Below the pieces are notes generated by a model. That model did not search any database. It worked only from the letters and a program-made list of their open reading frames with translations, and had not been told where the DNA came from. Source: Candidatus Woesebacteria bacterium (GTDB lineage Bacteria; Patescibacteriota; Microgenomatia; UBA8517). Taken from it: DNA of 64,000 nucleotides. The DNA lies in assembly GCA_003484955.1 (NCBI GenBank), contig DMZH01000001.1, positions 215,848 through 279,847 of the forward strand, in the 5' to 3' direction. This document shows positions 1 through 64,000 of the stretch, one piece after another. The translations under genes and the position numbers were made by a program. The number at the start of each line of letters is the position of its first letter. Positions within the stretch are counted from its first letter, which is position 1.

Positions 1-306
1 AATTACAGCTTCGGCTTTTTTAAACTTAGCAAGTTTTTCTTCAAGTTCCCTGTGTAAAGTCATCGTACCTGCAATTGTTCTCACGGCTCCCGGCCCGATG
101 CCGTATTTTTCGATAGCCTCAATCGCGGTTTTCTTCATCTCAGGATTATTGGCAAGCCCGAGGTAGTTATTTGAGCAGAAATTTAGGAGTTTTTTACCCT
201 CAATTTGGATTTCGGGCCCGATTGCACTTTCTATTGTCAGGATGTTGTTGTAGAGGTTTTGATCCTTGAGATCTTGGACTTGTTTTTGAATCCAATCTGT
301 GGCCAT
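1..306 (-). CDS. 5'-partial gene (N-terminal ~100 aa in window) of a glycine C-acetyltransferase / 8-amino-7-oxononanoate synthase family (class II aminotransferase, Kbl/BioF-like)
   Basis: Reverse-strand translation from the ATG at 306-304 gives [59 protein letters not shown]...[11 protein letters not shown], matching the conserved N-terminus of Kbl/BioF ([12 protein letters not shown]). It is not in the ORF track because there is no stop in the window. Confidence 0.7.
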
Positions 307-392
307 GAAACGATTATACACCAAAATAGAATTTGTAAAGTCGATTTCTTTTGGTGGCTAATATTTGATATAATCGGATCGTTCGTTTACAT

Positions 393-645
393 TCCCCTGT
401 AGCTCAACGGTAGAGCGAGATCCTGTCGAAAATGGCAGCTCTTGATAGTAATTTCAAGATGAAAATCAGGCTAATTCGGGGAACACCTTTTTAAGGCCAA
501 TCCCGAGCTAAACCACGAAAGTGTAAATGTGTAGAGACTATATACCTGACACCCATTTTGGGTGATGAGATAGTCCAATCCTTTTGGTAACAGAAGGGCT
601 ATTGTAAGATCGAGGTTGGAGGTTCGAATCCTCCCGGGGGAGCCA
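393..645 (+). tRNA. tRNA-Asn (anticodon GUU) interrupted by a group I intron between anticodon positions 35 and 36; CCA is encoded
   Basis: 5' exon 393-426: acceptor tcccctg, ta, D-arm gctc-aacggta-gagc, anticodon stem agatc, loop c-t-g-t. 3' exon 605-645: t-a-a, gatcg, variable aggtt, T-arm ggagg-ttcgaat-cctcc, acceptor cggggga, discriminator g, cca. The cloverleaf forms only if 427-604 is removed. Confidence 0.7.
427..604 (+). ncRNA. Group I self-splicing intron (about 178 nt) inside tRNA-Asn
   Basis: U at the end of the 5' exon can pair with G of an internal guide sequence (exon ctgt with gcag at 435-438). There is a P7-like pairing agacta (535-540) with tagtc (571-575), and a terminal G at 604. 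The intron is inserted in the anticodon loop, as in known bacterial tRNA group I introns. Confidence 0.6.
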
Positions 646-677
646 ATCGGCACTTAATATACCAAAATATTTTTCCT

Positions 678-1721
678 ATGTTGTCTTTACATCAATTTTA
701 CGAGAAGATAAATACGCCTGAGGGAAAACGGGAAATTATTGTAGCCTTTTCAAATATTGACGAAAGAGATCCCAATCAAGCTGATAATTTTTTCCAAACC
801 TATTGTGTAGGTCAATGGAATGCTGATAGAGCTTCAGTCATATATCATCAAAGGGATTACATAGGAAGAATTGACTCTTATCAGGATCTTCTTTTGCTTC
901 TCAAGAAAAATGACAAGGAAAAATTTAATAAAATTCACAAAGGAACCCCATATTGTTTTTTAGGATGGTTATATTTTGACATTGGAGATTATGAAAAGGG
1001 TGTTTTTTACATAGACCTCGCCATTCTTGAGGATATTAGAATGCATGGTACCTATTGGAACAAATCTCCCGCAACAAGATTATTAACTCTAGAAGAAACA
1101 AATGGCGATGTAGAAATCCATAAAAGGCTCGTAAAAAATATTAAAGAGTTACTAAGATTAGAAATTGAAGAATATAAAAAATTGACCAAGGAATCAAAAT
1201 TAACCTCAATAGATAATTTTGTTAAAAATGGTCTTAAAAATCCTCATCACCGAACAATAGTATCCTCACTTTATGCATATATATTGCAGCAAGAGTCACT
1301 ACAGAATTTGATGAAACTAAAAGGTGAAGAGTCAGGTTCTATAGAGCCATTTTTAATTCATTTTAGAAAAGGAACGATAATACTAGAAACAATATTAAAA
1401 GAAACCTATTCAAGTTTGTCCGGGTTAACTTTGGCGAATATCCTAAATGACCCATTTGTAATAAAGGATAGTGGGTTAAAACTTTTGGATTCAGGAAAAG
1501 TAGGCTCAACATTGGAAGATTTAGTTAAAGTACTAATCCCATATTTTGATAGAGGGACAAATGAGCCTCAAAATAAATGGATCACAGTTGCGTATCGTTT
1601 GAGGAATGTTACTAGTCATGGATTGCCTTGGTCAGAAATAATAGATGCAGCTACTTATAAGCGGCTATATCAGCAAATCTTATTTTCAATATTTTATATT
1701 ATCGACAAAAAATATTCGTAG
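678..1721 (+). CDS. Hypothetical protein (347 aa) with a C-terminal HEPN-like R-x4-H motif (RLRNVTSHG)
   Basis: Long ORF immediately 3' of the tRNA. I see no recognisable catalytic family apart from the RNVTSH motif near residue 305, which resembles the R-x4-6-H signature of HEPN RNases. Confidence 0.6.
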   Translation: MLSLHQFYEKINTPEGKREIIVAFSNIDERDPNQADNFFQTYCVGQWNADRASVIYHQRDYIGRIDSYQDLLLLLKKNDKEKFNKIHKGTPYCFLGWLYFDIGDYEKGVFYIDLAILEDIRMHGTYWNKSPATRLLTLEETNGDVEIHKRLVKNIKELLRLEIEEYKKLTKESKLTSIDNFVKNGLKNPHHRTIVSSLYAYILQQESLQNLMKLKGEESGSIEPFLIHFRKGTIILETILKETYSSLSGLTLANILNDPFVIKDSGLKLLDSGKVGSTLEDLVKVLIPYFDRGTNEPQNKWITVAYRLRNVTSHGLPWSEIIDAATYKRLYQQILFSIFYIIDKKYS

Positions 1722-1881
1722 TAATTAATTAAGACTATTTTTTACTAAATTAATTTCCTCTCTGATTTGAGCGACAAGCCTAAAGTTTGAAAAAGCCTCG
1801 TAAATATGTGACAATTGCGTGGTTATATTAGTGTTACGATTCTCGAGCCAGTTGGGTCTTAATCTGACCAATTGATAAATT

Positions 1882-2613
1882 ATGTTGACAAAAGAAGAAG
1901 TAATAAAGGAAATCCAAAAATGGGCCAAGGAGAATGGTGGTCATACTCCAAGTGCAATAAAATTTGAAGAAATAACAGGAATTGGACCATATGAATTACC
2001 GAAATATTCCTGGTCTAATTACGGTGAACTTGTCCTTGAAGCTGGATTAACCCCCAACCTTTTTGATAAAACTAAATATAGTCACCAAGATTTATGCAAG
2101 ATGTTTGTAAGAGTAATTCGCGAAAAGGGAAAATGGCCAACCAGAGCTGTTTTAGAAATTAAACACAGTCACGATTCGAAATTTCCCGCCTCTGCAACTT
2201 TTTACAAAAAACTTGGTCAGACTGGAGATTTGGCACAAACGATTCTCGAATATGTCAAAGACAAACAAGGGTATAAAGACGTAGTAAATATTTGTACACC
2301 AGTTTTAGGAAAATATAAAAATGAAAGTGAGACTTCTGTGGATAATATGGCAGAGCATGGTTTTGTATATTTAGGTTTACAGCACGGGGATTACAAAATT
2401 GGTTTTACAAAAGATTTAGACCGTCGTAGGGAAGATATTACTTTATTAGGATCAGGACCGATGGTTTGGATATATGAAATAGAAACAGATGATATGCGCG
2501 GTGTTGAGAGATATTGGCACAATAGATTTGAATCTAAATGGATCAGGGGTGAGTGGTACAAGTTAAATCAGTCAGATGTAAAAGCTTTCAAGCGCTGGAA
2601 ACGAATCCTTTAA
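1882..2613 (+). CDS. GIY-YIG / T5orf172-domain nuclease-like protein (243 aa) with an N-terminal domain of unknown function
   Basis: C-terminal segment GFVYLGLQHGDYKIGFTKDLDRRREDI...EIE...RGVERYWHNRFESKWIRGEWYKL fits the GIY-(x10)-YIG catalytic core with conserved R and E (T5orf172-type). Confidence 0.7.
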   Translation: MLTKEEVIKEIQKWAKENGGHTPSAIKFEEITGIGPYELPKYSWSNYGELVLEAGLTPNLFDKTKYSHQDLCKMFVRVIREKGKWPTRAVLEIKHSHDSKFPASATFYKKLGQTGDLAQTILEYVKDKQGYKDVVNICTPVLGKYKNESETSVDNMAEHGFVYLGLQHGDYKIGFTKDLDRRREDITLLGSGPMVWIYEIETDDMRGVERYWHNRFESKWIRGEWYKLNQSDVKAFKRWKRIL

Positions 2614-2856
2614 TTAACAAGTTGTGACTTTTGTTAACAATTTGATTTGTTTTAATCTTTCTCTCGCTTGTTCAGCCCAGATTGCATTTTGAAAAGCCTT
2701 GATAACATGGGACAAAGCAGTGGTCAGTGCGAAACTAGGAACAGGGAGCTTAAGATGGCTTTATATATTTCTTCTGAATGGGAAAGGAACATGAGATGAA
2801 AGGTTGTGAATTTTGCCATATAATAAGTCAGTAAATAAAATTACAGGAGAATTAAT

Positions 2857-3072
2857 ATGTGTGAACAAGAAAAACCGTTCCAATGGGCCGAACCGGAAGT
2901 ACCGGAAAAATTGCCAGAATCTACAGAAGATGATGGTATGTCATATACAAGTGTTGCCGAATTACTGGATAATGAATTAAATATTGATATAAAAAGATTG
3001 GGTGAACTGGATATTGAAATTAAAAGGTTAAAAGAAGTAAATTCGGAAATCAACCCATCTGGTGGTCCATAA
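2857..3072 (+). CDS. Small acidic hypothetical protein (71 aa)
   Basis: ORF preceded by a good Shine-Dalgarno (caggagaattaatATG). Coiled-coil-like acidic sequence. Alternatively, the antisense ORF 2841-3053 is the real gene. Confidence 0.4.
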   Translation: MCEQEKPFQWAEPEVPEKLPESTEDDGMSYTSVAELLDNELNIDIKRLGELDIEIKRLKEVNSEINPSGGP

Positions 3073-3087
3073 TTTGTTAAAGAGATT

Positions 3088-3306
3088 TCAACCTATCTCA
3101 AACACCTTGTTTTTTGATTTTTCGCCCCATAGAAGAATCACTTTTCCTCGGCTTACCTCAAAATGTTTTGCCAGGGCTTCAACCACAGCTCTGTTAGCCT
3201 TTCCTTCCAGCGGGGGAGCATTTACATAAACATGAGTGGCTCCCAATAAATCTTTTTCTATTCTTGGATTCTTTGTATTTGGATGAGCGATTATTGATAA
3301 TTTCAT
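3088..3306 (-). CDS. DUF167 / YggU family protein
   Basis: 72 aa; pattern ...YVNAPPLEGKANRAVVEALAKHFEVSRGKVILLWGEKSKNK is typical of UPF0235 (YggU). Confidence 0.7.
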   Translation of the reverse strand: MKLSIIAHPNTKNPRIEKDLLGATHVYVNAPPLEGKANRAVVEALAKHFEVSRGKVILLWGEKSKNKVFEIG

Positions 3307-3397
3307 TAACCAATTATAGTGGTGTTTGACTTCTTTTTGCGTGGGACTTAATGTAAATCCTCAGTTTATATCCAGTTTCTTATGGTAGAGTATAAGT

Positions 3398-3700
3398 GTG
3401 GAAGAAGATTTGCGCATTTTGACTGAAGATGAAATTGAGAAAAAATTAAAGGATTTTCCCGGTTGGGAGTATCGTGATAATAAAATTACTAAGAAGTTCC
3501 AGTTTGGCAGTTTTGATGAAGCGGTTCAGTTTGTGGAAAAGCTTGCTCCATTTTCCAATAGAATAGACCACCACCCCGATGTTCATATTTATTACAAAAA
3601 GATAGTTTTTGATCTTCAGCGCTTCAGTGTGGGAGGAAAAGTGACCCCGAGAGACTTCACTGTTGCCTCAGAAATCGAACGTCTTTTTGCAGCAAAATAG
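3398..3700 (+). CDS. Pterin-4a-carbinolamine dehydratase (PCD/DCoH family)
   Basis: 100 aa; WEY...FQFGSFDEAVQFVEKLA...DHHPDVHIYYKKIVFDLQ matches the PCD family HHP core. Confidence 0.75.
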   Translation: MEEDLRILTEDEIEKKLKDFPGWEYRDNKITKKFQFGSFDEAVQFVEKLAPFSNRIDHHPDVHIYYKKIVFDLQRFSVGGKVTPRDFTVASEIERLFAAK

Positions 3701-3714
3701 ACAGCACACCTACT

Positions 3715-4029
3715 TTATTTTTTCCCGCCACTGTCGGCCTTGGGGCTCATTGTCCGAACAATATCGGAGAGAATATAACCGACAAAAGAATAAACGACTA
3801 TGGCAAAAACCGCAGAAAACTCGAGAGTCAATCTTGGTGCAAGTTCAGGAGAGGGGAACATTCCCTGGAATGGGGTTAAGAGAGGTCTTGTGGTGTCGTA
3901 TACCCAAGTAACGAAAGGAGCCGCAGTTGATGCACCTAAAATCTTCAAAACTATTCTTAAGCCAAGAAGCCCAACGACGATATCTGTTACGAGATTGATA
4001 AGCCTTATCAAAAACCTAGGTGCTAACAT
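3715..4029 (-). CDS. YggT family membrane protein
   Basis: 104 aa two-TM protein; LTPFQGMFPSP...LEFSAVFAIVVY is YggT/Ycf19-like. It sits next to the DUF167 gene, as in yggT-yggU neighbourhoods. Confidence 0.65.
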   Translation of the reverse strand: MLAPRFLIRLINLVTDIVVGLLGLRIVLKILGASTAAPFVTWVYDTTRPLLTPFQGMFPSPELAPRLTLEFSAVFAIVVYSFVGYILSDIVRTMSPKADSGGKK

Positions 4030-4145
4030 GTTCGTGCGTATATTATAGCAAATTTGTCAATGAAAAAACATCAGCCCAATTTGGTGATAAAGAAGAACCT
4101 TTGTTTGACAAACAGAACGGGCAATTAGATGGATTAAATAAAGGG

Positions 4146-4619
4146 TTATTTTTTCTTTATTGAAGCTGTCTTTTTAATCACTTTCTTGACTTTCTCAGGT
4201 TTCACTTCTTTTACCTCGACGGAGTCCTTTTTTACGATAGGTGCCGGGATCAGAATGCTTAAAATTTTGTCAAGCTTGGCATTAACAGCATCAAGCTGAA
4301 CCTTGTTTTGATCAAAACTTGGAGCGGGAGACCTAAAATTGCCTCTTTCAGGCCTTCCTGAATCTGATCTTCCACCATTCATTTTTTCAAAACACTCACT
4401 GCAATAAACCGGCTTACCGTTTGTCGGCCTGAAAGGCACTTGACACTCTTTTCCACAGTTTGAGCAGACAGTTGAGAACATTTCGCGTCTGCCTCTGTCT
4501 TCACCAAAAGAAGATCTTCCCCTTCCTGAAAATCCGCCGCGTCCTCCGCCTCGGCCAAAGCCGCCGCGGTATCCGCCGGACCTATTATCATCTCTATTAA
4601 AATTTCCCATAGTGTTCAT
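4146..4619 (-). CDS. RGG/RG-rich protein with a CxxC...CxxC zinc ribbon (putative nucleic-acid binding)
   Basis: N-terminal GGYRGGFGRGGGRGGFSGRGR repeats, then CSNCGKECQVPFRPTNGKPVYCSECF, then a lysine-rich tail. Confidence 0.6.
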   Translation of the reverse strand: MNTMGNFNRDDNRSGGYRGGFGRGGGRGGFSGRGRSSFGEDRGRREMFSTVCSNCGKECQVPFRPTNGKPVYCSECFEKMNGGRSDSGRPERGNFRSPAPSFDQNKVQLDAVNAKLDKILSILIPAPIVKKDSVEVKEVKPEKVKKVIKKTASIKKK

Positions 4620-4659
4620 TGTATCACAGGTTGTATATTATTGTTGGGGCACTTTGTGG

Positions 4660-5055
4660 CTATTTCTCCACCTCAAACCAGTCAATCGGAGATTGGTCTT
4701 CCGGTTCGCCATTATAGTTGACAGTGATTTCTTCATCTTTTTTGATGGGTCTAATAGCGCGGTAAACCATACACTGGGTTTTAAAGTTTTGTTTCCAATC
4801 GGCATTGGGGGAGTAGGAATGGTTATAGATTGATCCGTAACCAAAAGCCAAAGCGGCTCCGCGGGTACTTCGCCAGGGATAAATATAATGGCTGAGCGGG
4901 GTTTTTTCCAGATTTTTGCGGTCGGTTGGGGTAAAAACCAAAACCGGTGCACTTTCAACTATTTCTCCGTCTTTGATATCTCTGGCCGCAAAAACTCCAA
5001 GACCTTTTTTGGATGTTCTCTTGAGATAAACATTTTTATTCATAGATTTGATCAT
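4660..5055 (-). CDS. SET-domain protein (putative protein-lysine methyltransferase)
   Basis: 131 aa; GLGVFAARDIKDGEIV...YNHSYSPNA...EEITVNY contains the SET signature NHSxxPN and the EEL/ITVNY post-SET-like segment. Confidence 0.7.
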   Translation of the reverse strand: MIKSMNKNVYLKRTSKKGLGVFAARDIKDGEIVESAPVLVFTPTDRKNLEKTPLSHYIYPWRSTRGAALAFGYGSIYNHSYSPNADWKQNFKTQCMVYRAIRPIKKDEEITVNYNGEPEDQSPIDWFEVEK

Positions 5056-5105
5056 CCCCTTGACGTGGCTCGGGGTGCTCCTGAATACTGTTATAATACA
5101 TCACT

Positions 5106-6065
5106 ATGAAAACTTGGCAAAGAATCAAAAACGATCCGAACCTGATGGAGAAATATTTGGTTCGGGAAAGAGTTATTGATACAATCCGCTCCTTTTTTAA
5201 AAATCAGGGTTTCCACGAGGTTTTTACGCCAATTTTGGTGCCTATACCCTCGATTGAACCCAACCTTGAAGTGTTTGAGTCGGAATTAAGAACTTCGAAA
5301 GGGGAAAAACGCAGAGCCTTTTTAATAATGAGCCCGGAGTTTTCTATTAAAAAACTTTTGGCGGGAGGAATCGGAAATTGTTTTGAAATTACAAAATGTT
5401 TCAGGAATGAAGAGGAGGCAAGTCCTCTTCACAACCCCGAATTTACCATGCTTGAATGGTATAGGATAAATGCCGATTATAAGGATATTATGAAAGATTT
5501 TGAACACTTATTTTTGAGAATTATCGGTAAAGATAAATTGGAATATCAAGGTGAAGTTTATGATCTTTCTCTTCCCTGGCCCAAAACAAGAATTCCTGAC
5601 GCTTTTGAAAAATATGCAGGAATGGATGTTTTAAAAGTATCGGATGAGGATTTTTACAAAATTTATTTTAATGAAATAGAACCGGAACTTTTGAAAATAA
5701 AAAAGCCGTACTTTATTTATGATTATCCGATTTCTCAAGCATCTTTGTCCAAGCCCGCTAAAGATCCTAGATTTGCGGAAAGATTTGAGGTTTTTCTTGG
5801 TGGAATTGAGCTTGGAAATTGTTTTTCCGAACTGACCGATGCCAAGGAACAGAAAAAGAGATTTGAGGCAGAGAAAAAAGACAGACAAAGAATGAACAAG
5901 ACAGAGTACCCGATAGACGAAGATTTAATTGAGGCTTTAAAAGAAGGAATTCCCGCCGTTTCCGGCATTGCCGTTGGCGTAGACAGGCTCGTCATGCTCG
6001 CTGCCGATACCTCTTCAATTGAGGAAACCATGTTTTTCCCCGGAAAAGAGCTATTTGACCTCTAG
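5106..6065 (+). CDS. epmA: EF-P (R)-beta-lysine ligase EpmA (PoxA/GenX), a class II lysyl-tRNA synthetase paralogue
   Basis: 319 aa; class II aaRS motif 2, FRNEEEASPLHNPEFTMLEWY, with no anticodon-binding domain. It lies immediately upstream of efp. Confidence 0.8.
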   Translation: MKTWQRIKNDPNLMEKYLVRERVIDTIRSFFKNQGFHEVFTPILVPIPSIEPNLEVFESELRTSKGEKRRAFLIMSPEFSIKKLLAGGIGNCFEITKCFRNEEEASPLHNPEFTMLEWYRINADYKDIMKDFEHLFLRIIGKDKLEYQGEVYDLSLPWPKTRIPDAFEKYAGMDVLKVSDEDFYKIYFNEIEPELLKIKKPYFIYDYPISQASLSKPAKDPRFAERFEVFLGGIELGNCFSELTDAKEQKKRFEAEKKDRQRMNKTEYPIDEDLIEALKEGIPAVSGIAVGVDRLVMLAADTSSIEETMFFPGKELFDL

Positions 6066-6093
6066 ATGGTTTTAGATTTAAAATACGCGGACA

Positions 6094-6660
6094 ATGAATA
6101 CAATTAATGCGGGTAACATCACCAAAGGGAGCTTTATTATTTTTAAAGGAGCACCTGTTTTTATAACCAAGGCTGAGTTTATGTCTCCCGGAAAAGGCTC
6201 TCCCGTTATGAGAATTAAGTTCAAAAATGTCCAAACAGGAGCCGCGGGGGAGTTTACCTATAAAACCGGAGAAAGCGTTGAGGTTGCAGAAATCGAGAAA
6301 AAAGAAATGGAATATCTATACCGGGATGGGGAAGAGCTGGTTTTTATGAACCCGAAATCATATGATCAGGTTAGTATTCCGATGGGTCTTATTGACGACC
6401 AGTTTGGCTATTTAACCCCAAATCTTAAATGTTGGATTGTCTGGTATAAAGGCAGCCCTATTGGCGCAACGCTCCCTTCCCATGTAACTTTAAAGGTGAC
6501 AGAATCTCCTGATGAGGTTGCCGGGAATAGAATCAATGCTCCCAAAAAGACAGTGAGACTTGAAACGGGAATTGAAGCCCAGGTCCCTTTGTTTATTAAA
6601 ATCGGAGAAAAAGTGCAGCTTGATACTACAACCGGGGAATATTTGGGAAGGGTTAAATAA
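6094..6660 (+). CDS. efp: Translation elongation factor P
   Basis: 188 aa; KOW-like N-terminus with the modified-lysine loop SPGKGSPVMRIKFKN, and typical EF-P domains II/III. Confidence 0.85.
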   Translation: MNTINAGNITKGSFIIFKGAPVFITKAEFMSPGKGSPVMRIKFKNVQTGAAGEFTYKTGESVEVAEIEKKEMEYLYRDGEELVFMNPKSYDQVSIPMGLIDDQFGYLTPNLKCWIVWYKGSPIGATLPSHVTLKVTESPDEVAGNRINAPKKTVRLETGIEAQVPLFIKIGEKVQLDTTTGEYLGRVK

Positions 6661-6678
6661 TAGGTTAAAATGTAGGTA

Positions 6679-8178
6679 ATGTCCTTTTTACCGATTATCC
6701 TGGTAGCCGTCCCTTTTATTCTGTTTTTGATACTTCTTCTTTGGAAGAGAACACCGCTTATTTGGGTTTCTCTTGTTACCTTAATTCTGATAATTGTTTT
6801 GGCAGTCTTCTATTGGCAAGTTTACCCGACGTATATTTTTAATTCGCTGATCAAGGGTTTTCTTGTTGCTTTTGACATTCTAATTATCATTTTCGGGGCG
6901 GTTTTTTTCCTGGAAATTACACGGGAAACAAAAATCATCGAGAATATTGGCTACCACCTAGAATCCATTTCAAAAGACCTACGGGTACAAGTAATATTTT
7001 TGGCATGGTTTTTCGAGAACTTTCTGGAAGGTACAGCCGGGTTTGGAACCCCAGCAGCGGTTGTTGCCCCACTTCTGGTTAGTCTTGGAATTACTCCAAT
7101 AAATTCTGTCATAATTGCCCTTCTGGGAAATAGTGCTTCGGGTGTTTTTGGCGCTGCCGGAACCCCTATTAAAGTTGGTTTTGGCGCGCTTGCCGGTGCT
7201 TCAGTTCCAATTACAGCGGCAACCATTAATTTGATCGGAATTTTAGTACCGGTTTTTATGCTCTGGTTTTTGACCAAAGATAGGATAAACCGCAAGAAAG
7301 AATTTACCGAGGCGCTTCCTTTTGCCATTTGGGCCGGGGTTGCTTTTGCAATACCTTCTATATTTACCGTTTTTATAGGCCAGGAATTCCCCTCAATTTT
7401 GGGATCGGCAATTGGTTTATTTTTGGTACTGATTACCACCAAACTTGGTATCTTTATACCGAAGGTGGAAAAAGAACTTGTGGATATCCCGCGCCCTGCC
7501 AAACTTTCTTTGGGTAGGGTGTTGTTTCCTTATTTGTTCTTAATTGCGATTTTGATTGTTGGCAAGTTTACACTTGGCTCCTCGGGGATTCAAATCCCGA
7601 TTATTGTTAAGCACACGTTTTCATTCTTTAATCCGGGGTTTGCTTTCGTTATTGCCGGAATAGTAACTTTGTTGATGTATAAAAAGGATCTCAATCTTTT
7701 TACCAATTCCGCAAAGACGGCACTTAAAAAGTCTTTAATCCCATTCTTGGTGATTGTTTTTATGTCATCAATGGCACAAATTATGGTTAATTCAGTTCAC
7801 AATACAACGAGCCTACCATCAATGGTGGGCTTACTGGCGGTTTATGTTAAAAACATTTTTCTTCCGCTGTGGGCACCTCTGGTGGGAGCTTTCGGAAGTT
7901 TTCTTACAGGGAGCGTTACAATTTCCAATTTAATGTTTGGAAACTTTTTGGCAGTGGCTGCTAGGGATTTGGGTTTTGGAATAGACAAAATTTTGGCGCT
8001 TGCCGTTGTCGGGGGAGCGGCCGGTAACATGATAGCTCTTGCGGATATACTGGCTGCAGAAACCGTAGTCGGATTGAAACATAAAGAAAGAGAGGTTTTA
8101 AAAGGGGTTATACTGCCATGTTTGATTTACGTTGGATTGGTCGGTTTAGTGGGAATGTTTATTTTTAGCCAGCGTTAA
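6679..8178 (+). CDS. L-lactate permease (LctP family) transporter
   Basis: 499 aa polytopic membrane protein; FLEGTAGFGTPAAVVAPLLVSLG and GNSASGVFGAAGTPIKVG match LctP family signatures. Confidence 0.7.
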   Translation: MSFLPIILVAVPFILFLILLLWKRTPLIWVSLVTLILIIVLAVFYWQVYPTYIFNSLIKGFLVAFDILIIIFGAVFFLEITRETKIIENIGYHLESISKDLRVQVIFLAWFFENFLEGTAGFGTPAAVVAPLLVSLGITPINSVIIALLGNSASGVFGAAGTPIKVGFGALAGASVPITAATINLIGILVPVFMLWFLTKDRINRKKEFTEALPFAIWAGVAFAIPSIFTVFIGQEFPSILGSAIGLFLVLITTKLGIFIPKVEKELVDIPRPAKLSLGRVLFPYLFLIAILIVGKFTLGSSGIQIPIIVKHTFSFFNPGFAFVIAGIVTLLMYKKDLNLFTNSAKTALKKSLIPFLVIVFMSSMAQIMVNSVHNTTSLPSMVGLLAVYVKNIFLPLWAPLVGAFGSFLTGSVTISNLMFGNFLAVAARDLGFGIDKILALAVVGGAAGNMIALADILAAETVVGLKHKEREVLKGVILPCLIYVGLVGLVGMFIFSQR

Positions 8179-9083
8179 CACCTTACGTCTCCACCACAAT
8201 GTTGACAGTTGCTGATGAGTTGTCCAAAAGGTCTTATATTTGATCTTCCGCATTTGGGGCAGGTAAAACTAAGAGAACCATATTTATCCTCAAGTCCGGT
8301 TAAGTTCAAAGTTAAAGACTGGCTTTCAAGAGACGAAACAGATGATGATCCGCTGCAACTGACGGCAAATTTACCGACAAGCCCCTTTTCCTGCATTTCA
8401 TCAGCAATGGACTTGGCACTAGCTCCCGAATGAATCAGATCGACAAAATGGTGAATCAATTCATGGCTTGGGAGAGGGATATTATTTGCTTTAGTGCCTA
8501 TTAACTCTAAAAGATTCCCTAAATGAAAATCCCCATCAACTATGAAAAGTTTATTTCTTAATACTTCAGGGTCTTTAATTCCGGCAAAAACAGGGTTTAA
8601 CTTTGTTGCAACTTCCAAAGTGTGGTCTTTGGCTGTGTCAAAAAGCACGGTCACATTAAAAGTGGTTTTTTCTCCCAAAGGGGTTTCTTCTATTTGGTAC
8701 ATGGTGATTTTGTTGCATGGGTAGACAGAGTCGTATGACGGACTGATCCAGAGGGCTGTGCCCGACGGATTTTCCGATACCCAGGATGTTAACGTATTAA
8801 GAAGTTCTGCATCTTTTTGGCCAAGATAGGAGGACGTGTTGATTTCAATCCGCGTACTGGTTTGAAAATCAAGTAACTCTCCATTTTTATATCTGAATTT
8901 ATATTCGTCAGGCTTTCTGTGTGTTTCGTTAAATGTACTTATTATCTCTTCCCTTAAACGGTCTGGTTTGGTATATCTCCAAGAGGGGATAAACTTTTCG
9001 ATTGTTTTTGTTGGAGACTCTATGTGTGACATATTCCTGCTCGGGACTAAAAGATTGGGCTCTGGATGTAACAGTAGCGGCAC
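8175..9083 (-). CDS. Hypothetical protein with an HExxH motif and a C-terminal CxxC...CxxC zinc ribbon
   Basis: 302 aa; SHELIHHFVDLIHSG (HExxH) and C-terminal CPKCGRSNIRPFGQLISNCQHCGG. The true start may be the internal Met (MSHIESP). Confidence 0.55.
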   Translation of the reverse strand: MPLLLHPEPNLLVPSRNMSHIESPTKTIEKFIPSWRYTKPDRLREEIISTFNETHRKPDEYKFRYKNGELLDFQTSTRIEINTSSYLGQKDAELLNTLTSWVSENPSGTALWISPSYDSVYPCNKITMYQIEETPLGEKTTFNVTVLFDTAKDHTLEVATKLNPVFAGIKDPEVLRNKLFIVDGDFHLGNLLELIGTKANNIPLPSHELIHHFVDLIHSGASAKSIADEMQEKGLVGKFAVSCSGSSSVSSLESQSLTLNLTGLEDKYGSLSFTCPKCGRSNIRPFGQLISNCQHCGGDVRC

Positions 9084-9183
9084 TTCTACGGAATTGCACC
9101 GTAATTCACCAATTGGTTTAATGTACTTTTAACACGCCTTTCGGTCAAGTGGTATATTTATATTAGTAAGGGGGTGATGGTGC

Positions 9184-9357
9184 GTGTTAGGTAAAAGAAA
9201 TAAAGAATTAACTTCTAAAATACTAATGTTTGGGGCGGTTGCCTCAGTTCTTTTTTCGATCGCCGGTTGGATGGGTACCGATATTTGGCTAGCCTCAACC
9301 CAGTGGCTATTGGTAGCAGCAGTTTTGGCCCTTTTTAGCATTTATTTAAAGCAATAA
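9184..9357 (+). CDS. Possible small membrane protein (43-57 aa), not in the ORF track
   Basis: GTG at 9184, or ATG at 9226 (MFGAVASVLFSIAGWMGTDIWLASTQWLLVAAVLALFSIYLKQ). One or two hydrophobic helices. Upstream purine-rich gggggtg. Confidence 0.25.
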   Translation: MLGKRNKELTSKILMFGAVASVLFSIAGWMGTDIWLASTQWLLVAAVLALFSIYLKQ

Positions 9358-9453
9358 TGACTTGACTGCGGAGAAAGCGCGTTAATTTTGCGGAAATTAC
9401 TGCCACGCCCCAGGCTTGACAATGGCCTGACTTAGTGTTAACTTTCGCTCAAG

Positions 9454-9897
9454 GTGAATATAAAGAGGGTGGTTATAGTATTTATTATCTTGGTAATAAT
9501 CATTGCGGGAGCACTTCTTGTTTCTCAAAAGATTAAAAATAATAGGACTTCTATCAGTTTTCCCGAGGCAACCCCAACAGTTGAGCAGCAAATTGAGGAG
9601 AAATTCAAGGGATTGATAATACCGGATGATGCAGAAAAAGTAGAGCTCAAAAATGTATCAGGAGAGGAAGGAATGGGTATGGCCACAAGGAATGAAATTT
9701 TGGCGGATCTTCCCGATTTACAAAAAGGCGAAAACTATCAGGTTCTACTGGGGAATGGAACAAAAACAGTTCTTTTAGGAAGCATGAGGCAGGCAAAAGG
9801 AGGCTATCTTTTGGAATATGATTCTTCAAAATACCCTGGGTACAACCAAATTGTTGTAGTAAGAGGCGTCAAGCATATATTGGAAGGCTCGTTTTAA
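9454..9897 (+). CDS. Membrane-anchored hypothetical protein
   Basis: 147 aa; N-terminal TM helix (VVIVFIILVIIIAGALLV) followed by a soluble domain. GTG start. Confidence 0.5.
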   Translation: MNIKRVVIVFIILVIIIAGALLVSQKIKNNRTSISFPEATPTVEQQIEEKFKGLIIPDDAEKVELKNVSGEEGMGMATRNEILADLPDLQKGENYQVLLGNGTKTVLLGSMRQAKGGYLLEYDSSKYPGYNQIVVVRGVKHILEGSF

Positions 9898-9939
9898 TAA
9901 TATAGACGGAAACAATCCGGTAGGTTAATATGAATAAGG

Positions 9940-10194
9940 ATGCAGATCACAATTTACTCCACAGCAACTTGCCCCTATTGCAAAATACTGAAAGATTATC
10001 TGAAGGAAAAAGGGGTGTCTTTTGTCGAAAAAAATATAGATTCGGATGAGAAGGCAAAAGAAGAGATGTCAAACCTTTCTGGAGGATTTTTTGGGGTACC
10101 TTTTACTCTAATATCGTTTAATGACGGAAGAAAAGAAACGGTAATAGGCTTTGATAAAGGTAAAATTAATTCTATTTTGAATCTACAAGGATGA
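9940..10194 (+). CDS. Glutaredoxin-like protein (NrdH/Grx family)
   Basis: 84 aa; CPYC active site at the N-terminus of a thioredoxin fold (IYSTATCPYCKILKDYL). Confidence 0.7.
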   Translation: MQITIYSTATCPYCKILKDYLKEKGVSFVEKNIDSDEKAKEEMSNLSGGFFGVPFTLISFNDGRKETVIGFDKGKINSILNLQG

Positions 10195-10850
10195 TTTTCG
10201 TAAATTACAAAACTTTTGAAGAAGGCTCCGGTGAAAAAGCAGTTGCTCTGACCAGAAAAATTGAGGAGGCAGCCCATGAATCGCAAGTAAAGATAATTCC
10301 GGTAGTTCAGATAATTGATGCCGAGGTAGTTTTGGCTTCTACTACTCTTGAGGTTTGGATACAGCATGTGGATCCTCTTAATTACGGTCCGCATACTGGT
10401 TGGACTCTACCTGAAGAGGTAGCAAGGATCGGTATTTCGGGAGTATTTCTGAATCATTCCGAGCACAAATTTAACGATTTTGAGGCTCTCCGCACGGCAA
10501 ACGAAAAAGCAAAAGAGGCAAATCTCAAAACACTAATTTTTGCAGGCAGTCTTGAGGAACTGAAAAATATTGCGGCACTTAAACCAACCCTTGTTGCTTA
10601 TGAACCGCCGGAGCTGGTGGGTTCAACCGAAACATCAGTTGCCAGGGCGCAGCCGGAAATTATTTCTCAGGCGTATAATATTACTCAAAGCTCTGGTGAG
10701 CCTTTGATAGTGGGTGCAGGGGTAAGCTCGATGGAGGATATTAAAAAGAGTTTGGAGCTTGGAGCGGTGGGTGTTGCTATTGCAACGGCGGTAGTTAAGG
10801 CCCCCGATCCCAAAGCAAAATTGTTAGAATTAACGGAGGGTTTTAAATGA
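10191..10850 (+). CDS. tpiA: Triosephosphate isomerase, short archaeal-type
   Basis: 219 aa; NYKTFEEGSG, LNHSEHKF, AYEPPELVGS, GAGVSS fit the short (about 220 aa) archaeal-type TIM rather than the about 250-aa bacterial form. Confidence 0.7.
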   Translation: MIFVNYKTFEEGSGEKAVALTRKIEEAAHESQVKIIPVVQIIDAEVVLASTTLEVWIQHVDPLNYGPHTGWTLPEEVARIGISGVFLNHSEHKFNDFEALRTANEKAKEANLKTLIFAGSLEELKNIAALKPTLVAYEPPELVGSTETSVARAQPEIISQAYNITQSSGEPLIVGAGVSSMEDIKKSLELGAVGVAIATAVVKAPDPKAKLLELTEGFK

Positions 10851-11296
10851 AAATTTTTATCGGGGCTGATCACAGGGGGTATGAGTTGAAAGAAAAAATT
10901 GCCAAATGGCTTTTTGATATGGAGTACCCCTATCAGGATCTTGGGGCAACTCATTTTGATCCACACGACGACTATACAAAATACGCGGAGGATGTCGCAT
11001 CGCTTGTTGCCAAAACGGGAGGAGCGCGCGGAGTTCTTCTTTGCGGGAGTGGGGTCGGGGTTGACGTTGTTGCAAATAAATTCGACGGAGTAAGGGCGTC
11101 AATTGGAAAATCAGTTTTTCAGGTTGAAGCGGGAAGAAATGACGACGATATGAATATACTAGTCATCGCCGCCGACTTTACCGATGAAAGAGATACAAAG
11201 GCAATGCTTATCGCTTTTCTGGAAACAAAATTTTCCGGTAAGGCAAGATACGAGCGGAGACTTCAGGAAATTACGGAAATAGAAGCAAATAATTAA
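10847..11296 (+). CDS. rpiB: Ribose-5-phosphate isomerase B (RpiB/LacAB family)
   Basis: 149 aa; MKIFIGADHRGYELK...GVLLCGSGVGVDVVANKFDGVRAS matches RpiB. Confidence 0.8.
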   Translation: MKIFIGADHRGYELKEKIAKWLFDMEYPYQDLGATHFDPHDDYTKYAEDVASLVAKTGGARGVLLCGSGVGVDVVANKFDGVRASIGKSVFQVEAGRNDDDMNILVIAADFTDERDTKAMLIAFLETKFSGKARYERRLQEITEIEANN

Positions 11297-11297
11297 G

Positions 11298-12257
11298 ATG
11301 AACCTGCCCAAACTTACCGATATTGATGTTTCCGGAAAAAGAGTCATCGTTAGGGCCGATTTGGATATTGTCGGATCTGAGAATTATAGGCTTGACGCAA
11401 TTACACCTACTTTAGACTTCCTTTTCAACAAGGCCTCAAAAATAACGGTTATCGGACACAAGGGGAGGCCCGGAGGGGTATACGACGAGGGTTTAAGCAC
11501 AAAAGGACTACAGCCATTTTTCGATAAATGGAGAGCAAAAGTTGAAGAAAATTTAAGATTTGATCCCGGAGAAGAGGCTAATGACCCTGAATTTGCTAAA
11601 AAGTTGGCAAGTTTGGGTGATGTCTATATTAATGAAGCATTTGCGTCGTCTCATCGGGATTCGGCCTCAATCACTTCGCTTCCAAAGCTATTGCCCCACG
11701 CAGCAGGGATAAGATTTGCTCAAGAAGTAGAGAATCTGAATAAAGTTTTGGAAGACCCCAAAAGGCCGGTTTTGTTTATTATCGGTGGGTCAAAAGATGA
11801 CAAGGTCGACTATATAAAAAGTTTGGAACCCTTTGCAGACAAAATATTAGTTGGTGGGAGACTCCCCGAGTATTACGGGGATAGGGCTCTTGAAAGCGTA
11901 AGGGAACAAAAAGAAGGAGATAAATTAGTTATCGCAAATCTGGTGCAGGATAAAGAAGATATCACTCTGAACTCGATTGAGAGGTTTGAGAAAGAAATAG
12001 GAAAAGCGAAAACAATAGTTCTTGCCGGTCCAATGGGAAAATATGAGGTAGAGGGACACATGCAGGGAACTGAAAGGGTTTTTAGGGCTGTCGCAAACTC
12101 CAATGCATATAAGGTAACCGGGGGAGGAGACAGTCTCGTGGTTATTGACAAACTTAGTCTTGTCCAAAAATTTGACTGGGTATCGGTTGGCGGAGGGGCA
12201 ATGCTTGAGTTCCTGTCCAAAAAGACACTTCCAGGTATTGAAGCTTTGAAACAGTGA
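11298..12257 (+). CDS. pgk: Phosphoglycerate kinase (short form)
   Basis: 319 aa; VIVRADLDIV...ITVIGHKGRPGG, NEAFASSHR, GGSKDDKV and GGGDS...VGGGAMLEFL are PGK motifs. It is shorter than the usual about 395 aa. Confidence 0.75.
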   Translation: MNLPKLTDIDVSGKRVIVRADLDIVGSENYRLDAITPTLDFLFNKASKITVIGHKGRPGGVYDEGLSTKGLQPFFDKWRAKVEENLRFDPGEEANDPEFAKKLASLGDVYINEAFASSHRDSASITSLPKLLPHAAGIRFAQEVENLNKVLEDPKRPVLFIIGGSKDDKVDYIKSLEPFADKILVGGRLPEYYGDRALESVREQKEGDKLVIANLVQDKEDITLNSIERFEKEIGKAKTIVLAGPMGKYEVEGHMQGTERVFRAVANSNAYKVTGGGDSLVVIDKLSLVQKFDWVSVGGGAMLEFLSKKTLPGIEALKQ

Positions 12258-12307
12258 TTTTTTAAATGTGCTAATGTTAATAGAGGGATGAAGGGAGGTG
12301 AGAATAA

Positions 12308-12505
12308 ATGAAACTGAAGACAATTTCTAAATGGTTGGTGGTGATTGGAGCAATAGAGTTAGGTCTAATGAGTGTTTTAAAATTTGATTTGATTGGAAGC
12401 CTAATCGGAGGGTGGCCGGTGGTCGTGATGATCTTTTATGCGCTGGTTGGGATTTCCGGTTTTTGGGGAGCTTATGCCATGCTTACCAAGAAAAAGAAGA
12501 AATAA
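12308..12505 (+). CDS. DUF378-like small membrane protein
   Basis: 65 aa; two hydrophobic segments (WLVVIGAIELGLMSVLKFDLIGSLIGGWPVVVMIFYALVGISG) and a Lys tail. Confidence 0.55.
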   Translation: MKLKTISKWLVVIGAIELGLMSVLKFDLIGSLIGGWPVVVMIFYALVGISGFWGAYAMLTKKKKK

Positions 12506-12506
12506 C

Positions 12507-13193
12507 CTATTTCTTGTTATTTGCCAAGAGTGTTTTGACGACTCTGACGGGATATTCCAGAAAGAATGATTCCGGATGTTTCTTGAGTCTTCTTGCTGAG
12601 ATTCCCACGATCAGGGCGGGGTCGTATCCGATCCTGCCTCCGACTTTTGCAATTTTAAGTGATAAATCCATATCTTCATGAACTTTTTTGTCATCCATTT
12701 CCACAATATCTTTTACTTGCGTCCAGATTTTTTTGGTAATAACCATGTTGGGTCCGATCAAATATTTTTTACCTTTTGCTATCAATTTGAACGATTTCCA
12801 GGCTAAATCCGCGGGAAGGGTTGAAGTCGACTTAAGTATTTCCGAGTCGTTAAAAAAAACGGGTCCGGTAAGGGCGTCAATGTCTCCTTTTTCAAAATTA
12901 CTTTTAATCCTCTTGATCCAATCTTTTGGAACAACCGTATCCGCATCACATCTGGCAATAATTTCGTATTTGGCTGAATTAAAACCCCTATTCCTGGCCG
13001 GAGTCATACCTTGAACCTTTTCATTGACTATTCTTGCCCCAAACTTTCTGGCAAAAGTCTCCGTCTTGTCCGTCGAGTTATTATTTACAACAATGATTTC
13101 ATCCGCCGAAACCACCTGGTTGACGACACTTATAAGACATTTTTTTATATATTTCTCCTCGTTGTAGGCGGGAATTACTACAGAAACCCTCAT
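12507..13193 (-). CDS. Family 2 glycosyltransferase
   Basis: 228 aa; VSVVIPAYNEEKYIKKCLISV...IIVVNNNSTDKT...ARCDADT (DxD) is classic GT2. Confidence 0.8.
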   Translation of the reverse strand: MRVSVVIPAYNEEKYIKKCLISVVNQVVSADEIIVVNNNSTDKTETFARKFGARIVNEKVQGMTPARNRGFNSAKYEIIARCDADTVVPKDWIKRIKSNFEKGDIDALTGPVFFNDSEILKSTSTLPADLAWKSFKLIAKGKKYLIGPNMVITKKIWTQVKDIVEMDDKKVHEDMDLSLKIAKVGGRIGYDPALIVGISARRLKKHPESFFLEYPVRVVKTLLANNKK

Positions 13194-13285
13194 ATGTGTA
13201 TATTATGACACTCTCCTTGCCTAAAAGGCCAGGTTAATGGGGTTCGTGGTTTTCTTGAATGCTGATATAATAAAATATAACTGCC

Positions 13286-14389
13286 ATGATTAAAGTAGGT
13301 ATAAATGGTTTTGGAAGAATTGGAAGAATTGCCTTCAGGATTGGTGTTCTCAAACATCTTGACGAGATTGAATTTGCTGCAATTAATACTTCGGGTAGTA
13401 TGCCGGTAGAGAGTTGGGCGCATCTGACAAACTACGATACGATGTACCGACAGTTTGAACTGAAAGTTAAGGGTGAAGAGATAAAAACTCCTAGTGAAGC
13501 CACAGATGAGGATCCTTTAATTGGTAATTTAATGATACCGGAAAGAAATATTAAAGTTCCGGTTTTTGCCCAGAAAGATCCTGCCAAAATCCCATGGGGA
13601 AAATATGGGGTTGACGTCGTAATTGAATCTACGGGTGTTTTTACTAAAGAAGAGGATGCCAAAAAACACGCTGTAGGTGGAGCTAAAAAAGTCGTCATCT
13701 CAGCTCCCACAAAGGGGGAGAATGTTCCAACTTATATTATTGGTGTTAACGAAACTGATAATCTTCCACAAATACTTTCAAATTCGTCCTGTACCACCAA
13801 TTCTGTTGCTCCCATTGCTTCAATTATTCACTCAAAATTCGGAATTGAAAAAGCCCTATTAACAACGGTTCACAGTTACACTGACGATCAAAATTTGCAG
13901 GACGGTTCCCATAAAGACTTAAGACGTGCCAGAGCGGCAGCGCAAAACATAATTCCTACAAGCACCGGAGCTGCCATTTCTACAACAGAGACAATACCGG
14001 AACTTAGAGGTCTTTTTGACGGAGTGAGTTTAAGGGTTCCAACAACAACAGGATCTATAACGGATTTTACGGTACTTCTTAAGAAATACGTAACAGTAGA
14101 GGAGATAAATAATGTATTTAAAGAGGCAGTAAAAAACCCCTTGTATAAGGGAATAATAGCGGTAACTGAGGAACCTTTGGTATCAAGTGATATTATCGGA
14201 AGAAGCGAATCTGCAATAGTAGATCTTTCTTTAACGCAGGTGGTTGCGGGAAATCTTGTCAAAATCTTTGCATGGTATGACAACGAATGGGGTTATGCAA
14301 ACAGACTTGTCGAGCAGGTAATTCGTGTGGGCAGAACTTTAGAAGGCGGGGCAGCTCCTACTGATCCGATTTCCTTGTCATTCAAATAA
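13286..14389 (+). CDS. gap: Glyceraldehyde-3-phosphate dehydrogenase
   Basis: 367 aa; MIKVGINGFGRIGR... and the active-site segment SNSSCTTNSVAP. Confidence 0.85.
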   Translation: MIKVGINGFGRIGRIAFRIGVLKHLDEIEFAAINTSGSMPVESWAHLTNYDTMYRQFELKVKGEEIKTPSEATDEDPLIGNLMIPERNIKVPVFAQKDPAKIPWGKYGVDVVIESTGVFTKEEDAKKHAVGGAKKVVISAPTKGENVPTYIIGVNETDNLPQILSNSSCTTNSVAPIASIIHSKFGIEKALLTTVHSYTDDQNLQDGSHKDLRRARAAAQNIIPTSTGAAISTTETIPELRGLFDGVSLRVPTTTGSITDFTVLLKKYVTVEEINNVFKEAVKNPLYKGIIAVTEEPLVSSDIIGRSESAIVDLSLTQVVAGNLVKIFAWYDNEWGYANRLVEQVIRVGRTLEGGAAPTDPISLSFK

Positions 14390-14392
14390 CAA

Positions 14393-15034
14393 ATGGAGGA
14401 ATTAAAAAAATATTCCGGGAAAAAATTTATTAAAAATATTGCATTTTTTGGAGATGCAAATATCTCCGAAACAGATGAGGCATATGTGGAGGCTTTTGAA
14501 GTTGCCGAGGCTTTGGCCAAGAGGGGTTATGTAATAATCGACGGTGGTGGACCGGGTGTAATGGAGGCAGCCACGAGCGGTGCCAGAAAAGGGGGCGGAA
14601 AAACGGTTGCCATCACTTTTGATCCGGTCGGGGCGGTCGGGTATGAAGGGCGTTACATTAAAAATGTTACCGACACGGAAGTTGTAACTACAAATTATAT
14701 CGATCGCATGTTTAAACTTCTGGAGTATGGCGATGTTTTTGTTATTTTTAAGGGTGGAAGTGGGACGGTTTCTGAATTTGGCACCGCCTGGGTTTTGGCC
14801 AAACTTTATTTTGGACACCACAAACCGATTATTCTTTACGGCCGTTTTTGGGCTGAAATTTTGGATGTTTTCAGAAAAAACATGAACATCGACAGCACCG
14901 AGATGAGTGTTTTCGAAATCTGTTCTACAAAAGATGAGGTTTTAAGCGCCATTGACAGATTCGAAAACAAAATTTCCCAAAGGGATCATTCGGAAGACGG
15001 CGATGGTTCAATGGATAGTGCTTTTAAAGTATAA
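14393..15034 (+). CDS. LOG family protein (cytokinin riboside 5'-monophosphate phosphoribohydrolase-like / TIGR00730)
   Basis: 213 aa; GGGPGVMEAATSGARKGGGKTVAI and GGSGTVSEF motifs. Confidence 0.7.
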   Translation: MEELKKYSGKKFIKNIAFFGDANISETDEAYVEAFEVAEALAKRGYVIIDGGGPGVMEAATSGARKGGGKTVAITFDPVGAVGYEGRYIKNVTDTEVVTTNYIDRMFKLLEYGDVFVIFKGGSGTVSEFGTAWVLAKLYFGHHKPIILYGRFWAEILDVFRKNMNIDSTEMSVFEICSTKDEVLSAIDRFENKISQRDHSEDGDGSMDSAFKV

Positions 15035-15049
15035 AGCTCCTGAATTCTT

Positions 15050-15826
15050 ATGGAAATTGATATAAACAATTTGGAAAGTATCTCCGGACGAGTGAGAAGA
15101 AATATTCTTGAAATGGTTTACAAAGCCGGATCGGGACACCCCGGAGGATCGCTTTCCGCAGTTGAAATTATGGTGGCTCTTTATTTCGGAATCTTAGAAG
15201 ATCGGGATCGTTTTTTCTTGTCGAACGGACATATCTGCCCGGCACTTTACTCTGTTATGGCAGAAAAGGGTTTGATTGATAAAAATTTATTGGCAAGTTA
15301 TACCGAGCTTGGATCTTCTCTTCAAGGGCATCCCGAAAAGACAAAACTGAAAGGTATAGAAAATACATCGGGACCGCTGGGACTTGGTCTTGCCCAGGCA
15401 GCCGGATTTGCGGCTATAAAGAAAGGTTCGTATATTTATTGCATGACCAGCGATGGGGAACACGATGAAGGAAATCATTGGGAAGCGGTAAATTTTGCCG
15501 CCAAGTATAAACTATCAAACCTGATTCAGATTGTTGATAAAAATGGAATTCAGATTGAGGGAACTGTCGAGGAAATAATGCCCCTAGGCAGCCTCAAGGA
15601 AAAGTATTTAGCTTCCGACTGGAATGTTTTTGAAATCGACGGACACAATTTTGATGAGATTTTTGATTCGACTAGTAAAGCCAGGGATAAAAAAGGCAAA
15701 CCAAGTGTAATTCTTGCAAACACGGTTTTTGGCAAAGGCATTTCTTTTATGGAGAGTAATCCCGATTGGCACGCAAAAGCACCAAATGGGGATGAGTTTA
15801 GGAAAGCAATGGAGGAACTAAAATGA
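15050..15826 (+). CDS. Transketolase, N-terminal (TPP-binding) subunit
   Basis: 258 aa; GSGHPGGSLSAVEIMVALYF and GPLGLGLAQAAG. Split transketolase arrangement. Confidence 0.85.
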   Translation: MEIDINNLESISGRVRRNILEMVYKAGSGHPGGSLSAVEIMVALYFGILEDRDRFFLSNGHICPALYSVMAEKGLIDKNLLASYTELGSSLQGHPEKTKLKGIENTSGPLGLGLAQAAGFAAIKKGSYIYCMTSDGEHDEGNHWEAVNFAAKYKLSNLIQIVDKNGIQIEGTVEEIMPLGSLKEKYLASDWNVFEIDGHNFDEIFDSTSKARDKKGKPSVILANTVFGKGISFMESNPDWHAKAPNGDEFRKAMEELK

Positions 15827-16770
15827 TGAAATCAATGCGTGGCGGATTCGGGGAGATGCTGGTTGAATTGGGCAAGAAAAACCCCGATATTGTTGTTCTG
15901 ACGGCTGACCTGGCCGATTCAACAAGAGTAAAAGAGTTTGCGGAAGCTTTTCCCAACAGATTTTTCCAGGTTGGGGTAGCCGAACAGGCTCTTGTAACCG
16001 TTGCTGCCGGTATGGCTGGAGCGGGTAAAATTCCATTTATTACAAGTTATGCCGTTTTTTCCCCCGGAAGAACATTTGAACAGATAAAAGTAACGGCTGC
16101 ACTTAGTGATTTGCCTGTCAAAATAGTTGGATCACATGCCGGATTTGGCGCTTCAATGTATGGGGCAACACACCAGAGTTTGGAAGACATAGCTCTCATG
16201 CGGGTAATTCCTAATATGGTTGTTGTTTCCCCTTGTGACTATGAAGAAGCCAAGAAAGCCACTTTTGCTGTTGCCGAAAACGGAAAACCATCCTATTTAA
16301 GACTGGCCAGACAGGACTCACCAATTATTACGGATGAAAATTCAAAATTTGAAATAGGAAAAGCCGTTATTCTAAGGGAAAGCAAGGATCCACAAGTAGC
16401 AATAATCGGCTGCGGCCCTGTTCTTGCAGAAGCCCTGGCAGCTGCCGATCAATTAAAAGATATTGGTATAGAAGTGATGGTTATAAATAACCATACAATT
16501 AAACCCATTGATGACATTGCAATTACAAATGCTGCAAGAATTTGTGGAGCTATTGTAACCGTTGAAGAACATCAGGTAATGGGTGGATTGGGGAGTACTG
16601 TTGCCGAAGTAGTTACTCAAGGTCATATTGTTCCCATGGAGTTTGTAGGAGTTAAAGATGTTTTTGGTGAATCGGCAAAAAACTATCAGGAACTCTGGAA
16701 AAAGTTTGGGTTAACTAAAGAAAATATCACTGAAGCCGTTAAGAAAGTAATTACTCGCAAAAACTCTTAA
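15823..16770 (+). CDS. Transketolase, C-terminal (pyrimidine-binding/C-terminal) subunit
   Basis: 315 aa; FQVGVAEQALVTVAAGMAGAG...IVGSHAGFG. Start overlaps the stop of the N-terminal subunit (ATGATGA). Confidence 0.85.
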   Translation: MMKSMRGGFGEMLVELGKKNPDIVVLTADLADSTRVKEFAEAFPNRFFQVGVAEQALVTVAAGMAGAGKIPFITSYAVFSPGRTFEQIKVTAALSDLPVKIVGSHAGFGASMYGATHQSLEDIALMRVIPNMVVVSPCDYEEAKKATFAVAENGKPSYLRLARQDSPIITDENSKFEIGKAVILRESKDPQVAIIGCGPVLAEALAAADQLKDIGIEVMVINNHTIKPIDDIAITNAARICGAIVTVEEHQVMGGLGSTVAEVVTQGHIVPMEFVGVKDVFGESAKNYQELWKKFGLTKENITEAVKKVITRKNS

Positions 16771-17429
16771 TCTGTGAATTTAAAAGTGGAGAGGATTTTG
16801 TAGAATTTAGAACCATCCCCATTATATTCATCCTCAGGATAAGTAGCAGTAGTTAAAACAGCAATAATCTTGCTTTCTTTGGCTATGTAATAATGAGAAA
16901 AACTGCCGCCACCTTCGTCAAACTCCTCGGCCAGATAGGTGTTATAACCACTAATTTTTAGTGAACTCTCATTTTTATTATCTAAATCTTGAATATCTTT
17001 ATAAAACGGGTTTGCAAAGTCAATTTCGATACTTGGAGTTGTTTCGTTATTAAGAATTGTTATTAAATCTTTATTAAAATTTATTCCATTAACCGTGGCT
17101 TTACCGGTATCCTCTGTTAATTCCCAGTTATTAGGATATTGAATTTGAAAATGGTGTTTGCTGTTGTTGTATGTTTCCCAATTTACAGTTGGGTCAGAAG
17201 TGGCTGAAACAGTTGGGGATGAGGTTGGTGGCGCGGCAATTTGTTTTTTAAGTTGGTAGTTTTGATAGAACAAGAATGTGGAAGTTCCAAGAAGCAAAAT
17301 TATTAGGATACTCATCAAAATAACTAGTTTTGCGGAATTCAACTTGACTGGTGCAATATTTTCAGAACTGTTGTTTGCCGGAGGAAAATTACTGCTTGAT
17401 ATGGGTGTCTGGACGGGATTTTGATCCAT
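16767..17429 (-). CDS. Membrane-anchored hypothetical protein (paralogous in architecture to the next gene)
   Basis: 220 aa; cytoplasmic N-terminus, one TM helix, Pro/Thr/Ser linker, C-terminal globular domain. Confidence 0.5.
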   Translation of the reverse strand: MDQNPVQTPISSSNFPPANNSSENIAPVKLNSAKLVILMSILIILLLGTSTFLFYQNYQLKKQIAAPPTSSPTVSATSDPTVNWETYNNSKHHFQIQYPNNWELTEDTGKATVNGINFNKDLITILNNETTPSIEIDFANPFYKDIQDLDNKNESSLKISGYNTYLAEEFDEGGGSFSHYYIAKESKIIAVLTTATYPEDEYNGDGSKFYKILSTFKFTD

Positions 17430-17447
17430 ACATTAAATATACATCAT

Positions 17448-18020
17448 CTAGAAATTTATTGGAATCTCAAGAGTTTTTGAGTTTTCAGGATTTCCGCTAG
17501 GATTGTCATTTTCCAAAATCAAAGTTCCGGAACCTGTAGCGGCTTTAAATGTTAAAGTTGCGCTAAATTCCACCAACCCTCCTGTCTGCCAGCTTCCCTT
17601 GACCGTTTCTCTGGCACCCGTCTGGGCAATTATGTTTTGACCCAAATCAACAAGTTTTATGGGGAATGTCCCTTCAAACATCCAACCGGCGGGGACAGTG
17701 CCGGTAACCTTTAAAGGGCTTTTCACTTTTGAGCCCGCGGAAGGCGATGAAACGGTCGGCAGGTCGGCAGAAGGTGCCGGCGATGGGGTGGTAGTTAAAA
17801 CCGGAGCGGGAGTTACCTGATAACCGGCTAATTTTTCTTTTAGAGTTTGGTTTTGATTATACAAAAAAACAATTGCGCCTAGAGCTAAAAGAATAAAAGC
17901 AGCAACGCTTAAAATTGTGACCAGACCACTTGAGAAATTCTGATTTTTTGGTACGGGATTTTGGGAAATTATCACATGGGACACTTCATCAACAGGGTTC
18001 ATATGCAGAAATTGTAACAT
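17448..18020 (-). CDS. Membrane-anchored protein with a C-terminal Gmad2-like immunoglobulin-like domain
   Basis: 190 aa; TM helix, PAPVLTTTPSPAPS linker, then GTVPAGWMFEGTFPIKLVDLGQNIIAQ...GSGTLILENDNPSGNPENSKTLEIPINF, resembling GerM/Gmad2-type Ig-like domains. Confidence 0.5.
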   Translation of the reverse strand: MLQFLHMNPVDEVSHVIISQNPVPKNQNFSSGLVTILSVAAFILLALGAIVFLYNQNQTLKEKLAGYQVTPAPVLTTTPSPAPSADLPTVSSPSAGSKVKSPLKVTGTVPAGWMFEGTFPIKLVDLGQNIIAQTGARETVKGSWQTGGLVEFSATLTFKAATGSGTLILENDNPSGNPENSKTLEIPINF

Positions 18021-18071
18021 AATCTGCTTTACTCATGAAGCGATTAGCTCTAAACTGATAAATATATCATT

Positions 18072-19049
18072 ATGGAAGAAACTGTCCAAAAACTACTTGC
18101 CGAAGGGCACGGAATTCTTGCAGCCGACGAGAGTTCTAAAACCATTGATAAAAGGTTTGCCGCACTTGGTGTTGAATCCACTTCCGAAACACACAGAAGG
18201 TATAGAGAGATGCTTTTAACTACTCCGGGAATCGGAAATTATCTTGGGGGTGTAATATTTTTTGATGAAACGGTTAGACAAAAAATTGGAGAGAAAACAT
18301 TTCCGGAGTATTTGACGGGGCAGGGAATAGTACCAGGAATAAAAGTTGATGAGGGTTTGGAACCTTTCAACGGAACTGAGGAAAAAATCACCAAGGGAAT
18401 CGAATCTCTTGATAACAGATTGAAAGGATATAAAGAAATGGACCTAAAGTTTACCAAGTGGAGAGCTGTAATCCAAATCTCCGATATTTTCCCGACGGAT
18501 GCTTTTTTGGATGAGAATATGGAGCGTTTGGCTGAATTTGCCGAAATTTCTCAAAAGAATGATTTTGTTCCGATAGTGGAACCCGAAATTCTTTTAACCG
18601 GTAACCATACCACAACGCGCTGTGATGAAATTGAAACAAAAGTCCTGCGAGTCCTTTTTGCCAAGCTCAAGTCAAAAAACATTGATTTGACGAATCTTCT
18701 TTTAAAAACTAGCATGGTTCTTCCCGGAAAAGACAGTGGTGTAAAAGCAGAACCTCTGGAAGTTGCCCATGCAACTCTTAGAGCACTAGGTAAATCAGTT
18801 CCTCCGGAGGTTGCCGGTGTAGTTTTTCTTTCAGGCGGACAGACGCCGGATGAGGCGACAAACAACTTAAATGAGATAGTAAAATTGAAGGAAGACGCTC
18901 CTTGGAAAATTTCTTTTTCTTTCGCAAGAGCTTTGCAGGAAGAAGCTATGTCCGAATGGGGGGGAAAAGATGAAAACAAACTTTCGGCTCAAGAGGTGTT
19001 TATAAAACGTTTAGAAAAGGTTTCAAATGCCCGAAATGGAAAACTTTGA
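18072..19049 (+). CDS. fba: Fructose-bisphosphate aldolase, class I
   Basis: 325 aa; hallmark GILAADES plus the Schiff-base region LLKTSMVLPGK and FLSGGQ. Confidence 0.8.
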   Translation: MEETVQKLLAEGHGILAADESSKTIDKRFAALGVESTSETHRRYREMLLTTPGIGNYLGGVIFFDETVRQKIGEKTFPEYLTGQGIVPGIKVDEGLEPFNGTEEKITKGIESLDNRLKGYKEMDLKFTKWRAVIQISDIFPTDAFLDENMERLAEFAEISQKNDFVPIVEPEILLTGNHTTTRCDEIETKVLRVLFAKLKSKNIDLTNLLLKTSMVLPGKDSGVKAEPLEVAHATLRALGKSVPPEVAGVVFLSGGQTPDEATNNLNEIVKLKEDAPWKISFSFARALQEEAMSEWGGKDENKLSAQEVFIKRLEKVSNARNGKL

Positions 19050-20034
19050 TTTACTCTCCATAGGAGATTCTGCACTTGATGTTTTTATGACTCCTACGGA
19101 GAGTGAGACCGTTTGCAGAATCGATACCAAGGAATGTCTGATTGCTTTTTCCTATGGCGATAAAATTCCGGTTAAAAACCTGGAGTTCTCAATCGGAGGA
19201 AACGCTGCCAACAATGCGGTTGGGGTGAGGAGGCTTGGAGTTTCAACCGGAATTGTTTTGACGCTGGGGGCGGACAATGTCGGGGACATGATTGTTAAAA
19301 GACTTAAAGATGAGTTGGTTGATGTTACATATGTAATTCAACAGCCGTCAACCTCATCAAATTATTCAACAATAATAAATTATTCCGGAGAAAGGACAAT
19401 ATTTGTATATCATGCCCCGAGGAGTTATGAATTTCCGGTTCAGCTTCCCGTTGCCCCCTGGGTGTATCTTACGAGCATGGGGGAAAGTTTCAGGCCTTTT
19501 TATATCCACCTGGTTGACTGGAAAAAGAGAAACCCACAAATCAAGCTTGCTTTTAATCCGGGCAGCTGGCAGATGAGGGCAAATTTTGACGAGATAAAGG
19601 ATGTAATGAGTCTGACATATGTAATTTTCGTAAACAGAAAAGAGGCGGAAAAGCTTACCGGTTTTGGGGATTCAACAAAGAGAGAAAGAGATCTTTTGAT
19701 TTCTCTTTCCAAACTCGGACCAAAAATTTGTGTGATTACGGACGGCTCGAAAGGATCCTTCGCTTACGACAGCATTAACGGCAAGTTTTTAAGTGCAGGA
19801 GTGCTCCCTGTTGACGCCTACGAAAGAACCGGAGCGGGGGATGCTTTTGGTTCCGGAACACTCTCCGCCTTAGTTCATGGAAAAACTCTTGATGAGGCTC
19901 TTCTTTGGGGAACTTGTAATTCAGCATCTGTTATTGGCTACACAGGTTCTCAAAGGGGTCTTTTAAAATTCGAAGAAATGAACGCCTGGCTAGCTCGAGC
20001 CAAAAGCAGTGGAGTTTTGGTTCAACCTTTTTAG
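19027..20034 (+). CDS. PfkB-family carbohydrate kinase (ribokinase-like)
   Basis: 335 aa; N-terminal GG motif region (SIGGNAANNAVG) and C-terminal TGAGDAFGSG anion-hole motif. Confidence 0.75.
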   Translation: MPEMENFDLLSIGDSALDVFMTPTESETVCRIDTKECLIAFSYGDKIPVKNLEFSIGGNAANNAVGVRRLGVSTGIVLTLGADNVGDMIVKRLKDELVDVTYVIQQPSTSSNYSTIINYSGERTIFVYHAPRSYEFPVQLPVAPWVYLTSMGESFRPFYIHLVDWKKRNPQIKLAFNPGSWQMRANFDEIKDVMSLTYVIFVNRKEAEKLTGFGDSTKRERDLLISLSKLGPKICVITDGSKGSFAYDSINGKFLSAGVLPVDAYERTGAGDAFGSGTLSALVHGKTLDEALLWGTCNSASVIGYTGSQRGLLKFEEMNAWLARAKSSGVLVQPF

Positions 20035-20045
20035 ACTTTAATCAT

Positions 20046-21056
20046 ATGGCAAAAATTTTTGTTACCAGAAAAATTCCGGGAAACAGTCTGGAAAAACTTA
20101 AAGAAAGCGGGAATGAAGTTGTAATATCGGAATTTGGCAGGCCTTTAACCGCAGAAGAACTTTTGGAGAAATCAAAGGGCGTTGATTGCCTTCTTTCACT
20201 TCTAACAGACCGGATTGATGCCGATGTAATGGACGCAATTGGACCGCAACTTAAGATAATAAGCAATTATGCCGTGGGCTTTGACAATATTGACGTAAAA
20301 GCTGCGGGGGACAGGGGAATAATTGTAACCAACACTCCCAGTGATGAAGTCAACGAGGCCGTTGCGGAGCATACCTGGGCCCTGATTCTTGCCTTAGCCA
20401 GAAGAATTGTCGAATCCGACGAGTTTGTCAGAAATCAGGGTTATTTTGCCGCCTCAGGTGGATATAAAGGTTGGGAACCGGACTCATTCCTTGGTCCTTC
20501 CGTAAAAGGTAAAACGTTAGGGATTATTGGACTGGGGAGAATTGGTTCCATGGTGGCCAGACGTGCCAAAGGATACGAACTTACAGTCCTTTACAATAAA
20601 CACAGCAGGGAGTTGGAAATAGAGAAGGAGATGGGGATTAGATTTTGTGAATTGGATGAACTTTTGGCTTCGTCAGACTTTGTAACCCTGCATGTCCCCT
20701 TGACTGATGAAACTCGGGGAATGATCAACAAAGAAACTTTGGGTAGGATGAAGCAAGGATCCTATTTGGTTAATACCGCCAGAGGCCCGATTGTAGATGA
20801 AAGTGATTTGATAGAGGCACTGGACAGCGGAAAATTGGCAGGGGCGGCACTGGACGTTTTTGAAAGCGAACCCACTATCAGTCCGAAATTAATATCCATG
20901 CCAAATGTTATTATGACCCCGCATATTGCCAGTGCCACCTGGGAGGCAAGAAATAAAATGGGGGAGCAGGCGGTTACCGCCATTATTGATGTGATAAACG
21001 GTGCTAAACCTCAAAACATGGTTGACGAGAGAGTCTGGGATGTCCGAAGAAAATAA
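20046..21056 (+). CDS. D-isomer-specific 2-hydroxyacid dehydrogenase (glyoxylate/hydroxypyruvate reductase or phosphoglycerate dehydrogenase-like)
   Basis: 336 aa; NAD-binding GIIGLGRIGSMVARRAKG and the catalytic R/E/H arrangement (RG...E...HIAS). Confidence 0.8.
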   Translation: MAKIFVTRKIPGNSLEKLKESGNEVVISEFGRPLTAEELLEKSKGVDCLLSLLTDRIDADVMDAIGPQLKIISNYAVGFDNIDVKAAGDRGIIVTNTPSDEVNEAVAEHTWALILALARRIVESDEFVRNQGYFAASGGYKGWEPDSFLGPSVKGKTLGIIGLGRIGSMVARRAKGYELTVLYNKHSRELEIEKEMGIRFCELDELLASSDFVTLHVPLTDETRGMINKETLGRMKQGSYLVNTARGPIVDESDLIEALDSGKLAGAALDVFESEPTISPKLISMPNVIMTPHIASATWEARNKMGEQAVTAIIDVINGAKPQNMVDERVWDVRRK

Positions 21057-21078
21057 ACTTCTTATATAGAATAAATTT

Positions 21079-21396
21079 ATGGCAATTTTTGGAAAAAAAG
21101 AAGACGAATTTGAAGAAGAGGAAGATTTTAGATCCGGTAGAAAAATTACCAGGAAGTTTAAAGATCTAAACCCTGAAAATAAAAAAAGGAGAAAAGAACC
21201 TCCCAAACCCTGGGGTAAAAAAGAGAGACTAATTGTGCTGATTGTTCTTCTTGTATCGACTTTAACTTCGGTTATACTGCTGTTTAGCAACTCTTTTAAA
21301 ATTAAGTTTGCCGAATTCCGTATTGGAGTACCCGAGTTTAATCTGAATTCGATAAATATCTTTAAAGGTGAGACAATAGTTATCGAGAAAAAATAA
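21079..21396 (+). CDS. Hypothetical single-pass membrane protein
   Basis: 105 aa; acidic/basic N-terminus then the TM helix LIVLIVLLVSTLTSVILLF. Confidence 0.45.
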   Translation: MAIFGKKEDEFEEEEDFRSGRKITRKFKDLNPENKKRRKEPPKPWGKKERLIVLIVLLVSTLTSVILLFSNSFKIKFAEFRIGVPEFNLNSINIFKGETIVIEKK

Positions 21397-21404
21397 CATT
21401 CAAT

Positions 21405-22070
21405 ATGAAGAAACTTACTTCACCATTCACGCTTATTAAAAAATCGCTGGAAATATTTACTAAAAAGGAAAATTTTCTTTTTCTAATCAAAATTTATCTG
21501 CCGGTGGCGGTTTTATCGTTGATTTCATTGGCTTTTATAAACATTCCCTTTTTGTCTAAAACGTTGGACGCTTCTTTGGGGAACGCCGTAAATATAGTAG
21601 TCGGCATAATCTTCCTCGTTTTCTCGGTTTTTATGAGCATAGCCGGAATAATGGCTGTTATCAGGATAATCGACGGTAAAAATCTGCGAGTGGAAGGGGT
21701 TTATAAAGAAGCTTTTTCAAAATTTGGAATTTTCTTCTTGCTGACAATTACCATTTATTTAATAAATCTCCTGGGACTGGTTTTGTTGATCGTTCCGTTT
21801 GTTCTTGTGGTTATCTGGTTTGCGTTCAGTAAATTTGTAATGGTTGATAAAGGCGTCGGAATCAAAGTATCGCTTCTAGAAAGTAAGGGTATGGTGAAAG
21901 GGATTTTTTGGCAAGTTCTCGGCAGGTTAATTATCTTCGGACTCTTTTGGTTTTTCTCACAGATGGTATTGTCAGTTTTACCTTTCGGAATAGGGACTGT
22001 TATTTATGGTCTTTGCGGAGGGCTTTTTGTAATTCCGTCGTTTCTTCTCTACAGGGAAATTAACGGGTAA
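21405..22070 (+). CDS. Hypothetical polytopic membrane protein
   Basis: 221 aa with four or more hydrophobic segments. No recognised motif. Confidence 0.5.
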   Translation: MKKLTSPFTLIKKSLEIFTKKENFLFLIKIYLPVAVLSLISLAFINIPFLSKTLDASLGNAVNIVVGIIFLVFSVFMSIAGIMAVIRIIDGKNLRVEGVYKEAFSKFGIFFLLTITIYLINLLGLVLLIVPFVLVVIWFAFSKFVMVDKGVGIKVSLLESKGMVKGIFWQVLGRLIIFGLFWFFSQMVLSVLPFGIGTVIYGLCGGLFVIPSFLLYREING

Positions 22071-24360
22071 ACTCTGTACTGGCTCCCGTGTCGAGAATTT
22101 TGTTTTTCTTTTTTCTCTCATCGTCATCTAACCGTTTTTGATCAAAATTGCAGTGTTTAGTTGGACGGTTCTCATCTAAAAACCATTCTTGCCTGGTGGG
22201 ACAATTATCGCAAGGAAGTGTGCCCGATAGAGAACAGATATTTACTTTACTGATGCCGTCCGGAACTTTCCAATCGATAGATGGCTGTCCGTTTAAAACC
22301 GCCATCATAATTTTATTCCAGATAGGAGAGGCTCCGGTTACACCTGAAGCGACACGACTCATGGGGGAGTTGTCATTATTTCCAACCCAGGTTAATACTA
22401 AATAGTTTTGGTTATATCCCACTGTCCAATTATCCCTGAGGTCATTACTGGTCCCTGTTTTAACTGCTATTTCAGGATGATCTTTTACTGCCAGGTAGGA
22501 GTTATATCCGAATTCAGGCGCCCTAGCGCCGTTATCTTTAAGAATGTCTGTCAAAAGAAACGCAACTCTCTCGTCAATTACCTGGGTTACCACCGGATCA
22601 TTTTTTTCTAAGATTTGTCCCTTGTAATTTTTAACTTCCAAAATTGGCATAAAATCGGGTCTTTTGCCCGAGCCTGCCAGTGTCGCGTAGACTTTAGACA
22701 GATCAAGGGCTGTAACAGCACCTCCTCCGAGTGTTAAGGAAAGTCCGTAATCGGAGGGGTTCTCCCAAGTCGTGATTCCCATTTTTCGGCCTTCCTCAAT
22801 CATTTTTGGAACACCATACGAAGCAAGAATTTTTACTGCTGGAATATTTCTACTTTGGGCAAGTGCGCTTCTCAGGGTAATTTGTCCCCGATATTGCCCA
22901 TCGTAGTTTACCGGAGTGTAGGATGTTGTTCCTGGTGTATAAAAGGTAATTGAGGAGTCATCGATAATCGAGGCGGGCGTAAATCCGTTGGAAAGTGCGT
23001 AAGCATAATTTACAACCTTAATTGAACTTCCGGGTTGTCTTACACTTGTAATAACATTTACGTTTCCATCATTTTCGGTATCGAAATAATTTTTTGATCC
23101 CACCATCGCTAAAATTTCTCCGGTTTGGGGATTCATAACAAGCGCTGCACCGTTTCCAACATGGAGTCTGTCCAGTTTGTCTACTTCGGCCTTAACAATT
23201 TGTTCAGTGGCTTCTTGTATGGGCAAGTCCAGGCTGGTTGTGACTTCAAGTCCTCCTTTTTCGACAACGCTCTCCCCATATTTATCGACAAGAAGCTGCC
23301 TGATATACATCACAAAATGAGGGGCTTTGATTTCCGTCTTTCTCGAAACAAAATGCAGCTTCTCGGCGGCTGCCGTGATTGCCTGACTTTGGGAGATGTA
23401 TTTATTTATCATCATCAAACGTAAAACCTCCTTTTGTCTTTCAAAAGCAAGCTCCGGGTTCGATCCGAATGGTGAGAAAGTCGTCGGGCTTTTAGGAAGT
23501 CCTGCCAGAAGAGCAGCCTCTGATAGAGAAATATCTTCGACATTTTTTCCGAAATATGATTCGGATGCTTCCTGGATTCCGTATGCAGTGCCGCCATAAC
23601 TCACCTCATTCAAATACATTTCAAAGATTTGATCTTTGGTGTAAATCGTTTCAATTTCGACGGAAAGAATTAATTCACGAATCTTACGTGTTATTGTTTT
23701 TTCGGGGGAGAGGAGTGTGTTTTTAACAAGCTGCTGAGTAATAGTTGAACCTCCTTGAACCGAGCCGGTTTTAACATCTTGTACTATTGCCCTAAAAATT
23801 CCTCTCAGGGAAAATCCGGGATGGGAATAAAACTCGGCGTCTTCAGCAGCCAAAGTTGCCAGTTTTACACTGTCCGGAATTTGAGTTAGGGGAATTATGG
23901 TTCTGTTTTTATCCTTATATATTTTGTAGAGGAGATTGCCGTTTCGGTCATAAATTTTGGTTGAAACTTCGGGAACCCTGGACCCAAGCTCTCCGGGAGA
24001 CGGCATGTCGCGGATGATAAAAAAGTAAAAAGCGGAAACAAGAAATAAAGCCAGGATCAATGTTGCAAAAAAAGACCAGGCTTTGCGGCGCGGGCGGCGT
24101 TTTCGTTTCTTCTCCGATTTAGCAAAAAAGTTTTTAAAACGTGTAGAAACTTTTATGAAAATTAATCCTAAACGAAGTTCCTCAAGTCTCAGGGAAAATT
24201 TGGAAAACACCGATTTCTTTGCTTTGCCTTTACTTTTCTTTTTAACTTTAATTGATCCTATTTTATTTGTGATTACGACCGGCAAAAGAAGTAAACCGGC
24301 AAGAAAAAAATATATAGGCTTGCCGAGTAGGCTGAGAATCCGTTTAGTTGCTTTAACCAT
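22060..24360 (-). CDS. Class A penicillin-binding protein (PBP1A family; glycosyltransferase + transpeptidase)
   Basis: 766 aa; GT51 motifs EDAEFYSHPGF, GGSTITQQLVKN, RKIRE and transpeptidase motifs (SxxK region GSSIK, SxN, KTGT). Extra Cys-rich C-terminal tail. Confidence 0.85.
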   Translation of the reverse strand: MVKATKRILSLLGKPIYFFLAGLLLLPVVITNKIGSIKVKKKSKGKAKKSVFSKFSLRLEELRLGLIFIKVSTRFKNFFAKSEKKRKRRPRRKAWSFFATLILALFLVSAFYFFIIRDMPSPGELGSRVPEVSTKIYDRNGNLLYKIYKDKNRTIIPLTQIPDSVKLATLAAEDAEFYSHPGFSLRGIFRAIVQDVKTGSVQGGSTITQQLVKNTLLSPEKTITRKIRELILSVEIETIYTKDQIFEMYLNEVSYGGTAYGIQEASESYFGKNVEDISLSEAALLAGLPKSPTTFSPFGSNPELAFERQKEVLRLMMINKYISQSQAITAAAEKLHFVSRKTEIKAPHFVMYIRQLLVDKYGESVVEKGGLEVTTSLDLPIQEATEQIVKAEVDKLDRLHVGNGAALVMNPQTGEILAMVGSKNYFDTENDGNVNVITSVRQPGSSIKVVNYAYALSNGFTPASIIDDSSITFYTPGTTSYTPVNYDGQYRGQITLRSALAQSRNIPAVKILASYGVPKMIEEGRKMGITTWENPSDYGLSLTLGGGAVTALDLSKVYATLAGSGKRPDFMPILEVKNYKGQILEKNDPVVTQVIDERVAFLLTDILKDNGARAPEFGYNSYLAVKDHPEIAVKTGTSNDLRDNWTVGYNQNYLVLTWVGNNDNSPMSRVASGVTGASPIWNKIMMAVLNGQPSIDWKVPDGISKVNICSLSGTLPCDNCPTRQEWFLDENRPTKHCNFDQKRLDDDERKKKNKILDTGASTEFTR

Positions 24361-24404
24361 TTTCCGCGAATTGTAACAGTAAAACCGCCAAAATAAAAGC
24401 TAAA

Positions 24405-26627
24405 TCAGCGTAGAGGGTAGTTTATAGTTGCCGATCCGGAAGCAATAGCACAGGTCAGACAGAATAGTGTTCCGTCAGGATCTGTATAAGTGGGTTTATT
24501 TTCCGTATGAACTTGATCCGGCGGATCAGAGGAGGAAGCCATCTGACCGGTGGCATTATTTATAAGAATATCCTGAAATATGATGTTTGATGTTGCCGGA
24601 ACGGTTCCTGTAAGAAAATACTCAAATCTTGTCGGACATCCGGGATTCCCTGGATCTTGAGATGGAGGAGCGCCTCCGGTATCGGCACAAATTGTTGCTC
24701 CAACCACGCCGTCCGGTTGTTTTGGCCAAGCGTGTCCTTTATCATTGGGGTCATAATCTCCGGCCTCAGCTTTAGCAAGCACCGCTTTCATAATTTTGTT
24801 CCAGATGGGAGAGGCTCCGGAGACTCCGGAAACCGCACCACCCATTGAACTGTTATCGTTGTTTCCCACCCAAGTAACAACAACAGCATCTGCCGTGTAG
24901 CCGACAGTCCAATTATCGCGTCTATCGTTTGTTGTACCTGTTTTAACCGAAACTTCAGGGTGCCCCGCCACATTCAGGAAAGAACTTGGACCAAACGCTC
25001 CCGTTCTGGCATTGTTGTCCAAAAGTATGTGGGATGTTAAAAATGTAACACTGGGTTCTAAAATTCGATTTCCTGTTAACACATTTTTAGAAGGATCATA
25101 TTCGGATAGTGTATTCCCTTTCCAATCGGTAACTTTTGTTATCGCGACAAGAGGCTGCTCAATTCCTTGATTAGCAAAGACTCCGTAGGCAACTGCCATA
25201 TCATAGGGCCGGACTAAGATTCCGCCCAAAGTTGCGGAAAGTCCGTAATCTTTTGGATCGGTAAGGGTGGTTAAACCCATCTTTTTCCCAAAATCGATGA
25301 AATTTTCCAGACCGTTCAGAGCCAGTACCCTTACGGCAGGAATGTTGTATGAATTTCCCAGCACAAATCTTGTCTGAACCAAACCATGAAAAGTTCCGTC
25401 ATAATTTACCGGACAGTAATCGGGTTGACCCGGTACCCTAAAACAGGTTGGAACATCCGCAAAAGCCGTTGCCAAAGTTATTTTTTGATCCCTAATGGCC
25501 AGAGCATAATTCAAAGGTTTGATGGAGCTTCCCGGTTGCCTTTGGGAAAGAACTACGTTTACTTTGCCGTCCTCATCCGTGGCAAAATAGTCTTTTGAAC
25601 CTACCATCGCCAAAATCTCACCGGTAGAGGGTCTTGTAACAATTGCGGCGCCATTTCCAACTTTCTGTTTTTTAAGTTTGGCAACCTCTGTCGCAACAGC
25701 CTGCTGGGCCAGATTTTGTATGTCCAGATCCAGCGTTGTGTAAACTCTTAAGCCGCCCTGTTCTACGATTTTCTCGCCATATTTTTCGGCAAGCTGTTCT
25801 TTAATCCAAAGCGCAAAATGGGGCGCTTGCGTGGGATTAATATTTGCGTAATGAAGCTCCTCTTTACTTGCCTGATCAACTTCTTCCTTTGTGATATATT
25901 TATTCGCAATCATTTGTCTCAAAACTTCTTCCTGCCTGCCCTTTGCAAGTTCCGGATGGGCCCCGAATGGCGAGTAAGTGGAGGGCCTTTGCGGCAGTCC
26001 TGCCAAAAGAGCCGACTCGGCAAGACTTAAATCTTTTGTGGATTTACCAAAATATGTCTCACTGGCGGATTCAACTCCATAGGCAGTTCCTCCGTAGGGG
26101 ATTGTATTTAAATACATTTCCAGAATTTGATCCTTGGAATAAATAGACTCAATAACAACCGTTAAAATCAGCTCCTGAGCTTTTCGTCTGATAGTTTTCT
26201 CACTAGTTAGAAGTGAATTTTTTACAAGTTGCTGAGAGATGGTTGAGCCTCCCTGAACCTCGTGCTTAAAAATTGTGTTATAAAGTGCGCGGGCAATTCC
26301 CGTATATGAGACTCCCTGATGTTTATAAAAATCCTTATCTTCAATTGAAACAGTCGCATTTTTAAGGTAGACCGGAATTTCATTAAGTTTAATTGGTGTC
26401 CTTTTCCTGTCGGTATAAATTTCGTAAATCAACCTGCTGTTTCTGTCAAATATCTTAGTTGACACTGGTAATGTTTCGGAAATAAGTTTTGTAGGAAGAG
26501 GAATTCCCCAAAAAAGGTAAACTCCGACCACTGTTACGACCCCCCAATAAACCGTAGCCTTAATTCCGCGCCTGGTGGTAAGTAAATATCTAGTTTTATA
26601 GCTGATTAATTTAAAAAGCCTTTTCAT
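24405..26627 (-). CDS. Class A penicillin-binding protein (PBP1A family), paralogue of the preceding gene
   Basis: 740 aa; EDKDFYKHQG, GGSTISQQLVKN, PGSSIKP, KTGTT. Long C-terminal Pro/Gly-rich extension. Confidence 0.85.
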   Translation of the reverse strand: MKRLFKLISYKTRYLLTTRRGIKATVYWGVVTVVGVYLFWGIPLPTKLISETLPVSTKIFDRNSRLIYEIYTDRKRTPIKLNEIPVYLKNATVSIEDKDFYKHQGVSYTGIARALYNTIFKHEVQGGSTISQQLVKNSLLTSEKTIRRKAQELILTVVIESIYSKDQILEMYLNTIPYGGTAYGVESASETYFGKSTKDLSLAESALLAGLPQRPSTYSPFGAHPELAKGRQEEVLRQMIANKYITKEEVDQASKEELHYANINPTQAPHFALWIKEQLAEKYGEKIVEQGGLRVYTTLDLDIQNLAQQAVATEVAKLKKQKVGNGAAIVTRPSTGEILAMVGSKDYFATDEDGKVNVVLSQRQPGSSIKPLNYALAIRDQKITLATAFADVPTCFRVPGQPDYCPVNYDGTFHGLVQTRFVLGNSYNIPAVRVLALNGLENFIDFGKKMGLTTLTDPKDYGLSATLGGILVRPYDMAVAYGVFANQGIEQPLVAITKVTDWKGNTLSEYDPSKNVLTGNRILEPSVTFLTSHILLDNNARTGAFGPSSFLNVAGHPEVSVKTGTTNDRRDNWTVGYTADAVVVTWVGNNDNSSMGGAVSGVSGASPIWNKIMKAVLAKAEAGDYDPNDKGHAWPKQPDGVVGATICADTGGAPPSQDPGNPGCPTRFEYFLTGTVPATSNIIFQDILINNATGQMASSSDPPDQVHTENKPTYTDPDGTLFCLTCAIASGSATINYPLR

Positions 26628-26699
26628 TCGGAAAGAAAGTATATTACATTATATTACAGATAGTGTAATCTGTTATTGCGGAGAGCATAAGTCAAACTT

Positions 26700-27230
26700 T
26701 TGATACAATATATCTTATTAATGGAAACCCTCAAACAACTTGAATCAAGATCCTGGTGGAAATATCTTGGCGAGGATATTCAGAAACTTCTTTCAACATC
26801 GGAATTTCTTTATGATGTTGTTGAAGGTTGGGGAGCAGATCTGCCGGGTGGGAAAGAGAAATTCCATGATTATTCTTTTGTACTCTTCCCCGCGGCGAAG
26901 GCTTACGAAGGTTTTTTGAAGAAAATGTTTTTGGATATGGGATTTATCACTGAAGAGGATTATTTCGGTAAGCATTTTAGAATCGGCAAAGCACTTAACC
27001 CCTCACTACCCAGAGAACTGAGAAACGAAAGCGTGTATGACAAAATTGTCCAATATTGCCGGGGGGAAGATCTGGCGGATCACCTTTGGGAGACATGGAG
27101 ACTCTGCAGAAATTTAATTTTTCACTGGTTTCCGAATGAAAAAAATGCAATTACCTTGCCCGAGGCAAGGCAGAGGATGGAAATGATAATAAATGCAATT
27201 GATGAAGCTTTTGAAGGGTGTAAGATATAA
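26700..27230 (+). CDS. Hypothetical protein with a C-terminal R-x4-H (HEPN-like) motif
   Basis: 176 aa; LCRNLIFHWF near the C-terminus. Otherwise unrecognised. Confidence 0.45.
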   Translation: MIQYILLMETLKQLESRSWWKYLGEDIQKLLSTSEFLYDVVEGWGADLPGGKEKFHDYSFVLFPAAKAYEGFLKKMFLDMGFITEEDYFGKHFRIGKALNPSLPRELRNESVYDKIVQYCRGEDLADHLWETWRLCRNLIFHWFPNEKNAITLPEARQRMEMIINAIDEAFEGCKI

Positions 27231-27280
27231 GATATACTTTGCATCTCGTGAACTCGATGTAAAATAAAATAGAAGGAAAA

Positions 27281-27931
27281 ATGACTGCCAAGACGACAGT
27301 AGTAAAACACGTAACTATTTATTCAGTTTATCTTCTTTTGGTTTGGACTGCTTATCGTTTTTTACGACTCCAACTTCCGGACCAGGTTGAAGAACTTATT
27401 ATTAAACCCATTATCTGGCTGTTGCCTATATTCTGGTTTACAACTAAAGAAAAGTTTCCTCTGTCATCGCTTGGAATAACTTTCAAAAATCTTTTTCCGG
27501 CAATTTATCTTTCATTGGGACTTGGGGCGATCTTTGTAATTGAAGCGGTATTAACCAATTTCTTTAAATATGGGCGTTTTAATTTCGGGGCAAATATAGG
27601 CAATATGCCAATACTTTCCTCGCTCGGTCTTTCTTTCGCGACCGCCTTTTCGGAAGAAACCGCCTTTAGGGGATATATTTTCGGAAGGCTTTGGTTTACT
27701 TTGAAAGACGAATGGTCTGCGAATGTCGCCAGTTCGATTATTTGGACGATTGTACATATTCCGATAGCATTTTTGGTTTGGAAATTAAATCTCGTCTCAG
27801 GAATTTTATACCTGCTCCTTACGGCGGCATTCGGAATAGGATCAGCATTCATTTTCGGGAGAACTAAGAACATTTTCGGTTCGATCCTGCTTCATGTACT
27901 TTGGGAATGGCCGATTATTCTTTTTAGGTAA
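27281..27931 (+). CDS. CPBP family intramembrane metalloprotease (CAAX protease / Abi family)
   Basis: 216 aa polytopic; SEETAFRGYIFGRL (EExxxR) and the later conserved SSIIWTIVH / LLHVLWE His motifs. Confidence 0.75.
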   Translation: MTAKTTVVKHVTIYSVYLLLVWTAYRFLRLQLPDQVEELIIKPIIWLLPIFWFTTKEKFPLSSLGITFKNLFPAIYLSLGLGAIFVIEAVLTNFFKYGRFNFGANIGNMPILSSLGLSFATAFSEETAFRGYIFGRLWFTLKDEWSANVASSIIWTIVHIPIAFLVWKLNLVSGILYLLLTAAFGIGSAFIFGRTKNIFGSILLHVLWEWPIILFR

Positions 27932-27975
27932 CTTGACACAGGGAAAGTGTCCGAAGTAGGATTATATTTATCCTA

Positions 27976-28596
27976 ATGAAAAATTTTTTACTCGTCGCTG
28001 CTATTTTCATCTTCGCCTTTGCCGTGCTTTTCATCTCAATTTTCGATTCATCAGCCATAAATTATCCCGTTTCACAATCTCCATATCAGCCGCTTGTGGG
28101 TTCAAAGGCACCGGAAATTAACTATCATCTTCCTTATTCAGGAAATGTTTTGCCGGATAGCCCTTTATGGCCCCTTAAAGCATTAAGGGATAAAGTCTGG
28201 ATTGGGGTGACAACCTCCCATCTTAGAAGAGCCGAACTTGCCCTGCTTTTTTCCGATAAAAGATTGGTTATGACACAGAAACTTTTTGAAAAAGGGGAAC
28301 CGGATATTGCCATATCCACTTTCACAAAAGGGGAAATGTATTTTCCGATTGCCGTGGAGGAAGAAAAAATTGCCAGATCCCAGGGGGTGGATACGTCTAT
28401 TTTTTTAAACAAATTGGCCTTATCGGCTTTGAAACACAGAGAGGTTGCAGAGGATTTGATACAGTTAGCACCGGAGGATATAAGGCCACTTATTATCAAG
28501 ACGGAAGATTATGCAAAAGACACATATGAACTAGCAAAAGACCTGTTAAATTCAAAAGGATTGCCGGTTCCGAAAGATCCATTTATTAGGGATTAA
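27976..28596 (+). CDS. Secreted or membrane-anchored hypothetical protein (DUF5667-like)
   Basis: 206 aa; N-terminal signal/TM region, then a helical domain (LPDSPLWPLKALRDKVW...). Confidence 0.45.
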   Translation: MKNFLLVAAIFIFAFAVLFISIFDSSAINYPVSQSPYQPLVGSKAPEINYHLPYSGNVLPDSPLWPLKALRDKVWIGVTTSHLRRAELALLFSDKRLVMTQKLFEKGEPDIAISTFTKGEMYFPIAVEEEKIARSQGVDTSIFLNKLALSALKHREVAEDLIQLAPEDIRPLIIKTEDYAKDTYELAKDLLNSKGLPVPKDPFIRD

Positions 28597-28804
28597 ATGC
28601 CTTAATTGCCTCATTTTTTTATACTATTTTTTGGTTCTCCAAAAACCCGAAAAAATTATTCCCGCAAAAACTACAGGAATTGTAAAAATACCAGGCTTAG
28701 CACACGCCTGAGGTGATATATTTTGAACAAAAGCTTACCAGTTGACAGTCTACGGGTAGTGTTTAAAAATCAGTACTGTCACTATTTGTAGAGCATTTAC
28801 TTTA

Positions 28805-28839
28805 CATGCGTGAAACGCATGCAAAAGCTTTAGCTTTTT
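28805..28839 (+). promoter_or_regulatory. Two adjacent perfect palindromes in the nrdR leader (CATGCGT-GAA-ACGCATG and AAAAGC-TTTA-GCTTTT); candidate operator or structured leader
   Basis: 17-bp perfect inverted repeat at 28805-28821 and a 16-bp one at 28824-28839, ending 7 nt before the nrdR start. An NrdR-box-like CACTATTTGTAG lies at 28779-28790. Confidence 0.3.
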
Positions 28840-28845
28840 CCAAGA

Positions 28846-29292
28846 GTGAAACTTATGAAATGTCCTTTTTGCGGTACAGCTGAGACAAGTGTTTTAGAGA
28901 GTAGGACCGTTGAGGACGGTTCAATAAGAAGAAGAAGGGAATGTGATAAGTGCGGAAAGAGATTTACAACGGTAGAACAGGTAAAAAGAAGTTTTCTATG
29001 GGTAATTAAGAAGGACGGCAGGCGGGAGGTCTTTGATAAAGAAAAGATAAAAAGGGGGATACTTAGGGCAATTGAAAAACGTCCCGTTTCTTTGGATCTT
29101 GTTGACGATGTTACCGATCAGGTAGAAATGGAAATGCTGAGAAGTGAAAAACAAGAAATTTCCACGGGAGCCATAGGAAGCGCAGTCTTGAAAAAATTGA
29201 AAAAAATAGATAAAGTCGCCTGGCTCAGATTTGCAAGTGTCTACCTCGAATTTGAAGATTTAAGTGATTTTGAAAAATTAATCGAAAAATAA
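28846..29292 (+). CDS. nrdR: Transcriptional repressor NrdR
   Basis: 148 aa; N-terminal zinc ribbon MKCPFCG...CDKCGKRFTT followed by an ATP-cone. Confidence 0.85.
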   Translation: MKLMKCPFCGTAETSVLESRTVEDGSIRRRRECDKCGKRFTTVEQVKRSFLWVIKKDGRREVFDKEKIKRGILRAIEKRPVSLDLVDDVTDQVEMEMLRSEKQEISTGAIGSAVLKKLKKIDKVAWLRFASVYLEFEDLSDFEKLIEK

Positions 29293-29294
29293 AA

Positions 29295-31751
29295 ATGGCA
29301 TTACAAACGGTAAGTTCAAAAAAAGCGTCTAAAGCTAAACAAAAGAAAGTCGTTTATAAAAACGGTGAGACAAAAGTAACTCTCAACGATTTAATTGCAC
29401 CCTCCTATGAAGAAATAATGTCCGAGGTAAAGAAAAAGGCGGGAGAACGGCCCGAAAGAGATCCGGCATTGCCGGCAGGAATCTGGACGAAACAGGCACT
29501 AAAGGTATTGGAGGAGAGATATTTGGTAAAAGATGAGAAGCTAAACCCCATTGAAAATCCTGAAGATATGGTTTGGAGAGTTTCCTGGGAGATGGCCTCG
29601 GCCGAAGTCAGGTGGGGAAGTAAAAGAAAAGAAGTGGAGGCTCTCGCAAAAGAATTTTACAACCTTTTGATTTCAAGAGAGTTTTTGCCAAACTCTCCAA
29701 CATTAATGAATGCTGGAACCGGTAACGGTCTCCAATATTCTGCTTGTTTTGTTTTGCCGGTTGAGGACTCCATGGAGGGAATCTTTGATGCTCTGAAATA
29801 TCAGGCCTTAATCCATAAAACAGGAGGGGGAACCGGATTTTCTTTCAGCAGGCTTAGGGAGGGAGGTTCTATTGTCAGGACTTCTTCAGGAATTGCTTCC
29901 GGGCCGGTTTCGTTCATGAGAATTTTTGATGCGGCAACCAATGAAGTTAAACAGGGCGGAAAAAGAAGGGGTGCAAATATGGGAATTCTAAGGGTTGACC
30001 ACCCGGATGTGTTGGAATTTATTCACTGTAAAGAGAACGGGGGGATAACCAATTTTAATATCTCGGTTGCAATTACAGATAAGTTTATAGATGCCTATTA
30101 CAAAGACGAAGAATACGAACTGATTAGTCCAAAAACCAAAAGCACGGTTGGAACTCTTTCTGCTAGGCGGGTTTTTGATGAGATTGCGGAATCGGCATGG
30201 AAAACCGGGGATCCGGGGCTTATCTTTATCGATAGGGTTAACCAGGGAACTGCTAATCCAATCCCTGCTTTAGGCCCAATTGAATCCACAAATCCGTGCG
30301 GAGAACAGCCTCTTTATCCTTTTGATGTCTGTAACTTAGGCAGCATCTTTTTGACCTATTTTATTAAAGAAGAAAACGGTAAAAAAGAAGTCGATTGGGA
30401 AAAACTCAAAAAAGTCACACATCAGGCCACCAGATTTTTGGATGATGTTATTGAAGTTAATCCGTTTCCACTTCCCGAAATTAGAAAAGTGGCATTTAAT
30501 ATCAGGAGAATCGGTCTTGGGGTGGGAGGATGGAGTGATATGCTTGTTGGCCTGGGAATTCCTTATGACAGTGAGGAGGCGATGACGCTGGCCGAAAAAG
30601 TAATGAAATTTATTCAGGATGAGGCAGTTTCGGCATCCGAGGAGCTGGCAAAAAAAAGAGGACCTTTCTTCCTTTGGCCGGTTTCAATTTACAGGGAAGG
30701 CGCTCCAAGAAGACACTCTACTGTTACGACAATCGCCCCAACCGGGACAATTTCAATCCTTGCAGGCGCCAGCAGCGGAATTGAACCGATGTTTGCGATT
30801 GCCTATCAGCATATTGTTAAAGATAAACACCTCAATAGAAAACTTTCTTTTGTTAACCCTGATTTTGAAAAAATTGCCAAAGAGCGTGGTTTCTGGTCGG
30901 AAGACCTGATGGCAAAAGTTGCCGAAAAAGGAGTGGTAAGGGATATAGAGGAAGTTCCGGAGGACGTCAGGAGAATTTTCGGGACGGCTCACGAGATAGA
31001 TATAAACTGGCATATAAGAACACAAACAGCCTTCCAAAAATATACTGAAAACGCCGTCAGTAAGACAATTAATTTGAGGCACGATGCAACAGTTGATGAT
31101 GTCAAAAAGGCATATTTGGCAGCATGGGAGGGTAACTGTAAAGGAATTACCATCTTTAGAGACGGTAGCAAAAGCGAGCAGGTTTTGAATTTAGGACTTG
31201 ATAAAAAAGAAGAAAGTAAAAGGGAAAACCCGGCTCCAAGCCAAATGATTTTGGAAAGACCGGTAAAGGTTGAAGGAGCAACATATAGAATTGTTACACC
31301 TCTTGGTAGTGCATTTATTACCGTTAATCAGGATTCTGAAGGAAATCCATTTGAATTATTTATTACAATCGGAAAGGCGGGAAGTGAAGTTGCGGCTATG
31401 GCGGAGGCTCTGGGACGTATGATTTCTACAACCCTGAGATTTGGAAATCATAAGCCGCCGATTGAAAGGGCACGCGAAATAGTTGAACAACTAAAAGGTA
31501 TTGGTGGGGGAAGGTCGGTGGGTTTTGGACCAAATAAAGTTAGATCCTTGCCCGATGCCGTAGCTAAGGCGATTTCACTTCATTTTGGATTTAATAATGT
31601 AAATCATGATGCTCCTGAGGTGATAGAAGCCGCTTCGGATAAAGAAGAAACCAAAGTTGTTGGTGATATTTGCCCTGCCTGCGGATCTCCCGCTCTTGTC
31701 TATCAAGAAGGTTGTTCCAAATGTCATGCATGCGGGCACTCCGAGTGTTAA
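29295..31751 (+). CDS. nrdJ: Ribonucleoside-diphosphate/triphosphate reductase, class II (adenosylcobalamin-dependent, NrdJ-like)
   Basis: 818 aa monomeric-type RNR; active-site TNPCGEQPL, C-terminal CPACGSPALVYQEGCSKCHACG redoxin tail. No NrdB or NrdG nearby, but a cobalamin adenosyltransferase lies downstream. Confidence 0.75.
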   Translation: MALQTVSSKKASKAKQKKVVYKNGETKVTLNDLIAPSYEEIMSEVKKKAGERPERDPALPAGIWTKQALKVLEERYLVKDEKLNPIENPEDMVWRVSWEMASAEVRWGSKRKEVEALAKEFYNLLISREFLPNSPTLMNAGTGNGLQYSACFVLPVEDSMEGIFDALKYQALIHKTGGGTGFSFSRLREGGSIVRTSSGIASGPVSFMRIFDAATNEVKQGGKRRGANMGILRVDHPDVLEFIHCKENGGITNFNISVAITDKFIDAYYKDEEYELISPKTKSTVGTLSARRVFDEIAESAWKTGDPGLIFIDRVNQGTANPIPALGPIESTNPCGEQPLYPFDVCNLGSIFLTYFIKEENGKKEVDWEKLKKVTHQATRFLDDVIEVNPFPLPEIRKVAFNIRRIGLGVGGWSDMLVGLGIPYDSEEAMTLAEKVMKFIQDEAVSASEELAKKRGPFFLWPVSIYREGAPRRHSTVTTIAPTGTISILAGASSGIEPMFAIAYQHIVKDKHLNRKLSFVNPDFEKIAKERGFWSEDLMAKVAEKGVVRDIEEVPEDVRRIFGTAHEIDINWHIRTQTAFQKYTENAVSKTINLRHDATVDDVKKAYLAAWEGNCKGITIFRDGSKSEQVLNLGLDKKEESKRENPAPSQMILERPVKVEGATYRIVTPLGSAFITVNQDSEGNPFELFITIGKAGSEVAAMAEALGRMISTTLRFGNHKPPIERAREIVEQLKGIGGGRSVGFGPNKVRSLPDAVAKAISLHFGFNNVNHDAPEVIEAASDKEETKVVGDICPACGSPALVYQEGCSKCHACGHSEC

Positions 31752-31762
31752 AATGACGCCGA

Positions 31763-32299
31763 ATGGCTATCTATACAAAAACGGGTGATAAAGGGGAAAC
31801 GGGACTTTTTTCTTCTGATAGGTCAAAAAAAATCAGGATAAGTAAAGCTTCTTTGAGGGTTGAGGCAATTGGATCGGTAGATGAGGCAAACACTTTTTTG
31901 GGATTGGCAGCATCTTTTCTAAAAAACAAGGAAATTAATCCCAAGATAATTGAAATTCAGAAACACCTTTTTGAGGTTGGGGCTATATTGGCAGGTGTAA
32001 AAATTGATATGGATAAAGATCTACCCCAGGAAATGGAAAAAGAGATTGATGAAATGGATAAACGACTACCCAAATTAACCCACTTTATTCTTCCAGGAGG
32101 TGGGCACGGGGGAAGCCTTCTTTTTATGGCAAGAACATTTATCAGGCGGGCCGAGAGAAGAGTAGTTTCCCTTTCCAAGAAAGAAAAAGTTAACACAAAT
32201 CTAATGATTTATCTTAATAGACTTTCTGACTACGTCTATACACTTGCGAGGTACTCAAACTTCAAAGAAGGGATAAAGGAAAAGGCTTGGAGAGGGTAG
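31763..32299 (+). CDS. ATP:cob(I)alamin adenosyltransferase, PduO-type
   Basis: 178 aa; MAIYTKTGDKGETGLFSSDRSKKIRISKASLRVEAIGSVDEANTFLGLA matches the PduO/MMAB N-terminal signature. Confidence 0.75.
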   Translation: MAIYTKTGDKGETGLFSSDRSKKIRISKASLRVEAIGSVDEANTFLGLAASFLKNKEINPKIIEIQKHLFEVGAILAGVKIDMDKDLPQEMEKEIDEMDKRLPKLTHFILPGGGHGGSLLFMARTFIRRAERRVVSLSKKEKVNTNLMIYLNRLSDYVYTLARYSNFKEGIKEKAWRG

Positions 32300-32324
32300 C
32301 TAACTGTTATACAATGGTTGATAT

Positions 32325-32678
32325 ATGGCTGCCACACCTGAGGTCCTAAAATCAAGTCAACCCGAAGTTCAGGAGATAAATAAAGAAGCCGAATTTATAG
32401 TTCCTGAAACATTACGGCAAAGCACGGGTATCCAAGTCGTCCAAAAAAACTTTAAATCGCAAGTTAAAGACGATCATGGACAGCCTCTAATCCAGACTCC
32501 GCCGGCTCAGGTAATTGAAGTAAACCCTCCGGCAGACCTGGAAACACTTACCGACTGGTCAAAAGGTTCCGTAGATTCTTCTCAAACATGGTTGGGAATG
32601 TTTTGGAAGAGAATTTTTCTGAAAGCCTTATATTTTGGTTGGAAAATAATTGGAAAGGAAAAAGCAAATGCCGCTTGA
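32325..32678 (+). CDS. Hypothetical protein
   Basis: 117 aa; no recognisable motif. Overlaps the start of the downstream ATPase gene by about 29 nt. Confidence 0.4.
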   Translation: MAATPEVLKSSQPEVQEINKEAEFIVPETLRQSTGIQVVQKNFKSQVKDDHGQPLIQTPPAQVIEVNPPADLETLTDWSKGSVDSSQTWLGMFWKRIFLKALYFGWKIIGKEKANAA

Positions 32679-35001
32679 TTCAATAAACTACGCAAATATT
32701 CTTTTTATAGCGGTTTTAACCGTGTTTCTTATTTTTCTTTTGGTTGCTTTCGGGTATTCTGTTTTTATTTATTTTAAAAATAGGGATCGTGAGAAGAAAT
32801 CTATAGAGTCGGTGCTTTTACAAGTTGCGGTTCCAAGGCACAACGAAACGAAAATAGACGTTATGGAGCAGCTTATTTCCGGCCTTTATTCAATAAAAAA
32901 AGGAGGTTGGAAACAAAAATTTTCGGTGCAGCCGGCGATTTCTTTTGAGATAGTTGCCAGGCAGGAAGATATCCGTTTTTATGTTTGGGTTCCCCAGAAG
33001 CTTAAGGATTTGGTTGAAAAACAAATAAACGGAGCATATTCGGATGCCGAGGTGATTGAGGTTGATGAATACAATGTTTTTGACAGTAAAGGTAAAGTTG
33101 CCTACAAAACATTTCAATTAGGAAAAAATAATTTTTATCCCCTTAAAACTTTTAAAGATTTAGCAACGGATCCTATGCTTGGAATCACCTCGGCTCTCGC
33201 AAAAATGGGACCGGGGGATGCTGCTGTGATTCAAATTATTATTTCTCCGGCAGAGACTGATTGGCAAAAAGAGGGAAGTCATTTTGTGAGCGACACCAAA
33301 AAACAGGAAAGTGATGCCGAAAAAGCAAAGTTTTCTACTTCAGCTAAAACCCTGGAGGCGGTTGAATCAAAAATCAGCAAGCCGGGGTTTGAGACATCCA
33401 TAAGAATTATTGCCGTGTCGGAAGATGAAGAGACCGCCAAAGGAACCGTGACAAACATTGCCGGATCTTTTGCTCAATTTGCGGGAGAGCTGAACAGTCT
33501 TAAAGGAAGAAAGATCTACAGAAAATCTTCATTTATGGAGGACTTTTTGTACAGATACCAGCCTATGTTTAATATTTTTGGCAATCATGTTTCCATTCTT
33601 AATTCCGAAGAATTGGCTACTATTTTTCATTTTCCAAATAAACAAATTACAACCCCACATATCCACTGGCTTAATGCTAAAACAGCCCCTGCTCCTTCCC
33701 AGATTCCCACCGAAGGGCTTCATTTGGGAGTTAGTGCCTACAGGGGAATCAAAAGACCGGTTTACATCAGCAATGAGGATAGGATGCGCCACATTTATAT
33801 AATCGGAAAAACTGGCACAGGGAAGTCCGAACTTCTTAAAGACCTTGTTCTGCAGGATATAAGAGAGGGAAAAGGAGTTTGCTTTATGGATCCACATGGA
33901 GATGCAGTTGAAGATATTCTGAAACTTATTCCGCCGGAGAGAGCTGAGGACGTTATTTATTTTAATCCGAGTGACACGGAACGCCCTCTGGGAATGAACC
34001 TCCTTGAAGCAAGAACCGAGGATGAAAAACATTTTGCAGCTACTTCGGTGATTAATCTCATGTATAAGCTTTTTGATCCTTATAAAACCGGAATTGTAGG
34101 GCCAAGGTTTGAACATGGTGTCAGAAATGCCATGCTTACGGTAATGGCAGAACCGGGAAATACTTTTGTTGAGCTAATGCGTGCAATGACCGATTCCAGA
34201 TATGTTCAGGAACTTTTGCCGAAGGTTACCGACCCCATCATTAGGAGATATTGGACTGATCAGATTGCCCAGACTTCAGACTTTCATAAATCTGAAGTTT
34301 TGGATTACACAGTCTCAAAATTTGGCCGCTTTGTCACAAATAAGCTTATAAGAAATATCATTGGACAATCTCAAAGCTCTTTTGACATGAGGAAAGTTAT
34401 GGACGAGGGTAAAATTCTCCTAATTAATCTTGCCAAAGGTCCACTGGGGGAGGAAAACAGCAACTTTTTAGGTCTTCTTCTTGTCCCGAGAATTTTGATG
34501 GCGGCAATGAGTAGGGCCAATGTTCCGATGGCTCAAAGACGCGATTTTTACTTTTATGTTGATGAATTCCAGAATTTTGCTACGCCAGATTTTGCAGTGA
34601 TTTTATCCGAAGCCAGAAAATATCGGCTTGGACTTTGTGTTGCCAACCAATTTATCGGACAGGTTGAAGAGGAAGTCAAAAACGCGGTTTTTGGCAATGT
34701 CGGAACACTTGTCGCCTTCAGGGTGGGGGTATCCGATGCCAATTATCTCCAGCATGAATTTACACCGACCTTTGGGGAAGACGACCTTCTTAATGTTGAG
34801 CGCTACCATGCCTACTGTAAGACGATCGTCAATAACGAACCCGTCCCTCCTTTTTCGATGGATATGAGCAAGGACATGAATAAACAGAAAGCGGCAGAAA
34901 GCCCGCGGGTTGCCGAAATAATAAAAGAAATGAGCAGACTTAAATACGGACGTGACGAAAAATTGGTTGAAGCGGAGATTCAAAGAAGATCCAATCTTTA
35001 G
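32650..35001 (+). CDS. Membrane-anchored TraD/VirD4/TraG-like P-loop ATPase (type IV coupling protein-like)
   Basis: 783 aa; N-terminal TM helix, about 330-aa N-domain, Walker A IIGKTGTGKSEL, Walker B-like FYFYVDEFQNF, and C-terminal conserved LVAFRVG. The architecture is typical of T4SS DNA-binding/coupling ATPases. Confidence 0.65.
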   Translation: MERKKQMPLDSINYANILFIAVLTVFLIFLLVAFGYSVFIYFKNRDREKKSIESVLLQVAVPRHNETKIDVMEQLISGLYSIKKGGWKQKFSVQPAISFEIVARQEDIRFYVWVPQKLKDLVEKQINGAYSDAEVIEVDEYNVFDSKGKVAYKTFQLGKNNFYPLKTFKDLATDPMLGITSALAKMGPGDAAVIQIIISPAETDWQKEGSHFVSDTKKQESDAEKAKFSTSAKTLEAVESKISKPGFETSIRIIAVSEDEETAKGTVTNIAGSFAQFAGELNSLKGRKIYRKSSFMEDFLYRYQPMFNIFGNHVSILNSEELATIFHFPNKQITTPHIHWLNAKTAPAPSQIPTEGLHLGVSAYRGIKRPVYISNEDRMRHIYIIGKTGTGKSELLKDLVLQDIREGKGVCFMDPHGDAVEDILKLIPPERAEDVIYFNPSDTERPLGMNLLEARTEDEKHFAATSVINLMYKLFDPYKTGIVGPRFEHGVRNAMLTVMAEPGNTFVELMRAMTDSRYVQELLPKVTDPIIRRYWTDQIAQTSDFHKSEVLDYTVSKFGRFVTNKLIRNIIGQSQSSFDMRKVMDEGKILLINLAKGPLGEENSNFLGLLLVPRILMAAMSRANVPMAQRRDFYFYVDEFQNFATPDFAVILSEARKYRLGLCVANQFIGQVEEEVKNAVFGNVGTLVAFRVGVSDANYLQHEFTPTFGEDDLLNVERYHAYCKTIVNNEPVPPFSMDMSKDMNKQKAAESPRVAEIIKEMSRLKYGRDEKLVEAEIQRRSNL

Positions 35002-35089
35002 GAAATGGATATAGAGATACAAAGTAGTTGGTGCCGGTTGTTTTTTCTAACTTTATATCTTAATATCAATTCACTTAATATCTAAAAAT

Positions 35090-35932
35090 ATGAACATCGG
35101 TATTATCGGCAACGGATATGTGGGCGGTGCTACAGGGACGGGTTTTGCCACAAACCCTGATAATAAAATTTTTTGGTACGATAAATATAAAAAAAGCCCC
35201 GACACACTAGACGAAGTAATCGAAAAGTCAGACTTCATTTTTATTTGTGTTCCTACACCTATTTTTTCCGATTATTCAGGAATGGATATGAGTATAGTTG
35301 AGGAAGTTGTAGGGGAGGTTGCAGAAAAAATCAAAGATTCGGAAAAGATTGTCATCATTAAATCAACTTCACTTCCCGGAACTACCAAGAAAATGATAAA
35401 AAAATACCCTCATGTAAATTTTGTCATGAACCCTGAATTTCTAACTCAGAAAAACGCAAATGCTGATTTTCTTAAACCATTTAGGACTGTGATTGGCTGT
35501 GAGGCGCCTGATGTGGGGGATAGAGTCAAGAAACTCTACGAAACAATTTTACCCGGAGATCAAAAATACATAATTACGGATACAACCAGTGCAGAGGTAA
35601 TTAAGTATATGAGCAACTTAATGCTTGCCAGTAAAGTTCTTCTGGCAAATGAATTTTATGAACTTTCTAAAAAAGTCGGGGCAAACTATTTGGATGTACA
35701 AAAAGGAGTTGAGTCGGATCCAAGGATAGGAACCCATCTAGGTGTTCCCGGGCCAGATGGCGATGTTGGATTTGGAGGGGCGTGTTTCCCTAAAGATATG
35801 GTGGGAATATTGGGTTTGGCAAAAAAACTTAATGTTGATATGAATACCCTCAAAACTATCTGGGAGGAAAATCTCAGGATAAGAAAACATCGCGATTGGG
35901 AAGAAATGCCTCAGGCTTTCAAGAAAAAATAA
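35090..35932 (+). CDS. UDP-glucose/GDP-mannose dehydrogenase family protein (short, lacks the C-terminal UDP-binding domain)
   Basis: 280 aa; NAD-binding MNIGIIGNGYVGGATG and catalytic GGACFPKD. Ends before the usual C-terminal domain. Confidence 0.6.
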   Translation: MNIGIIGNGYVGGATGTGFATNPDNKIFWYDKYKKSPDTLDEVIEKSDFIFICVPTPIFSDYSGMDMSIVEEVVGEVAEKIKDSEKIVIIKSTSLPGTTKKMIKKYPHVNFVMNPEFLTQKNANADFLKPFRTVIGCEAPDVGDRVKKLYETILPGDQKYIITDTTSAEVIKYMSNLMLASKVLLANEFYELSKKVGANYLDVQKGVESDPRIGTHLGVPGPDGDVGFGGACFPKDMVGILGLAKKLNVDMNTLKTIWEENLRIRKHRDWEEMPQAFKKK

Positions 35933-35945
35933 CTGTCAAAATCTA

Positions 35946-36016
35946 GTGGGCTCGCATGGAATCGAACCATGGCATCGACTTTATAAGAGTCGTGTCCTAC
36001 CATTAAACGACAAGCC
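35946..36016 (-). tRNA. tRNA-Ile with a genomically encoded UAU anticodon
   Basis: Reverse complement gggcttg-tc-gttt-aatggta-ggac-a-cgact-cttataa-agtcg-atgc-catgg-ttcgatt-ccatg-cgagccc-a folds as a cloverleaf. The anticodon loop ct-TAT-aa gives UAU. No encoded CCA. Confidence 0.75.
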
Positions 36017-36062
36017 CGTTACTATCAAAGTCTAGTCGTATTATAACAGAAGAGAGGCTGTT

Positions 36063-36926
36063 TTATAGCTCTATGAGGACTTGTTTTTTACCAGGATCCG
36101 TAATTTGGGCAAGTTCAAGATAGCGCTCGGTTGTCGAAAGGCGCTTGTGTCCTGAAACTTGTGAGAGAAGAACAATATCAACTCCGGCTTTAAGGTTTTC
36201 AATAATAAATGTGGTCCTCAAGTCATTGACAGAATAGTTTGGAAGTTCTGCTTTTTGAATATATCTGGCAATTGACGCCCTGATATTTCTGACTGCCAGA
36301 GGCTTTCCGTTTTTACTGATAAACACATACGGCGAATCCGCCTTCGGACGGATTGTCAGGTAGGCATTTAACACATCGGATGCGGGTTTGTTGAGAGGAA
36401 TAGTTCTTTCGGGTTGGGTTGCATAGGCCTCAATTTTTAAGGAATCTCCCCCGACATTTTCAGTCTTTAAGCTGGCAACTTCGGAAATTCTAAGTCCGCT
36501 TTGGAGAATTAGTTCAGTGATAGCGGCGATCCTAATATCATTTCTGACGACATCCCTTAGGGCTCTATACTCAAGAGGGGAGAGAAATTTGGGAAGCGCA
36601 CTTTCAATTTTTGGATGTGCTACCGAAGCGGAAACATCGGATGTAATGATATTTTCCGAAATCATCCATCTAAAGAAGGTTTTGACGGCGTTAAGCTTGC
36701 GGCTAACCGATTTCGGGGTGTATTTATCGGCCAAAAGAGTATCACGAAAAGAGTCGAGATCATCTGGTCTTACCTGTTCGGGTAAAACTTTTTCGCGTCT
36801 GACCAAAAACTCCACTAGCTGAGTTAAGTCGCTTCGGTAGGCCAAAATGGTTGCCGGTGAACGCCTTTTCTCAGTTAACGAATTTATAAATTTTGGGAGC
36901 AGGCTTTTGATAGGTTCTTGTGCCAT
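36063..36926 (-). CDS. Tyrosine site-specific recombinase (XerC/XerD or phage-integrase family)
   Basis: 287 aa; N-terminal SAM-like core-binding domain (ILAYRSDLTQLVEFL), catalytic R...GLRISEV...HKRLSTTERYLEL (R-H-R-Y). Confidence 0.8.
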   Translation of the reverse strand: MAQEPIKSLLPKFINSLTEKRRSPATILAYRSDLTQLVEFLVRREKVLPEQVRPDDLDSFRDTLLADKYTPKSVSRKLNAVKTFFRWMISENIITSDVSASVAHPKIESALPKFLSPLEYRALRDVVRNDIRIAAITELILQSGLRISEVASLKTENVGGDSLKIEAYATQPERTIPLNKPASDVLNAYLTIRPKADSPYVFISKNGKPLAVRNIRASIARYIQKAELPNYSVNDLRTTFIIENLKAGVDIVLLSQVSGHKRLSTTERYLELAQITDPGKKQVLIEL

Positions 36927-37050
36927 AATATATTCGTAGCAGTTTGCTTTGCAATTATGACTCAGATGCTATGGGCACCTTTCGTCTATTTGCTTTGCAA
37001 TTATAGTGCAAATTTTAAAATAGTCAATGCATTACAGGATATAATTAATT

Positions 37051-37440
37051 ATGAAAAACAAAAACCCAGGTCTCCTGGAAGTCAAGTTTAAAAGTGTTTT
37101 GGGATACGCAATATGGTTTTTAGCGGTACTTCTTTCGATTTCCACCGTCAGGAATATAGGTAGAGTAGTAAGCATCAGAAAGCAGGTGGAGGCGGAGAGG
37201 CAGAAAGTCGAAAAAATGCAGGCGGATAACGCAAAACTTCAAACTCAAATCGCTGAAGCGCAAGGACAGGATTTTATCGAAAAGCAAATTCGGAACAAGC
37301 TTGGGCTCACCAAAGAAGGGGAGGCTATGGTTGTGCTTCCGGACGAATCAATAGTCAGAAGTCTTGCCCCTTCTCTAACTTCCGAAGAAGAAACGCTTCC
37401 TGATCCAAACTGGAAGAAATGGGAAAAACTGTTTTTCTAG
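37051..37440 (+). CDS. Septum formation initiator family protein (FtsB/DivIC-like)
   Basis: 129 aa; TM helix then the coiled coil VEAERQKVEKMQADNAKLQTQIAEAQGQDFIEKQIRNKLGLTKEGE, typical of FtsB/DivIC. Confidence 0.6.
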   Translation: MKNKNPGLLEVKFKSVLGYAIWFLAVLLSISTVRNIGRVVSIRKQVEAERQKVEKMQADNAKLQTQIAEAQGQDFIEKQIRNKLGLTKEGEAMVVLPDESIVRSLAPSLTSEEETLPDPNWKKWEKLFF

Positions 37441-37447
37441 CTTCTTG

Positions 37448-37727
37448 TTGCGGGGCTGGGAGTTGAACCCAGCCTGTGAGATTATGCTTTTCGCGTTTCT
37501 CCGGTTTCCCGGAGTGTCGGACTATGTCTTCCCCGAAACAAGTTCGGAGTCTGGCGTATAGTCTCTACGGACTCGCCACATTCAGTTATGAATGTGGATT
37601 GCCTCGGCGTTACCCTGTGACTCGAATAATCTTGTCATTTAGGTTTCACCGATACAGTCAGATTTCATTCTAATCTCTTAGAAATGGCCCAATTTGAGCC
37701 TCACGTGCAGCCGTACACTACCCCGCA
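37448..37727 (-). tRNA. tRNA with anticodon CAU (Met / Ile2-type) interrupted by a group I intron between positions 33 and 34
   Basis: Minus-strand 5' exon 37727-37697: tgcgggg-ta-gtgt-acggct-gcac-g-tgagg-ct. 3' exon 37486-37448: cataa-tctca-cagg-ctggg-ttcaact-cccag-ccccgca-a. Acceptor, anticodon and T stems pair perfectly only after removing 37487-37696. Confidence 0.65.
37487..37696 (-). ncRNA. Group I self-splicing intron (about 210 nt) inside the CAU tRNA
   Basis: 5' exon ends in U that can pair with G of an IGS (exon ggct with intron ggcc). There is a P7-like agactata (plus-strand 37559-37566) with atagtc (plus-strand 37520-37525), and a terminal G before the 3' exon. It has the same architecture as the tRNA-Asn intron. 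Confidence 0.55.
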
Positions 37728-37804
37728 TATAAACGAACAGCTTGAATTATATCATGTTTTCAAATCTTAACAATATTAAACCTAACTATATAGTATAATA
37801 AATT

Positions 37805-38488
37805 ATGTCTAAGTCGGTTCAGAAGGTTGAAGCTAGAGAGTTAAGATTAAAAGGAAAAAGCATTAAAAAAATTGCCAAAAAACTTGGTGTTTCGGTTGGC
37901 TCTGTAAGTATTTGGTGTCGGGATATCGAATTAAGTCTTGATCAGAAAAAGATATTGGATATTAATGCTAGAAATCCTTATTACGGCGGAAGGGGGGTTT
38001 ATTTAAGAAACTTAAAAAAGAGAACCGACCTGAAGGCCAAAAAACTTGAAAAGGCCGGAGTTAAAGAAATAGGGAAACTGGGCAAAAGAGAACTGTTTCT
38101 AACCGGCGCAGCCCTTTATTGGGCGGAGGGTTTTAAAAAAGACAGCCAGGTAGGTTTGGCCAGTCTTGATTCCAAAATGATTAAATTTTTTATTAAATGG
38201 CTTAAAGTTTGTTTTGGATATAAAGATCAGGACCTAATGTTTAGACTGACGGTAAACATCAGTCATAAATACAGAATTTCCGAGATTGAAAAACACTGGT
38301 CGGAGGAACTAAAAATTCCCCTCAGCCAATTCCAAAAGCCTTTTTACCAAAATTTTATATGGAAAAAGGTTTACGACAATCCAGAAGATTACTTTGGTGT
38401 TTTAAGAGTTAAGGTGCGAAAAAGTAAAGATTTTCTGAGAAAAATTTATGGATTTATCGATGGTTTGAGATTACAAGCTCAAGTGTAG
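37805..38488 (+). CDS. HTH-domain protein with a LAGLIDADG-like (second-motif type, LYWAEG) endonuclease-like domain
   Basis: 227 aa; N-terminal HTH (IKKIAKKLGVSVGSVSIWCRD). Central FLTGAALYWAEGFKKDSQV...FIKWLKVCFGYKD resembles the GLYVAEGDK motif and following strand of LAGLIDADG homing endonucleases. Confidence 0.45.
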   Translation: MSKSVQKVEARELRLKGKSIKKIAKKLGVSVGSVSIWCRDIELSLDQKKILDINARNPYYGGRGVYLRNLKKRTDLKAKKLEKAGVKEIGKLGKRELFLTGAALYWAEGFKKDSQVGLASLDSKMIKFFIKWLKVCFGYKDQDLMFRLTVNISHKYRISEIEKHWSEELKIPLSQFQKPFYQNFIWKKVYDNPEDYFGVLRVKVRKSKDFLRKIYGFIDGLRLQAQV

Positions 38489-38504
38489 TAAAATAGCCAT
38501 GTTT

Positions 38505-38577
38505 GCCGGCGTAGCTCAGTGGTAGTAGCGGACGTTTCATAAGCGTCAGGTCACAGGTTCAATCCCTGTCGCCGGCA
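38505..38577 (+). tRNA. tRNA-Met (anticodon CAU; elongator-type features)
   Basis: gccggcg-ta-gctc...-g-gacgt-ttCATaa-gcgtc-aggtc-acagg-ttcaatc-cctgt-cgccggc-a. G1-C72 paired and no run of three G-C pairs in the anticodon stem, so not a canonical initiator. Confidence 0.8.
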
Positions 38578-38605
38578 CATTTTTGTTTTCTGATACACTA
38601 AACAT

Positions 38606-39592
38606 ATGAAAAAAAGAGTATTTTCCGGTACAAGGGCCACGGGCAGATTGCATTTGGGCAACTATCTTGGGGCAGTAAAGGGATATTTGGAATTACAAAA
38701 TAACCCCGATTATGAGGCCATTTATATGGTTATGGATTTGCATGCCATAACGACCCCCTACGATAAGGCAAAATTGTTCGAAAACACCAGAAATGTAGTT
38801 ATGGATTATCTTGCCTGCGGACTTGATCCTGAAAAGTCCATAATTACAGCACAATCTTTAGTTCCGGAACACACGTTTCTTGCCCACATTCTTTCATCCG
38901 AAATTACTGTTGCCAGAATGCAGCACCTTCCCACATTTAAAGAAAAAGTTAAACAGCACCCCGATCACGTAACCATGGCACTTCTTAATTACCCGGTTTT
39001 GATGGCTTCCGACATACTTCTTTATAAAGCAAGTCTGGTTCCTGTTGGTATTGATCAGGAACCGCATTTGGAGGTTGCCCGCGAAATTGCCAGGAAAATA
39101 AACGAAAAATACGGCACAGATTTCCCCGAGCCAAAACGTTTTGCCACACAAGGAGAATATGTTCCGTCCCTGACAGGGGAGGGGAAAATGAGCAAAAGCG
39201 TTGAGGGAAGTTATATAGGTTTGACGGATAGTTTGGATGAAATTAAAAAGAAACTCTCAGGAGCTCCTACAGATTCAGGGAAAGGTGAGGCTATTCCGGA
39301 AAAGGGAGGAGTCGCCAATCTTTTTAAGCTAGTTGAATTATTTGAAGGTTCTGAAAAAAGAAAAGAATACGAAGAAAAATATCTCGGTGGTGGGGTAAGA
39401 TACGGCGAGTTGAAAACGGAACTTGCAGAGGCTATATTTAAAGAAATTGAGCCTATCCAAAAACAAAGAAAAATCTATGAGAACGATCCGTCTTTGGTTG
39501 AAAGGGTTATTAAGGAAGGAGCTGAAAAAGCAGGGATAATTGCCGGAAAAACAATAGAGGAGATAAAAGATAAAATTGGGCTAATCAAATAA
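38606..39592 (+). CDS. trpS: Tryptophanyl-tRNA synthetase
   Basis: 328 aa class I aaRS; GTRATGRLHLGNYLG (HIGH-type) and KMSKS. Size and motifs fit TrpRS. Confidence 0.85.
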   Translation: MKKRVFSGTRATGRLHLGNYLGAVKGYLELQNNPDYEAIYMVMDLHAITTPYDKAKLFENTRNVVMDYLACGLDPEKSIITAQSLVPEHTFLAHILSSEITVARMQHLPTFKEKVKQHPDHVTMALLNYPVLMASDILLYKASLVPVGIDQEPHLEVAREIARKINEKYGTDFPEPKRFATQGEYVPSLTGEGKMSKSVEGSYIGLTDSLDEIKKKLSGAPTDSGKGEAIPEKGGVANLFKLVELFEGSEKRKEYEEKYLGGGVRYGELKTELAEAIFKEIEPIQKQRKIYENDPSLVERVIKEGAEKAGIIAGKTIEEIKDKIGLIK

Positions 39593-39960
39593 TGGACAAC
39601 ATTTCTTTTGACGATTTTGAAAAGGTTGATATCAGAATCGGCACCGTAGTTTCCGCAGAGGTTCCGGAGTGGAGCCATTGGGTTATGAAGCTAAAGGTTG
39701 ATTTTGGTCCCGAAATTGGAGAAAAGCAGTGTTTTTCGGGAATTATGAAATTCTACAAACCCGAAGAGTTGCTTGGTAAACAGTTTCCGTTTGTTATCAA
39801 CCTGGAGCCTAGAAAAATGGGGCCGGAAAGAGAGGCCAGTGAGGCAATGATGATAATGGCTGCCCCCGGGGACAATCTGCCGGAAGAAGAAATGGAAGAT
39901 GTTGCCCCCGTCCTTTTTCAGCTTCAAAACAAAGTTGCCGACGGGACAAAAGTACGTTAA
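39592..39960 (+). CDS. tRNA-binding domain protein (CsaA/Trbp111/EMAP-like OB fold)
   Basis: 122 aa; FEKVDIRIGTVVSAEVPEWS...LKVDFGPEIGEKQCFSGI...NLEPRKMGP is the Myf/tRNA_bind domain. Confidence 0.7.
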   Translation: MDNISFDDFEKVDIRIGTVVSAEVPEWSHWVMKLKVDFGPEIGEKQCFSGIMKFYKPEELLGKQFPFVINLEPRKMGPEREASEAMMIMAAPGDNLPEEEMEDVAPVLFQLQNKVADGTKVR

Positions 39961-39981
39961 AGGTGTATTATTGACACTCAT

Positions 39982-41868
39982 ATGGATCCAACTAAGTTTT
40001 TTAGTCAAAACTCAACCGGTAAAAAAGCATCAAAAAATGGCCAGAAGCAGGTTAAAGTCAAACTTCGCATCAACCTTTGGACAATTGCGGCAATTATCCT
40101 GATTATATTTTTCATAATTCCGGGATTTATTGCAGCTGTACAAACATTAGGCAACTCCTCAAAAGAAAACATCTCCCAATTGATGACAGATATAAAAGGA
40201 GGAAAGGTAGACAAGGTAAGTGTTGAAGGATCAAAACTTCTTGTAACTTATAAGGACGAGTCGGTTAAGGTTTCAACAAAAGAAGATACGGAAAACTTTT
40301 CCGACCTTCTAAAAAATTACGAAATCGATCCTGCAAGCGTGAATTATGAAATTGTCGACCAGTCGGCTGCCAAAGTAATCGGGGACATTATCGGAATCGT
40401 GCTACCGCTCATTCTTATGGTTGGATTTTTCTACTATATAATGCGTGCTCAAAACAAGGGAGCTCAGGATATTTTCTCTTTTGGTAGAAGTAAGGCAAAA
40501 ATTTTTGCCAAGGGTAAACAGAGCGTAACTTTTATTGATGTTGCCGGAGTTGATGATGCCAAAAAAGAACTTGAAGAGCTTGTGGATTTTCTCAAAAATC
40601 CGGCCAAATATAGAAAAATCGGAGCAAGAACCCCCAAAGGAGCGCTTTTGGTTGGGCCGTCCGGTGTGGGAAAAACTCTTTTGGCCAAAGCTGTTGCCGG
40701 AGAGGCTGGGGTGCCGTTTTTTTCAATGGCGGGAAGTGAGTTTATGGAAATGCTTGTCGGAGTAGGAGCCTCGAGAGCCCGCGATCTTTTTGCCCAGGCG
40801 AAAGCAGCAGCCCCTTCAATCATTTTTATTGATGAAATTGATGCAATAGGGCGTCAAAGAGGTAGGGGAATGATGGGTGGACACGATGAAAGGGAACAGA
40901 CACTAAATCAAATTTTGGTTGAAATGGATGGTTTTACTCCGAACGATAACGTAATTGTTATAGCGGCCACCAATAGAGGGGATTTACTCGATCCGGCACT
41001 TCTCAGGCCGGGAAGGTTTGACAGAAGAATAGTTCTTGATATGCCTGATAAAGAAGGCAGACTGGCAATCTTACATATTCACGCACGGGGTAAGAAATTT
41101 GCCAAAGGAGTTGACTGGAGTAAAGTTGCCGACAGAACCGTTGGTTTTTCGGGAGCCGATCTTGAGAATATGTTAAACGAGGCTGCAATCGGAACCGCGA
41201 GGAACGGCAATAGTGAAATTTCAATGGCTGACCTTGAGGAATCTTCAACCAAAGTTAAGCTTGGACCTGCCAAAAAGAGGCTTCAAAGCGATGAAGATAA
41301 AAAATTGACTGCCTATCATGAGGCAGGACACGCCATTGTCACACATTTTTTGAAAAATATGGACCCGGTTCATCGAATTTCCATAGTTGCCCGTGGAATG
41401 AGTTTGGGTCACACTTTAATTCCTCCTGTGGGAGATAGAACTCACGAAACAAAATCCCGTTTATTGGAGCAGATTACGGCCATGCTTGGAGGACGGGCCG
41501 CGGAACAAATTGTGTTTAATGAAATGACCAGCGGAGCGGCAAACGATATTGCCCAAGCCACAAAAATTTCTAAAGCAATGGTTGTGGAATTTGGAATGAG
41601 TGAACTTGGACCAATTAACTTCGGACCCGATATGGGAATGGGGGATTTTGGACAAATGGAATGGTACGAACAGGCCCAAAACTCACCTTCCTTTATGGAA
41701 AAAATAGATACCGAAACCAAAAAATTCTTAGATATGGGCTACAAAGCCGCCGTAAAACTTATTAAAGAGAAAAGAAAATTACTGGATAAAGTAAGCAAAG
41801 CTTTGATTGAAAAAGAAACTCTTGATCGGGACGACTTCGAAAAGATTGTTGGTAGGAAGATATCCTGA
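39982..41868 (+). CDS. ftsH: ATP-dependent zinc metalloprotease FtsH
   Basis: 628 aa; N-terminal TM, AAA Walker A GPSGVGKTLLAKAVAGEA, second region of homology, zinc motif HEAGHA. Confidence 0.9.
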   Translation: MDPTKFFSQNSTGKKASKNGQKQVKVKLRINLWTIAAIILIIFFIIPGFIAAVQTLGNSSKENISQLMTDIKGGKVDKVSVEGSKLLVTYKDESVKVSTKEDTENFSDLLKNYEIDPASVNYEIVDQSAAKVIGDIIGIVLPLILMVGFFYYIMRAQNKGAQDIFSFGRSKAKIFAKGKQSVTFIDVAGVDDAKKELEELVDFLKNPAKYRKIGARTPKGALLVGPSGVGKTLLAKAVAGEAGVPFFSMAGSEFMEMLVGVGASRARDLFAQAKAAAPSIIFIDEIDAIGRQRGRGMMGGHDEREQTLNQILVEMDGFTPNDNVIVIAATNRGDLLDPALLRPGRFDRRIVLDMPDKEGRLAILHIHARGKKFAKGVDWSKVADRTVGFSGADLENMLNEAAIGTARNGNSEISMADLEESSTKVKLGPAKKRLQSDEDKKLTAYHEAGHAIVTHFLKNMDPVHRISIVARGMSLGHTLIPPVGDRTHETKSRLLEQITAMLGGRAAEQIVFNEMTSGAANDIAQATKISKAMVVEFGMSELGPINFGPDMGMGDFGQMEWYEQAQNSPSFMEKIDTETKKFLDMGYKAAVKLIKEKRKLLDKVSKALIEKETLDRDDFEKIVGRKIS

Positions 41869-41897
41869 AAACTTCAGACGGTTTAAGGTAAAATACT

Positions 41898-42830
41898 GTG
41901 TATATGTCTAAATTGGTAATAATTGATGGAAATGCCATTCTTCATAGGGCTTTCCATGCCATGCCACCCCTAACTACAAGAAGCGGTGAGCCCATCAATG
42001 CCGTCTACGGACTTGTTTCAATGTTTTTACGGGTTATCCAGGATCTTAAACCTGACTCCATTGCTGTGGCCTTTGACGAGAAGGAAAAAACATTCAGACA
42101 TAAGGAATTTGAAAAATATCAATCTCAGCGTCCCCCTACCGCGGACGAACTCTTGTCACAGTTTGGAAAAGCCAGAGATTTTTTTAAAGCGGTGGGCATT
42201 CCAATTTATTCAAAGCCCGGTTTTGAGGCAGATGATGTAATTGGGACAATTGCTACGAGAAGTTTCGATAAATTAAAAATTAAAAATTTAAAATCAAAAA
42301 TTGATGAGGTAATAATCATTACGGGAGACAGAGACATTCTCCAACTGGTGGACGACAAAACAAAACTCTATATGCCTATCGTCGGACTTGCTAACGCCAA
42401 GCTTTACGACGCCGCCGCGGCGACGGAAAGGATGGGAGTGCCCCCTGAGGAGATTCCGGATTATAAAGCACTGGTTGGAGATGCTTCAGATAACTATCCC
42501 GGAGTGGGGGGTATCGGACCAAAGACTGCGGAAAAACTTTTAGAGAAGTATGGAAGTATAGATAATATTTATGCTCATTTACAGGATATTGAGCCGAAAA
42601 CAAGGCAAAAGTTGACTGATGGTAAAAAGGACGCAAAGTTATTCCACAGGCTTGCTACAATAGTCAAAGATGTTCCCATGGAAATTGATTTCCCGCAAAT
42701 GGAAAAGTGGAAAATTGACAGTCCCGAGGTGTTTAATCTTTTTGAAAAGTTTGGTTTTAAGACCTTAACGGATAGAATTAAGAAAGTTGGCAAGTCAATT
42801 GACGAAAGTAAGCAAAATACTTTATTTTGA
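41898..42830 (+). CDS. 5'-3' exonuclease (FEN-like; Pol I N-terminal domain homologue)
   Basis: 310 aa; LVIIDGNAILHRAFHA, acidic clusters (DVIGT, TGDRDILQL) and the helix-hairpin-helix segment GVGGIGPKTAEKLL. Confidence 0.8.
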   Translation: MYMSKLVIIDGNAILHRAFHAMPPLTTRSGEPINAVYGLVSMFLRVIQDLKPDSIAVAFDEKEKTFRHKEFEKYQSQRPPTADELLSQFGKARDFFKAVGIPIYSKPGFEADDVIGTIATRSFDKLKIKNLKSKIDEVIIITGDRDILQLVDDKTKLYMPIVGLANAKLYDAAAATERMGVPPEEIPDYKALVGDASDNYPGVGGIGPKTAEKLLEKYGSIDNIYAHLQDIEPKTRQKLTDGKKDAKLFHRLATIVKDVPMEIDFPQMEKWKIDSPEVFNLFEKFGFKTLTDRIKKVGKSIDESKQNTLF

Positions 42831-42836
42831 CACTAT

Positions 42837-43952
42837 ATGAAAATTGCAATAGTTCATGATTATTTAAAAGAGTATGGCGGGGCGGAGAGGGTGTTGGAAA
42901 CTTTTTTGGAAATTTGGCCGGATGCCGATATTTACACAACTGTTTTCCTACCCGAATTTGCCGGGCCACACAAAGGCCGTGTTGAAAAATGGAACGTAAA
43001 GACTTCATTTTTACAGTACGTACCATTTAAAGCGAAATTGATTAGCATGTTCAGGTTTGTTGCCCCGTGTGTTTTCAAAAGTTTTGATCTTTCTAAATAT
43101 GATTTAGTAATAACTTCGACAGCCGGAACTTACACCAGTCCGAATTTTGTCAAAGTAGATAAGAAGGCTTTGTTTATAAATTACTGCCACACCCCCCCAA
43201 GATATCTTTATGGGTATCCTGTTGCCAACGATTGGAGAAGCAACTGGTTTAGAAGAATACTTTTATTTTTGGGTAAATTGCCGATGTATTTTTTGCGAAA
43301 GTTGGATTATGAATCGGCTCAACTTCCCGATTATATTATTGCCAACTCCAGGGAAGTGGCCGGAAGGATAAAAAGATTCTACCGCAGGGAATCGACTGTA
43401 ATTTACCCTCCGGTTGAAATTCCAAAACCGGACGGATTGCCACAAAAAGGTGACTATTATTTGATTGGAGGCAGGGTTTCGAGGCACAAAGGACACGATA
43501 TTGCTATAAAAGCGTTTACTGAATTGGGATTTTCCCTTAAAGTTTTTGGTGGAACTTTTGCCTCGTATGGACTTGATCAGTTTAAAAAATTTGCCGGAAA
43601 AAATATTGAATTTCTGGGTGAGGTGAGTGAGAGCGATAAATGGAAACTAATGAAAAGTGCAAAGGCTTTTATTTTTCCATCAGAACAGGAAGACTTTGGA
43701 ATTATTCCAGTTGAAGCAATGGCAGCGGGAACCCCGGTTATTGCTCTAAACCAGGGTGGGGTAAAAGAAACTGTGATAGATGGTAAAACAGGTCTGTTTT
43801 TCAATGAAAGAACACCGGAGGCATTATCGGAAGCAGTCAGAAAGTTTGAAAAAATGAATATCAAAAGTGAAGACTGTATAAATCAAGCCAAGAAGTTTTC
43901 AAAAGAACGTTTCAAAAAGGAAATGGTAGAGTTTGTAAATAATTATGCCTGA
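42837..43952 (+). CDS. Glycosyltransferase, GT-B fold (family 4-like)
   Basis: 371 aa; C-terminal EDFGIIPVEAMAAGTPVIALNQGGVKETV (E-x7-E-like motif). Confidence 0.75.
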   Translation: MKIAIVHDYLKEYGGAERVLETFLEIWPDADIYTTVFLPEFAGPHKGRVEKWNVKTSFLQYVPFKAKLISMFRFVAPCVFKSFDLSKYDLVITSTAGTYTSPNFVKVDKKALFINYCHTPPRYLYGYPVANDWRSNWFRRILLFLGKLPMYFLRKLDYESAQLPDYIIANSREVAGRIKRFYRRESTVIYPPVEIPKPDGLPQKGDYYLIGGRVSRHKGHDIAIKAFTELGFSLKVFGGTFASYGLDQFKKFAGKNIEFLGEVSESDKWKLMKSAKAFIFPSEQEDFGIIPVEAMAAGTPVIALNQGGVKETVIDGKTGLFFNERTPEALSEAVRKFEKMNIKSEDCINQAKKFSKERFKKEMVEFVNNYA

Positions 43953-44817
43953 ATTGCCTGAAGTTGAGACAATGCGGTTGCAGTTAAAAAGGTTCCTTGT
44001 GGGACATGACATTGCATCTGTCGAAGTTAAAAACCGTAAGACTTTCCAAGGAGATGAAAACAAAATTCTAAACTCCAAAGTAATGGGTGTTAGACGTTTT
44101 GGAAAGGTATTAGTAATTGATCTTGCAAACGGATATTCAATCCTGACACATGTAAAGCTCACGGGGCAGTTTATTTATAGAGGTCCCAATCTTCCCAAAC
44201 CCCAAGAGCTTTCCAAAAAAGTTACGGGTGGGGTTCCCGGTCCCCACACTTTGGTTATTTTTAACTTAGATAGAAACGGAACACTCTATTACAATGATGT
44301 CAGACGTTTCGGTTGGATTAGAATAGAAAAAACAGAAGACGTTGAGAAGGAAAAGTTTATTATTAAACTAGGGCCGGAACCTCACGTCGCTGAAAGCTCT
44401 GCAGGGCAGGCCCTTCTTACATTAGATTTATTTAAGGAAATTCTTTCCAAAACTTCGAGAGCGGTTAAGGTGGTTTTGATGGATCAGGAAAAGATGGGTG
44501 GGGTGGGGAACATTTATGCAAATGATGCGCTTTGGCTTTCTAAAGTTAATCCCAAAACTCCGGCAAAAAGTTTGGACCCCAAATCCGTAAAAAAACTATA
44601 TGAAGCAATTATCACAGTTCTTAAGGCAGGAATAAAATACGGCGGGGCAAGTGAACTTGCTTTTGTAACTCCTGACGGAACGGAAGGTAATTATCAGAAC
44701 CACACTTTAGTTTATGGACATGAGGGAGAACCATGTGAGAGGTGCCATAAAGCAAGGATTAATAAATTCTTTTTAAGTGGACGGGGGACATACTCCTGTC
44801 CTTTCTGCCAAAAGTGA
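43945..44817 (+). CDS. mutM: Formamidopyrimidine-DNA glycosylase (Fpg/Nei family)
   Basis: 290 aa; N-terminal MPELPEVET catalytic Pro-Glu, H2TH region, C-terminal zinc finger CERCHKARINKFFLSGRGTYSCPFC. Confidence 0.8.
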   Translation: MPELPEVETMRLQLKRFLVGHDIASVEVKNRKTFQGDENKILNSKVMGVRRFGKVLVIDLANGYSILTHVKLTGQFIYRGPNLPKPQELSKKVTGGVPGPHTLVIFNLDRNGTLYYNDVRRFGWIRIEKTEDVEKEKFIIKLGPEPHVAESSAGQALLTLDLFKEILSKTSRAVKVVLMDQEKMGGVGNIYANDALWLSKVNPKTPAKSLDPKSVKKLYEAIITVLKAGIKYGGASELAFVTPDGTEGNYQNHTLVYGHEGEPCERCHKARINKFFLSGRGTYSCPFCQK

Positions 44818-44829
44818 CATAATTAATTT

Positions 44830-46221
44830 ATGGACCAAAAACTTAGTGATGAAAATTATAAGACAATAGAGGCGTTTGCACTCTCCAAAATGTCAGATTT
44901 AAAATCCGTCAGCCATAATGATTACCATGTCATTAGGGTGCGCGATAATGCTTTTAAGATTGCAAAGCTTTTGGGGGTAGAAGAAAGAATTGATAAGAAT
45001 TTATTGGCTACAATTTGTATGCTTCACGATTTTACATATTCGGTGAGAAAGCCGAATATTTACACATATATTTTTGAGGGCAGAATTGAACGAAGAATGA
45101 TACGCTCACTTTTAAAAAGGTTTGACATACCCGATGAAACTAAAGAAATAATTATAGACGCTGTTTTTAGACATGCTCACAGCTTTCCCTTTAAAAAACT
45201 CAACAAAAAACACGGTCTTTATACCAAGATCCTTCAGGATGCAGACACTTTGGATTTTTTTGACGTATCGAGAGTTAATTATTTTTTGACTAACCAAAAC
45301 AAAAGCTTTTTTAAATCCTTGAGAAAAGCTATGGCAAACGCGTTGTTAAGATATGGAAAAAATAATTTAGGACTCTTTCTTAATTATCCGGTTCTGGCAA
45401 AAACTTTTTTTGAAAACCCGTCGATGAAGCAAAAGGATCGTTTTCATTATTATGAATACGGTATCAATAATTCTGAAACTTTGCTTTTTCTACCAGGTTA
45501 TGCCGATAGCGGTCTGATGTACCAGAAATTAGGCAGAAGTCTTTCTAAAGATTACCGGGTACTTGCTCTTGATTTTCCCATGATCCACGATCCAGAAAAG
45601 ATATACGATCTTACTTCTCTTACAAATTTTGTTGACGATTTTGTTAAAGAGTTAAGGTTAACAAATTTTACAATCGTCGGTTTTTCATCATGTGGTTTAG
45701 TAGCCATTAGTTACACTTATAATCGCTCCGATAAAGTTAAAGAGTTGATTCTTTTGAATTCCGTACCCCGGTTTATATTGTCAAAAGTAAACCGTAAAAT
45801 TTATCAATTTGTTAAACCCTTCATTTTGCTTAGACCGATACTTTTTATCTATTCTAGAATTAACACAAATAAAACTTTCAGGAAAATTATGAAACTTCCA
45901 CATACGTCAACGTTTACCAGAGAAAGAATGAGAACTTATTATTATTCTGCCACAGGTACTGCAGTAAACCTCATAGGGGAGTCGGTTTTTGCCAGATTTA
46001 AGAAAATAAAAGTGCCTAAGAAAATAATTTTCTTCAAAGACGATACAATTATTCCCTGGGAACGTTATCAGCGTTTTGTTGAAAAACTTGATTGCGAAGT
46101 TGTAGTTTTCTCGGAAGGACTACATGCCGACAAAAGGATTTATTGGGAAAAATTAAAAACTTTGTGGCTAAAGACCCCGAAGATAGAATTTCAGGATGTT
46201 AGTATTGAAAAAAGCAAATAA
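44830..46221 (+). CDS. Fusion protein: N-terminal HD-domain phosphohydrolase plus C-terminal alpha/beta hydrolase fold
   Basis: 463 aa; H...HD (VSHNDYHVIRV...MLHDFTY) and the distal D (DADTLDF). Then LLFLPGYADSG...IVGFSSCG (GxSxG-type nucleophile elbow). Confidence 0.6.
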   Translation: MDQKLSDENYKTIEAFALSKMSDLKSVSHNDYHVIRVRDNAFKIAKLLGVEERIDKNLLATICMLHDFTYSVRKPNIYTYIFEGRIERRMIRSLLKRFDIPDETKEIIIDAVFRHAHSFPFKKLNKKHGLYTKILQDADTLDFFDVSRVNYFLTNQNKSFFKSLRKAMANALLRYGKNNLGLFLNYPVLAKTFFENPSMKQKDRFHYYEYGINNSETLLFLPGYADSGLMYQKLGRSLSKDYRVLALDFPMIHDPEKIYDLTSLTNFVDDFVKELRLTNFTIVGFSSCGLVAISYTYNRSDKVKELILLNSVPRFILSKVNRKIYQFVKPFILLRPILFIYSRINTNKTFRKIMKLPHTSTFTRERMRTYYYSATGTAVNLIGESVFARFKKIKVPKKIIFFKDDTIIPWERYQRFVEKLDCEVVVFSEGLHADKRIYWEKLKTLWLKTPKIEFQDVSIEKSK

Positions 46222-46233
46222 ATTGTCTTTGTT

Positions 46234-47298
46234 ATGATTAAAAAGATTGAACTTCAGAATTTTAGAAATTTTAAGAAGATAATTTTTGAATTTTCGCCAA
46301 AAATAACCGTTATAGTTGGTCCCAACGCGTCGGGGAAAACGAACGTTCTTGAAAGCCTTTATCTTCTTTCGACAGGCAAGAGTTTTAAGGCAAAAGTGGA
46401 GGAGGAAATGATCGGGTATGACGAAGATATATGTAGGGTTGATGGGGAGGCGTCTGGAGCAGAATCTGAAATTACCAATCTGGGGGCAGTTGTCACCAGG
46501 GGAAAAATCGATATTGGAGCGGAGCGTCCCGAAAGAGTTCCCAGAAAAAAACTGCTTGTGAATGGGGTCCCGAGGAGGATGGTAGATTTTGCGGGAAACT
46601 TCAGAACTGTACTTTTTGGTCCCTGGGATTTGGATTTGGTTACCGAGTCTCCTTCTGTCCGCAGAAGATTTCTGGATACCGTTCTGAGCCAGGCGGATAG
46701 GGAATACAGAAGGTCGACTTTGTCATACGAAAAAGGGCTAAGGCAAAGAAACCGCGTGCTTTGGGATATGAGGGAGGGAAATATCGGACCCGACAGGCTT
46801 CTTTTTTGGAATCAGCTGATTATTAAAAACGGCAATTATATTACGGAAAAGAGAGAGGAATTCATCGATTTTGTAAATAGTTTGGAATTTGAAATTAATG
46901 GTCTGAAACTTAATGTTTCTTATGATAAAAGCGTGATTTCCGAAAGCAGACTTGAACAATATAAAGAGGAAGAGGTTAGTGCCGCAACAACTCTGGTAGG
47001 CCCCCATAGAGATGATTTTGTCTTTAATAAAGGTGAAAGAAGCCTGTCCAGCTACGGATCAAGGGGAGAGCAGAGAATGGGCGTTCTCTGGTTGAAGATA
47101 GCGGAGCTTTCTTTTATTGAGGAAAAAACCTCCGCCCGGCCCACGCTCCTTTTGGACGACATTTTTTCAGAACTGGATGAAGAACATAAGAAAGTTGTGA
47201 TGGACATTGCCATGAAACAGCAAACAATTATCACATCGGTTGACGATGAATTCGCAAAAGAATTGAGAAAAGTGGAGAGAATTGAGTTGATGGGTTAA
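46234..47298 (+). CDS. recF: DNA replication and repair protein RecF
   Basis: 354 aa; N-terminal Walker A IVGPNASGKTNVLESL, ABC signature-like region, C-terminal Walker B LLLDDIFSELD. Confidence 0.8.
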   Translation: MIKKIELQNFRNFKKIIFEFSPKITVIVGPNASGKTNVLESLYLLSTGKSFKAKVEEEMIGYDEDICRVDGEASGAESEITNLGAVVTRGKIDIGAERPERVPRKKLLVNGVPRRMVDFAGNFRTVLFGPWDLDLVTESPSVRRRFLDTVLSQADREYRRSTLSYEKGLRQRNRVLWDMREGNIGPDRLLFWNQLIIKNGNYITEKREEFIDFVNSLEFEINGLKLNVSYDKSVISESRLEQYKEEEVSAATTLVGPHRDDFVFNKGERSLSSYGSRGEQRMGVLWLKIAELSFIEEKTSARPTLLLDDIFSELDEEHKKVVMDIAMKQQTIITSVDDEFAKELRKVERIELMG

Positions 47299-47307
47299 AA
47301 TACACAT

Positions 47308-47634
47308 ATGGATAGTCAAGGCGAAAGATTGAACGAGGGAATCCAAAATGAGCAAACAGCAAAAAAAGAATTTGCGTTGAAGTTGGGTCGTTCTCCACAG
47401 GACGTAGTATATAGATATTCCGGAATTTTATTAGGGGAACAGTTAAAGCTGGCACAAAAGAACAAGGGTAGACCGGTAGATATTCCTGTCGAGGAAAGAG
47501 AACGTTTTTTGAGATTAGCAGCCTCAGGGTATGACAGAGATTCTGTTGAAAAGATGGAAAAAATGGAGAAAGACTGGAATTCTGCAACTTCAAAAGACGG
47601 ACGCCCTCCAATCGGCGGAGCTCAGAACGATTAA
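47308..47634 (+). CDS. Hypothetical protein
   Basis: 108 aa, hydrophilic; no recognisable motif. Confidence 0.4.
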   Translation: MDSQGERLNEGIQNEQTAKKEFALKLGRSPQDVVYRYSGILLGEQLKLAQKNKGRPVDIPVEERERFLRLAASGYDRDSVEKMEKMEKDWNSATSKDGRPPIGGAQND

Positions 47635-47900
47635 CCTTTCTTTATCAGTTTGGATAGATTATAAGTTACAACCACTGCCAACAATGTGACAACTACCGCA
47701 TAAACCAAAAGTGAAATAATTCCGGAAGCCTCTCCCATAAGCGGCTTAATATATTGGCTTACAAGTTCCTGAATAAATGCGTTCCAGGCCAGGGCTGCCA
47801 CAAGTCCGAGGCCGCTTGTTGAAAGAATCAACATCTGTTTTAAGACCTCCTTTTTTATTTCAGACGCGTTTTTACTGAGTCTGTGAATCTTTTTTGGCAT
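47631..47900 (-). CDS. Small two-TM membrane protein, hypothetical
   Basis: 89 aa; two hydrophobic helices (LILSTSGLGLVAALAWNAF and IISLLVYAVVVTLLAVVV). Confidence 0.45.
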   Translation of the reverse strand: MPKKIHRLSKNASEIKKEVLKQMLILSTSGLGLVAALAWNAFIQELVSQYIKPLMGEASGIISLLVYAVVVTLLAVVVTYNLSKLIKKG

Positions 47901-47959
47901 ATACTTAAGTTATTATATCTCATGGACATATTCAGTTCAAAAACATTGGAGAGCCTGGT

Positions 47960-48731
47960 GATGCCGCAGGCTGATTCTTCAAAGGGACAAAACGGGCAGA
48001 TTACAGTTATTGGCGGATCAAAGCTTTTCCATGGCGCCCCGCTTTTGGCACTTACCACAGCCTCAAGACTTGCCGATATGACGTTTTTTGCCTCACCCGA
48101 ACCCTCTGTCGGAAGCATTGCCGAAAAGGTAAAATCGGAACTTTTTTCCTTTATCTGGATCCCTTGGGAAGAAAAGGAAAACTATATTGAAAAATCAGAC
48201 GCCATCCTGATCGGCTCCGGAATGATGCGCTATAAAAAAGAGTGGAATGACGGAGGAGGGGATGAAACAAGAGAAATAACCCGCGACATCCTTTTAAAAT
48301 ATCCCAACAAAAAATGGGTGATTGATGCCGGAAGTCTGCAAATGATTGAACCCCAGTGGATTCCGGCCGGTTCGGTTTTGACTCCCAACCAAAAAGAGTA
48401 TCAAAGACTTTTTGGGAACATGGACCCCTCGGCTGTCGCCAAAAAGTTCAATTGCGTTATTGTCTACAAGCTGCCTTTAACTACGGTTTGCTCACCGGAT
48501 AGGTGCATTGAGATCAAAGGTGGAAATGCCGGTCTTACTAAAGGGGGAACCGGAGATGTACAAGCAGGGCTTACCGTCGGGCTTTTGGCAAAAAACGATC
48601 CTTTTTTGGCGGCATCAGCGGCATCGTTTGTTGTTAAAAAAGCTGCCGATGAGCTTTATAAAAGGGTTGGCACTGTTTACAACGCAGACGATCTCGCGAT
48701 AGAAATTCCAAAGGTTTTTTCCGGAATATAA
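47960..48731 (+). CDS. ADP-dependent NAD(P)H-hydrate dehydratase (Nnr / YjeF C-terminal domain family)
   Basis: Start moved to the ATG at 47960 (MPQADSSKGQNGQITVIGGS) to avoid overlap with the upstream antisense gene. GGTGDVQAGLTVGLLA is the family signature. Confidence 0.7.
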
Positions 48732-48776
48732 ATCCTATTGTATTTTCCGCAATTTTTGCGTTAATATAGACATAAT

Positions 48777-49841
48777 ATGTACTCTCCCAAATATGTGGTT
48801 TCGAATAGAGTTCTTAAAAATATCGGCTCTATCGAAGCAAGCAAAGAAGTTATTGAGAACGCTCCTTTAGTCCCTTCTTTTGCAAAGCAATTTCAATCGG
48901 ATGCTGTTATCCGCACCATTCATCACGGCACCCACATAGAGGGGAATGACCTAACCCTTTATCAAACTAAAAAGATTCTGGAAGGAGCCGAGGTTTATGC
49001 CAGGGCACGCGATATTCAAGAAGTAATAAACTACAGGAATGTTATGCAGCTTCTGGATGAGCTTGCTGTCAAGCGTGGAGGGTACGAGACCGACATGCTT
49101 AAAGATATCCATAGAGCAACGGTTGATAGGATCATTGTGCCGGAAAAAATCGGAGTTTTCAGAACAACTGAGGTTGTAATAAAAGAAGAAGGAACCGGTA
49201 AAGTTATTTTTCAACCGCCTCCATCACACGAAGTTCCGTATCTGCTCGATGATTTCTTTGAATGGCTGAATGATCCAATAGCCCGGGATATTCACCCGAT
49301 AATCAGATCCGGCATCGCGCACTACATTTTGGTTGCAATCCATCCTTTTGTTGAAGGAAACGGCAGAACGGTCAGGGCCTTTTCGAATCTGGTTTTGATG
49401 AGAGAGGGGTACAACATCAAAAAGTTTTTCTCCATTGAGGAGCGTTTTGACGCAGACCCCAGAGCCTATTATGAAGCTTTGGGCGAGGTTGATAAGGGGT
49501 CTCCCAATTTGGGCACAAGAGATGTAACCGCCTGGCTGGAATATTTTACCGGAGTGGTTGCGGCGGAGCTAGAGAAGGTTAAAGATAAGGTTAGAAAGCT
49601 TTCCGTTGACTCACGTCTCAAGGTAAAGTTTGGAGAACAAGTTGCGCTGACCGAGAGGCAAATGCGTCTTATTGAATACATTTCCGACCAGGGTTCGGGT
49701 GGAATGGCTGAACTGAAAAAAGTACTATCGATGGTTTCTGAAGATACGATTTTGAGAGAGCTCAAGGATCTTTTGAGTAAGGGAATAATCAAAAAGCAAG
49801 GCAGTACAAAGGCCAGTAAGTATGTGATAGCCAATAAATAA
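48777..49841 (+). CDS. Fic family protein (putative AMPylator / adenylyltransferase) with a C-terminal winged-helix domain
   Basis: 354 aa; canonical Fic motif HPFVEGNGRTVRAF. Confidence 0.8.
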   Translation: MYSPKYVVSNRVLKNIGSIEASKEVIENAPLVPSFAKQFQSDAVIRTIHHGTHIEGNDLTLYQTKKILEGAEVYARARDIQEVINYRNVMQLLDELAVKRGGYETDMLKDIHRATVDRIIVPEKIGVFRTTEVVIKEEGTGKVIFQPPPSHEVPYLLDDFFEWLNDPIARDIHPIIRSGIAHYILVAIHPFVEGNGRTVRAFSNLVLMREGYNIKKFFSIEERFDADPRAYYEALGEVDKGSPNLGTRDVTAWLEYFTGVVAAELEKVKDKVRKLSVDSRLKVKFGEQVALTERQMRLIEYISDQGSGGMAELKKVLSMVSEDTILRELKDLLSKGIIKKQGSTKASKYVIANK

Positions 49842-49853
49842 TTAATTACCAAA

Positions 49854-50060
49854 ATGTTAGCAAATGATCCGCAGATTTTGTACATGATTTTGGTTGTCCC
49901 GTGTCTTTTCGGACTTACATTGGTAGGGGAAGGCATCAGCAAGCTTGTGCACGAGGAGTCAAACGGTTTAGTCTCCATTATTTTCGGATTCTTGTTTATC
50001 GGACTTGTTATTTTTGCCTACGTTTTCTTCTCAAGCTATCTGGTTTTAGGTAAAGGATAA
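49854..50060 (+). CDS. Small membrane protein, hypothetical
   Basis: 68 aa with two hydrophobic helices. Confidence 0.35.
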   Translation: MLANDPQILYMILVVPCLFGLTLVGEGISKLVHEESNGLVSIIFGFLFIGLVIFAYVFFSSYLVLGKG

Positions 50061-50100
50061 TTACCATTTTTCCCCCAAACGCAATATAATCTGAATTGAT

Positions 50101-51792
50101 ATGCAGTTAAACAAATTCGCAGGCTATCTGGAAAAACTGGAAAAGACTCCTTCCAGGCTTGAAATTACACGGATTTTGTCGAACTTGTTAAAGGAAACCC
50201 CCACTTCTGAAATTGATAAAGTGGTGTTTTTGTCATTGGGAATTTTAGCCCCGAATTATGAAGGAACGATTCTGAACCTGGCGGAAAAGATGATGATAAG
50301 AGTTTTAATGCTGGGTTTCGGAAAAAGTGAGAATGAGGTCAAAGTTTTATACAAAGCAAGCGGGGATTTGGGAAATGTGGCCGAGGAGCTGGGCAAAAGG
50401 CAAGGGGTAAAAGATAAAAGTTTAACTGTAGCGGAAGTGTACGATAAACTTTTGGAAATCGCCGAAGACGGCGGTGGTGGGTCACAGGATCGGAAAATTG
50501 AAAAAATGGCTAAAATCCTGACCGAAATAGATCCGCTCTCTGCCCGCTACATTGCCAGAATTCCTGTTGGCAGGCTTAGGCTTGGGTTTTCCGAAAAAAC
50601 GGTAATTGACGCACTTTCCTCTGAAAGCGGAATTCCGGAAAGAGAAATTGAAAATGCATTCAATATAAGGCCAAATATTGGCTATATTGCACGCTTGGTT
50701 AAAGAAAAAAACATTAAAGATGCCAAGCCCGAAATCGGAGTACCTGTTGTACCAATGCTTGCCCAGAGACTTAACTCAACGGACGCCATGATAAAAAAAA
50801 TGGGAAAGGTTTCTGTCGAGCCAAAATTTGACGGTTTAAGGATATTTATACATTACAGGAAAAAGGATAATCTGGTGAAGATATTCACCCGCAACATGAA
50901 TGCGATTAATCTTGATACCTTTCCGGAGCTGAAAGATGTGGGAAAATACATTAAGGCTTCGGAGGCGATTCTGGACTCTGAAGCTATCGGGGTTGACCCG
51001 AAACGGGCAATGTTTTTGGATTTCCAAAAAACAATTCAAAGAAGGAGAAAGCACGAGATTGAGAAAAACGCTTCTGAGATTCCTCTGCAGTTTCAGGTCT
51101 TTGACATACTTCTTTTTGACGGGAAAAGCCTCATAGGCGTTCCCTACACGGAAAGAAGGGGAATTCTTGAAAAAGTAGCCGTAAACGGGAGTCTTCTACG
51201 GGTTGATGAAAATACGATTACAAATGATCCTGAAGTAATCAAAAATATGCATGAGAAATATCTGAAAATGGGACTTGAGGGGGTAGTTGTCAAAAAAGCC
51301 AACGGGACTTATGTTTCGGGAAGAACCGGCTGGAATTGGGTCAAAATGAAGGAGGTTGAAGGTAAACGGGGAAAACTTTCCGATACGATCGATTGCGTAA
51401 TAATGGGTTATACGTCCGGGAAGGGGAAAAGAACCGGCTTTGGGATGGGCCAGTTTTTGGCTGGGATTAGAGATGGCGACACGTTTAAAAGTGTTACAAA
51501 GGTCGGAACGGGACTATCTGATGAACAGTTTAGGGAATTAAAAGCTCGTTTAACCAAAATTCAGGTGAAAGAAAAACCAAAGGAATATATCGTAAATAAA
51601 GACCTGTATCCCGATTTTTGGGTCACCCCCTCGGTTGTAATTGAACTTGCGGCAGACGAAATAACGGTAAGCCCAAAACATACGGCCGGCCTTGCCCTCA
51701 GGTTTCCACGGCTAATTCGATTCCGTGACGATAGAAGTGTCATAGATGTAACAACTGTAAACGAACTTCACGATCTTTTGAAGCTACAGTAA
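50101..51792 (+). CDS. ATP-dependent DNA ligase (Lig I/archaeal-like)
   Basis: 563 aa; motif I EPKFDGLRIFIH (KxDG), motif VI LRFPRLIRFRDDRS, and an N-terminal DNA-binding domain. Confidence 0.8.
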   Translation: MQLNKFAGYLEKLEKTPSRLEITRILSNLLKETPTSEIDKVVFLSLGILAPNYEGTILNLAEKMMIRVLMLGFGKSENEVKVLYKASGDLGNVAEELGKRQGVKDKSLTVAEVYDKLLEIAEDGGGGSQDRKIEKMAKILTEIDPLSARYIARIPVGRLRLGFSEKTVIDALSSESGIPEREIENAFNIRPNIGYIARLVKEKNIKDAKPEIGVPVVPMLAQRLNSTDAMIKKMGKVSVEPKFDGLRIFIHYRKKDNLVKIFTRNMNAINLDTFPELKDVGKYIKASEAILDSEAIGVDPKRAMFLDFQKTIQRRRKHEIEKNASEIPLQFQVFDILLFDGKSLIGVPYTERRGILEKVAVNGSLLRVDENTITNDPEVIKNMHEKYLKMGLEGVVVKKANGTYVSGRTGWNWVKMKEVEGKRGKLSDTIDCVIMGYTSGKGKRTGFGMGQFLAGIRDGDTFKSVTKVGTGLSDEQFRELKARLTKIQVKEKPKEYIVNKDLYPDFWVTPSVVIELAADEITVSPKHTAGLALRFPRLIRFRDDRSVIDVTTVNELHDLLKLQ

Positions 51793-51859
51793 CTTACCAG
51801 TTGCCTAAAAACTTCATCTGTGAAAAAATGAATTGATAAGAGAAAGGTGGTGAATATTT

Positions 51860-52189
51860 ATGGCGGAAAAAGAAAAAGGTTTCAAAAAAGAAACGGCAGG
51901 AGCATTTACTTATGTATTGGGTCCGATTACGGGAATATTCTTTTTGGTGACGAGTAAAGACCCCTTTGTCAGATTCCATGCAATGCAGTCAATAGTTGTA
52001 TTCATCGCCCTTTTTGTAGTGCAATGGATACTCGGAATAACAATCATACTTTTCCCATTGTCGGCACTTATCGGTCTTGTTACTTTTGCCCTTTGGTTAA
52101 TTTTGATTTATAAAGCCTGGCAGGGAGAAGAGTGGGAAGTACCTGTTCTTGGAAAAGTTGCCAGAGACTTTCTGAAAAAAGTAAAGTAA
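51860..52189 (+). CDS. DUF4870-like small membrane protein
   Basis: 109 aa; FVRFHAMQSIVVF and two TM helices. Confidence 0.5.
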   Translation: MAEKEKGFKKETAGAFTYVLGPITGIFFLVTSKDPFVRFHAMQSIVVFIALFVVQWILGITIILFPLSALIGLVTFALWLILIYKAWQGEEWEVPVLGKVARDFLKKVK

Positions 52190-52231
52190 GACAAATTTAC
52201 TGTCTTTGAAGATAGAGCCGATGCGGGGAGG

Positions 52232-52795
52232 ATGTTGGTTGGGAAGCTATCTTCTTTCAAAGGTGACTTTGAGGTAGTTGTGGCGATTCCGCGTGGTGGG
52301 GTAGTTGTAGGCTCCGAAATATCCGGATTACTGAGACTTCCTTTGGCACCTCTGGTGGTCAAAAAAACTCCGACTTTTTGTGAACCCGAACTTGCTGCCG
52401 GAGCAGTCGGACCTAATGGGTTCTCTATTGGCAAAAGAAGCAGAAAAATTGAAAGAATTGTGGAAAAAAGAATAAAAATGTATGGCCGTCCAGGTAATTT
52501 TGAGGGCAAGAAGATCCTCCTGGTTGATGACGGGGTTGCAACGGGTGCAACAATCGAAACGGCAATTTACTTTTTGCAAAAAAGGAACGTCTCCGGTATT
52601 ACAGTAGCAGTTCCGGTTGTGTCGAAAAGTGAATTTGAGAGACTTCAGAGGCTAGTCAGGAGAGTTGTGGCATTAAAAACACCGGATGAGTTTCGGGCAA
52701 TAGATGAGTTTTATCGAAATTTTTCTCAAATAACCGATGATGAGGTGATACAATTGCTTCATAGGCAAAATGAAACTAATAATAGGTTTAGGTAA
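52232..52795 (+). CDS. Phosphoribosyltransferase-domain protein
   Basis: 187 aa; PRPP-binding loop KILLVDDGVATGATIETA. Confidence 0.65.
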   Translation: MLVGKLSSFKGDFEVVVAIPRGGVVVGSEISGLLRLPLAPLVVKKTPTFCEPELAAGAVGPNGFSIGKRSRKIERIVEKRIKMYGRPGNFEGKKILLVDDGVATGATIETAIYFLQKRNVSGITVAVPVVSKSEFERLQRLVRRVVALKTPDEFRAIDEFYRNFSQITDDEVIQLLHRQNETNNRFR

Positions 52796-53240
52796 TCCCG
52801 GCATTGATTATACTGAAACACGCCACAATGTTGGCTACAAAGTCATCGATGAGCTTCTTAAGAACAAGTTCACGAAAAATATTTTGGCCAGAAAAACCAA
52901 TGTATTTATGAATCAGTCGGGAAAATTTGTTGAATCTCAAACTTCCAAATATCAGGCAAAAGAAGAAGACCTGTATATTGTTCATGATGACCTGGATATC
53001 CCACTGGGTGACTACAAAATTCAATTCGGCAAGGGTCCCAAGGATCACAATGGCCTGAAGTCAATTGACGATGCTCTGGGAACAGATGAGTATTGGCATG
53101 TGAGAATCGGAATAGACAATAGACAGGGCGACTCCCGTCCGATGGGAGAAGAATATGTTCTACAGAACTTTTCCGATGAGGAGAAAGTGATAATTGAAAA
53201 AACAATCAAAGAAGTATGCAAAAAATTGGAGACATTGTAG
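52770..53240 (+). CDS. pth: Peptidyl-tRNA hydrolase
   Basis: 156 aa; MKLIIGLGNPGIDYTETRHNVGY and HDDLD. Confidence 0.8.
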   Translation: MKLIIGLGNPGIDYTETRHNVGYKVIDELLKNKFTKNILARKTNVFMNQSGKFVESQTSKYQAKEEDLYIVHDDLDIPLGDYKIQFGKGPKDHNGLKSIDDALGTDEYWHVRIGIDNRQGDSRPMGEEYVLQNFSDEEKVIIEKTIKEVCKKLETL

Positions 53241-53497
53241 GGAAATATAAATTAGAGGATAGGGACAAGTATGTAAGCCGTGAGTTCCAAAAATATGCCT
53301 ACGACCTTGCGGTTGAACTCGGGGACTTGCCTCACAAGTCGCTTTATATGAAGCTTGCCAAGGTAACTCCCAGGATTTTTCTTGAAAAAGCCAGAAGTTT
53401 TGTTAAAGATGCAACGAATGCGAAATCAAAAGGAAGGCTATTCATGTGGAAGCTGAAGCAGCTTAAAGATGAAGCAGAACTCAAAAAGACAAAATAA
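53216..53497 (+). CDS. Hypothetical lysine-rich protein
   Basis: 93 aa; overlaps neighbours at both ends, so the reading frame is uncertain. Confidence 0.3.
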   Translation: MQKIGDIVGKYKLEDRDKYVSREFQKYAYDLAVELGDLPHKSLYMKLAKVTPRIFLEKARSFVKDATNAKSKGRLFMWKLKQLKDEAELKKTK

Positions 53498-53795
53498 AGG
53501 GTTTTTTGAACAGGTTTATAAAGTTGTAAAAGAAATCCCTATCGGGAAAGTTATGACTTATGGGCAGATTGCCGAAATTTTAGGATCAAAAGACGCAAGA
53601 AAGGTTGGGTGGGCGCTTCATGCCAATAAAGATATAAATTGTCCATGCCATAGGGTTGTAAATAAGGAAGGCAGGGTCTCTCGTTCGTATGCATTTGGGG
53701 GCTATATGGAACAGAAAGATAAACTTTTGGGAGAGGGAGTTACCTTTTTGGACGAGCTAGGAGTCGATTTGGGCAAATGCAAATACACGGATTAA
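53469..53795 (+). CDS. Methylated-DNA--protein-cysteine methyltransferase, DNA-binding/active-site domain only (Ogt/MGMT C-terminal domain)
   Basis: 108 aa; HTH and active-site PCHRVV. Confidence 0.7.
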   Translation: MKQNSKRQNKGFFEQVYKVVKEIPIGKVMTYGQIAEILGSKDARKVGWALHANKDINCPCHRVVNKEGRVSRSYAFGGYMEQKDKLLGEGVTFLDELGVDLGKCKYTD

Positions 53796-53820
53796 TGCTA
53801 GAATAATCTGAGGTACTGCC

Positions 53821-54354
53821 ATGAAGCGCGAACTTTTTGTCCATTTTGCATTTTGGTTGTCATTTTTTGTCTTGATCTCCATTTTAAGAAACTATTTGTC
53901 CTTTGCCTATTGGCCTTTTTGGGTTGGGGGACTAATCGGTACGGCTCTGCCGGATATAGACCACCTTATTTATGTTTTCTTTCTAAATCCGCAGGAACTG
54001 ACATCTCAAAGAGTGAACTTTCTTCTTAAAAAGAGGGGAATTCTCAGAATAATAGCGCTTTTATACGAAACCAGGGGAGAAAGAAAAAACTTGGTCTTTC
54101 ATACATTTTTCTTCCAGATAATTTTCTTAATTCTAACGTTTTTTATAGTAAGCTCTTCAGCGTCGCTTCTGGTTCGAGGAATAGTGCTGGCATTCTCCCT
54201 TCACCTATCAACTGACCAGCTTGCGGACATACTTGATCTTAAAAATCTGAACGGTTGGGGATTGCTTTTGTCTTCTGAATTGGACTACCGTAAATCGATT
54301 CTTTATTTTTCCGTTTTGTTATTTTTGTTGCTTTTAATGGGGTTTTTGATGTAA
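53821..54354 (+). CDS. Hypothetical polytopic membrane protein
   Basis: 177 aa; four or five hydrophobic helices. Confidence 0.45.
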   Translation: MKRELFVHFAFWLSFFVLISILRNYLSFAYWPFWVGGLIGTALPDIDHLIYVFFLNPQELTSQRVNFLLKKRGILRIIALLYETRGERKNLVFHTFFFQIIFLILTFFIVSSSASLLVRGIVLAFSLHLSTDQLADILDLKNLNGWGLLLSSELDYRKSILYFSVLLFLLLLMGFLM

Positions 54355-54361
54355 CCGGACA

Positions 54362-54892
54362 TCATTCCTTGCAGCAATCGATGGCGTTCTGGACTATTGA
54401 CCCAAATCTTGAAAAAACAGATTCTGAAGTTGTTTTGCCACCTCCGTCATCGGTAAATTGAACTTTACTTGTATTTTGGTTTTTAGCGTTTGGGATTTTG
54501 CTTAAATTAAGCGCCCAAAACAGGGTATAAAGCTTATAAGATTTTGCAAAGAGTTCATCGGCCTTTTTCTTGTCACCTTTTTTTAGTTCCTTGGTTCCAA
54601 CCTCCATCATTCTCATTGATGAGGAAAGTAAGTGCTTACTGATACACCAGACCTCACCCTTTGGATCCTTTACGATGTTTTTCATCAGATCCGTTCTCAT
54701 CAAACGAACTTCGTTAAGAAGGTCCAGGTATCTTTTATCGCCGGTTTTTTGAGATGTAAAAAATAGATGCTCTTCGATGGAGATCAGGTTCATTATCCCA
54801 ATCGACAAGTCCTCACCCGAGGAAAGATCAACGTTTTTATCAATCTCAAATTCTTTAACTTTATTTATAAGATCTTTGTAAGTTTTAACCAT
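54362..54892 (-). CDS. Hypothetical soluble protein
   Basis: 176 aa; no recognised motif. Co-directional with, and 1 nt after, the upstream membrane-protein gene. Confidence 0.45.
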   Translation of the reverse strand: MVKTYKDLINKVKEFEIDKNVDLSSGEDLSIGIMNLISIEEHLFFTSQKTGDKRYLDLLNEVRLMRTDLMKNIVKDPKGEVWCISKHLLSSSMRMMEVGTKELKKGDKKKADELFAKSYKLYTLFWALNLSKIPNAKNQNTSKVQFTDDGGGKTTSESVFSRFGSIVQNAIDCCKE

Positions 54893-54893
54893 G

Positions 54894-55337
54894 TTAATTT
54901 TTTGTCAGAAAGAAAAAGGCAACACTTGTTATTATAAGGGACAAAACCGGAAATACAACCTTTTGATACGGAAAAAGCTGTTTGTCGCTGACTTTTCTGA
55001 CTTTTTTATCTGCCCAGATACCTATCAAGAAGAATATCGAGCCCACGGCGGTGCCCAACACCACTTTATCTATTCCCCAAAGCCGGTTACCCACGATCCC
55101 GATTGAATTATTAATTTTCAGGGGGATAAGAACCAGGAGATACATTAGGGCGATGATGGGTAACCTGTATCTTTGTACTTTCAGTCTGGGCCATTTTTTA
55201 TCGATCCAGTTAATTGTTATGAAAGAGAAAGACAAAATAAATCCGCCGATCCAGAGCGATGTCACAGCATCATCTATCCCTAGGAACCTTGAAATTCCTA
55301 GTCCTGCAATCACAGTTACTGTACAAACCGGGCACAT
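54894..55337 (-). CDS. Hypothetical polytopic membrane protein
   Basis: 147 aa; four hydrophobic helices. Confidence 0.45.
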   Translation of the reverse strand: MCPVCTVTVIAGLGISRFLGIDDAVTSLWIGGFILSFSFITINWIDKKWPRLKVQRYRLPIIALMYLLVLIPLKINNSIGIVGNRLWGIDKVVLGTAVGSIFFLIGIWADKKVRKVSDKQLFPYQKVVFPVLSLIITSVAFFFLTKN

Positions 55338-55464
55338 ATTAGTTATCTAGTACTGTATCCTGATTTTTTAATTGTTTCAATGACTTTTTGTGGTAATCAA
55401 TTAGACTATTGACGTAAAGTCTTGTGAAAAGGTATATTGGTTTCTAGTTACAACAAAGATAAAT

Positions 55465-55785
55465 ATGGCAAGCATTGATATTGCAGATCAAAATTTTGAG
55501 GCCCAGGTTTTACAGAGTAAGCTTCCGGTGTTGGTTGATTTTTGGGCAGAATGGTGCGGACCGTGCAAAATGGCGGGACCGGTTTTGGATGAACTTTCGG
55601 AGGTTTATAAGGACAAACTACTGATAGTAAAGCTGAATGTTGACCAAAACCCGGTCAATTCACAGAAATATGGAATAATGTCGATTCCGACCACGATTCT
55701 CTTTAAGGATGGTAAAGAAATAGATCGTCAGGTTGGTTTTTCAGGAAAAGAAGTATACGAGACATTAATGAAAAAAGGTCTCTGA
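55465..55785 (+). CDS. trxA: Thioredoxin
   Basis: 106 aa; WAEWCGPCKM active site. Confidence 0.85.
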   Translation: MASIDIADQNFEAQVLQSKLPVLVDFWAEWCGPCKMAGPVLDELSEVYKDKLLIVKLNVDQNPVNSQKYGIMSIPTTILFKDGKEIDRQVGFSGKEVYETLMKKGL

Positions 55786-55810
55786 GTATAGGGAAGGGGG
55801 TGACTAATTT

Positions 55811-56080
55811 ATGGATCCAAATCAAGTAAATCAAAATCCAACACCAGCAGGCGATGTTGGTATGGGAACGCCTGTCGTTGATCCTAATGCAGGAGTACAG
55901 GTACCACCAGTAGAGCCGACGATGCCAACACCTCCTCCGGCAATGCCGGTTGAGCCAGTTGCACCGGTTGCACCGACCGTTGAAGAACAACCGGCAGCTC
56001 CGGAAGTACCGGTTGCGCCTCAGGGTGGAGATATGGGTGGAGGACAAATGCCTCCGACGATGCCTCCGGCAGCCGTATAA
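55811..56080 (+). CDS. Proline-rich small protein, hypothetical
   Basis: 89 aa; low-complexity PxxP/PV repeats. The ORF has a plausible RBS (gggaagggggtgactaatttATG). Confidence 0.4.
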   Translation: MDPNQVNQNPTPAGDVGMGTPVVDPNAGVQVPPVEPTMPTPPPAMPVEPVAPVAPTVEEQPAAPEVPVAPQGGDMGGGQMPPTMPPAAV

Positions 56081-56182
56081 GATCGAATTTCGAAATGAGT
56101 AACCAAATCGAAGTCGGTTTGTCTAAATCCGAAACAAAGCTTTTATGTTTTGTCTTTCGGATTTAGCACTTCGAGATTAATT

Positions 56183-57145
56183 ATGGATAAAGATGTTTTT
56201 GCACCAAAACCCGAGAGTCCAATGGGTCCCTGGGATGTCGTTGTTATCGGCTCCGGTCCTTCGGGGCTTACTGCCGCTATTTATACAACCCGCGGAGCAG
56301 CCTCAACCCTGATTTTCGGGGGAGAAGTTTGGGGAGGCCAGCTGATGCTGACCACGATGGTTGATAATTTTCCGGGATTCCCGGAAGGAATTCTCGGTCC
56401 CGAGTTGATGGAAAAGATGAAGAAACAGGCAGAAAGGTTTGGAGCTGAATTTGTCGGAGTAAATGTAGACTCGATAGATGTCACGAAAAAACCGTTTGAG
56501 ATCAAATCCGGCGGAAAAACCTATCTGGCTAGGTCTGTTATAGTTGCGACTGGTGCGGAAACTGTCTGGTTGGACGCGCCCGGGATTAAAAAATTAATCG
56601 GAAAGGGTATTTCTTCATGTGCTCCATGCGACGCCCCGTTTTTTAGAGGTAAAAAAGTAGCAGTTGTGGGTGGGGGAGATAGCGCAATGGAGGAGGCTTC
56701 GGTTTTAACAAAATACGCATCTGAAGTAACCCTGATCCATAGGCGTGATGAGTTTAAGGCTTCCGCCGCAATGCAGGAAAAAGTGAAAAATGACCCCAAA
56801 GTAAAAATAATGTGGAACTCCGAGGTTATAGAGGCTATTGGAGAGACAAAATTGGAAAAATTAGTCATTAAAAACAACGAAACAGGAGAGACCGCAGAGG
56901 TTCCTTTTGACGGTCTTTTTATAGCGATAGGTCATAAGCCAACCAGCGACATTTTTGCCAGGCAGATTGAAAGAGACGAAAGAGGGTATATTTTGAAAAA
57001 AACATGGCATAGCGGTACCTCCACCAGAGGGATTTTTGTCGCGGGGGACGTGACGGATAAACATTTCAGGCAAGCTGTGGTTTCAACGGGAATGGGATGT
57101 ATGGCAGCCATGGAAGCCCTGGAATATTTGGAAGAAGATAAATAA
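56183..57145 (+). CDS. trxB: Thioredoxin-disulfide reductase
   Basis: Start set at MDKD (56183). FAD site VVVIGSGPSGLTAAIY, redox-active CAPC, NADPH site VAVVGGGDSAMEEA. Confidence 0.8.
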   Translation: MDKDVFAPKPESPMGPWDVVVIGSGPSGLTAAIYTTRGAASTLIFGGEVWGGQLMLTTMVDNFPGFPEGILGPELMEKMKKQAERFGAEFVGVNVDSIDVTKKPFEIKSGGKTYLARSVIVATGAETVWLDAPGIKKLIGKGISSCAPCDAPFFRGKKVAVVGGGDSAMEEASVLTKYASEVTLIHRRDEFKASAAMQEKVKNDPKVKIMWNSEVIEAIGETKLEKLVIKNNETGETAEVPFDGLFIAIGHKPTSDIFARQIERDERGYILKKTWHSGTSTRGIFVAGDVTDKHFRQAVVSTGMGCMAAMEALEYLEEDK

Positions 57146-57163
57146 TTCCCGCTTGTCGAAAGA

Positions 57164-58960
57164 ATGAATCAAGAAAAGACGGCCCCGGATAAAATCAAAA
57201 TAAGTTCCAAACTCTTTCCCAAAAATCTTTCCATAAAAACCCTCATATTTTCGGCAGCCGTTTGGTTTTTGTGTATTGTTGTTTTTGGTATTTCACTTAT
57301 TGTTGCCACAGGTGGCTTCAGAGGACAGGTAGATTCAACAAATTTTGGCAACTCCAATCTCTTTACAGATATCCTTATTGGCTCGATTGGAATAGGTGTC
57401 CTATCGTTTATTGTGGCAGTACTGTCAATGGCTGCCGCCCTCCTTTCGTTTTTTAAACTTATAACTTTTCATAAAAGTTTGTTGGGAATAATATTTTTTG
57501 TGCCTAAGTTTTTTTTGGTCATGGCGACATTGCCGCTTATTTTAATTTGGCGGATATTCAGGCAATCTAAGACAAGATTTGGGAAAAAATTCCTATTGGC
57601 AGCGGTTGTAGGAGCAACTCTTTTACCGGTGTGGGTAGGGGTTTATATTATCGTAGGAAAACTTGGGGCGTATCAATTAGGATATATTCCTGAAGATACA
57701 ACCATTGTCGGAACAGGTTCGATGTATCCGACCTGGCCAAAGGGCGATGCAGGAAAAACTCCGGCAGAGTTAACAAAACAAATAGTTGGTACTGCCGGTT
57801 TTTTGCGGTATCCCAATGGCTTGGTGGTGTTTGAAAAACGAATCTTCGGTCACGATATTGGAAGGGGTGACATAATAACCTTTCGCAACTTAGCTACAGA
57901 AGAACTGACCGAGAAAACTTCCGGCGATCCTGCAGGTTTATTAAAAAGAGTTATTGCTCTTGCCGGGGACACAATAGAACTTCGTGATGGTCTGGTTTAT
58001 CTAAATAGTACTCCGATTAAGGAACAATACGTTGCAAAACCCCATACAACTTTTGGAGAGGCATTTTTAAAAGAGTGTCAAAAGGTTACAGTTCCCGAAA
58101 ATAATGTTTTTGCAATGGGAGATAACAGAATGGGGAGTGCAGATTCAAGAGAGATAGGATTTGTGCCAATCTCAGATATTGATTACATATTGCCTTACAG
58201 AGACCAAAAGGGAAAATTAGATAAAAATTGGCATGATACAACAAATGACCTGGATGATTCTTCAAAGCCAAAAATTGACAGAAATCAATTTGTAGAACTG
58301 CTTAACGCCAAAAGAAAAGAAAATGGTGCCGGCAAAATTGAATATGATACCAAACTTGAGAAATCTGCGGAGTTAAGAGGAAAGGCAATACTGAAATTTG
58401 ACGATTATACGTATGAGGCAACAATAAGTGGTTACCCAATGGAAAAATCTATGGCGGATGCAGGATATTGGAATTCTTATTGGTGGGAGGTGATAATCCC
58501 CGGATATTACGATGCAGACGGACTAATCGAGGATTATTTAGATCGTGATACAAGCGATGCCAAGAAAAACTGGTTTGACAAAAAGTTTCAGGATATTGGA
58601 ATTGCGGAAGTGGAAGGAACGGTAAATGGCTGTCCGACACAGGTAATCATTGTTCAAGTTGCAGGGTATATACCGGCTACATATGACCCTGATGTTGTAC
58701 AGAGTTGGAGGGATTCATTAAACAATTTAAACGATATCATTCCTTCATGGGAGAAGGCTAAGGGGTGGGATTATATAAACCAACAGGATCTGGCACGCCT
58801 TCTAGACCTCCTTTACAGAGAAAGAACAATTGCATCTAACATTTTGTCAAAAGAAGAGGCACGTCAATGGTTGAGTAAAGCTGACAATGATTCTATTGAT
58901 GAATATGAAAAATTGGCAAAAGAGAGTTTCTCCCTGGCAAATAAACTAAACGGAAAATAA
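57164..58960 (+). CDS. Signal peptidase I (S26) fused to an N-terminal polytopic membrane domain and a C-terminal CAP (SCP/PR-1-like) domain
   Basis: 598 aa; four or five N-terminal TM helices; SPase I catalytic region with GSMYP and GDNRMGSADSREIGFVP; C-terminal about 250 aa with a CAP-like segment ELLNAKRKENGAGKIEYDTKLEKSAELRGKAILKFDDYTYEA. Confidence 0.65.
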   Translation: MNQEKTAPDKIKISSKLFPKNLSIKTLIFSAAVWFLCIVVFGISLIVATGGFRGQVDSTNFGNSNLFTDILIGSIGIGVLSFIVAVLSMAAALLSFFKLITFHKSLLGIIFFVPKFFLVMATLPLILIWRIFRQSKTRFGKKFLLAAVVGATLLPVWVGVYIIVGKLGAYQLGYIPEDTTIVGTGSMYPTWPKGDAGKTPAELTKQIVGTAGFLRYPNGLVVFEKRIFGHDIGRGDIITFRNLATEELTEKTSGDPAGLLKRVIALAGDTIELRDGLVYLNSTPIKEQYVAKPHTTFGEAFLKECQKVTVPENNVFAMGDNRMGSADSREIGFVPISDIDYILPYRDQKGKLDKNWHDTTNDLDDSSKPKIDRNQFVELLNAKRKENGAGKIEYDTKLEKSAELRGKAILKFDDYTYEATISGYPMEKSMADAGYWNSYWWEVIIPGYYDADGLIEDYLDRDTSDAKKNWFDKKFQDIGIAEVEGTVNGCPTQVIIVQVAGYIPATYDPDVVQSWRDSLNNLNDIIPSWEKAKGWDYINQQDLARLLDLLYRERTIASNILSKEEARQWLSKADNDSIDEYEKLAKESFSLANKLNGK

Positions 58961-59001
58961 TGCTTCCATAGTTTACCCGGGTTGACTTTTTTGCCGTTAA
59001 A

Positions 59002-59820
59002 GTGGAGAATGGACACATGTCAGAGAAAGTAAAATCCTCAAAAAGCCTCCAGCAATTCCTAGTTCCGGCACTGGTAATCGTAGCTATTGGCCTGGCTTTC
59101 CTGTCAGGAACGCTTCTCCAAAAAGTAAAAAATTATGAAAAAGACGGAAATGTCGGTATAGCTACAAAAGACACCACTGAAGCACAGCCATCGGTATCAC
59201 TGGATACAATCAAGAATCTTTTCGGTAAGGATTTAATTAAATTTGGAGATGTCGATCGCAAAATTCTATTTGTCGAAATGGCGGATCCAAGCTGTCCTTA
59301 CTGCGCTGCGGCTGACGGAAAAAATCACTCGATATACACAAGTATTGGGGAAAATTTTCGACTTACCGCGGATGGGGGACAATATGTAGCACCCGGACCC
59401 GAGATGAAAAAACTGGTTGATTCGGGACAGGCATCTTACGCTTACATTTACTATCCCGGACACGGCAATGGGGAAATGGGAATGAAAGCCCTTTATTGTG
59501 CCAATGAAAAAGGTAAATTCTGGGAAGCACACGACCTTATTATGAGTGACGCCGGCTATACTTTGGTAAATACTACGGTTAAAAATGATAAAACAAAATC
59601 GGGCACAGTTGCTGATTTTTTGGGAAGCGTAATCGATCCAAGTTTTATAAAATCATGTCTGGACAGCGGTAAATATGACGCAAGACTGCAGAGTGACCAG
59701 GAATTGGCGGTAAGCCTGGGATTTAAAGGAACCCCCACATTTTATATAAACGCAACCAGTTTTCCCGGTGCGTATAATTATACCGATATGAAATCCGCAA
59801 TTGACTCCGCTTTGAAATAA
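59002..59820 (+). CDS. DsbA-like thiol:disulfide oxidoreductase (thioredoxin fold), membrane-anchored
   Basis: 272 aa; N-terminal TM helix and CPYC active site (MADPSCPYCAAADG). Confidence 0.7.
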   Translation: MENGHMSEKVKSSKSLQQFLVPALVIVAIGLAFLSGTLLQKVKNYEKDGNVGIATKDTTEAQPSVSLDTIKNLFGKDLIKFGDVDRKILFVEMADPSCPYCAAADGKNHSIYTSIGENFRLTADGGQYVAPGPEMKKLVDSGQASYAYIYYPGHGNGEMGMKALYCANEKGKFWEAHDLIMSDAGYTLVNTTVKNDKTKSGTVADFLGSVIDPSFIKSCLDSGKYDARLQSDQELAVSLGFKGTPTFYINATSFPGAYNYTDMKSAIDSALK

Positions 59821-59835
59821 ATCATTATAAATGTC

Positions 59836-60657
59836 ATGAGGAAACAAGGAAGTAAAATCAGCGAAGCTTCGATCTCACAAATAAAAATTAATATTCCCGT
59901 AAAAGGAAATGCCATCTTGGAAAAAATTCTTGATATGGTGAATTCAAATAGGGAAATAAAGACTCTTTGGAGAATAATGAATGTAAACGCAATTGAACGG
60001 CTTGGATATACGGATCACGGGCCGATGCATTTTAATTTTGTTGCCAATTACGCTTTACAGATTGCACGGATTTTTGAAAACAAGGGGATCCCGTTTTCAA
60101 TCGTAAAAGACTTTGGCCTGACGAATGACCATGCCGAGGTGGTAATTTTTTTGGCCTCCCTAATGCACGATCTTGGAATGAGCATCCATAGAGTCAACCA
60201 TGAAATTTTCAGCCTTTTCATTGCCCGCGATTTTTTGAAGGAAATACTGGATTTTATGCCAGTCGAAGAAAAAACAGTTGTCCTGAGCGAAACACTGCAC
60301 GCGATTATTAGCCATAGCCATGGAAGTGCCGGCAAGACTTCGACTGTCGAAGGAGGAATTGTCAGAATCGCGGATGCCCTTGATATGAGTAAAGGTAGAA
60401 GCAGAATTCCGTACCAGATGGGAAAAATCGATATTCACTCGGTATCCGCCAACGCCATTGAAAGCGTCAAAGTTACCGAGGGCAAAGACAAACCGGTTGA
60501 GGTTAGGATTGTTATGACAACGGAAGCTGGAGTTTTTCAGGTAGATGACTTTATTGAGGAAAAACTAGAGGTTTCAGGACTTACCAAATACATCGACGTA
60601 AAGTCTTTCTTAAAGGAACATGGCACAGAGAAGCTTTATAAGCATTATTCTTCCTGA
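59836..60657 (+). CDS. HD-domain phosphohydrolase
   Basis: 273 aa; H...HD (HGPMHFNFV...LMHDLGM) and later His/Asp residues. Confidence 0.65.
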   Translation: MRKQGSKISEASISQIKINIPVKGNAILEKILDMVNSNREIKTLWRIMNVNAIERLGYTDHGPMHFNFVANYALQIARIFENKGIPFSIVKDFGLTNDHAEVVIFLASLMHDLGMSIHRVNHEIFSLFIARDFLKEILDFMPVEEKTVVLSETLHAIISHSHGSAGKTSTVEGGIVRIADALDMSKGRSRIPYQMGKIDIHSVSANAIESVKVTEGKDKPVEVRIVMTTEAGVFQVDDFIEEKLEVSGLTKYIDVKSFLKEHGTEKLYKHYSS

Positions 60658-61184
60658 ATTGATTCCAGAACCTTGTAGACTATAACAGCCGCAGATCCCC
60701 AGACGTTGAGCGACTTATTTACACCAAACATGGGAAGCTCAACTATTACATCTGCCAAGTCCAGTACTTCTTTTGAAATCCCGTCAGTTTCGTTGCCAAC
60801 GACTATCGCGACAGGAAGCCCCACCTTGGCACCCAGTACAGAGTAGGGAGTACTTAGTGAGGACTGTTCTACGGCAATGATTTGCATCCCTTTCTGTTTT
60901 AACTCTTTCACCAAATCTATCGTATTTTCCTTTTTTTCCCAAGGAACCCATTCTTCGGTTCCAACAGCCGCCTTGTGGATCCGGCTGTTTGGGGGGTACT
61001 CGGTATCACCGCAGATGTATATTTTTTCAGCGGCGATTGCGTCGGCAAGACGGAATAAAGAGCCAATATTGTAGGTATCTATTACTCGATCTAAAACCAA
61101 GTAAATTGGTTTTCTTTTTATTGTTGAATACGTTTCCGGAATAGGGCGGGTACGCCTCAAATCTTTTGCACCAAGCTTAAACAT
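60645..61184 (-). CDS. SpoU/TrmH family RNA 2'-O-methyltransferase
   Basis: 179 aa; SPOUT motifs IGSLFRLADA, VVGNETDGIS and LNVWGSAAVIVY. Confidence 0.75.
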   Translation of the reverse strand: MFKLGAKDLRRTRPIPETYSTIKRKPIYLVLDRVIDTYNIGSLFRLADAIAAEKIYICGDTEYPPNSRIHKAAVGTEEWVPWEKKENTIDLVKELKQKGMQIIAVEQSSLSTPYSVLGAKVGLPVAIVVGNETDGISKEVLDLADVIVELPMFGVNKSLNVWGSAAVIVYKVLESIQEE

Positions 61185-61359
61185 AAGTGAGCCATACGGG
61201 TCTGGAACCCTTTAGTCCCATAACTAGTAACTTTCGTAGTGTATCATATCAAGGCTAAATGAGACAAATGAGACACCATATAAAGGGATTGATGGAAACT
61301 CTTCTCTGGCAAGTTCACGTCATAGACTTATCTGAATAAAAGAGCCATAATGAAAATAT

Positions 61360-61653
61360 ATGGCAACTGATGAGGACTGGGATAGCTTTGAAAAGTTCAA
61401 GAAATATTACGTAGGCATTGCTTTTGGTATGGGTAGTGGCTTTATGTTGGGTTTATCTCGGACAACTAACGAACCCTCTCAATATATTATGGTTTCTGTT
61501 ATTGCTGGATTATTGGGTGTTGGTACTTCTCCATTTTATACATCGGGAAAATTAGTCGATAAAGTTAAAAAGGCTTTTGTGGGCACTGTAATTGGATTTA
61601 TTGTTGGATTAATACTAGCTTTTGTTTTGCTTCAAAATATTTCTTCAAACTAG
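61360..61653 (+). CDS. Small membrane protein, hypothetical
   Basis: 97 aa; three hydrophobic helices. Confidence 0.4.
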   Translation: MATDEDWDSFEKFKKYYVGIAFGMGSGFMLGLSRTTNEPSQYIMVSVIAGLLGVGTSPFYTSGKLVDKVKKAFVGTVIGFIVGLILAFVLLQNISSN

Positions 61654-61834
61654 CTATCTGGCATAGTCCTCTATTTTCTAAACGGGCAGGTTATTTTACA
61701 TTCTGTCTTTTTGTCACAATTGTAAACAAGGACGGTCATAAGAACCCCGTATACGAAAGGCCTTTTTACTACAATCATGCTGATAATTCCGGTGAGCCAA
61801 ACAAGTCTAAAACCTAGATAAGTGGTAATTATTT

Positions 61835-62434
61835 TCAAAACAGAGCTAGAACTCCAAGACTGATCACTAAAGACATTATTGCCAGAACAAAATTATCGAT
61901 CTGACCAGGATTTAATACATCTATCTTGCCGTCCTCTTGCCGGACGTTTTCATTATATTGATTTAAGTTAATTATTTTTTTACCAATCTTTATTGATACC
62001 TGATCAACTTTTAGTTGTGTTGCGTCAATCCCAGGCCACAGTTGGTGTTTTGTAGGCAAATTTTCGATCCAAAGCTTCTTATTATTAGCTTTGTTTAACT
62101 CGAAAACAAAAACCTTATCAGAACCTTTGTATTGACCAAGAAAATAATCCTCATTTAGTTTATCAATTGGATACTTTTTCAAAAAGAGTGATTTTTGGAA
62201 CTCCAAAGGAGCTTTATTTAATGCTCTAAAAATCAACGAATAAAATCCCAAATAAAAAGCTAGATTAAATATGCCCTCTTTAGTAATTAACCATAGAGAA
62301 TCGTTTAGTTTTAAACTACCACCGGCAATAAGAAGTATTACTAAAAAAATACTTAAAGAAAACAAAGGTCTAACTATGTTGGGAAGTTCATCGTAAAGAA
62401 GTTTAAACCAATTTTTTATTTCGTTATTATCCAT
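61835..62434 (-). CDS. Membrane protein, hypothetical
   Basis: 199 aa; TM helices near the N-terminus and at the extreme C-terminus. Confidence 0.5.
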   Translation of the reverse strand: MDNNEIKNWFKLLYDELPNIVRPLFSLSIFLVILLIAGGSLKLNDSLWLITKEGIFNLAFYLGFYSLIFRALNKAPLEFQKSLFLKKYPIDKLNEDYFLGQYKGSDKVFVFELNKANNKKLWIENLPTKHQLWPGIDATQLKVDQVSIKIGKKIINLNQYNENVRQEDGKIDVLNPGQIDNFVLAIMSLVISLGVLALF

Positions 62435-62544
62435 ATATTACAGGCCTCAAAAACGACATTCCAAGCAATTTGATCAATAATTAGCAAGCCTTATCGGGCT
62501 TTTCGGCGCAGGCCAACGGGTCGCGCTGAACCTTGCGATATATG

Positions 62545-62618
62545 TGACCCCATTGGGATTCGGACCCAAGATTTCTGGGATGAAAACCCAGCGTCCTAGA
62601 CCACTAGACGATGGGGCC
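62545..62618 (-). tRNA. tRNA-Glu (anticodon UUC)
   Basis: Reverse complement ggcccca-tc-gtct-agtggtcta-ggac-g-ctggg-ttTTCat-cccag-aaatc-ttggg-tccgaat-cccaa-tggggtc-a. Confidence 0.8.
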
Positions 62619-62629
62619 ATGTTGATATG

Positions 62630-62701
62630 TGAGCCCTCTGGGACTCGAACCCAGAACCGCTTCCTTAAAAGGGAATTGCTCTACCATTGAGCTAAGGGCC
62701 C
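62630..62701 (-). tRNA. tRNA-Lys (anticodon UUU)
   Basis: Reverse complement gggccct-ta-gctc-aatggta-gagc-a-attcc-ctTTTaa-ggaag-cggtt-ctggg-ttcgagt-cccag-agggctc-a. Confidence 0.8.
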
Positions 62702-62734
62702 TCATGGGGCACCTTGGATAAATGGCAAGATATT

Positions 62735-62756
62735 CTTACCATTGAGCTAAGGGCCC
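62735..62756 (-). repeat. Direct repeat: duplicated 5' fragment (acceptor 5' strand plus D-arm) of tRNA-Lys
   Basis: cttaccattgagctaagggccc repeats 62680-62701 (ctctaccattgagctaagggccc) with one indel, 33 bp upstream of the intact gene on the gene strand. No complete cloverleaf, so it reads as a pseudo-tRNA remnant. Confidence 0.5.
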
Positions 62757-62805
62757 GCGTAAGCTCATATTTTACTCGTTTAGGGGTAATTCCTCAAGCT
62801 GGAGG

Positions 62806-63495
62806 TTAGACTCTTTCTTTTGATAGCCGTGTGGAAGTTTCTAATTCGATCTCAGGAATGGTTTTTTCAGCATTAACTACTATCAATCTGTCCTCGATTG
62901 CCAGCCTTTCTATTAGTGGTTTGGTTAATTCATGGAAGGTTCTCAACTTTTTTTCGACCGATTCCGGCCTATCATCATCCCTGAGGGGTAAGCCACTGAC
63001 TTTGGCAATATAATTTCTCATTTTAGATCTTTCTCTGGTAGTTTCATCGGAAACCGGATAATAAATATAGTTGGTGAATATTTCAAAATCCTTGGACATT
63101 TCGATAAACATATCATCCACCAGATTTAACTGCGTAACGGTCCTGGGAAATCCTGTAAACAGGAAAGTGGCAATGCCGTTTTCGGTCTTTTCCAGAAGTA
63201 CCTCTTTTACTATTTTGACGATTGGTTCATCCGGAATATAGCCCCCGGAATCTACATTGGCAATATATGGTTCCAAAATGCTGTGATATTTGACAAACTC
63301 TCCGACACAATCTCTTGCCCCTCTATAAATCTCCCCCGTGGAGAGTTTCACAGAGTCTTGCAACTTTTCAAGCAGAAGATTTGCCTGAGTGTCTTTGCCA
63401 GACCCACCCTTGCCGATAAAAAAGATAAATTGAAGGGATTCCTTTTCCATATGCGAAATATAACGGGGATCTTTGGAATAATCAAGATGAAACAA
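62806..63495 (-). CDS. Adenylate kinase-family nucleoside monophosphate kinase
   Basis: 229 aa; P-loop IFFIGKGGSGKDTQANLL, LID/NMP-binding-like regions. The true start may be the internal Met at about 63450. Confidence 0.55.
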   Translation of the reverse strand: MFHLDYSKDPRYISHMEKESLQFIFFIGKGGSGKDTQANLLLEKLQDSVKLSTGEIYRGARDCVGEFVKYHSILEPYIANVDSGGYIPDEPIVKIVKEVLLEKTENGIATFLFTGFPRTVTQLNLVDDMFIEMSKDFEIFTNYIYYPVSDETTRERSKMRNYIAKVSGLPLRDDDRPESVEKKLRTFHELTKPLIERLAIEDRLIVVNAEKTIPEIELETSTRLSKERV

Positions 63496-63559
63496 GCTCG
63501 CGGTTTTCGGGAAACTGGTATAAAATACACTTGCTGCAAAATATTTGTAGCGGTTTCTT

Positions 63560-63634
63560 TGGGGAGTCGTCTAATGGTAGGACAGCAGCCTTTGAAGCTG
63601 TTTATTCTAGGTTCGAATCCTAGCTCCCCAGCCA
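63560..63634 (+). tRNA. tRNA-Gln (anticodon UUG), CCA encoded
   Basis: tggggag-tc-gtct-aatggta-ggac-a-gcagc-ctTTGaa-gctgt-ttatt-ctagg-ttcgaat-cctag-ctcccca-g-cca. Confidence 0.85.
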
Positions 63635-63663
63635 AGATCGACAAATCTGCTATAATTTACGCC

Positions 63664-64000
63664 ATGAGTTACGATTTACATTTATACAACGAGCCAAAAG
63701 GCAACCTATTAAGTCAGGAGGATTTAAAAAAACTAGATAGTGAATTTCGATACAGGATTAGTAAAATTAATCAAAATGGAAAAATTATCGGTTTTTATGT
63801 GGATTATAAAGACCGATTTAGGGAGAGTAGTTCAGAGCCTGGCTTTGAAGTTTATCATCAAGATGAGGAAGGTGAAGGGTATTATTGGACTAATATTTCC
63901 TATGGTGCTAATGAAGATGAGTTTAATGGTTTTGTAGAACTTTTTAGCAAAATTGCAGAGACTTTAAATTTAAAAATAATCGATCCCCAAATTGAGGACG
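63664..64000 (+). CDS. 3'-partial hypothetical protein that runs off the window end
   Basis: ATG at 63664, 7 nt after a TATAAT hexamer. Open frame MSYDLHLYNEPKGNLLSQEDLKKLDSEFRYRISKINQNGKIIGFYVDYKD... runs to the end of the window. Confidence 0.45.
   Translation, partial: MSYDLHLYNEPKGNLLSQEDLKKLDSEFRYRISKINQNGKIIGFYVDYKDRFRESSSEPGFEVYHQDEEGEGYYWTNISYGANEDEFNGFVELFSKIAETLNLKIIDPQIED

Follow-up and report, generated by a model that had tools for sequence, protein, structure and literature searches.

Near one end of a 64-kb stretch of DNA from Candidatus Woesebacteria, a CPR bacterium (the window), two segments that look like the halves of a single tRNA are separated by 178 nt. Which tRNA do they encode, what separates them, and how could a mature tRNA be made? 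We conclude that the locus is very probably a tRNA-Asn(GUU) gene that carries an ORF-less group I intron between U35 and U36 and is restored by group I splicing. Joining 393-426 to 605-645 produces a canonical tRNA-Asn(gtt) in ARAGORN, 75 nt long, with an encoded CCA, a 7-bp acceptor stem closed by U1-A72, a discriminator G and the anticodon loop CUGUUAA; this cloverleaf forms only once 427-604 is taken out. The gene is organized as follows.

366-374, + strand: TGATATAAT, which may be an extended -10 promoter element, 18 nt before tRNA position 1; a weak candidate found by eye
393-426, + strand: 5' exon (acceptor 5' strand, D-arm, anticodon stem 5' strand, C32 U33 G34 U35), from ARAGORN on the spliced sequence
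427-604, + strand: group I intron, 178 nt, without an ORF; RF00028 at 70.7 bits, structure backed by covariation
605-645, + strand: 3' exon (U36 A37 A38, anticodon stem 3' strand, variable loop, T-arm, acceptor 3' strand)
642, + strand: discriminator G, within the 3' exon
643-645, + strand: encoded CCA, within the 3' exon

The junction falls within the anticodon, after the fourth loop nucleotide, and the predicted spliced junction reads GAGATCCUGU joined to UAAGAUCGAGG, likewise written GAGATCCTGT joined to TAAGATCGAGG. In its unspliced form, 393-645 goes unreported by ARAGORN at default settings and by Rfam's tRNA model, as the initial annotation of this DNA had expected of standard finders; the same tools report five other tRNAs in the 64-kb window, and default ARAGORN found no second tRNA-Asn there. 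A scan for consensus promoters near the gene gave nothing above shuffled sequence, leaving TGATATAAT as the sole candidate, and a scan for intrinsic terminators at the locus found none.

The intervening segment has the full complement of group I elements. The covariance model RF00028 (group I catalytic intron) matches 415-597 on the + strand with 70.7 bits (E = 6e-16; gathering score 50), and the match spans the whole model, 1-253. We assigned the individual elements by homology with the Rfam alignment and with the seed alignment of Williams 2020; A1 and A2 are the two alignments of relatives described below.

423-428 with 433-438, + strand: P1 hairpin, exon CUGU (423-426) and intron CG (427-428) paired with UGGCAG (433-438)
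435-438, + strand: internal guide GCAG of P1; 5' splice site marked by the wobble pair U426·G435; loop L1 AAAA
440-447 with 452-459, + strand: P2 hairpin, GUAA tetraloop at 448-451; all 7 pairs change on both sides
466-470 with 545-549, + strand: P3; in A2 all cells (100%) are paired and covariation is seen at 3 of 5 pairs
476-481 with 501-506, + strand: P4; in A1, 97% paired, with covariation at 5 of 6 pairs
482-485 and 497-500, + strand: J4/5 and J5/4, enclosed by P4
486-489 with 493-496, + strand: P5, enclosed by P4; all 4 pairs covary in A2
507-508 with 529-530, + strand: P6; covaries in A1
514-516 with 521-523, + strand: P6a, GAAA loop; 98% paired, all 3 pairs covary (A2)
534 and 536-540 with 571-576, + strand: P7, A535 bulged, 3' strand UAGUCC
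550-555 with 559-564, + strand: P8 hairpin; all 6 pairs covary (A2)
577-579 with 601-603, + strand: P9.0; 87% paired, variants AAU/AUU, AAG/CUU, AGA/UCU and ACG/CGU
580-586 with 591-597, + strand: P9, enclosed by P9.0, GUAA tetraloop at 587-590; 98% paired, all 7 pairs covary
604, + strand: omega G, the last intron base, with the 3' splice site directly after it; no other G gives back the 7-nt loop CUGUUAA

These assignments bear out what the initial annotation had read from the letters: its exon and intron coordinates were exact, its exon-terminal U·G pair with a guide is U426·G435 within CUGU (423-426) and GCAG (435-438), its agacta (535-540) and tagtc (571-575) supply the two sides of P7, and its terminal G is G604. 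The CUGU/GCAG pairing is unchanged in 23/23 sequences of A1 and 49/49 of A2, while the fifth P1 pair covaries (CG 31, GC 10, AU 5, UG 3). The 5' strand of P7 is equally invariant (23/23 and 49/49) and agrees with the GUAGAGACUA core of the Williams seeds; G536-C575, with the adjacent bulged A535, is unchanged in all relatives aligned and by homology would be the guanosine-binding pair. All 55 pairs of the window intron are standard, and P10 amounts to 2 bp at most (U605·G434 and A606-U433). The intron follows an Azoarcus-like minimal plan, with P2, P9.0 and GNRA loops on P2 and P9, and with neither P2.1 nor P5abc. Protein-spliced tRNA introns of the archaeal/eukaryal type are short, typically lie at 37/38 and present a bulge-helix-bulge cut by a splicing endonuclease; the window gene does not fit that type, its junction being at 35/36 and its insert a 178-nt sequence with a full group I core. 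Judged by its architecture, the intron appears to be IC3-like, of Azoarcus type, and a database cited by Williams 2020 (10.1101/2020.01.27.920355) is reported there to place classical bacterial tRNA introns in class IC3.

The fold is supported both thermodynamically and by compensatory change. Folding, which the initial annotation had proposed as a check along with the covariance search, gave a minimum free energy structure with most of P1 and with P2, P3, P4, P5, P6a, P8 and P9 (z = -3.1), in which the tRNA anticodon stem closes the whole intron. We then compared two sets of sequences drawn from the matches listed: A1, the window intron plus the 22 shortest Asn introns (n = 23), aligned with structure-blind MAFFT, and A2, 49 distinct members of the window intron's lineage. 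Proposed partners were paired in 83.6% of cells in A1 (vs 65.3% in shuffled alignments and 34-49% with partners slid by 1-3 columns) and in 94.2% of cells in A2 (vs 79.5% and 34-47%). Changes on both sides were seen in 41/55 pairs of A1 and 34/55 of A2, and in neither alignment did any of 500 shuffles match the observed percentage paired or covariation score. In A2 each variable helix (P2, P3, P5, P6a, P8, P9 and P9.0) has pairs in which both partners changed; P4, P6 and P7 do not vary there, partly because the retrieval pattern fixed those helices. Four strain contigs that cover the tRNA-Asn region are 100% identical to the window over 301-700, so that they offer neither within-species covariation nor an intron-less allele. 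The EF-P gene of the window occurs on a 750,195-bp contig (ERZ936476 k127_325966) of sediment metagenome PRJNA167727 and on many near-identical contigs. The EF-P, Pgk and EpmA-like proteins of the window exactly match NCBI entries of Candidatus Woesebacteria bacterium GW2011_GWA1_40_43 and of an ACD aquifer bin, which makes the host a CPR bacterium with a small genome.

With the intron's sequence, boundaries and covariation-backed fold in hand, two other ways of reading the same letters can be weighed. ARAGORN in intron mode, run on the unspliced DNA, shifts both boundaries by two nucleotides and reports tRNA-Thr(tgt) i(33,178) with an intron at 425-602, and relatives with a GTG at the end of the intron show this ambiguity of two nucleotides as well. 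We reject these boundaries, and with them a tRNA-Thr(UGU), as next to impossible, because the intron would end in U602 in place of a G, because its exon would end in CCU, for which the intron has no complementary guide (CUGU/GCAG is invariant in 72 relatives), and because the exon body is Asn-like among 118 listed homologues: U1 pairs with A72 (641 in the window) in 114/118, G73 is present in 117/118 and the loop is CUGUUAA in 118/118. We take U1-A72 and discriminator G73 to be features of bacterial tRNA-Asn identity. The 60-aa minus-strand ORF at 471-653 could instead be a real gene to which the RNA features are incidental, and it is indeed an open frame with a GTG start. We consider this vanishingly improbable: the frame overlaps both the covariation-backed ribozyme and a tRNA exon, and substitutions in relatives preserve RNA pairing. 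Since it has no Pfam match and is absent from the gene calls of the four identical strain contigs, we agree with the initial annotation that it is spurious.

How the tRNA-Asn would be restored follows the general group I scheme; its chemistry, and its independence of protein, we infer from family membership. The split gene would be transcribed as a single precursor, in which the guide GCAG and the exon end CUGU form P1 and U426·G435 sets the 5' splice site. An exogenous guanosine held in P7 would attack this site; G604, placed by P9.0, would then occupy the same guanosine pocket, and the freed 3'-OH of U426 would attack the bond after G604, ligating the exons into a 75-nt tRNA with the loop CUGUUAA. 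Because P10 is so short, it is probably the tRNA anticodon stem that aligns the exons and holds them together. The cyanobacterial and chloroplast tRNA-Leu(UAA) intron is likewise a classical group I intron in a tRNA anticodon loop, differing in its host tRNA, its site between U34 and A35, its length of about 250 nt or more and its core variant; there, exon alignment is said by Zaug, McEvoy and Cech (in 1993) to owe more to the anticodon stem than to a long P10.

Would this intron splice in the cell, and would it do so unaided? Splicing might have been lost, leaving a dead tRNA gene whose function another tRNA-Asn gene supplies, and both the very small size of the intron and the extent of our view, 64 kb of a roughly 750-kb genome, leave some room for this. 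The core helices and the invariant core nucleotides are nevertheless all intact, the exons still form a perfect cloverleaf and encode the CCA, the 64-kb window holds no further tRNA-Asn, and CPR genomes of about 0.75 Mb usually have single-copy tRNAs; we therefore think loss of splicing improbable. A dependence on protein deserves more attention, although we still judge it unlikely. The intron is about 27 nt below that of Azoarcus (205 nt), the smallest well-studied self-splicer, and so may need protein or high Mg2+; a cofactor could be required for efficient splicing in vivo because peripheral stabilizing elements are minimal, with 178 nt against the 205 nt of Azoarcus and with short P5, P6a and P8, and many group I introns are described as dependent on protein cofactors (PMC2813881). 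Weighing against such a dependence, the intron keeps the Azoarcus-type hardware for tertiary contacts (GNRA loops on P2 and P9, and P9.0), over 70 distinct sequences share its compact design, and no candidate cofactor gene adjoins the locus. We favor a group I intron that excises itself from tRNA-Asn.

Split tRNA-Asn genes of this type are already published as Asn.4Ug and abound in uncultivated bacteria, so the window gene is not novel as a class. Williams 2020 (bioRxiv 10.1101/2020.01.27.920355) counts 5,292 bacterial tRNA genes split by group I introns in 21 settings, and its seeds include Pam37.Asn.4Ug, with the same tRNA and site, and Asp.4Ug and Tyr.4Ug, with the same CUGU context before the site; group I introns in CPR tRNAs have also been reported (PMC8172020), and the tRNAscan-SE 2.0 paper states that the program is not designed to detect group I introns. 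The window gene shares with Asn.4Ug the tRNA-Asn GUU host, the break between CUGU and UAA after the fourth loop nucleotide, U at -1 and the omega G. The published seed, in contrast, is about 272 nt long with P2 and P7.1/7.2-type insertions, and ranks only 89/100 in similarity to the window intron, which by sequence comparison is a member of a different and more compact core lineage. Closest is a seed from another host: Wba81.Asp.4Ug, at 82% identity, ranks 1/100 by one alignment method and with a hand-transcribed seed that may contain small errors, and the best Asn intron (L105) stands just behind it. This Asp.4Ug seed has the same CUGU 5' context, the GCAG guide and the core GGCUAAUUCGGGGAA...AAUCCCGAGCUAAA...GUGUAGAGACUAUAUACC, but interrupts tRNA-Asp(GUC) and is 196 nt long. 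The Azoarcus intron is alike in plan, lying in a bacterial tRNA anticodon loop with GNRA-capped P2 and P9 and P9.0, lacking P5abc and P2.1, and having in common with the window intron the core GUGUAGAGACUA...AUAGUCC. It differs in being inserted after position 36 (after CAU), 27 nt longer, G+C-rich and experimentally shown to self-splice, and is the most distant seed compared (rank 100/100).

How widespread is the arrangement? We searched with a single pattern that ran from the P7 3' strand through the omega G and UAA to the T-arm. Of the 42 loci that it found in IMG/VR, 12 could be typed as tRNA-Asn and 4 as tRNA-Lys(UUU) split at 35/36. In species-representative genomes it found at least 120 loci; a split tRNA could be restored at 108 of those listed, and all but one of these are tRNA-Asn(GUU). 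The identical insertion site, with U-1 and omega G, is found in at least 119 tRNA-Asn genes, and among the matches listed the hosts include Patescibacteria, Omnitrophota, Cyanobacteria, Acidobacteriota, Elusimicrobiota, Planctomycetota and Nitrospirota. The 119 listed Asn introns measure 180-590 nt: 7 are below 200 nt, 85 lie at 200-350 nt and 27 at 423-590 nt. Most of the longest group carry a conserved sense ORF in their 5' third (longest frames 74-174 aa) with the motif CxxC...HH...CxxCH and the consensus ...KGGKCxICGY...LEFHH...CANCHREIH..., which matches the full Pfam HNH profile below threshold (17-20 bits vs a cut-off of 21.4); examples are L056 (CP006914.1), L117, L125, L098, L170 and about 20 others. 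The ORF presumably encodes a homing endonuclease of this tRNA-Asn intron family, and to our knowledge it has not been described. A search of the window intron for an endonuclease ORF found none, the longest overlapping sense ORF being 20 aa; the window intron is the ORF-less version within a mobile family in which the HNH-like ORF occurs in longer introns. In the same data, an Rfam search at the gathering threshold reports tRNA-Asn introns of 190 nt and 196 nt but misses those of L154 (5294-5473, 180 nt) and L105 (2095-2283, 189 nt); the most compact introns can thus escape even RF00028.

To follow the window intron's own lineage irrespective of its exons, we searched metagenomes with an exon-agnostic core pattern, which returned at least 118 loci, and typed these by a P1 within 30 nt, an omega G and a tRNA of 71-78 nt. 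At about 25 of the listed loci the 3' splice site is formally ambiguous by 2-5 nt. The listed loci fall as follows.

tRNA-Asn(GUU), loop position 4: 59 unambiguous loci and about 23 with a 3' splice-site ambiguity of 2-5 nt; introns 176-242 nt
tRNA-Asp(GUC), same loop position: 14-15 loci; introns 173-199 nt
Lineage core not placed in a tRNA: 6 loci
Doubtful Leu(CAG) calls: 2 loci
Too near a contig end for typing: 15 loci

Among the matches listed, introns of the lineage thus measure 173-242 nt, and most are shorter than the 205 nt of Azoarcus. The initial annotation had placed 178 nt at the lower size limit of group I introns. That holds in so far as the window intron is the shortest of 120 Asn introns (itself and the 119 listed above), but not in general: the shortest introns of the lineage measure 176 nt for tRNA-Asn hosts and 173 nt for tRNA-Asp hosts, so that 178 nt is a typical length within it. 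A literature search for an explicit statement on the smallest group I intron gave nothing usable, its one match concerning group II introns. A crude clustering by distance puts the Asp introns together in a single group inside the diversity of the Asn introns, and the Asp intron of L197 is nearest to the window Asn intron, at 80% identity; these relations suggest, and only suggest, a few host switches between the two tRNAs with the CUGU context. We raise tentatively, at somewhat less than even confidence, the idea that the CUGU-site lineage may hold the smallest natural self-splicing group I ribozymes, below Azoarcus in size, and may have moved between tRNA-Asn and tRNA-Asp, since both offer the same CUGU target to the guide GCAG.

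Several loci of the lineage are unusual in their setting. Two intron-split tRNA-Asn genes lie a few kb apart on opposite strands of the same metagenome contig both in L177 (7508-7584, + strand, and 10487-10577, - strand) and in L205 (11537-11626, + strand, and 12994-13083, - strand). The six cores that the final typing did not place in a tRNA are L173, L187, L221, L237, L242 and L262, of which L221 had been typed as Asp in an earlier pass. The core of L173 (6042-6146, on an IMG/VR contig) is preceded by an ORF ending in ...CPKCHKKYDNK and may belong to an intron that carries an ORF and interrupts a gene for a phage protein.

The class being published and abundant, the window gene adds little scientifically, and its consequences are largely practical. 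Because standard finders miss the split gene, tRNA-Asn would look absent from this CPR bacterium's genome and from numerous other genomes; completeness checks and codon-usage inferences should therefore add an intron-aware pass. A large family of introns below 205 nt, shared by two tRNAs and with HNH-like relatives, may also be of interest for ribozyme structure and intron mobility.

The window holds other features of note. A second group I intron of 210 nt lies at 37487-37696 (- strand; RF00028 58.2 bits, match at 37498-37706) and splits a tRNA(CAU) between U33 and C34, that is, between GGCU and CAUAA, with exons at about 37697-37727 and 37447-37486; it is closest to the Ile2.2Ug seed of Williams. 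The spliced product is reported by ARAGORN as a 71-nt tRNA-Met with no encoded CCA, and either Met or Ile2 identity is possible; it does not resemble an initiator, as it has U1-A72 and its anticodon stem lacks three consecutive G-C pairs. The window also encodes a tRNA-Ile whose anticodon is UAU, 1.5 kb away from the split tRNA(CAU) (35946-36017, - strand). According to the tRNAscan-SE 2.0 paper, tRNA-Ile(UAU) replaces Ile2(CAU) in no more than 17 of the surveyed bacterial genomes, and the decoding of AUA in this genome may merit attention.

Closer to the split tRNA-Asn, 1.2 kb downstream, is a gene for a 243-aa MUG113/T5orf172 (GIY-YIG-like) protein (1882-2613, + strand) that bears a weak homing-endonuclease-associated repeat. 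The region 678-3400, from the tRNA-Asn to a Pterin_4a gene, varies among near-identical strains, with MazE antitoxin, ParA-like and PF1765-like inserts in L004, L005 and L008, and looks like a strain-variable island beside the tRNA-Asn. Further along, an AdoCbl-II (cobalamin) riboswitch match at 9048-9125 (- strand), barely at threshold with 36.8 against a gathering score of 36.5, lies directly upstream of a 285-aa gene that lacks a Pfam domain and has a Cys-rich C-terminal end.

Follow-up and report, generated by a model that had tools for sequence, protein, structure and literature searches.

A swappable slot beside tRNA-Asn in a Woesebacteria genome probably carries two independent accessory genes, one from a candidate new HEPN family

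The region between tRNA-Asn and the ORF3-DUF167 backbone of this Woesebacteria locus is best read as a swappable slot that carries two independent accessory genes, and we consider this account as a whole, including the roles proposed below for ORF1 and ORF2, to be reasonably probable. Comparison with related loci directly demonstrates that the three genes are independent of one another; ORF1 and ORF2, each a predicted nuclease gene, are unrelated genes in one slot. Our data do not support the original prediction of a three-gene module in which ORF1, ORF2 and ORF3 would form one unit. The three open reading frames themselves were confirmed at their predicted positions and lengths, all on the plus strand (Table 1).

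Table 1. Features of the slot and its borders, in window coordinates
Feature	Position	Strand	Description
tRNA-Asn(GUU) gene	388-645	+	Exons 388-426 and 605-645; left border of the slot
Group I intron, 178 nt	427-604	+	Interrupts the anticodon loop between nucleotides 35 and 36; no ORF inside
Variable low-GC slot	647-2925	.	Window-versus-L070 DNA homology ends at 646 and restarts at 2926
ORF1, 347 aa	678-1721	+	TPR-like N-domain and C-terminal HEPN domain; predicted stand-alone RNase
ORF2, 243 aa	1882-2613	+	Two helix-turn-helix repeats and C-terminal T5orf172/GIY-YIG nuclease domain (160-239)
Conserved segment, ~135 nt, directly after ORF2	2614-2750	-	Probable short convergent ORF or gene remnant (..IKAFQNAIWAEQARERLKQIKLLTKVTTC*)
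ORF3, 71 aa, acidic	2857-3072	+	Conserved backbone, convergent with DUF167; outside the accessory cargo

The host locus is assigned to Woesebacteria (CPR). Its slot holds ORF1 and ORF2 and is bounded by tRNA-Asn and by the conserved ORF3-DUF167 backbone. Annotation bore out the flanking genes named in the original prediction, with a Kbl-like aminotransferase upstream and DUF167, PCD and YggT downstream. At the same place, L070 (a related Woesebacteria contig) and L071 carry three genes that are unrelated to ORF1 and ORF2. The slot has a GC content of 33.9%, which places it at the 3rd percentile of the window (the whole 64-kb stretch of DNA analysed); for ORF1 the figure is 32.1%, and no 1-kb value in the window is lower (mean 40.6, sd 2.7). 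Placement immediately after a tRNA gene had been predicted, and the slot, variable and low in GC, does directly follow such a gene at its 3' side, with no integrase gene. The proteins encoded at 678-5055 contain no integrase domain, and no second, att-like copy of the tRNA 3' end was found in the window with up to 3 mismatches allowed. Both hallmarks of a tRNA-targeted integrative island, an integrase gene and a direct repeat of the tRNA 3' end, are therefore missing from the sequence searched.

The tRNA gene at the left border contains an intron, as had been predicted, and was identified as tRNA-Asn(GUU). Rfam RF00028 matched at 415-597 (70.7 bits, E 5.9e-17), and the intron boundaries were set by comparison with the intronless L070, to which window positions 1-426 and 605-646 align by BLASTN. 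ARAGORN missed the split tRNA in the window; its identity follows from the intronless orthologues in L070 (1412-1486) and L011 (5893-5967), both of which the program calls tRNA-Asn(gtt). A group I intron splits the anticodon loop in four of the six ORF1-family loci that are linked to tRNA-Asn.

The sequence and predicted structure of ORF1 support its assignment as a HEPN protein, in agreement with the original prediction. Its C-terminal domain (residues ~220-347) shows the all-alpha, four-helix up-and-down bundle of the HEPN fold, and the closest solved folds include the HepT toxins of HEPN-MNT pairs (7ae2, 5yep, 8xdj). Two conserved motifs accompany the fold. The RLRNVTSHG motif on which the prediction was based lies at residues 307-315 and corresponds to R309-N310-x3-H314, which fits Rx4-6H with a polar residue after R, is invariant in 29 family members and is 99% conserved in 189. 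The acidic Ex3[KR] motif of helix 1 is present as E237-x3-K241 (E237 90% and K241 86% conserved) within a predicted helix at 223-243. The N-terminal domain (residues ~1-213) is all-helical and TPR-like, and bears an H87-K88-G89/E118-D119 patch that is near-invariant in the family, its conservation equalling that of the HEPN RNase signature.

The ORF1 family comprises 1019 sequence clusters from bacteria and archaea, with a patchy spread over CPR, Desulfobacterota, Chloroflexota, Bacteroidota, Planctomycetota and several archaeal lineages, and includes one cultured strain, Desulfosarcina cetonica JCM 12296. The original prediction recognised no family for ORF1, and this stood: searches of Pfam, PADLOC, NCBIfam, PHROGs and PDB, with the single sequence and with a profile, gave no meaningful sequence match. 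The Pfam HEPN models covered (LA2681, Apea, AbiU2, Abi_2, DUF4145, Swt1, MAE_28990 and others) matched none of 39 family members (29 + 10) at E <= 1, and the only Pfam matches of members were single TPR matches, all sub-threshold. Likewise, the system protein models of PADLOC-DB 2.0 gave 0 matches at E <= 1 to ORF1, ORF2 or ORF3. The N-terminal region of ORF1 matched no ATPase domain, no relative was found in IMG/VR viral contigs, and a literature search under 'TPR-HEPN'-style names found no description. We propose the family, nameless in the libraries searched, as a candidate new HEPN family rather than a new system.

Defence surroundings had been suggested as a check, and ORF1 relatives are indeed found among defence genes. 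In L023, an ORF1 homologue lies in the order hsdM-hsdS-ORF1 homologue-hsdR of a type I restriction-modification operon, with gene ends abutting or overlapping, and in L016 hsdS overlaps the homologue. A type III Mod gene directly follows it in L022 and L059, and an Mrr gene adjoins it in L055. Moreover, a Gabija-like OLD-TOPRIM and UvrD pair lies upstream in L007, and TIR genes lie nearby in L002. Restriction or defence neighbours occur at ~10-12 of 63 ORF1 loci, which is a descriptive count and not a statistical enrichment; embedding in restriction-modification genes was seen at L023, L016, L022 and L059, and is absent in the window and most loci. Clustering of ~226 flanking ORFs from these 63 loci revealed no recurrent neighbour: none of the families was present at more than three loci, and no MNT gene was found. 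The patchy distribution of ORF1, the lowest GC in the window and the replacement of the slot in L070 suggest an acquired accessory gene.

We infer that ORF1 is a stand-alone, self-regulated defence RNase. Two copies would dimerize via their HEPN domains, giving the composite R/H active site that is usual for such proteins, and the N-terminal domain with its H-K-G and E-D patch would hold ORF1 inactive. The trigger may be, for example, an infecting phage or the loss of a restriction system encoded next to it; once active, the enzyme would cleave cellular RNA, possibly tRNA, and stop growth. Such a protein would be a single-gene effector of the abortive-infection type.

The predicted RNase ORF1 can be compared closely with the single-gene HEPN anti-phage RNases DARNA/PD-T7-3, ApeA, PD-T4-2 and HepS. 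However, none of their PADLOC models matches ORF1, whose N-domain is TPR-like with its own HKG/ED patch, and the domain order is reversed relative to DARNA, in which HEPN is N-terminal and not C-terminal as in ORF1. The anticodon nucleases PrrC and RloC also have a HEPN-type nuclease, and the ORF1 relative of L023, between hsdS and hsdR, occupies the position of prrC in the prr locus. In contrast to them, ORF1 has no ABC-ATPase N-domain but an all-helical TPR-like one, shares no sequence similarity, lies outside any restriction-modification operon in the window, and has tRNA as a possible target only. LA2681 and C6orf70/DUF4209 proteins fuse an intact-motif HEPN domain to TPR repeats in bacteria and archaea, with some members in restriction-modification-related operons (Anantharaman et al. 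2013; PMC3710099). The ORF1 family resembles them in domain combination, contexts and distribution, but 39 of its members gave no match to any Pfam HEPN model, theirs included (E <= 1); for LA2681, the comparison covered the profile and the published description. HEPN-MNT (HepT-MntA) pairs provide the closest solved folds, whereas ORF1 has no MNT neighbour and is ~2.5 times longer, with an extra N-terminal domain.

The GIY-YIG/T5orf172 call for ORF2 was upheld, since its nuclease domain matches Pfam MUG113 (3.3e-11, 44 bits; cut-off 22.3) and T5orf172 (2e-6, 28.7 bits; cut-off 20). We found the GIY-YIG alpha/beta fold with the conserved Tyr, Arg and Glu, and these catalytic-type residues are invariant; the overall fold matches SLX1 and helix-turn-helix domains. 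The helix-turn-helix repeats, of the 'homing endonuclease associated' kind, span residues ~3-58 and 66-125. ORF2 is predicted to be a T5orf172 (GIY-YIG) DNA nuclease that binds DNA via these two repeats.

Relatives of ORF2 form more than 180 clusters of constant architecture and length with 50-93% identity, and an alignment of 26 members from Microgenomates and Parcubacteria has a mean column identity of 64% over the full length. The copy in the window lies nearer to those annotated as Parcubacteria (65%) than to the remaining ones from Microgenomates (54-59%). ARAGORN placed a tRNA-Gln gene 36-134 nt upstream in nine of 65 loci, and alignment of upstream regions revealed tRNA-like sequence at a few further loci. 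ORF2 resembles a free-standing gene for a homing-type nuclease, one that takes up sites beside tRNA genes. A conserved ~150-nt element, absent from Rfam, was also observed upstream of 13 ORF2 loci. L068 carries the gene, and L070 and L071 lack it in the syntenic slot; no identical empty site was found. An 820-bp DNA match of 90.6% in L068 was considered as a transposed ORF2 unit and dropped, since L068 is colinear with the window (ORF2, a 55-nt element, zf_Tbcl and SET). Because that copy sits in a colinear neighbourhood, it gives no direct mobility signal for ORF2.

T5orf172 proteins are documented phage homing endonucleases (PMC10448857). Like those of ICP1 and T5-like phages, and like the Seg-type GIY-YIG enzymes of T4, ORF2 is free-standing and lies beside highly conserved genes, and, as in the phage T5orf172 enzymes, its nuclease and its repeated DNA-binding modules occupy opposite ends of the protein. 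In contrast, ORF2 is chromosomal in CPR bacteria and unusually conserved, its homing is putative, and its repeats are helix-turn-helix modules of the PF18780 type, not CapR zinc fingers. An earlier suggestion that ORF2 serves the tRNA intron was not supported: the 178-nt intron has no ORF, the distance from the tRNA to ORF2 on its 3' side is 1.2 kb and spans ORF1, and ORF2 relatives flank tRNA-Gln genes that are without an intron, as ARAGORN calls ordinary genes of 72-74 nt.

The segment at 2614-2750 accompanies ORF2 homologues at several loci (BLASTN and alignment). A structured RNA was rejected here, with no Rfam match and a fold z-score of 0.29, and the segment was therefore reread as probably a short minus-strand ORF or remnant; its minus-strand translations are conserved and third-position variation is in excess. 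ORF3 has, as predicted, the features of a small acidic protein with a strong RBS (pI 4.2; 18 D+E versus 7 K+R; AGGAG 8 nt before the ATG). Its homologues, with 57-62% identity, adjoin DUF167 in L070, L071 and L072, all of which lack ORF1 and ORF2. Therefore, ORF3 is not the antitoxin or neutralising partner that had been suggested; by comparative sequence evidence, it is a lineage-specific backbone gene.

It could be argued that ORF1 (RNase), ORF2 (DNase) and ORF3 (acidic neutraliser) constitute one toxin or defence module, as four assemblies of this species, with consecutive accessions, have the three genes side by side on one strand, two of the genes encode nuclease-type domains, and GC is low throughout the slot. 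However, the co-occurrence elsewhere that had been proposed as a check was not found: tBLASTN detected no ORF2 or ORF3 relative within ~6 kb at 67 ORF1 loci and no ORF1 relative at 82 ORF2 loci. L006 and L011 have ORF1 (86% and 80% identity) without ORF2, in L068 no ORF1 directly precedes ORF2 (93% identity), ORF3 is kept with DUF167 in three relatives that lack both, and the intergenic gaps measure 160 and 243 nt, all of which makes one module extremely improbable. For ORF2, the alternative is a domesticated, CPR-wide cellular nuclease, acting for example in repair or recombination, rather than a selfish homing gene. Its unusually strong conservation (50-93% identity at constant length) suits a domesticated role in the cell better than selfish DNA in decay, and the mean column identity of the 26 aligned members, the constant architecture and the colinear L068 neighbourhood point the same way. 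Nevertheless, the gene is missing at the syntenic slot of L070 and L071, its genomic contexts vary, the window copy is nearer to Parcubacteria-annotated copies, and homing endonucleases typically have this domain architecture; we therefore regard domestication as somewhat unlikely. A free-standing homing-type nuclease aimed at tRNA-gene neighbourhoods remains a plausible reading of ORF2.

ORF1 relatives adjoin tRNA-Asn in five CPR genomes, which could instead indicate a tRNA-related housekeeping role, with ORF1 as an RNA-processing or quality-control enzyme and not a defence gene. In the window, L006, L008/9, L011 and L012, relatives with 30-86% identity follow tRNA-Asn on its 3' side; the window and L011 share tRNA, spacer and ORF1 as one homologous block, with different upstream genes (Kbl versus RpoD), and tRNA is often the cleavage target of HEPN enzymes. 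We think this role quite unlikely, since most of the 63 ORF1 loci have no nearby tRNA, L070 has the same tRNA-Asn and no ORF1, the family is patchy across phyla and occurs within restriction-modification operons, and the GC anomaly points to acquisition. Similarly improbable is a toxin-antitoxin pair of the HEPN-MNT or AbiF type in which ORF1 would be the toxin and an unrecognised small ORF or an RNA, such as the upstream tRNA or leader, the antitoxin. HepT toxins are among the nearest solved folds of ORF1, RNA antitoxins restrain some HEPN toxins, and the tRNA lies 33 nt upstream, but the 63 loci have neither MNT nor another recurrent neighbour, tandem repeats looked for upstream were not found, and ORF1 could be regulated from within by its own conserved 210-residue N-terminal domain. 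It is very improbable that ORF1-family proteins are anticodon-loop nucleases coupled to a co-transcribed tRNA-Asn gene that acts as decoy, antidote or protected spare copy; if true, this coupling would be a new immunity or addiction unit of tRNA gene plus HEPN in CPR bacteria.

Taken together, separating ORF1 from ORF2 and ORF3 averts effort on a three-gene system that lacks comparative support. The ORF1 family, of more than 1000 clusters, bears a HEPN RNase signature, yet has no name, profile or solved structure in the libraries searched, and its repeated placement in restriction-modification operons makes it a concrete candidate for a single-gene anti-phage effector. Furthermore, tRNA genes of CPR bacteria attract T5orf172, small GIY-YIG and helix-turn-helix endonuclease-like genes as well as group I introns, and the nuclease-type genes at these sites bear on DNA exchange among very small genomes.

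The three genes 3' of the tRNA (ORF1, ORF2 and ORF3) lie on the plus strand where the original prediction placed them, and all three products are annotated as hypothetical proteins in the matching database entry. They do not form a module. Searches with tBLASTN found zero matches to ORF2 or ORF3 in 67 ORF1-family loci and zero to ORF1 in 82 ORF2-family loci, so the proposed joint unit does not hold. When ~226 flanking ORFs from 63 loci were clustered, no neighbour family occurred in more than three ORF1 loci; thus ORF1 has no fixed partner. Other genes come next in its close relatives, L006 (86% identity) and L011 (80%), and in L068, which carries the nearest ORF2 relative beyond this species (93%), the upstream gene differs. 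In the related contig L070, a Kbl-like gene and an intronless tRNA-Asn are followed by three unrelated genes (506, 181 and 237 aa), an ORF3 homologue and DUF167. The window aligns with L070 at the DNA level over 1-426 and 605-646 and again from 2926; therefore, 647-2925 is a variable slot and ORF3 is part of the conserved backbone. ORF3 homologues with 57-62% identity are convergent with DUF167 in L070, L071 and L072, which speaks against ORF3 as an antitoxin-like partner.

The group I intron expected in the upstream tRNA was recovered by Rfam (415-597, 70.7 bits). ARAGORN called no tRNA at this site in the window, and the gene was identified as tRNA-Asn with a 178-nt intron because the halves of uninterrupted tRNA-Asn(GUU) genes on two related contigs align to 388-426 and 605-645. 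A very short group I intron interrupts tRNA-Asn(GUU) at the same anticodon point, between GU and U, in several Microgenomates; its absence in close relatives makes it polymorphic between related genomes. The 5' end of the L012 tRNA-Asn overlaps a small GIY-YIG ORF of the URI type (69-407).

As anticipated, ORF2 is a GIY-YIG/T5orf172 protein, with residues 160-239 matching MUG113/T5orf172 above the curated Pfam cut-offs. Its family comprises >180 clusters across Microgenomates and Parcubacteria (50-93% identity). Residues G160, G174, R182 and E209 are invariant, and many homologues carry PF18780, the 'homing endonuclease associated repeat', in the N-terminal half. The gene lies 36-134 nt 3' of a tRNA-Gln on the same strand in 9 of 65 metagenome loci (ARAGORN), and alignment of upstream regions revealed tRNA-like sequence in a few more. 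In phages, T5orf172 proteins are known to act as homing endonucleases (PMC10448857). We favour ORF2 as a probable free-standing homing-type nuclease gene that settles beside tRNA genes. ORF2 may alternatively have a domesticated cellular role, to which the strong sequence conservation and the colinear position of the L068 copy would point. The suggestion that ORF2 serves the tRNA-Asn intron was rejected, as the intron contains no ORF and the tRNA-Gln genes beside ORF2 relatives are ordinary 72-74 nt genes (ARAGORN).

The tRNA-Gln-linked loci share a promoter-like GGACAC...TATAATTA spacer between the tRNA and the ORF2-family gene. A similar TATAAT-type spacer follows the window's tRNA-Gln(UUG), whose downstream gene (MSYDLHLYNEPKG...) is not an ORF2 homologue; tRNA-Glu and tRNA-Lys are encoded on the other strand, ~0.9 kb upstream. 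A well-conserved ~150-nt non-coding element just upstream of the gene in thirteen ORF2 loci matched no Rfam family at gathering score. Directly 3' of ORF2 and several homologues is a conserved ~135-nt segment, which probably encodes a conserved peptide (..IKAFQNPIWAEQARERLKQIKLL..) on its minus strand and gave no Rfam match, Pfam match or RNA-fold signal. In L010 it forms the C-terminus of a 125-aa ORF, and a RAYT-like transposase gene adjoins one partial copy. A set of 219-255-aa proteins, homologous to one another (BLASTP E 1e-10), is encoded directly 5' of tRNA-Asn or tRNA-Gln genes. The N-terminus of these proteins is helix-turn-helix-like, they share a G-x-A-x4-EG motif, and none matches Pfam; they may constitute a further tRNA-gene-associated family of endonuclease-like proteins.

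Features of the window and of related loci (L-numbers)
Feature	Location	Strand	Remarks
ORF1	window 678-1721	+	347 aa
ORF2	window 1882-2613	+	243 aa
ORF3	window 2857-3072	+	71 aa
tRNA-Asn intron	window 427-604		178 nt, between anticodon nucleotides 35 and 36; from intronless relatives
tRNA-Asn(GUU), intron-bearing	window 388-645; L006 683-995; L008 6578-6850; L012 ~300-592
tRNA-Asn(GUU), intronless	L011 5893-5967; L070 1412-1486
tRNA-Gln(UUG)	window 63560-63634		downstream gene from 63666 onward
~135-nt segment	window 2614-2750	-
~135-nt segment, copies	L075 1461-1552; L115/116/118 4475-4610 and 3258-3312; L126 303-436; L068 3724-3775; L010 7555-7638
~150-nt upstream element	including L080, L081, L087, L089, L096, L098, L099, L100, L101, L104, L119
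ORF2-family genes 3' of tRNA-Gln(CUG/UUG)	L069, L084, L085, L086, L103, L105, L109, L122, L125
Further loci entered with this tRNA-Gln-linked set	L074, L114, L123, L124
219-255-aa proteins 5' of tRNAs	L008 5897-6664; L084 3227-3886; upstream ORFs of L085, L086, L103
Defence region	L007 850-6431		OLD-TOPRIM/AAA_15-21 protein, UvrD helicase, 433-aa and 155-aa proteins

ORF1 has the lowest 1-kb GC value of the whole window (32.1%; mean 40.6%, sd 2.7). Searches against Pfam, PADLOC, NCBIfam, PHROG and PDB sequences returned only one sub-threshold TPR repeat. An AlphaFold2 model from an alignment of 29 homologues is all-helical (mean pLDDT 90.6). Among 189 diverse relatives, R309, N310 and H314 are each 99% conserved, E237 90% and K241 86%, fitting both HEPN signatures, Rx4-6H and Ex3[KR] (PMC3710099). 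Model and motifs thus bear out the HEPN assignment, and ORF1 is a predicted HEPN protein of an unnamed family. Moreover, an N-terminal patch is as conserved as the HEPN motif (H87-K88-G89 98-99%, E118 97%, D119 100%), and therefore this domain exceeds a generic scaffold. When 1.84 billion representative proteins were searched with a profile, 1019 clusters passed E <= 1e-3, 698 of them E <= 1e-10; among the matches listed, nearly all complete sequences are ~320-440 aa long. Ten distant members matched no Pfam HEPN family. The family may overlap the TPR-linked LA2681 group (Anantharaman et al.), with which it was compared only via absent Pfam matches.

The distribution of ORF1 is accessory and patchy. 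One scan of species-representative genomes gave 57 loci, and hosts include CPR, Desulfobacterota (among them the cultured Desulfosarcina cetonica JCM 12296), Chloroflexota, Bacteroidota, Planctomycetota, Nitrospirota and several archaeal lineages; IMG/VR viral contigs yielded no relative. In L023, the homologue is embedded in a type I restriction-modification operon, flanked by hsdS and hsdR, with which its ends abut or overlap; prrC has the same position in the prr locus. The L016 homologue overlaps the hsdS end, and those in L022 and L059 are immediately followed by a type III methylase. Further adjoining genes include those for Mrr, a type ISP enzyme, CAP12-type TIR and NYN; TIR genes lie near the L002 homologue, and a Gabija-like OLD-TOPRIM and UvrD pair lies upstream of that in L007. 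These neighbours are a descriptive tally, not a measured enrichment over background. The L007 homologue is 68% identical to ORF1. After the L007 pair come a 433-aa protein and a 155-aa protein, the latter with its own R-x4-H motif (IRCNLFH), and this part of the CPR contig resembles a compact defence island.

We propose that ORF1 would act as a stand-alone HEPN RNase, probably dimeric, whose N-terminal domain would keep it inactive until an infection-related cue frees it to attack an RNA target. Such a mode would resemble that of PrrC and of two HEPN proteins that provide defence as single genes, DARNA/PD-T7-3 and ApeA. In five CPR genomes (window, L006, L008/9, L011 and L012), tRNA-Asn, with or without an intron, precedes ORF1 homologues of 30% to 86% identity, and tRNA, spacer and ORF1 are homologous as one unit between the window and L011 despite different upstream genes. 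No integrase domain was found among the proteins encoded at 678-5055, in line with the original prediction, nor any att-like repeat in the window. A tRNA-linked housekeeping role, or restraint of ORF1 by an RNA antitoxin, is less likely, as both fit poorly with the family's wider distribution.

Taken together, ORF1 is the valuable part of this locus: a testable candidate anti-phage effector from a large, unnamed family of predicted HEPN proteins, in which the N-terminal domain is distinctive and some members are embedded in restriction-modification operons.

Follow-up and report, generated by a model that had tools for sequence, protein, structure and literature searches.

A decoder of AUA must not also read AUG, a classic difficulty of the genetic code that bacteria, in the textbook view, solve with lysidine, the product of the essential enzyme TilS. 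To our knowledge, only a few parasites and a single Bifidobacterium species depart from this. Eukaryotes have a tRNA-Ile(UAU) in which U34 and U36 are converted to pseudouridine. In a tRNAscan-SE 2.0 survey, a genomic tRNA-Ile(TAT) was found instead of tRNA-Ile2 in 17 genomes, all of them of Bifidobacterium adolescentis, Mycoplasma or Neorickettsia (PMC8450103 File S5), a count that agrees with the statement in the preliminary description of the DNA analysed here that a genomic UAU anticodon is rare in bacteria; the ‘Ile3-TAT’ cases in the supplement of that survey include no CPR genome. The system of Mycoplasma mobile has been worked out experimentally, with no tilS, an unmodified U34, an adaptation of IleRS at Arg865 and discrimination by the ribosome (PMC3575796). 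B. adolescentis and Neorickettsia have an IleRS of the eukaryote type, and in Lactobacillus casei, Cyanothece PCC 7424 and Ferrimonas balearica tilS and a TAT gene are both present (PMC3575796).

Woesebacteria are ultra-small groundwater bacteria of the CPR (Patescibacteria). The gene described here lies in a 64-kb stretch of DNA from a Candidatus Woesebacteria genome, and we refer to this whole stretch as the window; what is new about it is that it represents a clade-wide instance of this known rare strategy, combined with a high AUA load. Like the M. mobile tRNA-Ile2(UAU) (Taniguchi et al. 2013, PMC3575796), the Woesebacteria tRNA has a genomic UAU, appears to derive from tRNA-Ile2, is predicted to read AUA and carries A37 and A38, and the tRNA-level features of the M. 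mobile type, namely U34-A35-U36 in a 7-nt loop, isoleucine identity and AUA with the meaning isoleucine, can all be read from its sequence and from the genes that it would serve. Unlike the M. mobile case, which concerns a single species with an experimentally studied system, the Woesebacteria trait spans at least 39 species-level genomes, is accompanied by AUA use equal to AUG use and is known from sequence alone. The arrangement is probably also like that of B. adolescentis and Neorickettsia, which have tRNA-Ile(TAT) in place of tRNA-Ile2(CAT) (PMC3575796; PMC8450103 File S5). With L. casei, Cyanothece PCC 7424 and F. balearica it shares a genomic TAT gene in a bacterium, but in those species the gene is sporadic and redundant with lysidine, whereas in Woesebacteria it is clade-wide, occupies one locus and has an Ile2-type stem. 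By analogy with the suppressor of a tilS deletion in Bacillus subtilis (Fabret 2011; Kohrer 2014, PMC3919564), an isoleucine tRNA with U34 may read AUA without lysidine; that suppressor, however, is a laboratory mutation of a copy of tRNA-Ile1(GAU), whereas the Woesebacteria tRNA is natural and ancient, and has a stem of the Ile2 rather than the Ile1 type. A gene-encoded UAU is likewise found in the tRNA-Ile(UAU) of Nanoarchaeum equitans, Korarchaeum cryptofilum and eukaryotes, which are reduced or distinct lineages without a C34-modifying enzyme, although these belong to other domains and have other types of IleRS.

Of the five tRNAs that ARAGORN predicted in the window, the one at 35946-36017 (minus strand) is a tRNA-Ile whose anticodon is tat, and the Rfam tRNA model (RF00005) matched 35947-36017 on the same strand with 62.7 bits (gathering score 29, E 3e-11), covering model positions 1-71 of 71, a full-length match that places the gene in the family. 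Its sequence, GGGCUUG UC GUUU AAUGGUA GGAC A CGACU CUUAUAA AGUCG AUGC CAUGG UUCGAUU CCAUG CGAGCCC A, has an acceptor stem of 7 bp (GGGCUUG/CGAGCCC), an anticodon stem of 5 bp (CGACU/AGUCG), the anticodon loop CUUAUAA and the T loop UUCGAUU, and contains the standard U8, A14, G18G19, U33, A37, A38 and discriminator A73; the CCA end is not encoded in the gene. The preliminary description had reported a minus-strand tRNA with a clean cloverleaf and a UAU loop, which ARAGORN, Rfam and the covariation presented below all support. Its coordinates, 35946-36016, identify the correct locus, but the 5′ end stops one base short of 36017, and 35946 at the 3′ end is one base beyond the discriminator. Upstream of the gene lies an extended -10 motif that resembles a promoter (Table 1), a consensus match and not proof of one. 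The motif TGNTATAAT has seven matches in the window against 2.6 expected, three of the seven just upstream of tRNA genes, and a motif of the TGnTAnAAT type, again recognized as a consensus match, precedes tRNA-Ile(UAU) in 26 of 39 genes (38 relatives and the window).

Table 1. Coordinates of the tRNA genes and associated features; positions refer to the window, except for the last line, which refers to the related locus L018.
Feature	Position	Strand	Evidence or remarks
tRNA-Ile(UAU), positions 1-73	35947..36017	(-)	ARAGORN, Rfam tRNA and covariation in 34 orthologues
Extended -10 promoter-like motif TGTTATAAT	36040..36048	(-)	22 nt upstream of the tRNA-Ile(UAU) 5′ end; consensus match only
Xer-family tyrosine recombinase	36063..36926	(-)	Pfam Phage_integrase and SAM-like domains; always adjoins tRNA-Ile(UAU)
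Initiator-like tRNA(CAU), type b	37448..37727	(-)	5′ exon 37697-37727, intron 37487-37696, 3′ exon 37448-37486
227-aa protein, N-terminal helix-turn-helix and alpha/beta domain	37805..38488	(+)	Directly upstream of tRNA-Met
Elongator tRNA-Met(CAU), type a	38505..38577	(+)	ARAGORN, Rfam
L018 scar	5′ half 11035-11069; intact gene 10951-11025; 3′ half 10887-10921		

A thermodynamic fold of the single sequence was uninformative, and the structure was settled by a comparative test on orthologues. For this we scanned one genome per species and collected 40 loci carrying a 62-97% identical copy of the protein that adjoins the tRNA, all of which belong to Candidatus Woesebacteria, Microgenomates or Patescibacteria. 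In 38 of these loci ARAGORN places a tRNA-Ile(tat) next to the gene for the recombinase, and in the other two (L025 and L046) the contig ends at the recombinase gene. When the cloverleaf was imposed on an alignment of the 34 distinct tRNA-Ile(UAU) orthologues (21 pairs, 714 cells), 99.6% of the stem cells formed standard pairs and 18 of the 21 pairs showed compensatory change, values reached by none of 500 shuffles, while a shift of one to three columns in the position of the 3′ partners lowered pairing to 20-52%. All seven positions of CUUAUAA are invariant in the 34 sequences, as are A73, A37 and A38. Covariation therefore fixes the register of the cloverleaf and identifies CUUAUAA as the 7-nt anticodon loop, so that the refold under which the preliminary description would have given up its anticodon assignment upholds the UAU register instead. 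We conclude that 35947-36017 on the minus strand is a real, canonical tRNA gene with a genomically encoded UAU anticodon, and its pattern of conservation is that of a working tRNA under strong purifying selection, held at a fixed chromosomal position in about 40 species-level relatives. The sequence of the protein adjoining the tRNA also occurs, identically, on a 750,195-bp metagenome contig from Rifle aquifer sediment and in several other assemblies.

The acceptor stem distinguishes the tRNAs that share, or would formerly have shared, a CAU anticodon. According to Silva et al. (PMC1635315), tRNA-Met and tRNA-fMet usually have C3-G70, and tRNA-Ile(CAT) is marked by G3, A3, C70 or T70, with C4-G69 and C5-G68 frequent. 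Among the 34 UAU tRNA sequences the 3-70 pair is G3-C70 in 23, A3-U70 in nine, U3-A70 in two and C3-G70 in none, and C4-G69 and C5-G68 occur in 22 and 23, respectively. The two CAU tRNAs nearby, which we call types a and b (Table 1), have C3-G70 throughout (35/35 and 21/21); type a never has C at position 4 or 5, and type b has G4-C69 and G5-C68. The earlier suggestion that these two neighbours are Met and fMet species rather than Ile2 is thus borne out, neither having C4-G69 or C5-G68, and the acceptor stem of the UAU tRNA reads as the bacterial tRNA-Ile2 signature and not as that of tRNA-Met. We infer that tRNA-Ile(UAU) is the descendant of a bacterial tRNA-Ile2 gene in which C34 was replaced by U34. 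Together with the initiator-like and elongator methionine tRNAs it would make up a complete set of AUR decoders, and the simplest reading of the small cluster is three tRNAs for AUG and AUA of which the Ile2 member has U34 in its gene. Whole tRNAs were compared with E. coli references, each of which has a copy of 100% identity in practically every one of the 5,426 complete genomes of that species. Type a is closest to the elongator tRNA-Met (mean identity 0.715, against 0.684 to tRNA-Ile2), so that overall identity favours methionine only slightly and its probable identity as tRNA-Met comes mainly from the acceptor-stem discriminators.

The best explanation, to which we assign a probability of roughly 70%, is that the gene encodes a minor isoleucine tRNA reading AUA in a Candidatus Woesebacteria (CPR) bacterium; the gene content of the region fits a member of the CPR. 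Mechanistically, this tRNA would have replaced the tRNA-Ile2(CAU)/TilS-lysidine system, U34 would pair directly with the A of AUA, and the IleRS of the clade would accept the UAU anticodon. Misreading of AUG might be limited in either of two ways: U34 could be unmodified, with a weak A-U-rich codon-anticodon helix and ribosomal or kinetic discrimination as in M. mobile, or some modification of U34 could serve. An IleRS of the E. coli type charges the UAU anticodon poorly (PMC3575796), and replacement would therefore require an adapted IleRS, either with Arg or Lys at the position of E. coli Trp905 or of the eukaryote type; no IleRS gene, sought as an ORF of at least 800 aa with a KMSKS motif, occurs in the window, its flanks or the relatives' loci.

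That the lysidine system has been replaced, with loss of TilS, seems probable to us because the gene is conserved across the clade, has an Ile2-type acceptor stem and clusters with the methionine and initiator tRNAs, and because the genomes are small (0.75-1.1 Mb), a CAU twin is missing from Woesebacteria contexts in the metagenome contigs scanned and UAU is found in every displaced older copy of the gene (see below). Pfam annotation shows no TilS domain protein in the window and 10 kb on each side (~84 kb, ~11% of the ~750-kb genome). A TilS profile made from three solved sequences (E. coli 1NI5, Geobacillus 3A2K and Aquifex 1WY5) found no match among 1,326 ORFs, those of the window and its flanks together with those of the 40 related loci, and gave 40 hits in 41 phage loci as a control. 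Run against a collection of 5.8 billion proteins, the same profile returned only Aquificae and Enterobacteria, a search that reaches only close relatives of the query, and from viral contigs it returned 41 loci without Woesebacteria-like proteins, which we judge to be phage TilS genes. Among the papers searched, none connected tilS or lysidine with Patescibacteria or CPR. Commonly, tilS sits next to ftsH or a phosphoribosyltransferase gene; here it is beside neither, and the neighbours of ftsH are trpS and a gene for a tRNA-binding protein. We also scanned 241 million metagenome contigs for a CAU-anticodon twin of the clade's tRNA body and found none in a Woesebacteria context; the scan gave 67 hits, whose GC content and abundance of tRNAs suggest arrays from phages or organelles, and these were set aside.

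Against replacement it can be held that tilS and a tRNA-Ile2(CAU) lie elsewhere in the genome and that the UAU tRNA is an extra AUA reader, as in L. casei or Cyanothece PCC 7424. The co-occurrence of tilS with a TAT gene is on record (PMC3575796), and our tilS search took in about 11% of this genome with a generic query not aimed at the lineage. We nonetheless regard a redundant decoder as rather unlikely. The UAU gene is kept in every related species sampled and has an Ile2-type stem; both point to a converted Ile2 gene and not to an acquired extra copy. The two usual neighbourhoods of tilS are without it, the tRNA body has no CAU twin in the Woesebacteria contexts scanned, and it seems improbable that genomes of 0.75-1.1 Mb would maintain a second system for a single codon.

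A second wobble function may have been written into a gene in the same way. Bacteria usually use tRNA-Arg with an ACG anticodon that is deaminated by TadA, and a tRNA-Arg(GCG) gene lies 6 kb upstream of the window. By analogy, more than one wobble-editing enzyme may be dispensable in this lineage, and the Mollicutes offer a published precedent for both losses (PMC3711424).

If replacement is true, a plain UAU anticodon in a large, free-standing environmental radiation that uses AUA about as often as AUG would provide dozens of natural replicates for learning how IleRS, the ribosome or U34 modification must change for UAU to be safe. Assumptions based on TilS would then fail for the clade, whether TilS is taken as a universal marker (TIGR02432, the TilS model, is presumably among the GTDB bac120 markers), as an antibiotic target or as grounds for the default calling of CAU and TAT tRNAs.

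The chromosomal setting is common to all related loci. The order on one side is Fpg, GT4, exonuclease, FtsH, tRNA-binding protein, TrpRS, tRNA-Met, initiator-like tRNA, DivIC and Xer, followed by tRNA-Ile, and on the other side UDP-glucose dehydrogenase and a VirD4-like ATPase and, further on, RNR and NrdR. The best NCBIfam matches of the recombinase are XerC, XerA and XerD, each below its cut-off, and the gene is syntenic in the 40 related species. While the flanking genes are fixed, the three tRNA genes flip orientation between species, and at least 14 loci contain an intact tRNA-Ile(UAU) or tRNA-Met that lies between the halves of an earlier gene for the same tRNA. Read along the tRNA strand, these scars consist of the old promoter and a 5′ half ending in ...CUUAU (in tRNA-Met ...UCAU), 10-35 nt, an intact tRNA of different sequence, 10-45 nt, and AUAA with the old 3′ half. 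At L018 (Table 1) the identity of the two halves to the L008 tRNA is 97% and 91%; L024 and L027 have the same arrangement, and L042 (tRNA-Ile) and L029 (tRNA-Met) show two nested rounds of insertion.

The inserted pieces lack a promoter of their own and are bounded by short inverted repeats (ATTAAAATTT...AAATTTTAAT at L018 and GTTAGTGAATTCTGG...CCAGAATTTACTAAC at L027), and their junctions are often YAT|GACAG and CTGTC|ATAA. Junctions of this kind would result if a palindromic partner site were exchanged with the resident gene at its A35-U36 dinucleotide; the palindromic, attP-like junction CTGTC-AT-GACAG itself was absent from all sequences examined. Incoming tRNAs sometimes match those of distantly related species, the 5′ part of the gene at L018 being equal to that of L029, a sign that lineages have exchanged these genes. 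All displaced older copies of tRNA-Ile in the relatives carry T34, and the UAU state must therefore be old. We take the nested half-tRNA scars, cut at the anticodon loop, as a lead that points to replacement of tRNA cassettes, possibly the route by which the UAU gene could have displaced a CAU gene.

Tyrosine-recombinase elements use tRNA genes as integration sites, and one class of these sites is located within the anticodon loop; in the classical case the element brings along the 3′ part of the tRNA alone, and a 3′ repeat remains at a distance. The relatives' loci resemble such sites in having the crossover in the anticodon loop, a tyrosine recombinase gene beside it and partial tRNA copies. 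Unlike classical elements, the inserts are only ~100-150 bp long, contain a whole promoterless tRNA and are surrounded by both old halves, sometimes nested twice. The insertions always lie within 1-3 kb of the conserved Xer-type recombinase, which is one candidate for the enzyme of this turnover. The other candidate is the 227-aa protein, whose gene immediately precedes tRNA-Met or tRNA-Ile in about 15 loci. It has 583 homologues of ~225 aa, those from named organisms all in Patescibacteria or Woesebacteria, and occupies the same locus in the three homologue-bearing genomes that we looked up (the window, L159 and L162). Its Pfam helix-turn-helix hits are weak only, and a fold search with its AlphaFold model (pLDDT 89) gave no significant match.

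Could tRNA-Ile(UAU) then be a passenger or the attachment site of a recent prophage or island, outside the core translation apparatus? The adjoining tyrosine recombinase, the frequency of tRNA-Ile(tat) in phage tRNA arrays and the repeated replacement of the gene by incoming copies in relatives would all suit this idea. We consider it improbable, as the recombinase is Xer-like, the same order (ftsH, trpS and divIC on one side; UDP-glucose dehydrogenase, the VirD4-like ATPase and class II RNR on the other) is found in 40 species with no island between the flanking genes, and turnover swaps like for like, with UAU every time. In the window, a promoter motif precedes the gene itself, and a check of the locus for half-tRNA scars was negative. 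A search for a phage origin gave 21 viral contigs that carry a tRNA-Ile(UAU) with the D-arm pattern of the Woesebacteria tRNA, with identities of 0.74-0.83 that are no higher than those within the clade and a match that is in part forced by the search pattern.

Returning to the reading that tRNA-Ile(UAU) is the clade's own AUA decoder, loss of lysidine and cassette turnover may be joined in one account, which we put forward tentatively and think somewhat doubtful as a whole. Woesebacteria would have abandoned lysidine and TilS, with the AUA anticodon (and possibly that for CGY, as tRNA-Arg(GCG)) encoded in the gene, and the tRNA-Ile(UAU) and tRNA-Met genes would be turned over by a previously undescribed small mobile unit. 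This unit would be a promoterless cassette of one whole tRNA with short inverted-repeat flanks. It would recombine at A35-U36 of the resident anticodon loop, creating the junctions ...YAT|GACAG and CTGTC|ATAA..., and would split the old gene, capture its promoter and leave nested half-tRNA scars. If the cassettes are confirmed to be mobile, they would represent a new way for selfish DNA to occupy an essential gene without death of the host.

The genes of the window make heavy use of the codon in question. AUA occurs in all 58 window genes, with 363 codons that amount to 20.4 per 1000 and 26% of isoleucine codons; AUG stands at 19.2 per 1000, and AUA usage is high by the usage classes of PMC12514573. 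In 403 gene-orthologue alignments, the window's AUA positions are AUU or AUC in 39.6%, AUA in 19.9%, Val in 14.6%, Leu in 9.3% and AUG in 3.6%, and AUU and AUC positions have essentially the same orthologue profile, while AUG positions stay AUG in 61%. Since AUA exchanges with AUU and AUC in orthologues, it means isoleucine here, and its decoder must be efficient. The identity of tRNA-Met for MetRS depends on C34, as has long been established. Reassignment of the codon, with the UAU tRNA charged with methionine or AUA given some other meaning as in many mitochondria, would find its one support in the unusual frequency of AUA, on a par with AUG; the dependence of MetRS on C34 and the exchange of AUA positions with AUU/AUC, Val and Leu, as at AUU positions, make it highly improbable. 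That the tRNA is a false positive or a decaying pseudogene is a negligible prospect, favoured by nothing except the rarity of the UAU anticodon and contradicted by scores far above threshold, near-perfect pairing with compensatory changes in 34 distinct sequences and a conserved upstream promoter motif. The preliminary description was silent on this heavy use of AUA, as it was on the CPR affiliation of the organism, the spread across the clade, the repeated replacement of tRNA genes in relatives and the group I intron described next.

The type b tRNA is related to the bacterial initiator. Its acceptor stem, UGCGGGG/CCCCGCA-A in all 21 distinct sequences, differs from its E. coli initiator counterpart at U1 only, giving G2-C71, C3-G70, G4-C69 and A73 with a weak U1-A72 in place of C1xA72, and its overall identity is 0.68 to the E. 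coli initiator versus 0.57-0.58 to the other references. The anticodon stem ends in A29-U41, G30-C40 and G31-U39 and so does not have the three consecutive G-C pairs (29-31:39-41), the D stem has G12-C23 and has U11-A24 rather than the A11-U24 of initiators, and the T loop begins with CGC instead of UUC in some species. These departures from the canonical marks are why we call it initiator-like rather than a canonical member of the class.

In the window, the type b gene is interrupted by an intron between U33 and C34. The Rfam Intron_gpI model (RF00028) matches 37498-37706 with 58.2 bits (gathering 50), and the splice sites were set so that the 5′ exon ends in U and the intron in G, yielding the junctions ...GGCU|caaa...aaag|CAUAA and an intact tRNA upon removal of the intron. 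By these sequence features it has everything expected of a group I intron in a tRNA anticodon loop. In its intron mode ARAGORN labels this gene (37448-37727) Leu(caa), and a second intron-bearing tRNA Thr(tgt); we rejected both calls as artefacts of an assumed 37/38 intron position. The 97%-related genome L007 has an uninterrupted type b gene identical to the predicted spliced product. Elsewhere, the window and its flanks contain glycolysis genes, a class II ribonucleotide reductase with a B12 riboswitch and a VirD4-like ATPase, and just beyond the end of the window a 16S rRNA gene lies between two ORFs for LAGLIDADG endonucleases.

The genes for tRNA-Met, the initiator-like tRNA(CAU) and tRNA-Ile(UAU) vary in strand among species (at about 8000-12000 of each of L007-L046, the related loci around orthologues of the Xer-type recombinase gene), and the order and strand of the flanking protein genes are constant throughout the same loci. 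In relatives' loci we observed that an intact tRNA-Ile(UAU) or elongator tRNA-Met is enclosed by the remains of an older gene for the same tRNA, split into 5′ and 3′ halves at a cut point in the anticodon loop, after A35-U36. These nested scars occur in the loci tabulated below and also in L007, L008, L010, L012, L020, L028, L030, L033 and L041, with two rounds of nesting, one within the other, in L042 and L029; the window itself contains no half-tRNA scars. The inserted unit is a tRNA without a promoter, flanked by short inverted repeats, and the junctions frequently read YAT|GACAG and CTGTC|ATAA.

Coordinates of tRNA, RNA and protein features in the window, in its flanking sequence (L048, L050) and in loci of relatives (other L numbers)
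Feature	Location	Strand	Remarks
Intron-bearing tRNA	window 393-645	+	intron about 429-604
319-aa class II aminoacyl-tRNA-synthetase-like protein	window 5106-6065	+	catalytic core only
EF-P gene	window 6094-6660	+	directly downstream of 319-aa protein gene
AdoCbl-II (B12) riboswitch	window 9048-9125	-	36.8 vs gathering score 36.5, barely at cut-off
Initiator-like tRNA(CAU) with group I intron	window 37448-37727	-	between U33 and C34
227-aa protein	window 37805-38488	+	N-terminal helix-turn-helix; conserved motif LYWAEGFKKD
tRNA-Arg, anticodon GCG	L048 3211-3283	+	loop UUGCGGA; ~6.1 kb upstream of the window start
16S rRNA match	L050 913-2138		ORFs 130-600 and 2124-2585 on either side
Scarred tRNA locus	L018 10887-11069
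Scarred tRNA locus	L023 11554-11735
Scarred tRNA locus	L024 8460-8649
Scarred tRNA locus	L027 11481-11669
Scarred tRNA locus, tRNA-Met	L029 8900-9209
Scarred tRNA locus	L042 11591-11885
Small GIY-YIG nuclease gene	L162 5377-5628	-	between divIC and 227-aa protein gene

The group I intron of the initiator-like tRNA is present in some species and lacking in others: it recurs in L014, L031, L034 and L042, the tRNA gives split BLAST matches in L008, L018, L025, L032 and L041, and the gene is intronless in the 97% relative (L007). ARAGORN overlooks the intron-bearing gene or wrongly reports it as Leu(caa). The tRNA is itself unusual in the window and its orthologues, having U1-A72 in place of C1xA72, an anticodon stem of A-U, G-C and G-U without three successive G-C pairs, U11-A24 and a D loop of 5-6 nt; some species also have a T loop whose first bases are CGC or UGC, not UUC. 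Near the window start, inside a gene called Thr(tgt) by ARAGORN, is a second group I intron (Rfam match at 415-597, 70.7 bits). If the splice sites are placed with U at exon position -1 and G as the last intron base, splicing yields the loop CUGUUAA of a tRNA-Asn(GUU), the intron being inserted between positions 35 and 36. The body of this tRNA (UCCCCUG..., discriminator G, CCA encoded) is presumably similar to that of E. coli tRNA-Asn.

The corresponding arginine tRNA of bacteria usually has an ACG anticodon that TadA deaminates to inosine, and the tRNA-Arg(GCG) upstream of the window may represent a second wobble function encoded in the gene itself. Long runs of tRNA genes in metagenome loci (L096, L109, L114, L121, L149, L157) and viral contigs (L163-L183), which we took for phage tRNA arrays, often contain tRNA-Ile(tat), with a D arm (UCGUUYA..GG..AGGAC) of the same type as in most Woesebacteria copies.

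The 227-aa protein has 583 homologues, each of about 225 aa and from Patescibacteria or Woesebacteria wherever the source gives an organism. In about 15 related loci its gene is the immediate upstream neighbour of tRNA-Met or tRNA-Ile(UAU), and in the window it adjoins the intron-bearing initiator-like tRNA; its AlphaFold model is confident and gave no significant fold match. In one relative (L162), the GIY-YIG gene is a further endonuclease-type gene inside the tRNA cluster.

Beyond the window end (~69.8-72.4 kb in window coordinates), both ORFs bordering the 16S rRNA gene encode LAGLIDADG homing endonucleases, and the Rfam match spans all 1,533 model positions with 1,226 bases. Within the window, the riboswitch shares bases with the start of an unannotated ORF of 302 aa (8175-9083), and a class II RNR and a cobalamin adenosyltransferase are also encoded (29295-32299). 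The 319-aa protein is probably not a synthetase but an EF-P lysyl transferase of the EpmA/PoxA type. GC skew is at least 0 in nearly all 2-kb bins of window 1-64000 (one bin, -0.016), and its cumulative value, starting at 0, climbs to 3.65 with no true reversal, a pattern that recalls the strand composition disparity reported in other Microgenomates genomes (PMC7143001).

Follow-up and report, generated by a model that had tools for sequence, protein, structure and literature searches.

A probable initiator tRNA gene of Microgenomatia interrupted between U33 and C34 by a predicted group I intron

The window, that is, the whole 64,000-nt stretch of DNA analysed here, is part of a small bacterial chromosome and has a G+C content of about 40%. 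Two halves of a tRNA(CAU) gene are found on its minus strand, at 37727-37697 and 37486-37448; the neighboring genes encode ribonucleotide reductase, a DivIC-like protein, a synthetase of the TrpRS/TyrRS family, FtsH, a stand-alone 5'-3' exonuclease, and glycosyltransferases. The locus comprises the following features:

37746..37773, minus strand: promoter-like site, TTGTTA, a 16-nt spacer and a TG-extended TATAAT (consensus match only)
37728..37738, minus strand: leader motif GTTCGTTTATA, abutting the 5' end of tRNA(CAU); the same motif at 381-391 abuts tRNA-Asn
37697..37727, minus strand: 5' exon, covering positions 1-33 of the tRNA (acceptor strand UGCGGGG, D arm, 5' strand of the anticodon stem, then C32 and U33)
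37487..37696, minus strand: predicted group I intron, 210 nt (RF00028 match, 22 same-site homologues, covarying structure)
37448..37486, minus strand: 3' exon, covering positions 34-73 of the tRNA (CAU anticodon, 3' strand of the anticodon stem, T arm, acceptor strand CCCCGCA and A73)

The acceptor strand TGCGGGG (37727-37721) pairs with CCCCGCA (37455-37449), A73 corresponds to 37448, and the T arm CTGGG-TTCAACT-CCCAG occupies 37472-37456 of the minus strand, so that the long-distance pairing between the acceptor/T-arm module and tgcgggg, proposed in a preliminary description of this DNA, is borne out by the coordinates. Excision of 37696-37487 (exactly 210 nt) leaves a 70-nt cloverleaf with the anticodon loop CU-CAU-AA, again as that description had it, and ARAGORN identifies the joined exons as tRNA-Met(cat). 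The ligated exons are identical in 69 of 69 positions to nine uninterrupted tRNA genes from other species, which places the locus far beyond chance; one of these nine genes scores 49.3 bits on RF00005, with every pair standard. The 5' exon has the same sequence as the 5' part of the uninterrupted orthologues, and the predicted ligation site, ...GUGAGGCU|CAUAAUCUCA..., which had been put forward as the splice junction to look for, matches these orthologues as well. No CCA is encoded after the 3' exon (37448..37486). The fold of the precursor has a z-score of -5.4 against shuffled sequence.

The promoter-like site shows 10 of 12 hexamer matches, with TG preceding the -10 element, and its end lies 18 nt upstream of the 5' end of the tRNA. 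Between the two is the leader GTTCGTTTAYA, which, with TGATATAAT before it, adjoins each of the two intron-bearing tRNA genes of the window at its 5' end (381-391 on the plus strand and 37728-37738 on the minus strand) and is found at none of the window's other five tRNAs. Looser variants of this leader (GTTCTTTGACA and similar) occur upstream of orthologues both with and without an intron. The motif GTTCKTTKAYA is not enriched across the window (9 occurrences vs 12 expected, with one mismatch allowed). A third exact copy, at 51756-51766, was considered as a sign of a further hidden tRNA and rejected: it is located inside a 563-aa ORF.

Judging by its sequence, the insert is a group I intron. 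The Rfam search that had been suggested as a check of this assignment identifies RF00028 at 37706-37498 of the minus strand with a score of 58.2 bits (E-value 3.6e-12), along the full model (1-253); the score exceeds the gathering threshold of 50 by only 8 bits. The 210-nt intron contains no ORF for a homing endonuclease, and no same-site intron in the set is long enough to accommodate one. A blastn search of phage genomes started with the intron yields no match, and metagenome contigs contain no match to a 28-mer specific for the intron of the window.

Because CA begins both the intron and the 3' exon, comparison with intronless genes alone allows three equivalent registers. In the register adopted here, the insertion falls between U33 and C34; where the intron of an orthologue begins with A or T, the site is unambiguous and the same as in the window. 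Excision at U33/C34 reproduces the uninterrupted orthologues exactly, so that the insertion site is the orthologous one. The terminal G precedes CAUAA in all 21 same-site introns that were resolved by a regular expression (20 loci and the window), and the respective column at the intron end (G218) is invariant in the alignment of 23 sequences.

The elements P1 to P9 were assigned from the Rfam alignment and the sequence, and base pairs were counted on a MAFFT alignment of 23 introns. The assignment is as follows:

37686..37700, minus strand: P1, exon GGCU (37700-37697) and intron C37696 paired with the guide GGGCC (37690-37686)
37668..37683, minus strand: P2 hairpin, 6 bp, GAGA loop; the P2 columns covary
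37604..37662, minus strand: P3 5' strand (37662-37657), P4 (37652-37647 with 37609-37604), P5 and its extension (37643-37613)
37569..37603, minus strand: P6 and a 9-bp P6a hairpin (fold, Rfam alignment, covariation count)
37519..37565, minus strand: catalytic core, P7 5' strand G-(A)-GACUA (37565-37559), P3 3' strand (37555-37550), P8 (37549-37531), J8/7 and P7 3' strand UAGUCC (37524-37519)
37499..37514, minus strand: P9 hairpin, 6 bp, GAAA loop; 4 of 6 pairs covary
37487..37487, minus strand: omega-G, the intron-terminal guanosine at the 3' splice site

The wobble pair of P1 at the 5' splice site is U37697·G37689, flanked by G-C, G-C and C-G; the U.G is kept in 22 of the 23 aligned sequences despite a one-column shift in the MAFFT alignment, and all 23 introns have the guide GGGCC or GGGCU. 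Blocks that are invariant across the 23 introns are located in P3, P4, P6, P7 and J8/7. P7, with its bulged A, is the same in all 23 and accordingly shows no compensatory changes, which are found in P3, P4, P5, P8 and P9; in P8, all seven pairs are changed on both sides. The fraction of paired cells reaches 95.7% in P3 and 99.3% in P4, and the P3 of the window has a single A x C mismatch. The loops of P2 and P9 are of the GNRA type. P10 pairing is weak, if there is any. Over the structure as a whole, 88.3% of the cells are standard pairs, compared to 78.0% after shuffling and 33.4-52.5% when the partner is slid by 1-3 columns; pairs changed on both sides number 22 of 47 (16.3 shuffled, 7-12 slid), and the covariation score is 0.304 (0.136 shuffled, at most 0.12 slid). 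The covariation across the 23 introns thus speaks for a conserved core from P3 to P9 that includes the P3/P7 pseudoknot.

A scan of species-representative genomes with a pattern for the 5' exon detects at least 119 related loci, almost all from Microgenomatia; the genome of the window is not among the matches listed. Many of the listed loci are labelled Shapirobacteria, Woesebacteria, Levyibacteria or Microgenomates, and about half carry TPA labels that look like placeholders (e.g., "uncultured Gammaproteobacteria"). Among the matches listed, 22 of 119 loci carry a homologous intron of 184-266 nt directly after U33, two of them recovered through a looser pattern. The resolved orthologous genes number 110 (109 loci and the window), 89 of which are uninterrupted, so that about one in five of the Microgenomatia species sampled appear to carry the intron in this initiator-like tRNA. 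The closest locus among the matches listed (L086, Ca. Microgenomates bacterium SPRUCE 40) is syntenic with the window over 32276-39800, with a DNA identity of 71-77%. At the same site, L086 has an intron with 94% identity to the one in the window, and this excess over the surrounding DNA points to selection acting on the intron RNA. The plus-strand ORF 37476-37673 (65 aa, GTG start), previously regarded as spurious, appears to be just that: in L086, no open stretch on the antisense strand exceeds 35 aa.

The preliminary description had left the identity of the tRNA open among initiator, elongator and Ile2. The interrupted gene is probably the initiator, by elimination and by its own features. 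In the classical bacterial initiator, 1:72 is a C1 x A72 mismatch and not a strong pair. The window has U1-A72, a weak Watson-Crick pair, as had been read from the letters, and the 110 orthologues have U-A in 92 cases, C x A in 17 and A-U in one, never G-C or C-G. The D stem of initiators, as established in work on E. coli, contains A11:U24; here the pair is U11:A24, which is of the elongator type. The acceptor stem UGCGGGG/CCCCGCA contains G2:C71 and C3:G70, and its pairs 2-7 with 66-71 (GCGGGG/CCCCGC) are presumably the same as in E. coli tRNA-fMet; when the spliced tRNA is compared to E. coli genomes by blastn, no match emerges at the size of that database. PMC5389676 names the two pairs G2:C71 and C3:G70 as formyltransferase determinants. 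The absence of the canonical three consecutive G:C pairs from the anticodon stem, also recorded earlier, holds: pairs 29:41, 30:40 and 31:39 are A-U, G-C and G.U. This au/GC/gu combination is found in 107 of the 110 orthologues, and the other three have au/GC/GC or GC/GC/gu; all these combinations are natural initiator variants of mycoplasmas and alpha-proteobacteria (PMC5389676). Three consecutive purine:pyrimidine pairs in the anticodon stem are present in all 110 orthologues, compared to 4 of 84 members of the neighboring CAU family. As a family, the initiator-like tRNAs of Microgenomatia have a short, unusual D arm (GUGUACGGCUGCAC), mostly U1-A72, and no canonical three G-C pairs.

The neighboring family is represented in the window by a second CAU tRNA (38505-38578, plus strand), which occurs near the orthologue of the interrupted gene in 68 loci among the matches listed; in its members, 1:72 is G1-C72 or G1.U72, and the D arm is of the canonical elongator type. 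In addition, tRNA-Ile(UAU) is encoded 1.4 kb away (35946-36017, minus strand) and accompanies the gene in 54 loci among the matches listed. Because the other CAU family is elongator-like, tRNA-Ile(UAU) is present, and the interrupted gene has initiator features of its own, the latter is best interpreted as the initiator. No second copy of it is found in the 64-kb window. It is unlikely that the interrupted gene encodes an elongator tRNA-Met instead, a reading that would leave that of the intron unchanged. Both ARAGORN and a published survey (PMC13011429) label this tRNA Met(CAU), and the U:A pair at 11:24, the Watson-Crick pair at 1:72 and the lack of the canonical three G-C pairs agree with an elongator, but the elongator features of the neighboring CAU family, 80 of whose 84 members lack the purine:pyrimidine triplet, the C1 x A72 mismatch in 17 orthologues of the interrupted gene, and the documented status of au/GC/gu as an initiator variant (PMC5389676) all argue for the initiator.

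Across Microgenomatia, tRNA-Ile(UAU), the initiator-like tRNA(CAU) and the second tRNA(CAU) form a conserved cluster, which suggests that AUA is read by the UAU tRNA and that a lysidine-containing tRNA-Ile2 is not needed. It is very improbable, then, that the interrupted gene is a tRNA-Ile2 that would decode AUA after modification of C34 to lysidine: group I introns do occur in tRNA-Ile2(CAU) of Acidovorax and Burkholderia, as well as Azoarcus, but tRNA-Ile(UAU) is close by, in the window and in the 54 loci among the matches listed, and the acceptor stem is of the fMet type. Complete genomes of Microgenomatia have only two CAU tRNAs, along with two Ile tRNAs, according to a published supplement (PMC13011429), and one of the two CAU tRNAs of GCA_013426185.1 is the intron-bearing gene; two CAU genes leave little place for tRNA-Ile2.

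That the tRNA gene is non-functional and decaying, its intron dead and the functional copy elsewhere in the genome, is similarly hard to reconcile with the data. The 64 kb covered and the single P3 mismatch of the window would fit this scenario, but the exons are the same as functional-looking genes of nine species, the intron is better conserved than the flanking coding DNA, its core positions are invariant and its helices covary, a promoter-like site is present, and the window has no second copy. The chance that the locus encodes a tmRNA, or tRNA-Leu(CAA) with an intron at 36/37, is negligible: the T arm does resemble that of tmRNA and ARAGORN with -i reports Leu(caa) i(35,210), but no tmRNA is detected by ARAGORN (including -m) or by Rfam at E<=1, in agreement with its earlier rejection, 3:70 is C-G, and with the Leu(CAA) boundaries the last base would be A in the 5' exon and U in the intron, and the product would match no uninterrupted orthologue, the same miscall being documented for GCA_013426185.1 (PMC13011429). 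A permissive Rfam scan of 37350-37850 likewise adds only a chance-level match to an antisense RNA and no tmRNA. In its default mode, ARAGORN reports five tRNAs in the window, none of them at 37448-37727, and no tmRNA; in intron mode, it shifts the intron of tRNA(CAU) three bases onward, which results in Leu(caa). Thus, standard tRNA finders either miss or mislabel the interrupted gene, so that the genome would seem to lack an initiator and would score as less complete.

The other intron-bearing tRNA gene, whose presence the preliminary description had rightly noted, encodes tRNA-Asn:

393-645, plus strand: gene for tRNA-Asn(GUU), interrupted at 35/36 by a group I intron of 178 nt (427-604); CCA encoded

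RF00028 matches the intron of this gene at 415-597 with 70.7 bits. ARAGORN in intron mode miscalls the gene as Thr(tgt), a type of error described for such tRNA-Asn genes (PMC13011429), and the gene belongs to the published 35/36 class of Patescibacteria (PMC13011429). A family of introns that has spread to at least two tRNA genes had been proposed from the shared P1 U.G and the P7 elements AGACUA/UAGUC. The elements are indeed shared, but they are part of the general RF00028 consensus, and the two introns are about 70% identical, which is the background level for global pairwise identity, a measure that discriminates poorly (background about 0.63-0.70, even for an IC3 intron) and of which only clear extremes were used. 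Compared to Asp 35/36 introns from other genomes, the identity of the Asn intron rises to 79-82%. With their mutual identity at background and each closer to introns at its own site elsewhere, the CAU and Asn introns appear to be related only as members of one intron class; their comparison shows no sign of a recent spread within the genome. The 18-nt P7/P3' core of the 33/34 introns (CCGTAGAGACTAYACGCC) is found in at least 119 metagenome stretches, many of them outside tRNA genes; three of eight stretches tested (L121, L123, L134) place it within 23S rRNA genes. Some of these 23S rRNA group I introns (those of the same three stretches) appear to hold internal ORF-like sequence.

The arrangement itself has already been reported, and the window is a further member of a published lineage. 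In an analysis of complete Patescibacteria genomes, Nakagawa et al. 2026 (mSystems, PMC13011429) describe Asn and Asp introns at 35/36 as well as two Met(CAU) introns at 33/34 in Microgenomatia (GCA_001029755.1 and GCA_013426185.1). Over its first 24 nt, the 5' exon of the window is identical to both of these genes. The window and published 33/34 introns are alike in their site, GGGCC-type guide, core blocks and size class, and neither has a homing endonuclease. The intron of the window aligns over its full length with that of L031 (CP011214.1, which is GCA_001029755.1) and with 21 others; identity to the L031 intron is about 72%, and the P5 extension and the 3' tail differ. The survey (PMC13011429) does not name the host tRNA an initiator; the present analysis argues that it most likely is one.

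Like the Asn and Asp 35/36 introns of the same phylum, the CAU intron of the window is small, lacks endonuclease genes and has a similar P7/J8-7 core, but differs from them in site, guide and host tRNA. The intron in tRNA-Ile(CAU) of Azoarcus is a small group I intron of subgroup IC3, located in the anticodon loop and inserted after the anticodon; it shares with the intron of the window the small size and the CAU anticodon loop, and the two differ in the side of insertion and in tRNA identity. Position 33/34 of tRNA-fMet is the classical cyanobacterial intron site (1994; Paquin et al. 1997, in the form in which these are cited in PMC8450103 and PMC13011429). The cyanobacterial intron resembles that of the window in its location after U33, its expected chemistry and, most likely, its initiator host. 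Cyanobacterial and Bacteroidota fMet introns are classed as IC3 in the accessible entries of Table S5 of PMC13011429, whereas none of the tRNA introns of Patescibacteria is of class IC and nearly all are IA (PMC13011429). Given this difference in class, and the background level of identity between the intron of the window and a cyanobacterial example, the sequences suggest that the 33/34 site was occupied independently in Patescibacteria and cyanobacteria.

Altogether, the locus can be described with good confidence as a tRNA(CAU) gene, most likely that of the initiator, from a member of Microgenomatia (Patescibacteria), split between U33 and C34 by a 210-nt group I ribozyme. The intron would be expected to splice itself in vivo through the standard group I mechanism. 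Transcription would start from the putative extended -10 promoter, and the intron would fold into P1-P9, with the guide GGGCC and the exon GGCU forming the U.G wobble. Free guanosine bound in P7 would then attack after U37697; subsequently, the terminal G37487 would occupy that pocket in turn, and the 3'-OH released at U33 would attack before C34. Joining of the exons would produce the 70-nt tRNA, to be followed by trimming and CCA addition. Self-splicing in vitro has been demonstrated only for the related 35/36 introns of Patescibacteria (Nakagawa et al. 2026, PMC13011429). This may be the sole initiator gene of the genome, of which 64 kb are covered here; splicing would in that case be essential. 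All translation initiation in a genome-reduced symbiont would then depend on a ribozyme and on guanosine, and splicing could conceivably act as a valve responding to the guanine-nucleotide pool or growth state, a speculation to which we assign a low probability. The unusual character of the initiator (U1-A72, au/GC/gu) may also entail differences in its handling by the formyltransferase and IF3. What is new here is modest: the argument that the host tRNA is the initiator, the prevalence of about one-fifth, and the uniformity of au/GC/gu and U1-A72 in the initiator family. These observations add a case to the pattern of small, endonuclease-free group I introns that are kept in essential tRNA genes of Patescibacteria, and raise no question beyond those of the 2026 survey (PMC13011429).

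Several features of the window, and one metagenome contig, deserve a brief mention. The tRNA-Ile(UAU) gene is flanked by an ORF for a TraG/VirD4-like coupling protein (32650-35001, plus strand) and one for a tyrosine recombinase (36063-36926, minus strand); the arrangement is syntenic in L086 and hence is not a recent insertion. At 35090-35932 (plus strand), an ORF of 280 aa resembles UDP-glucose/GDP-mannose dehydrogenases, with the NAD-binding profile matching from position 70, which may reflect an N-terminal truncation or a miscalled start. A match to the AdoCbl-II riboswitch at 9048-9125 (minus strand) is barely above the threshold (36.8 vs 36.5 bits). On a metagenome contig of unassigned taxonomy (L132), a group II intron D1-D4 match (160-244, plus strand; 44.5 bits, gathering threshold 35) is located about 800 nt upstream of a match to the group I core (1023-1040); the sole reason to mention it is that group II introns are reported to be absent from Patescibacteria. 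Finally, 20 nt from the 5' end of tRNA-Lys (GGGCCCTTAGCTCAATGGTA) recur at 62737-62756 (minus strand), 35 nt upstream of the tRNA-Lys gene (62629-62701), and may represent a truncated duplicate or a recombination scar.
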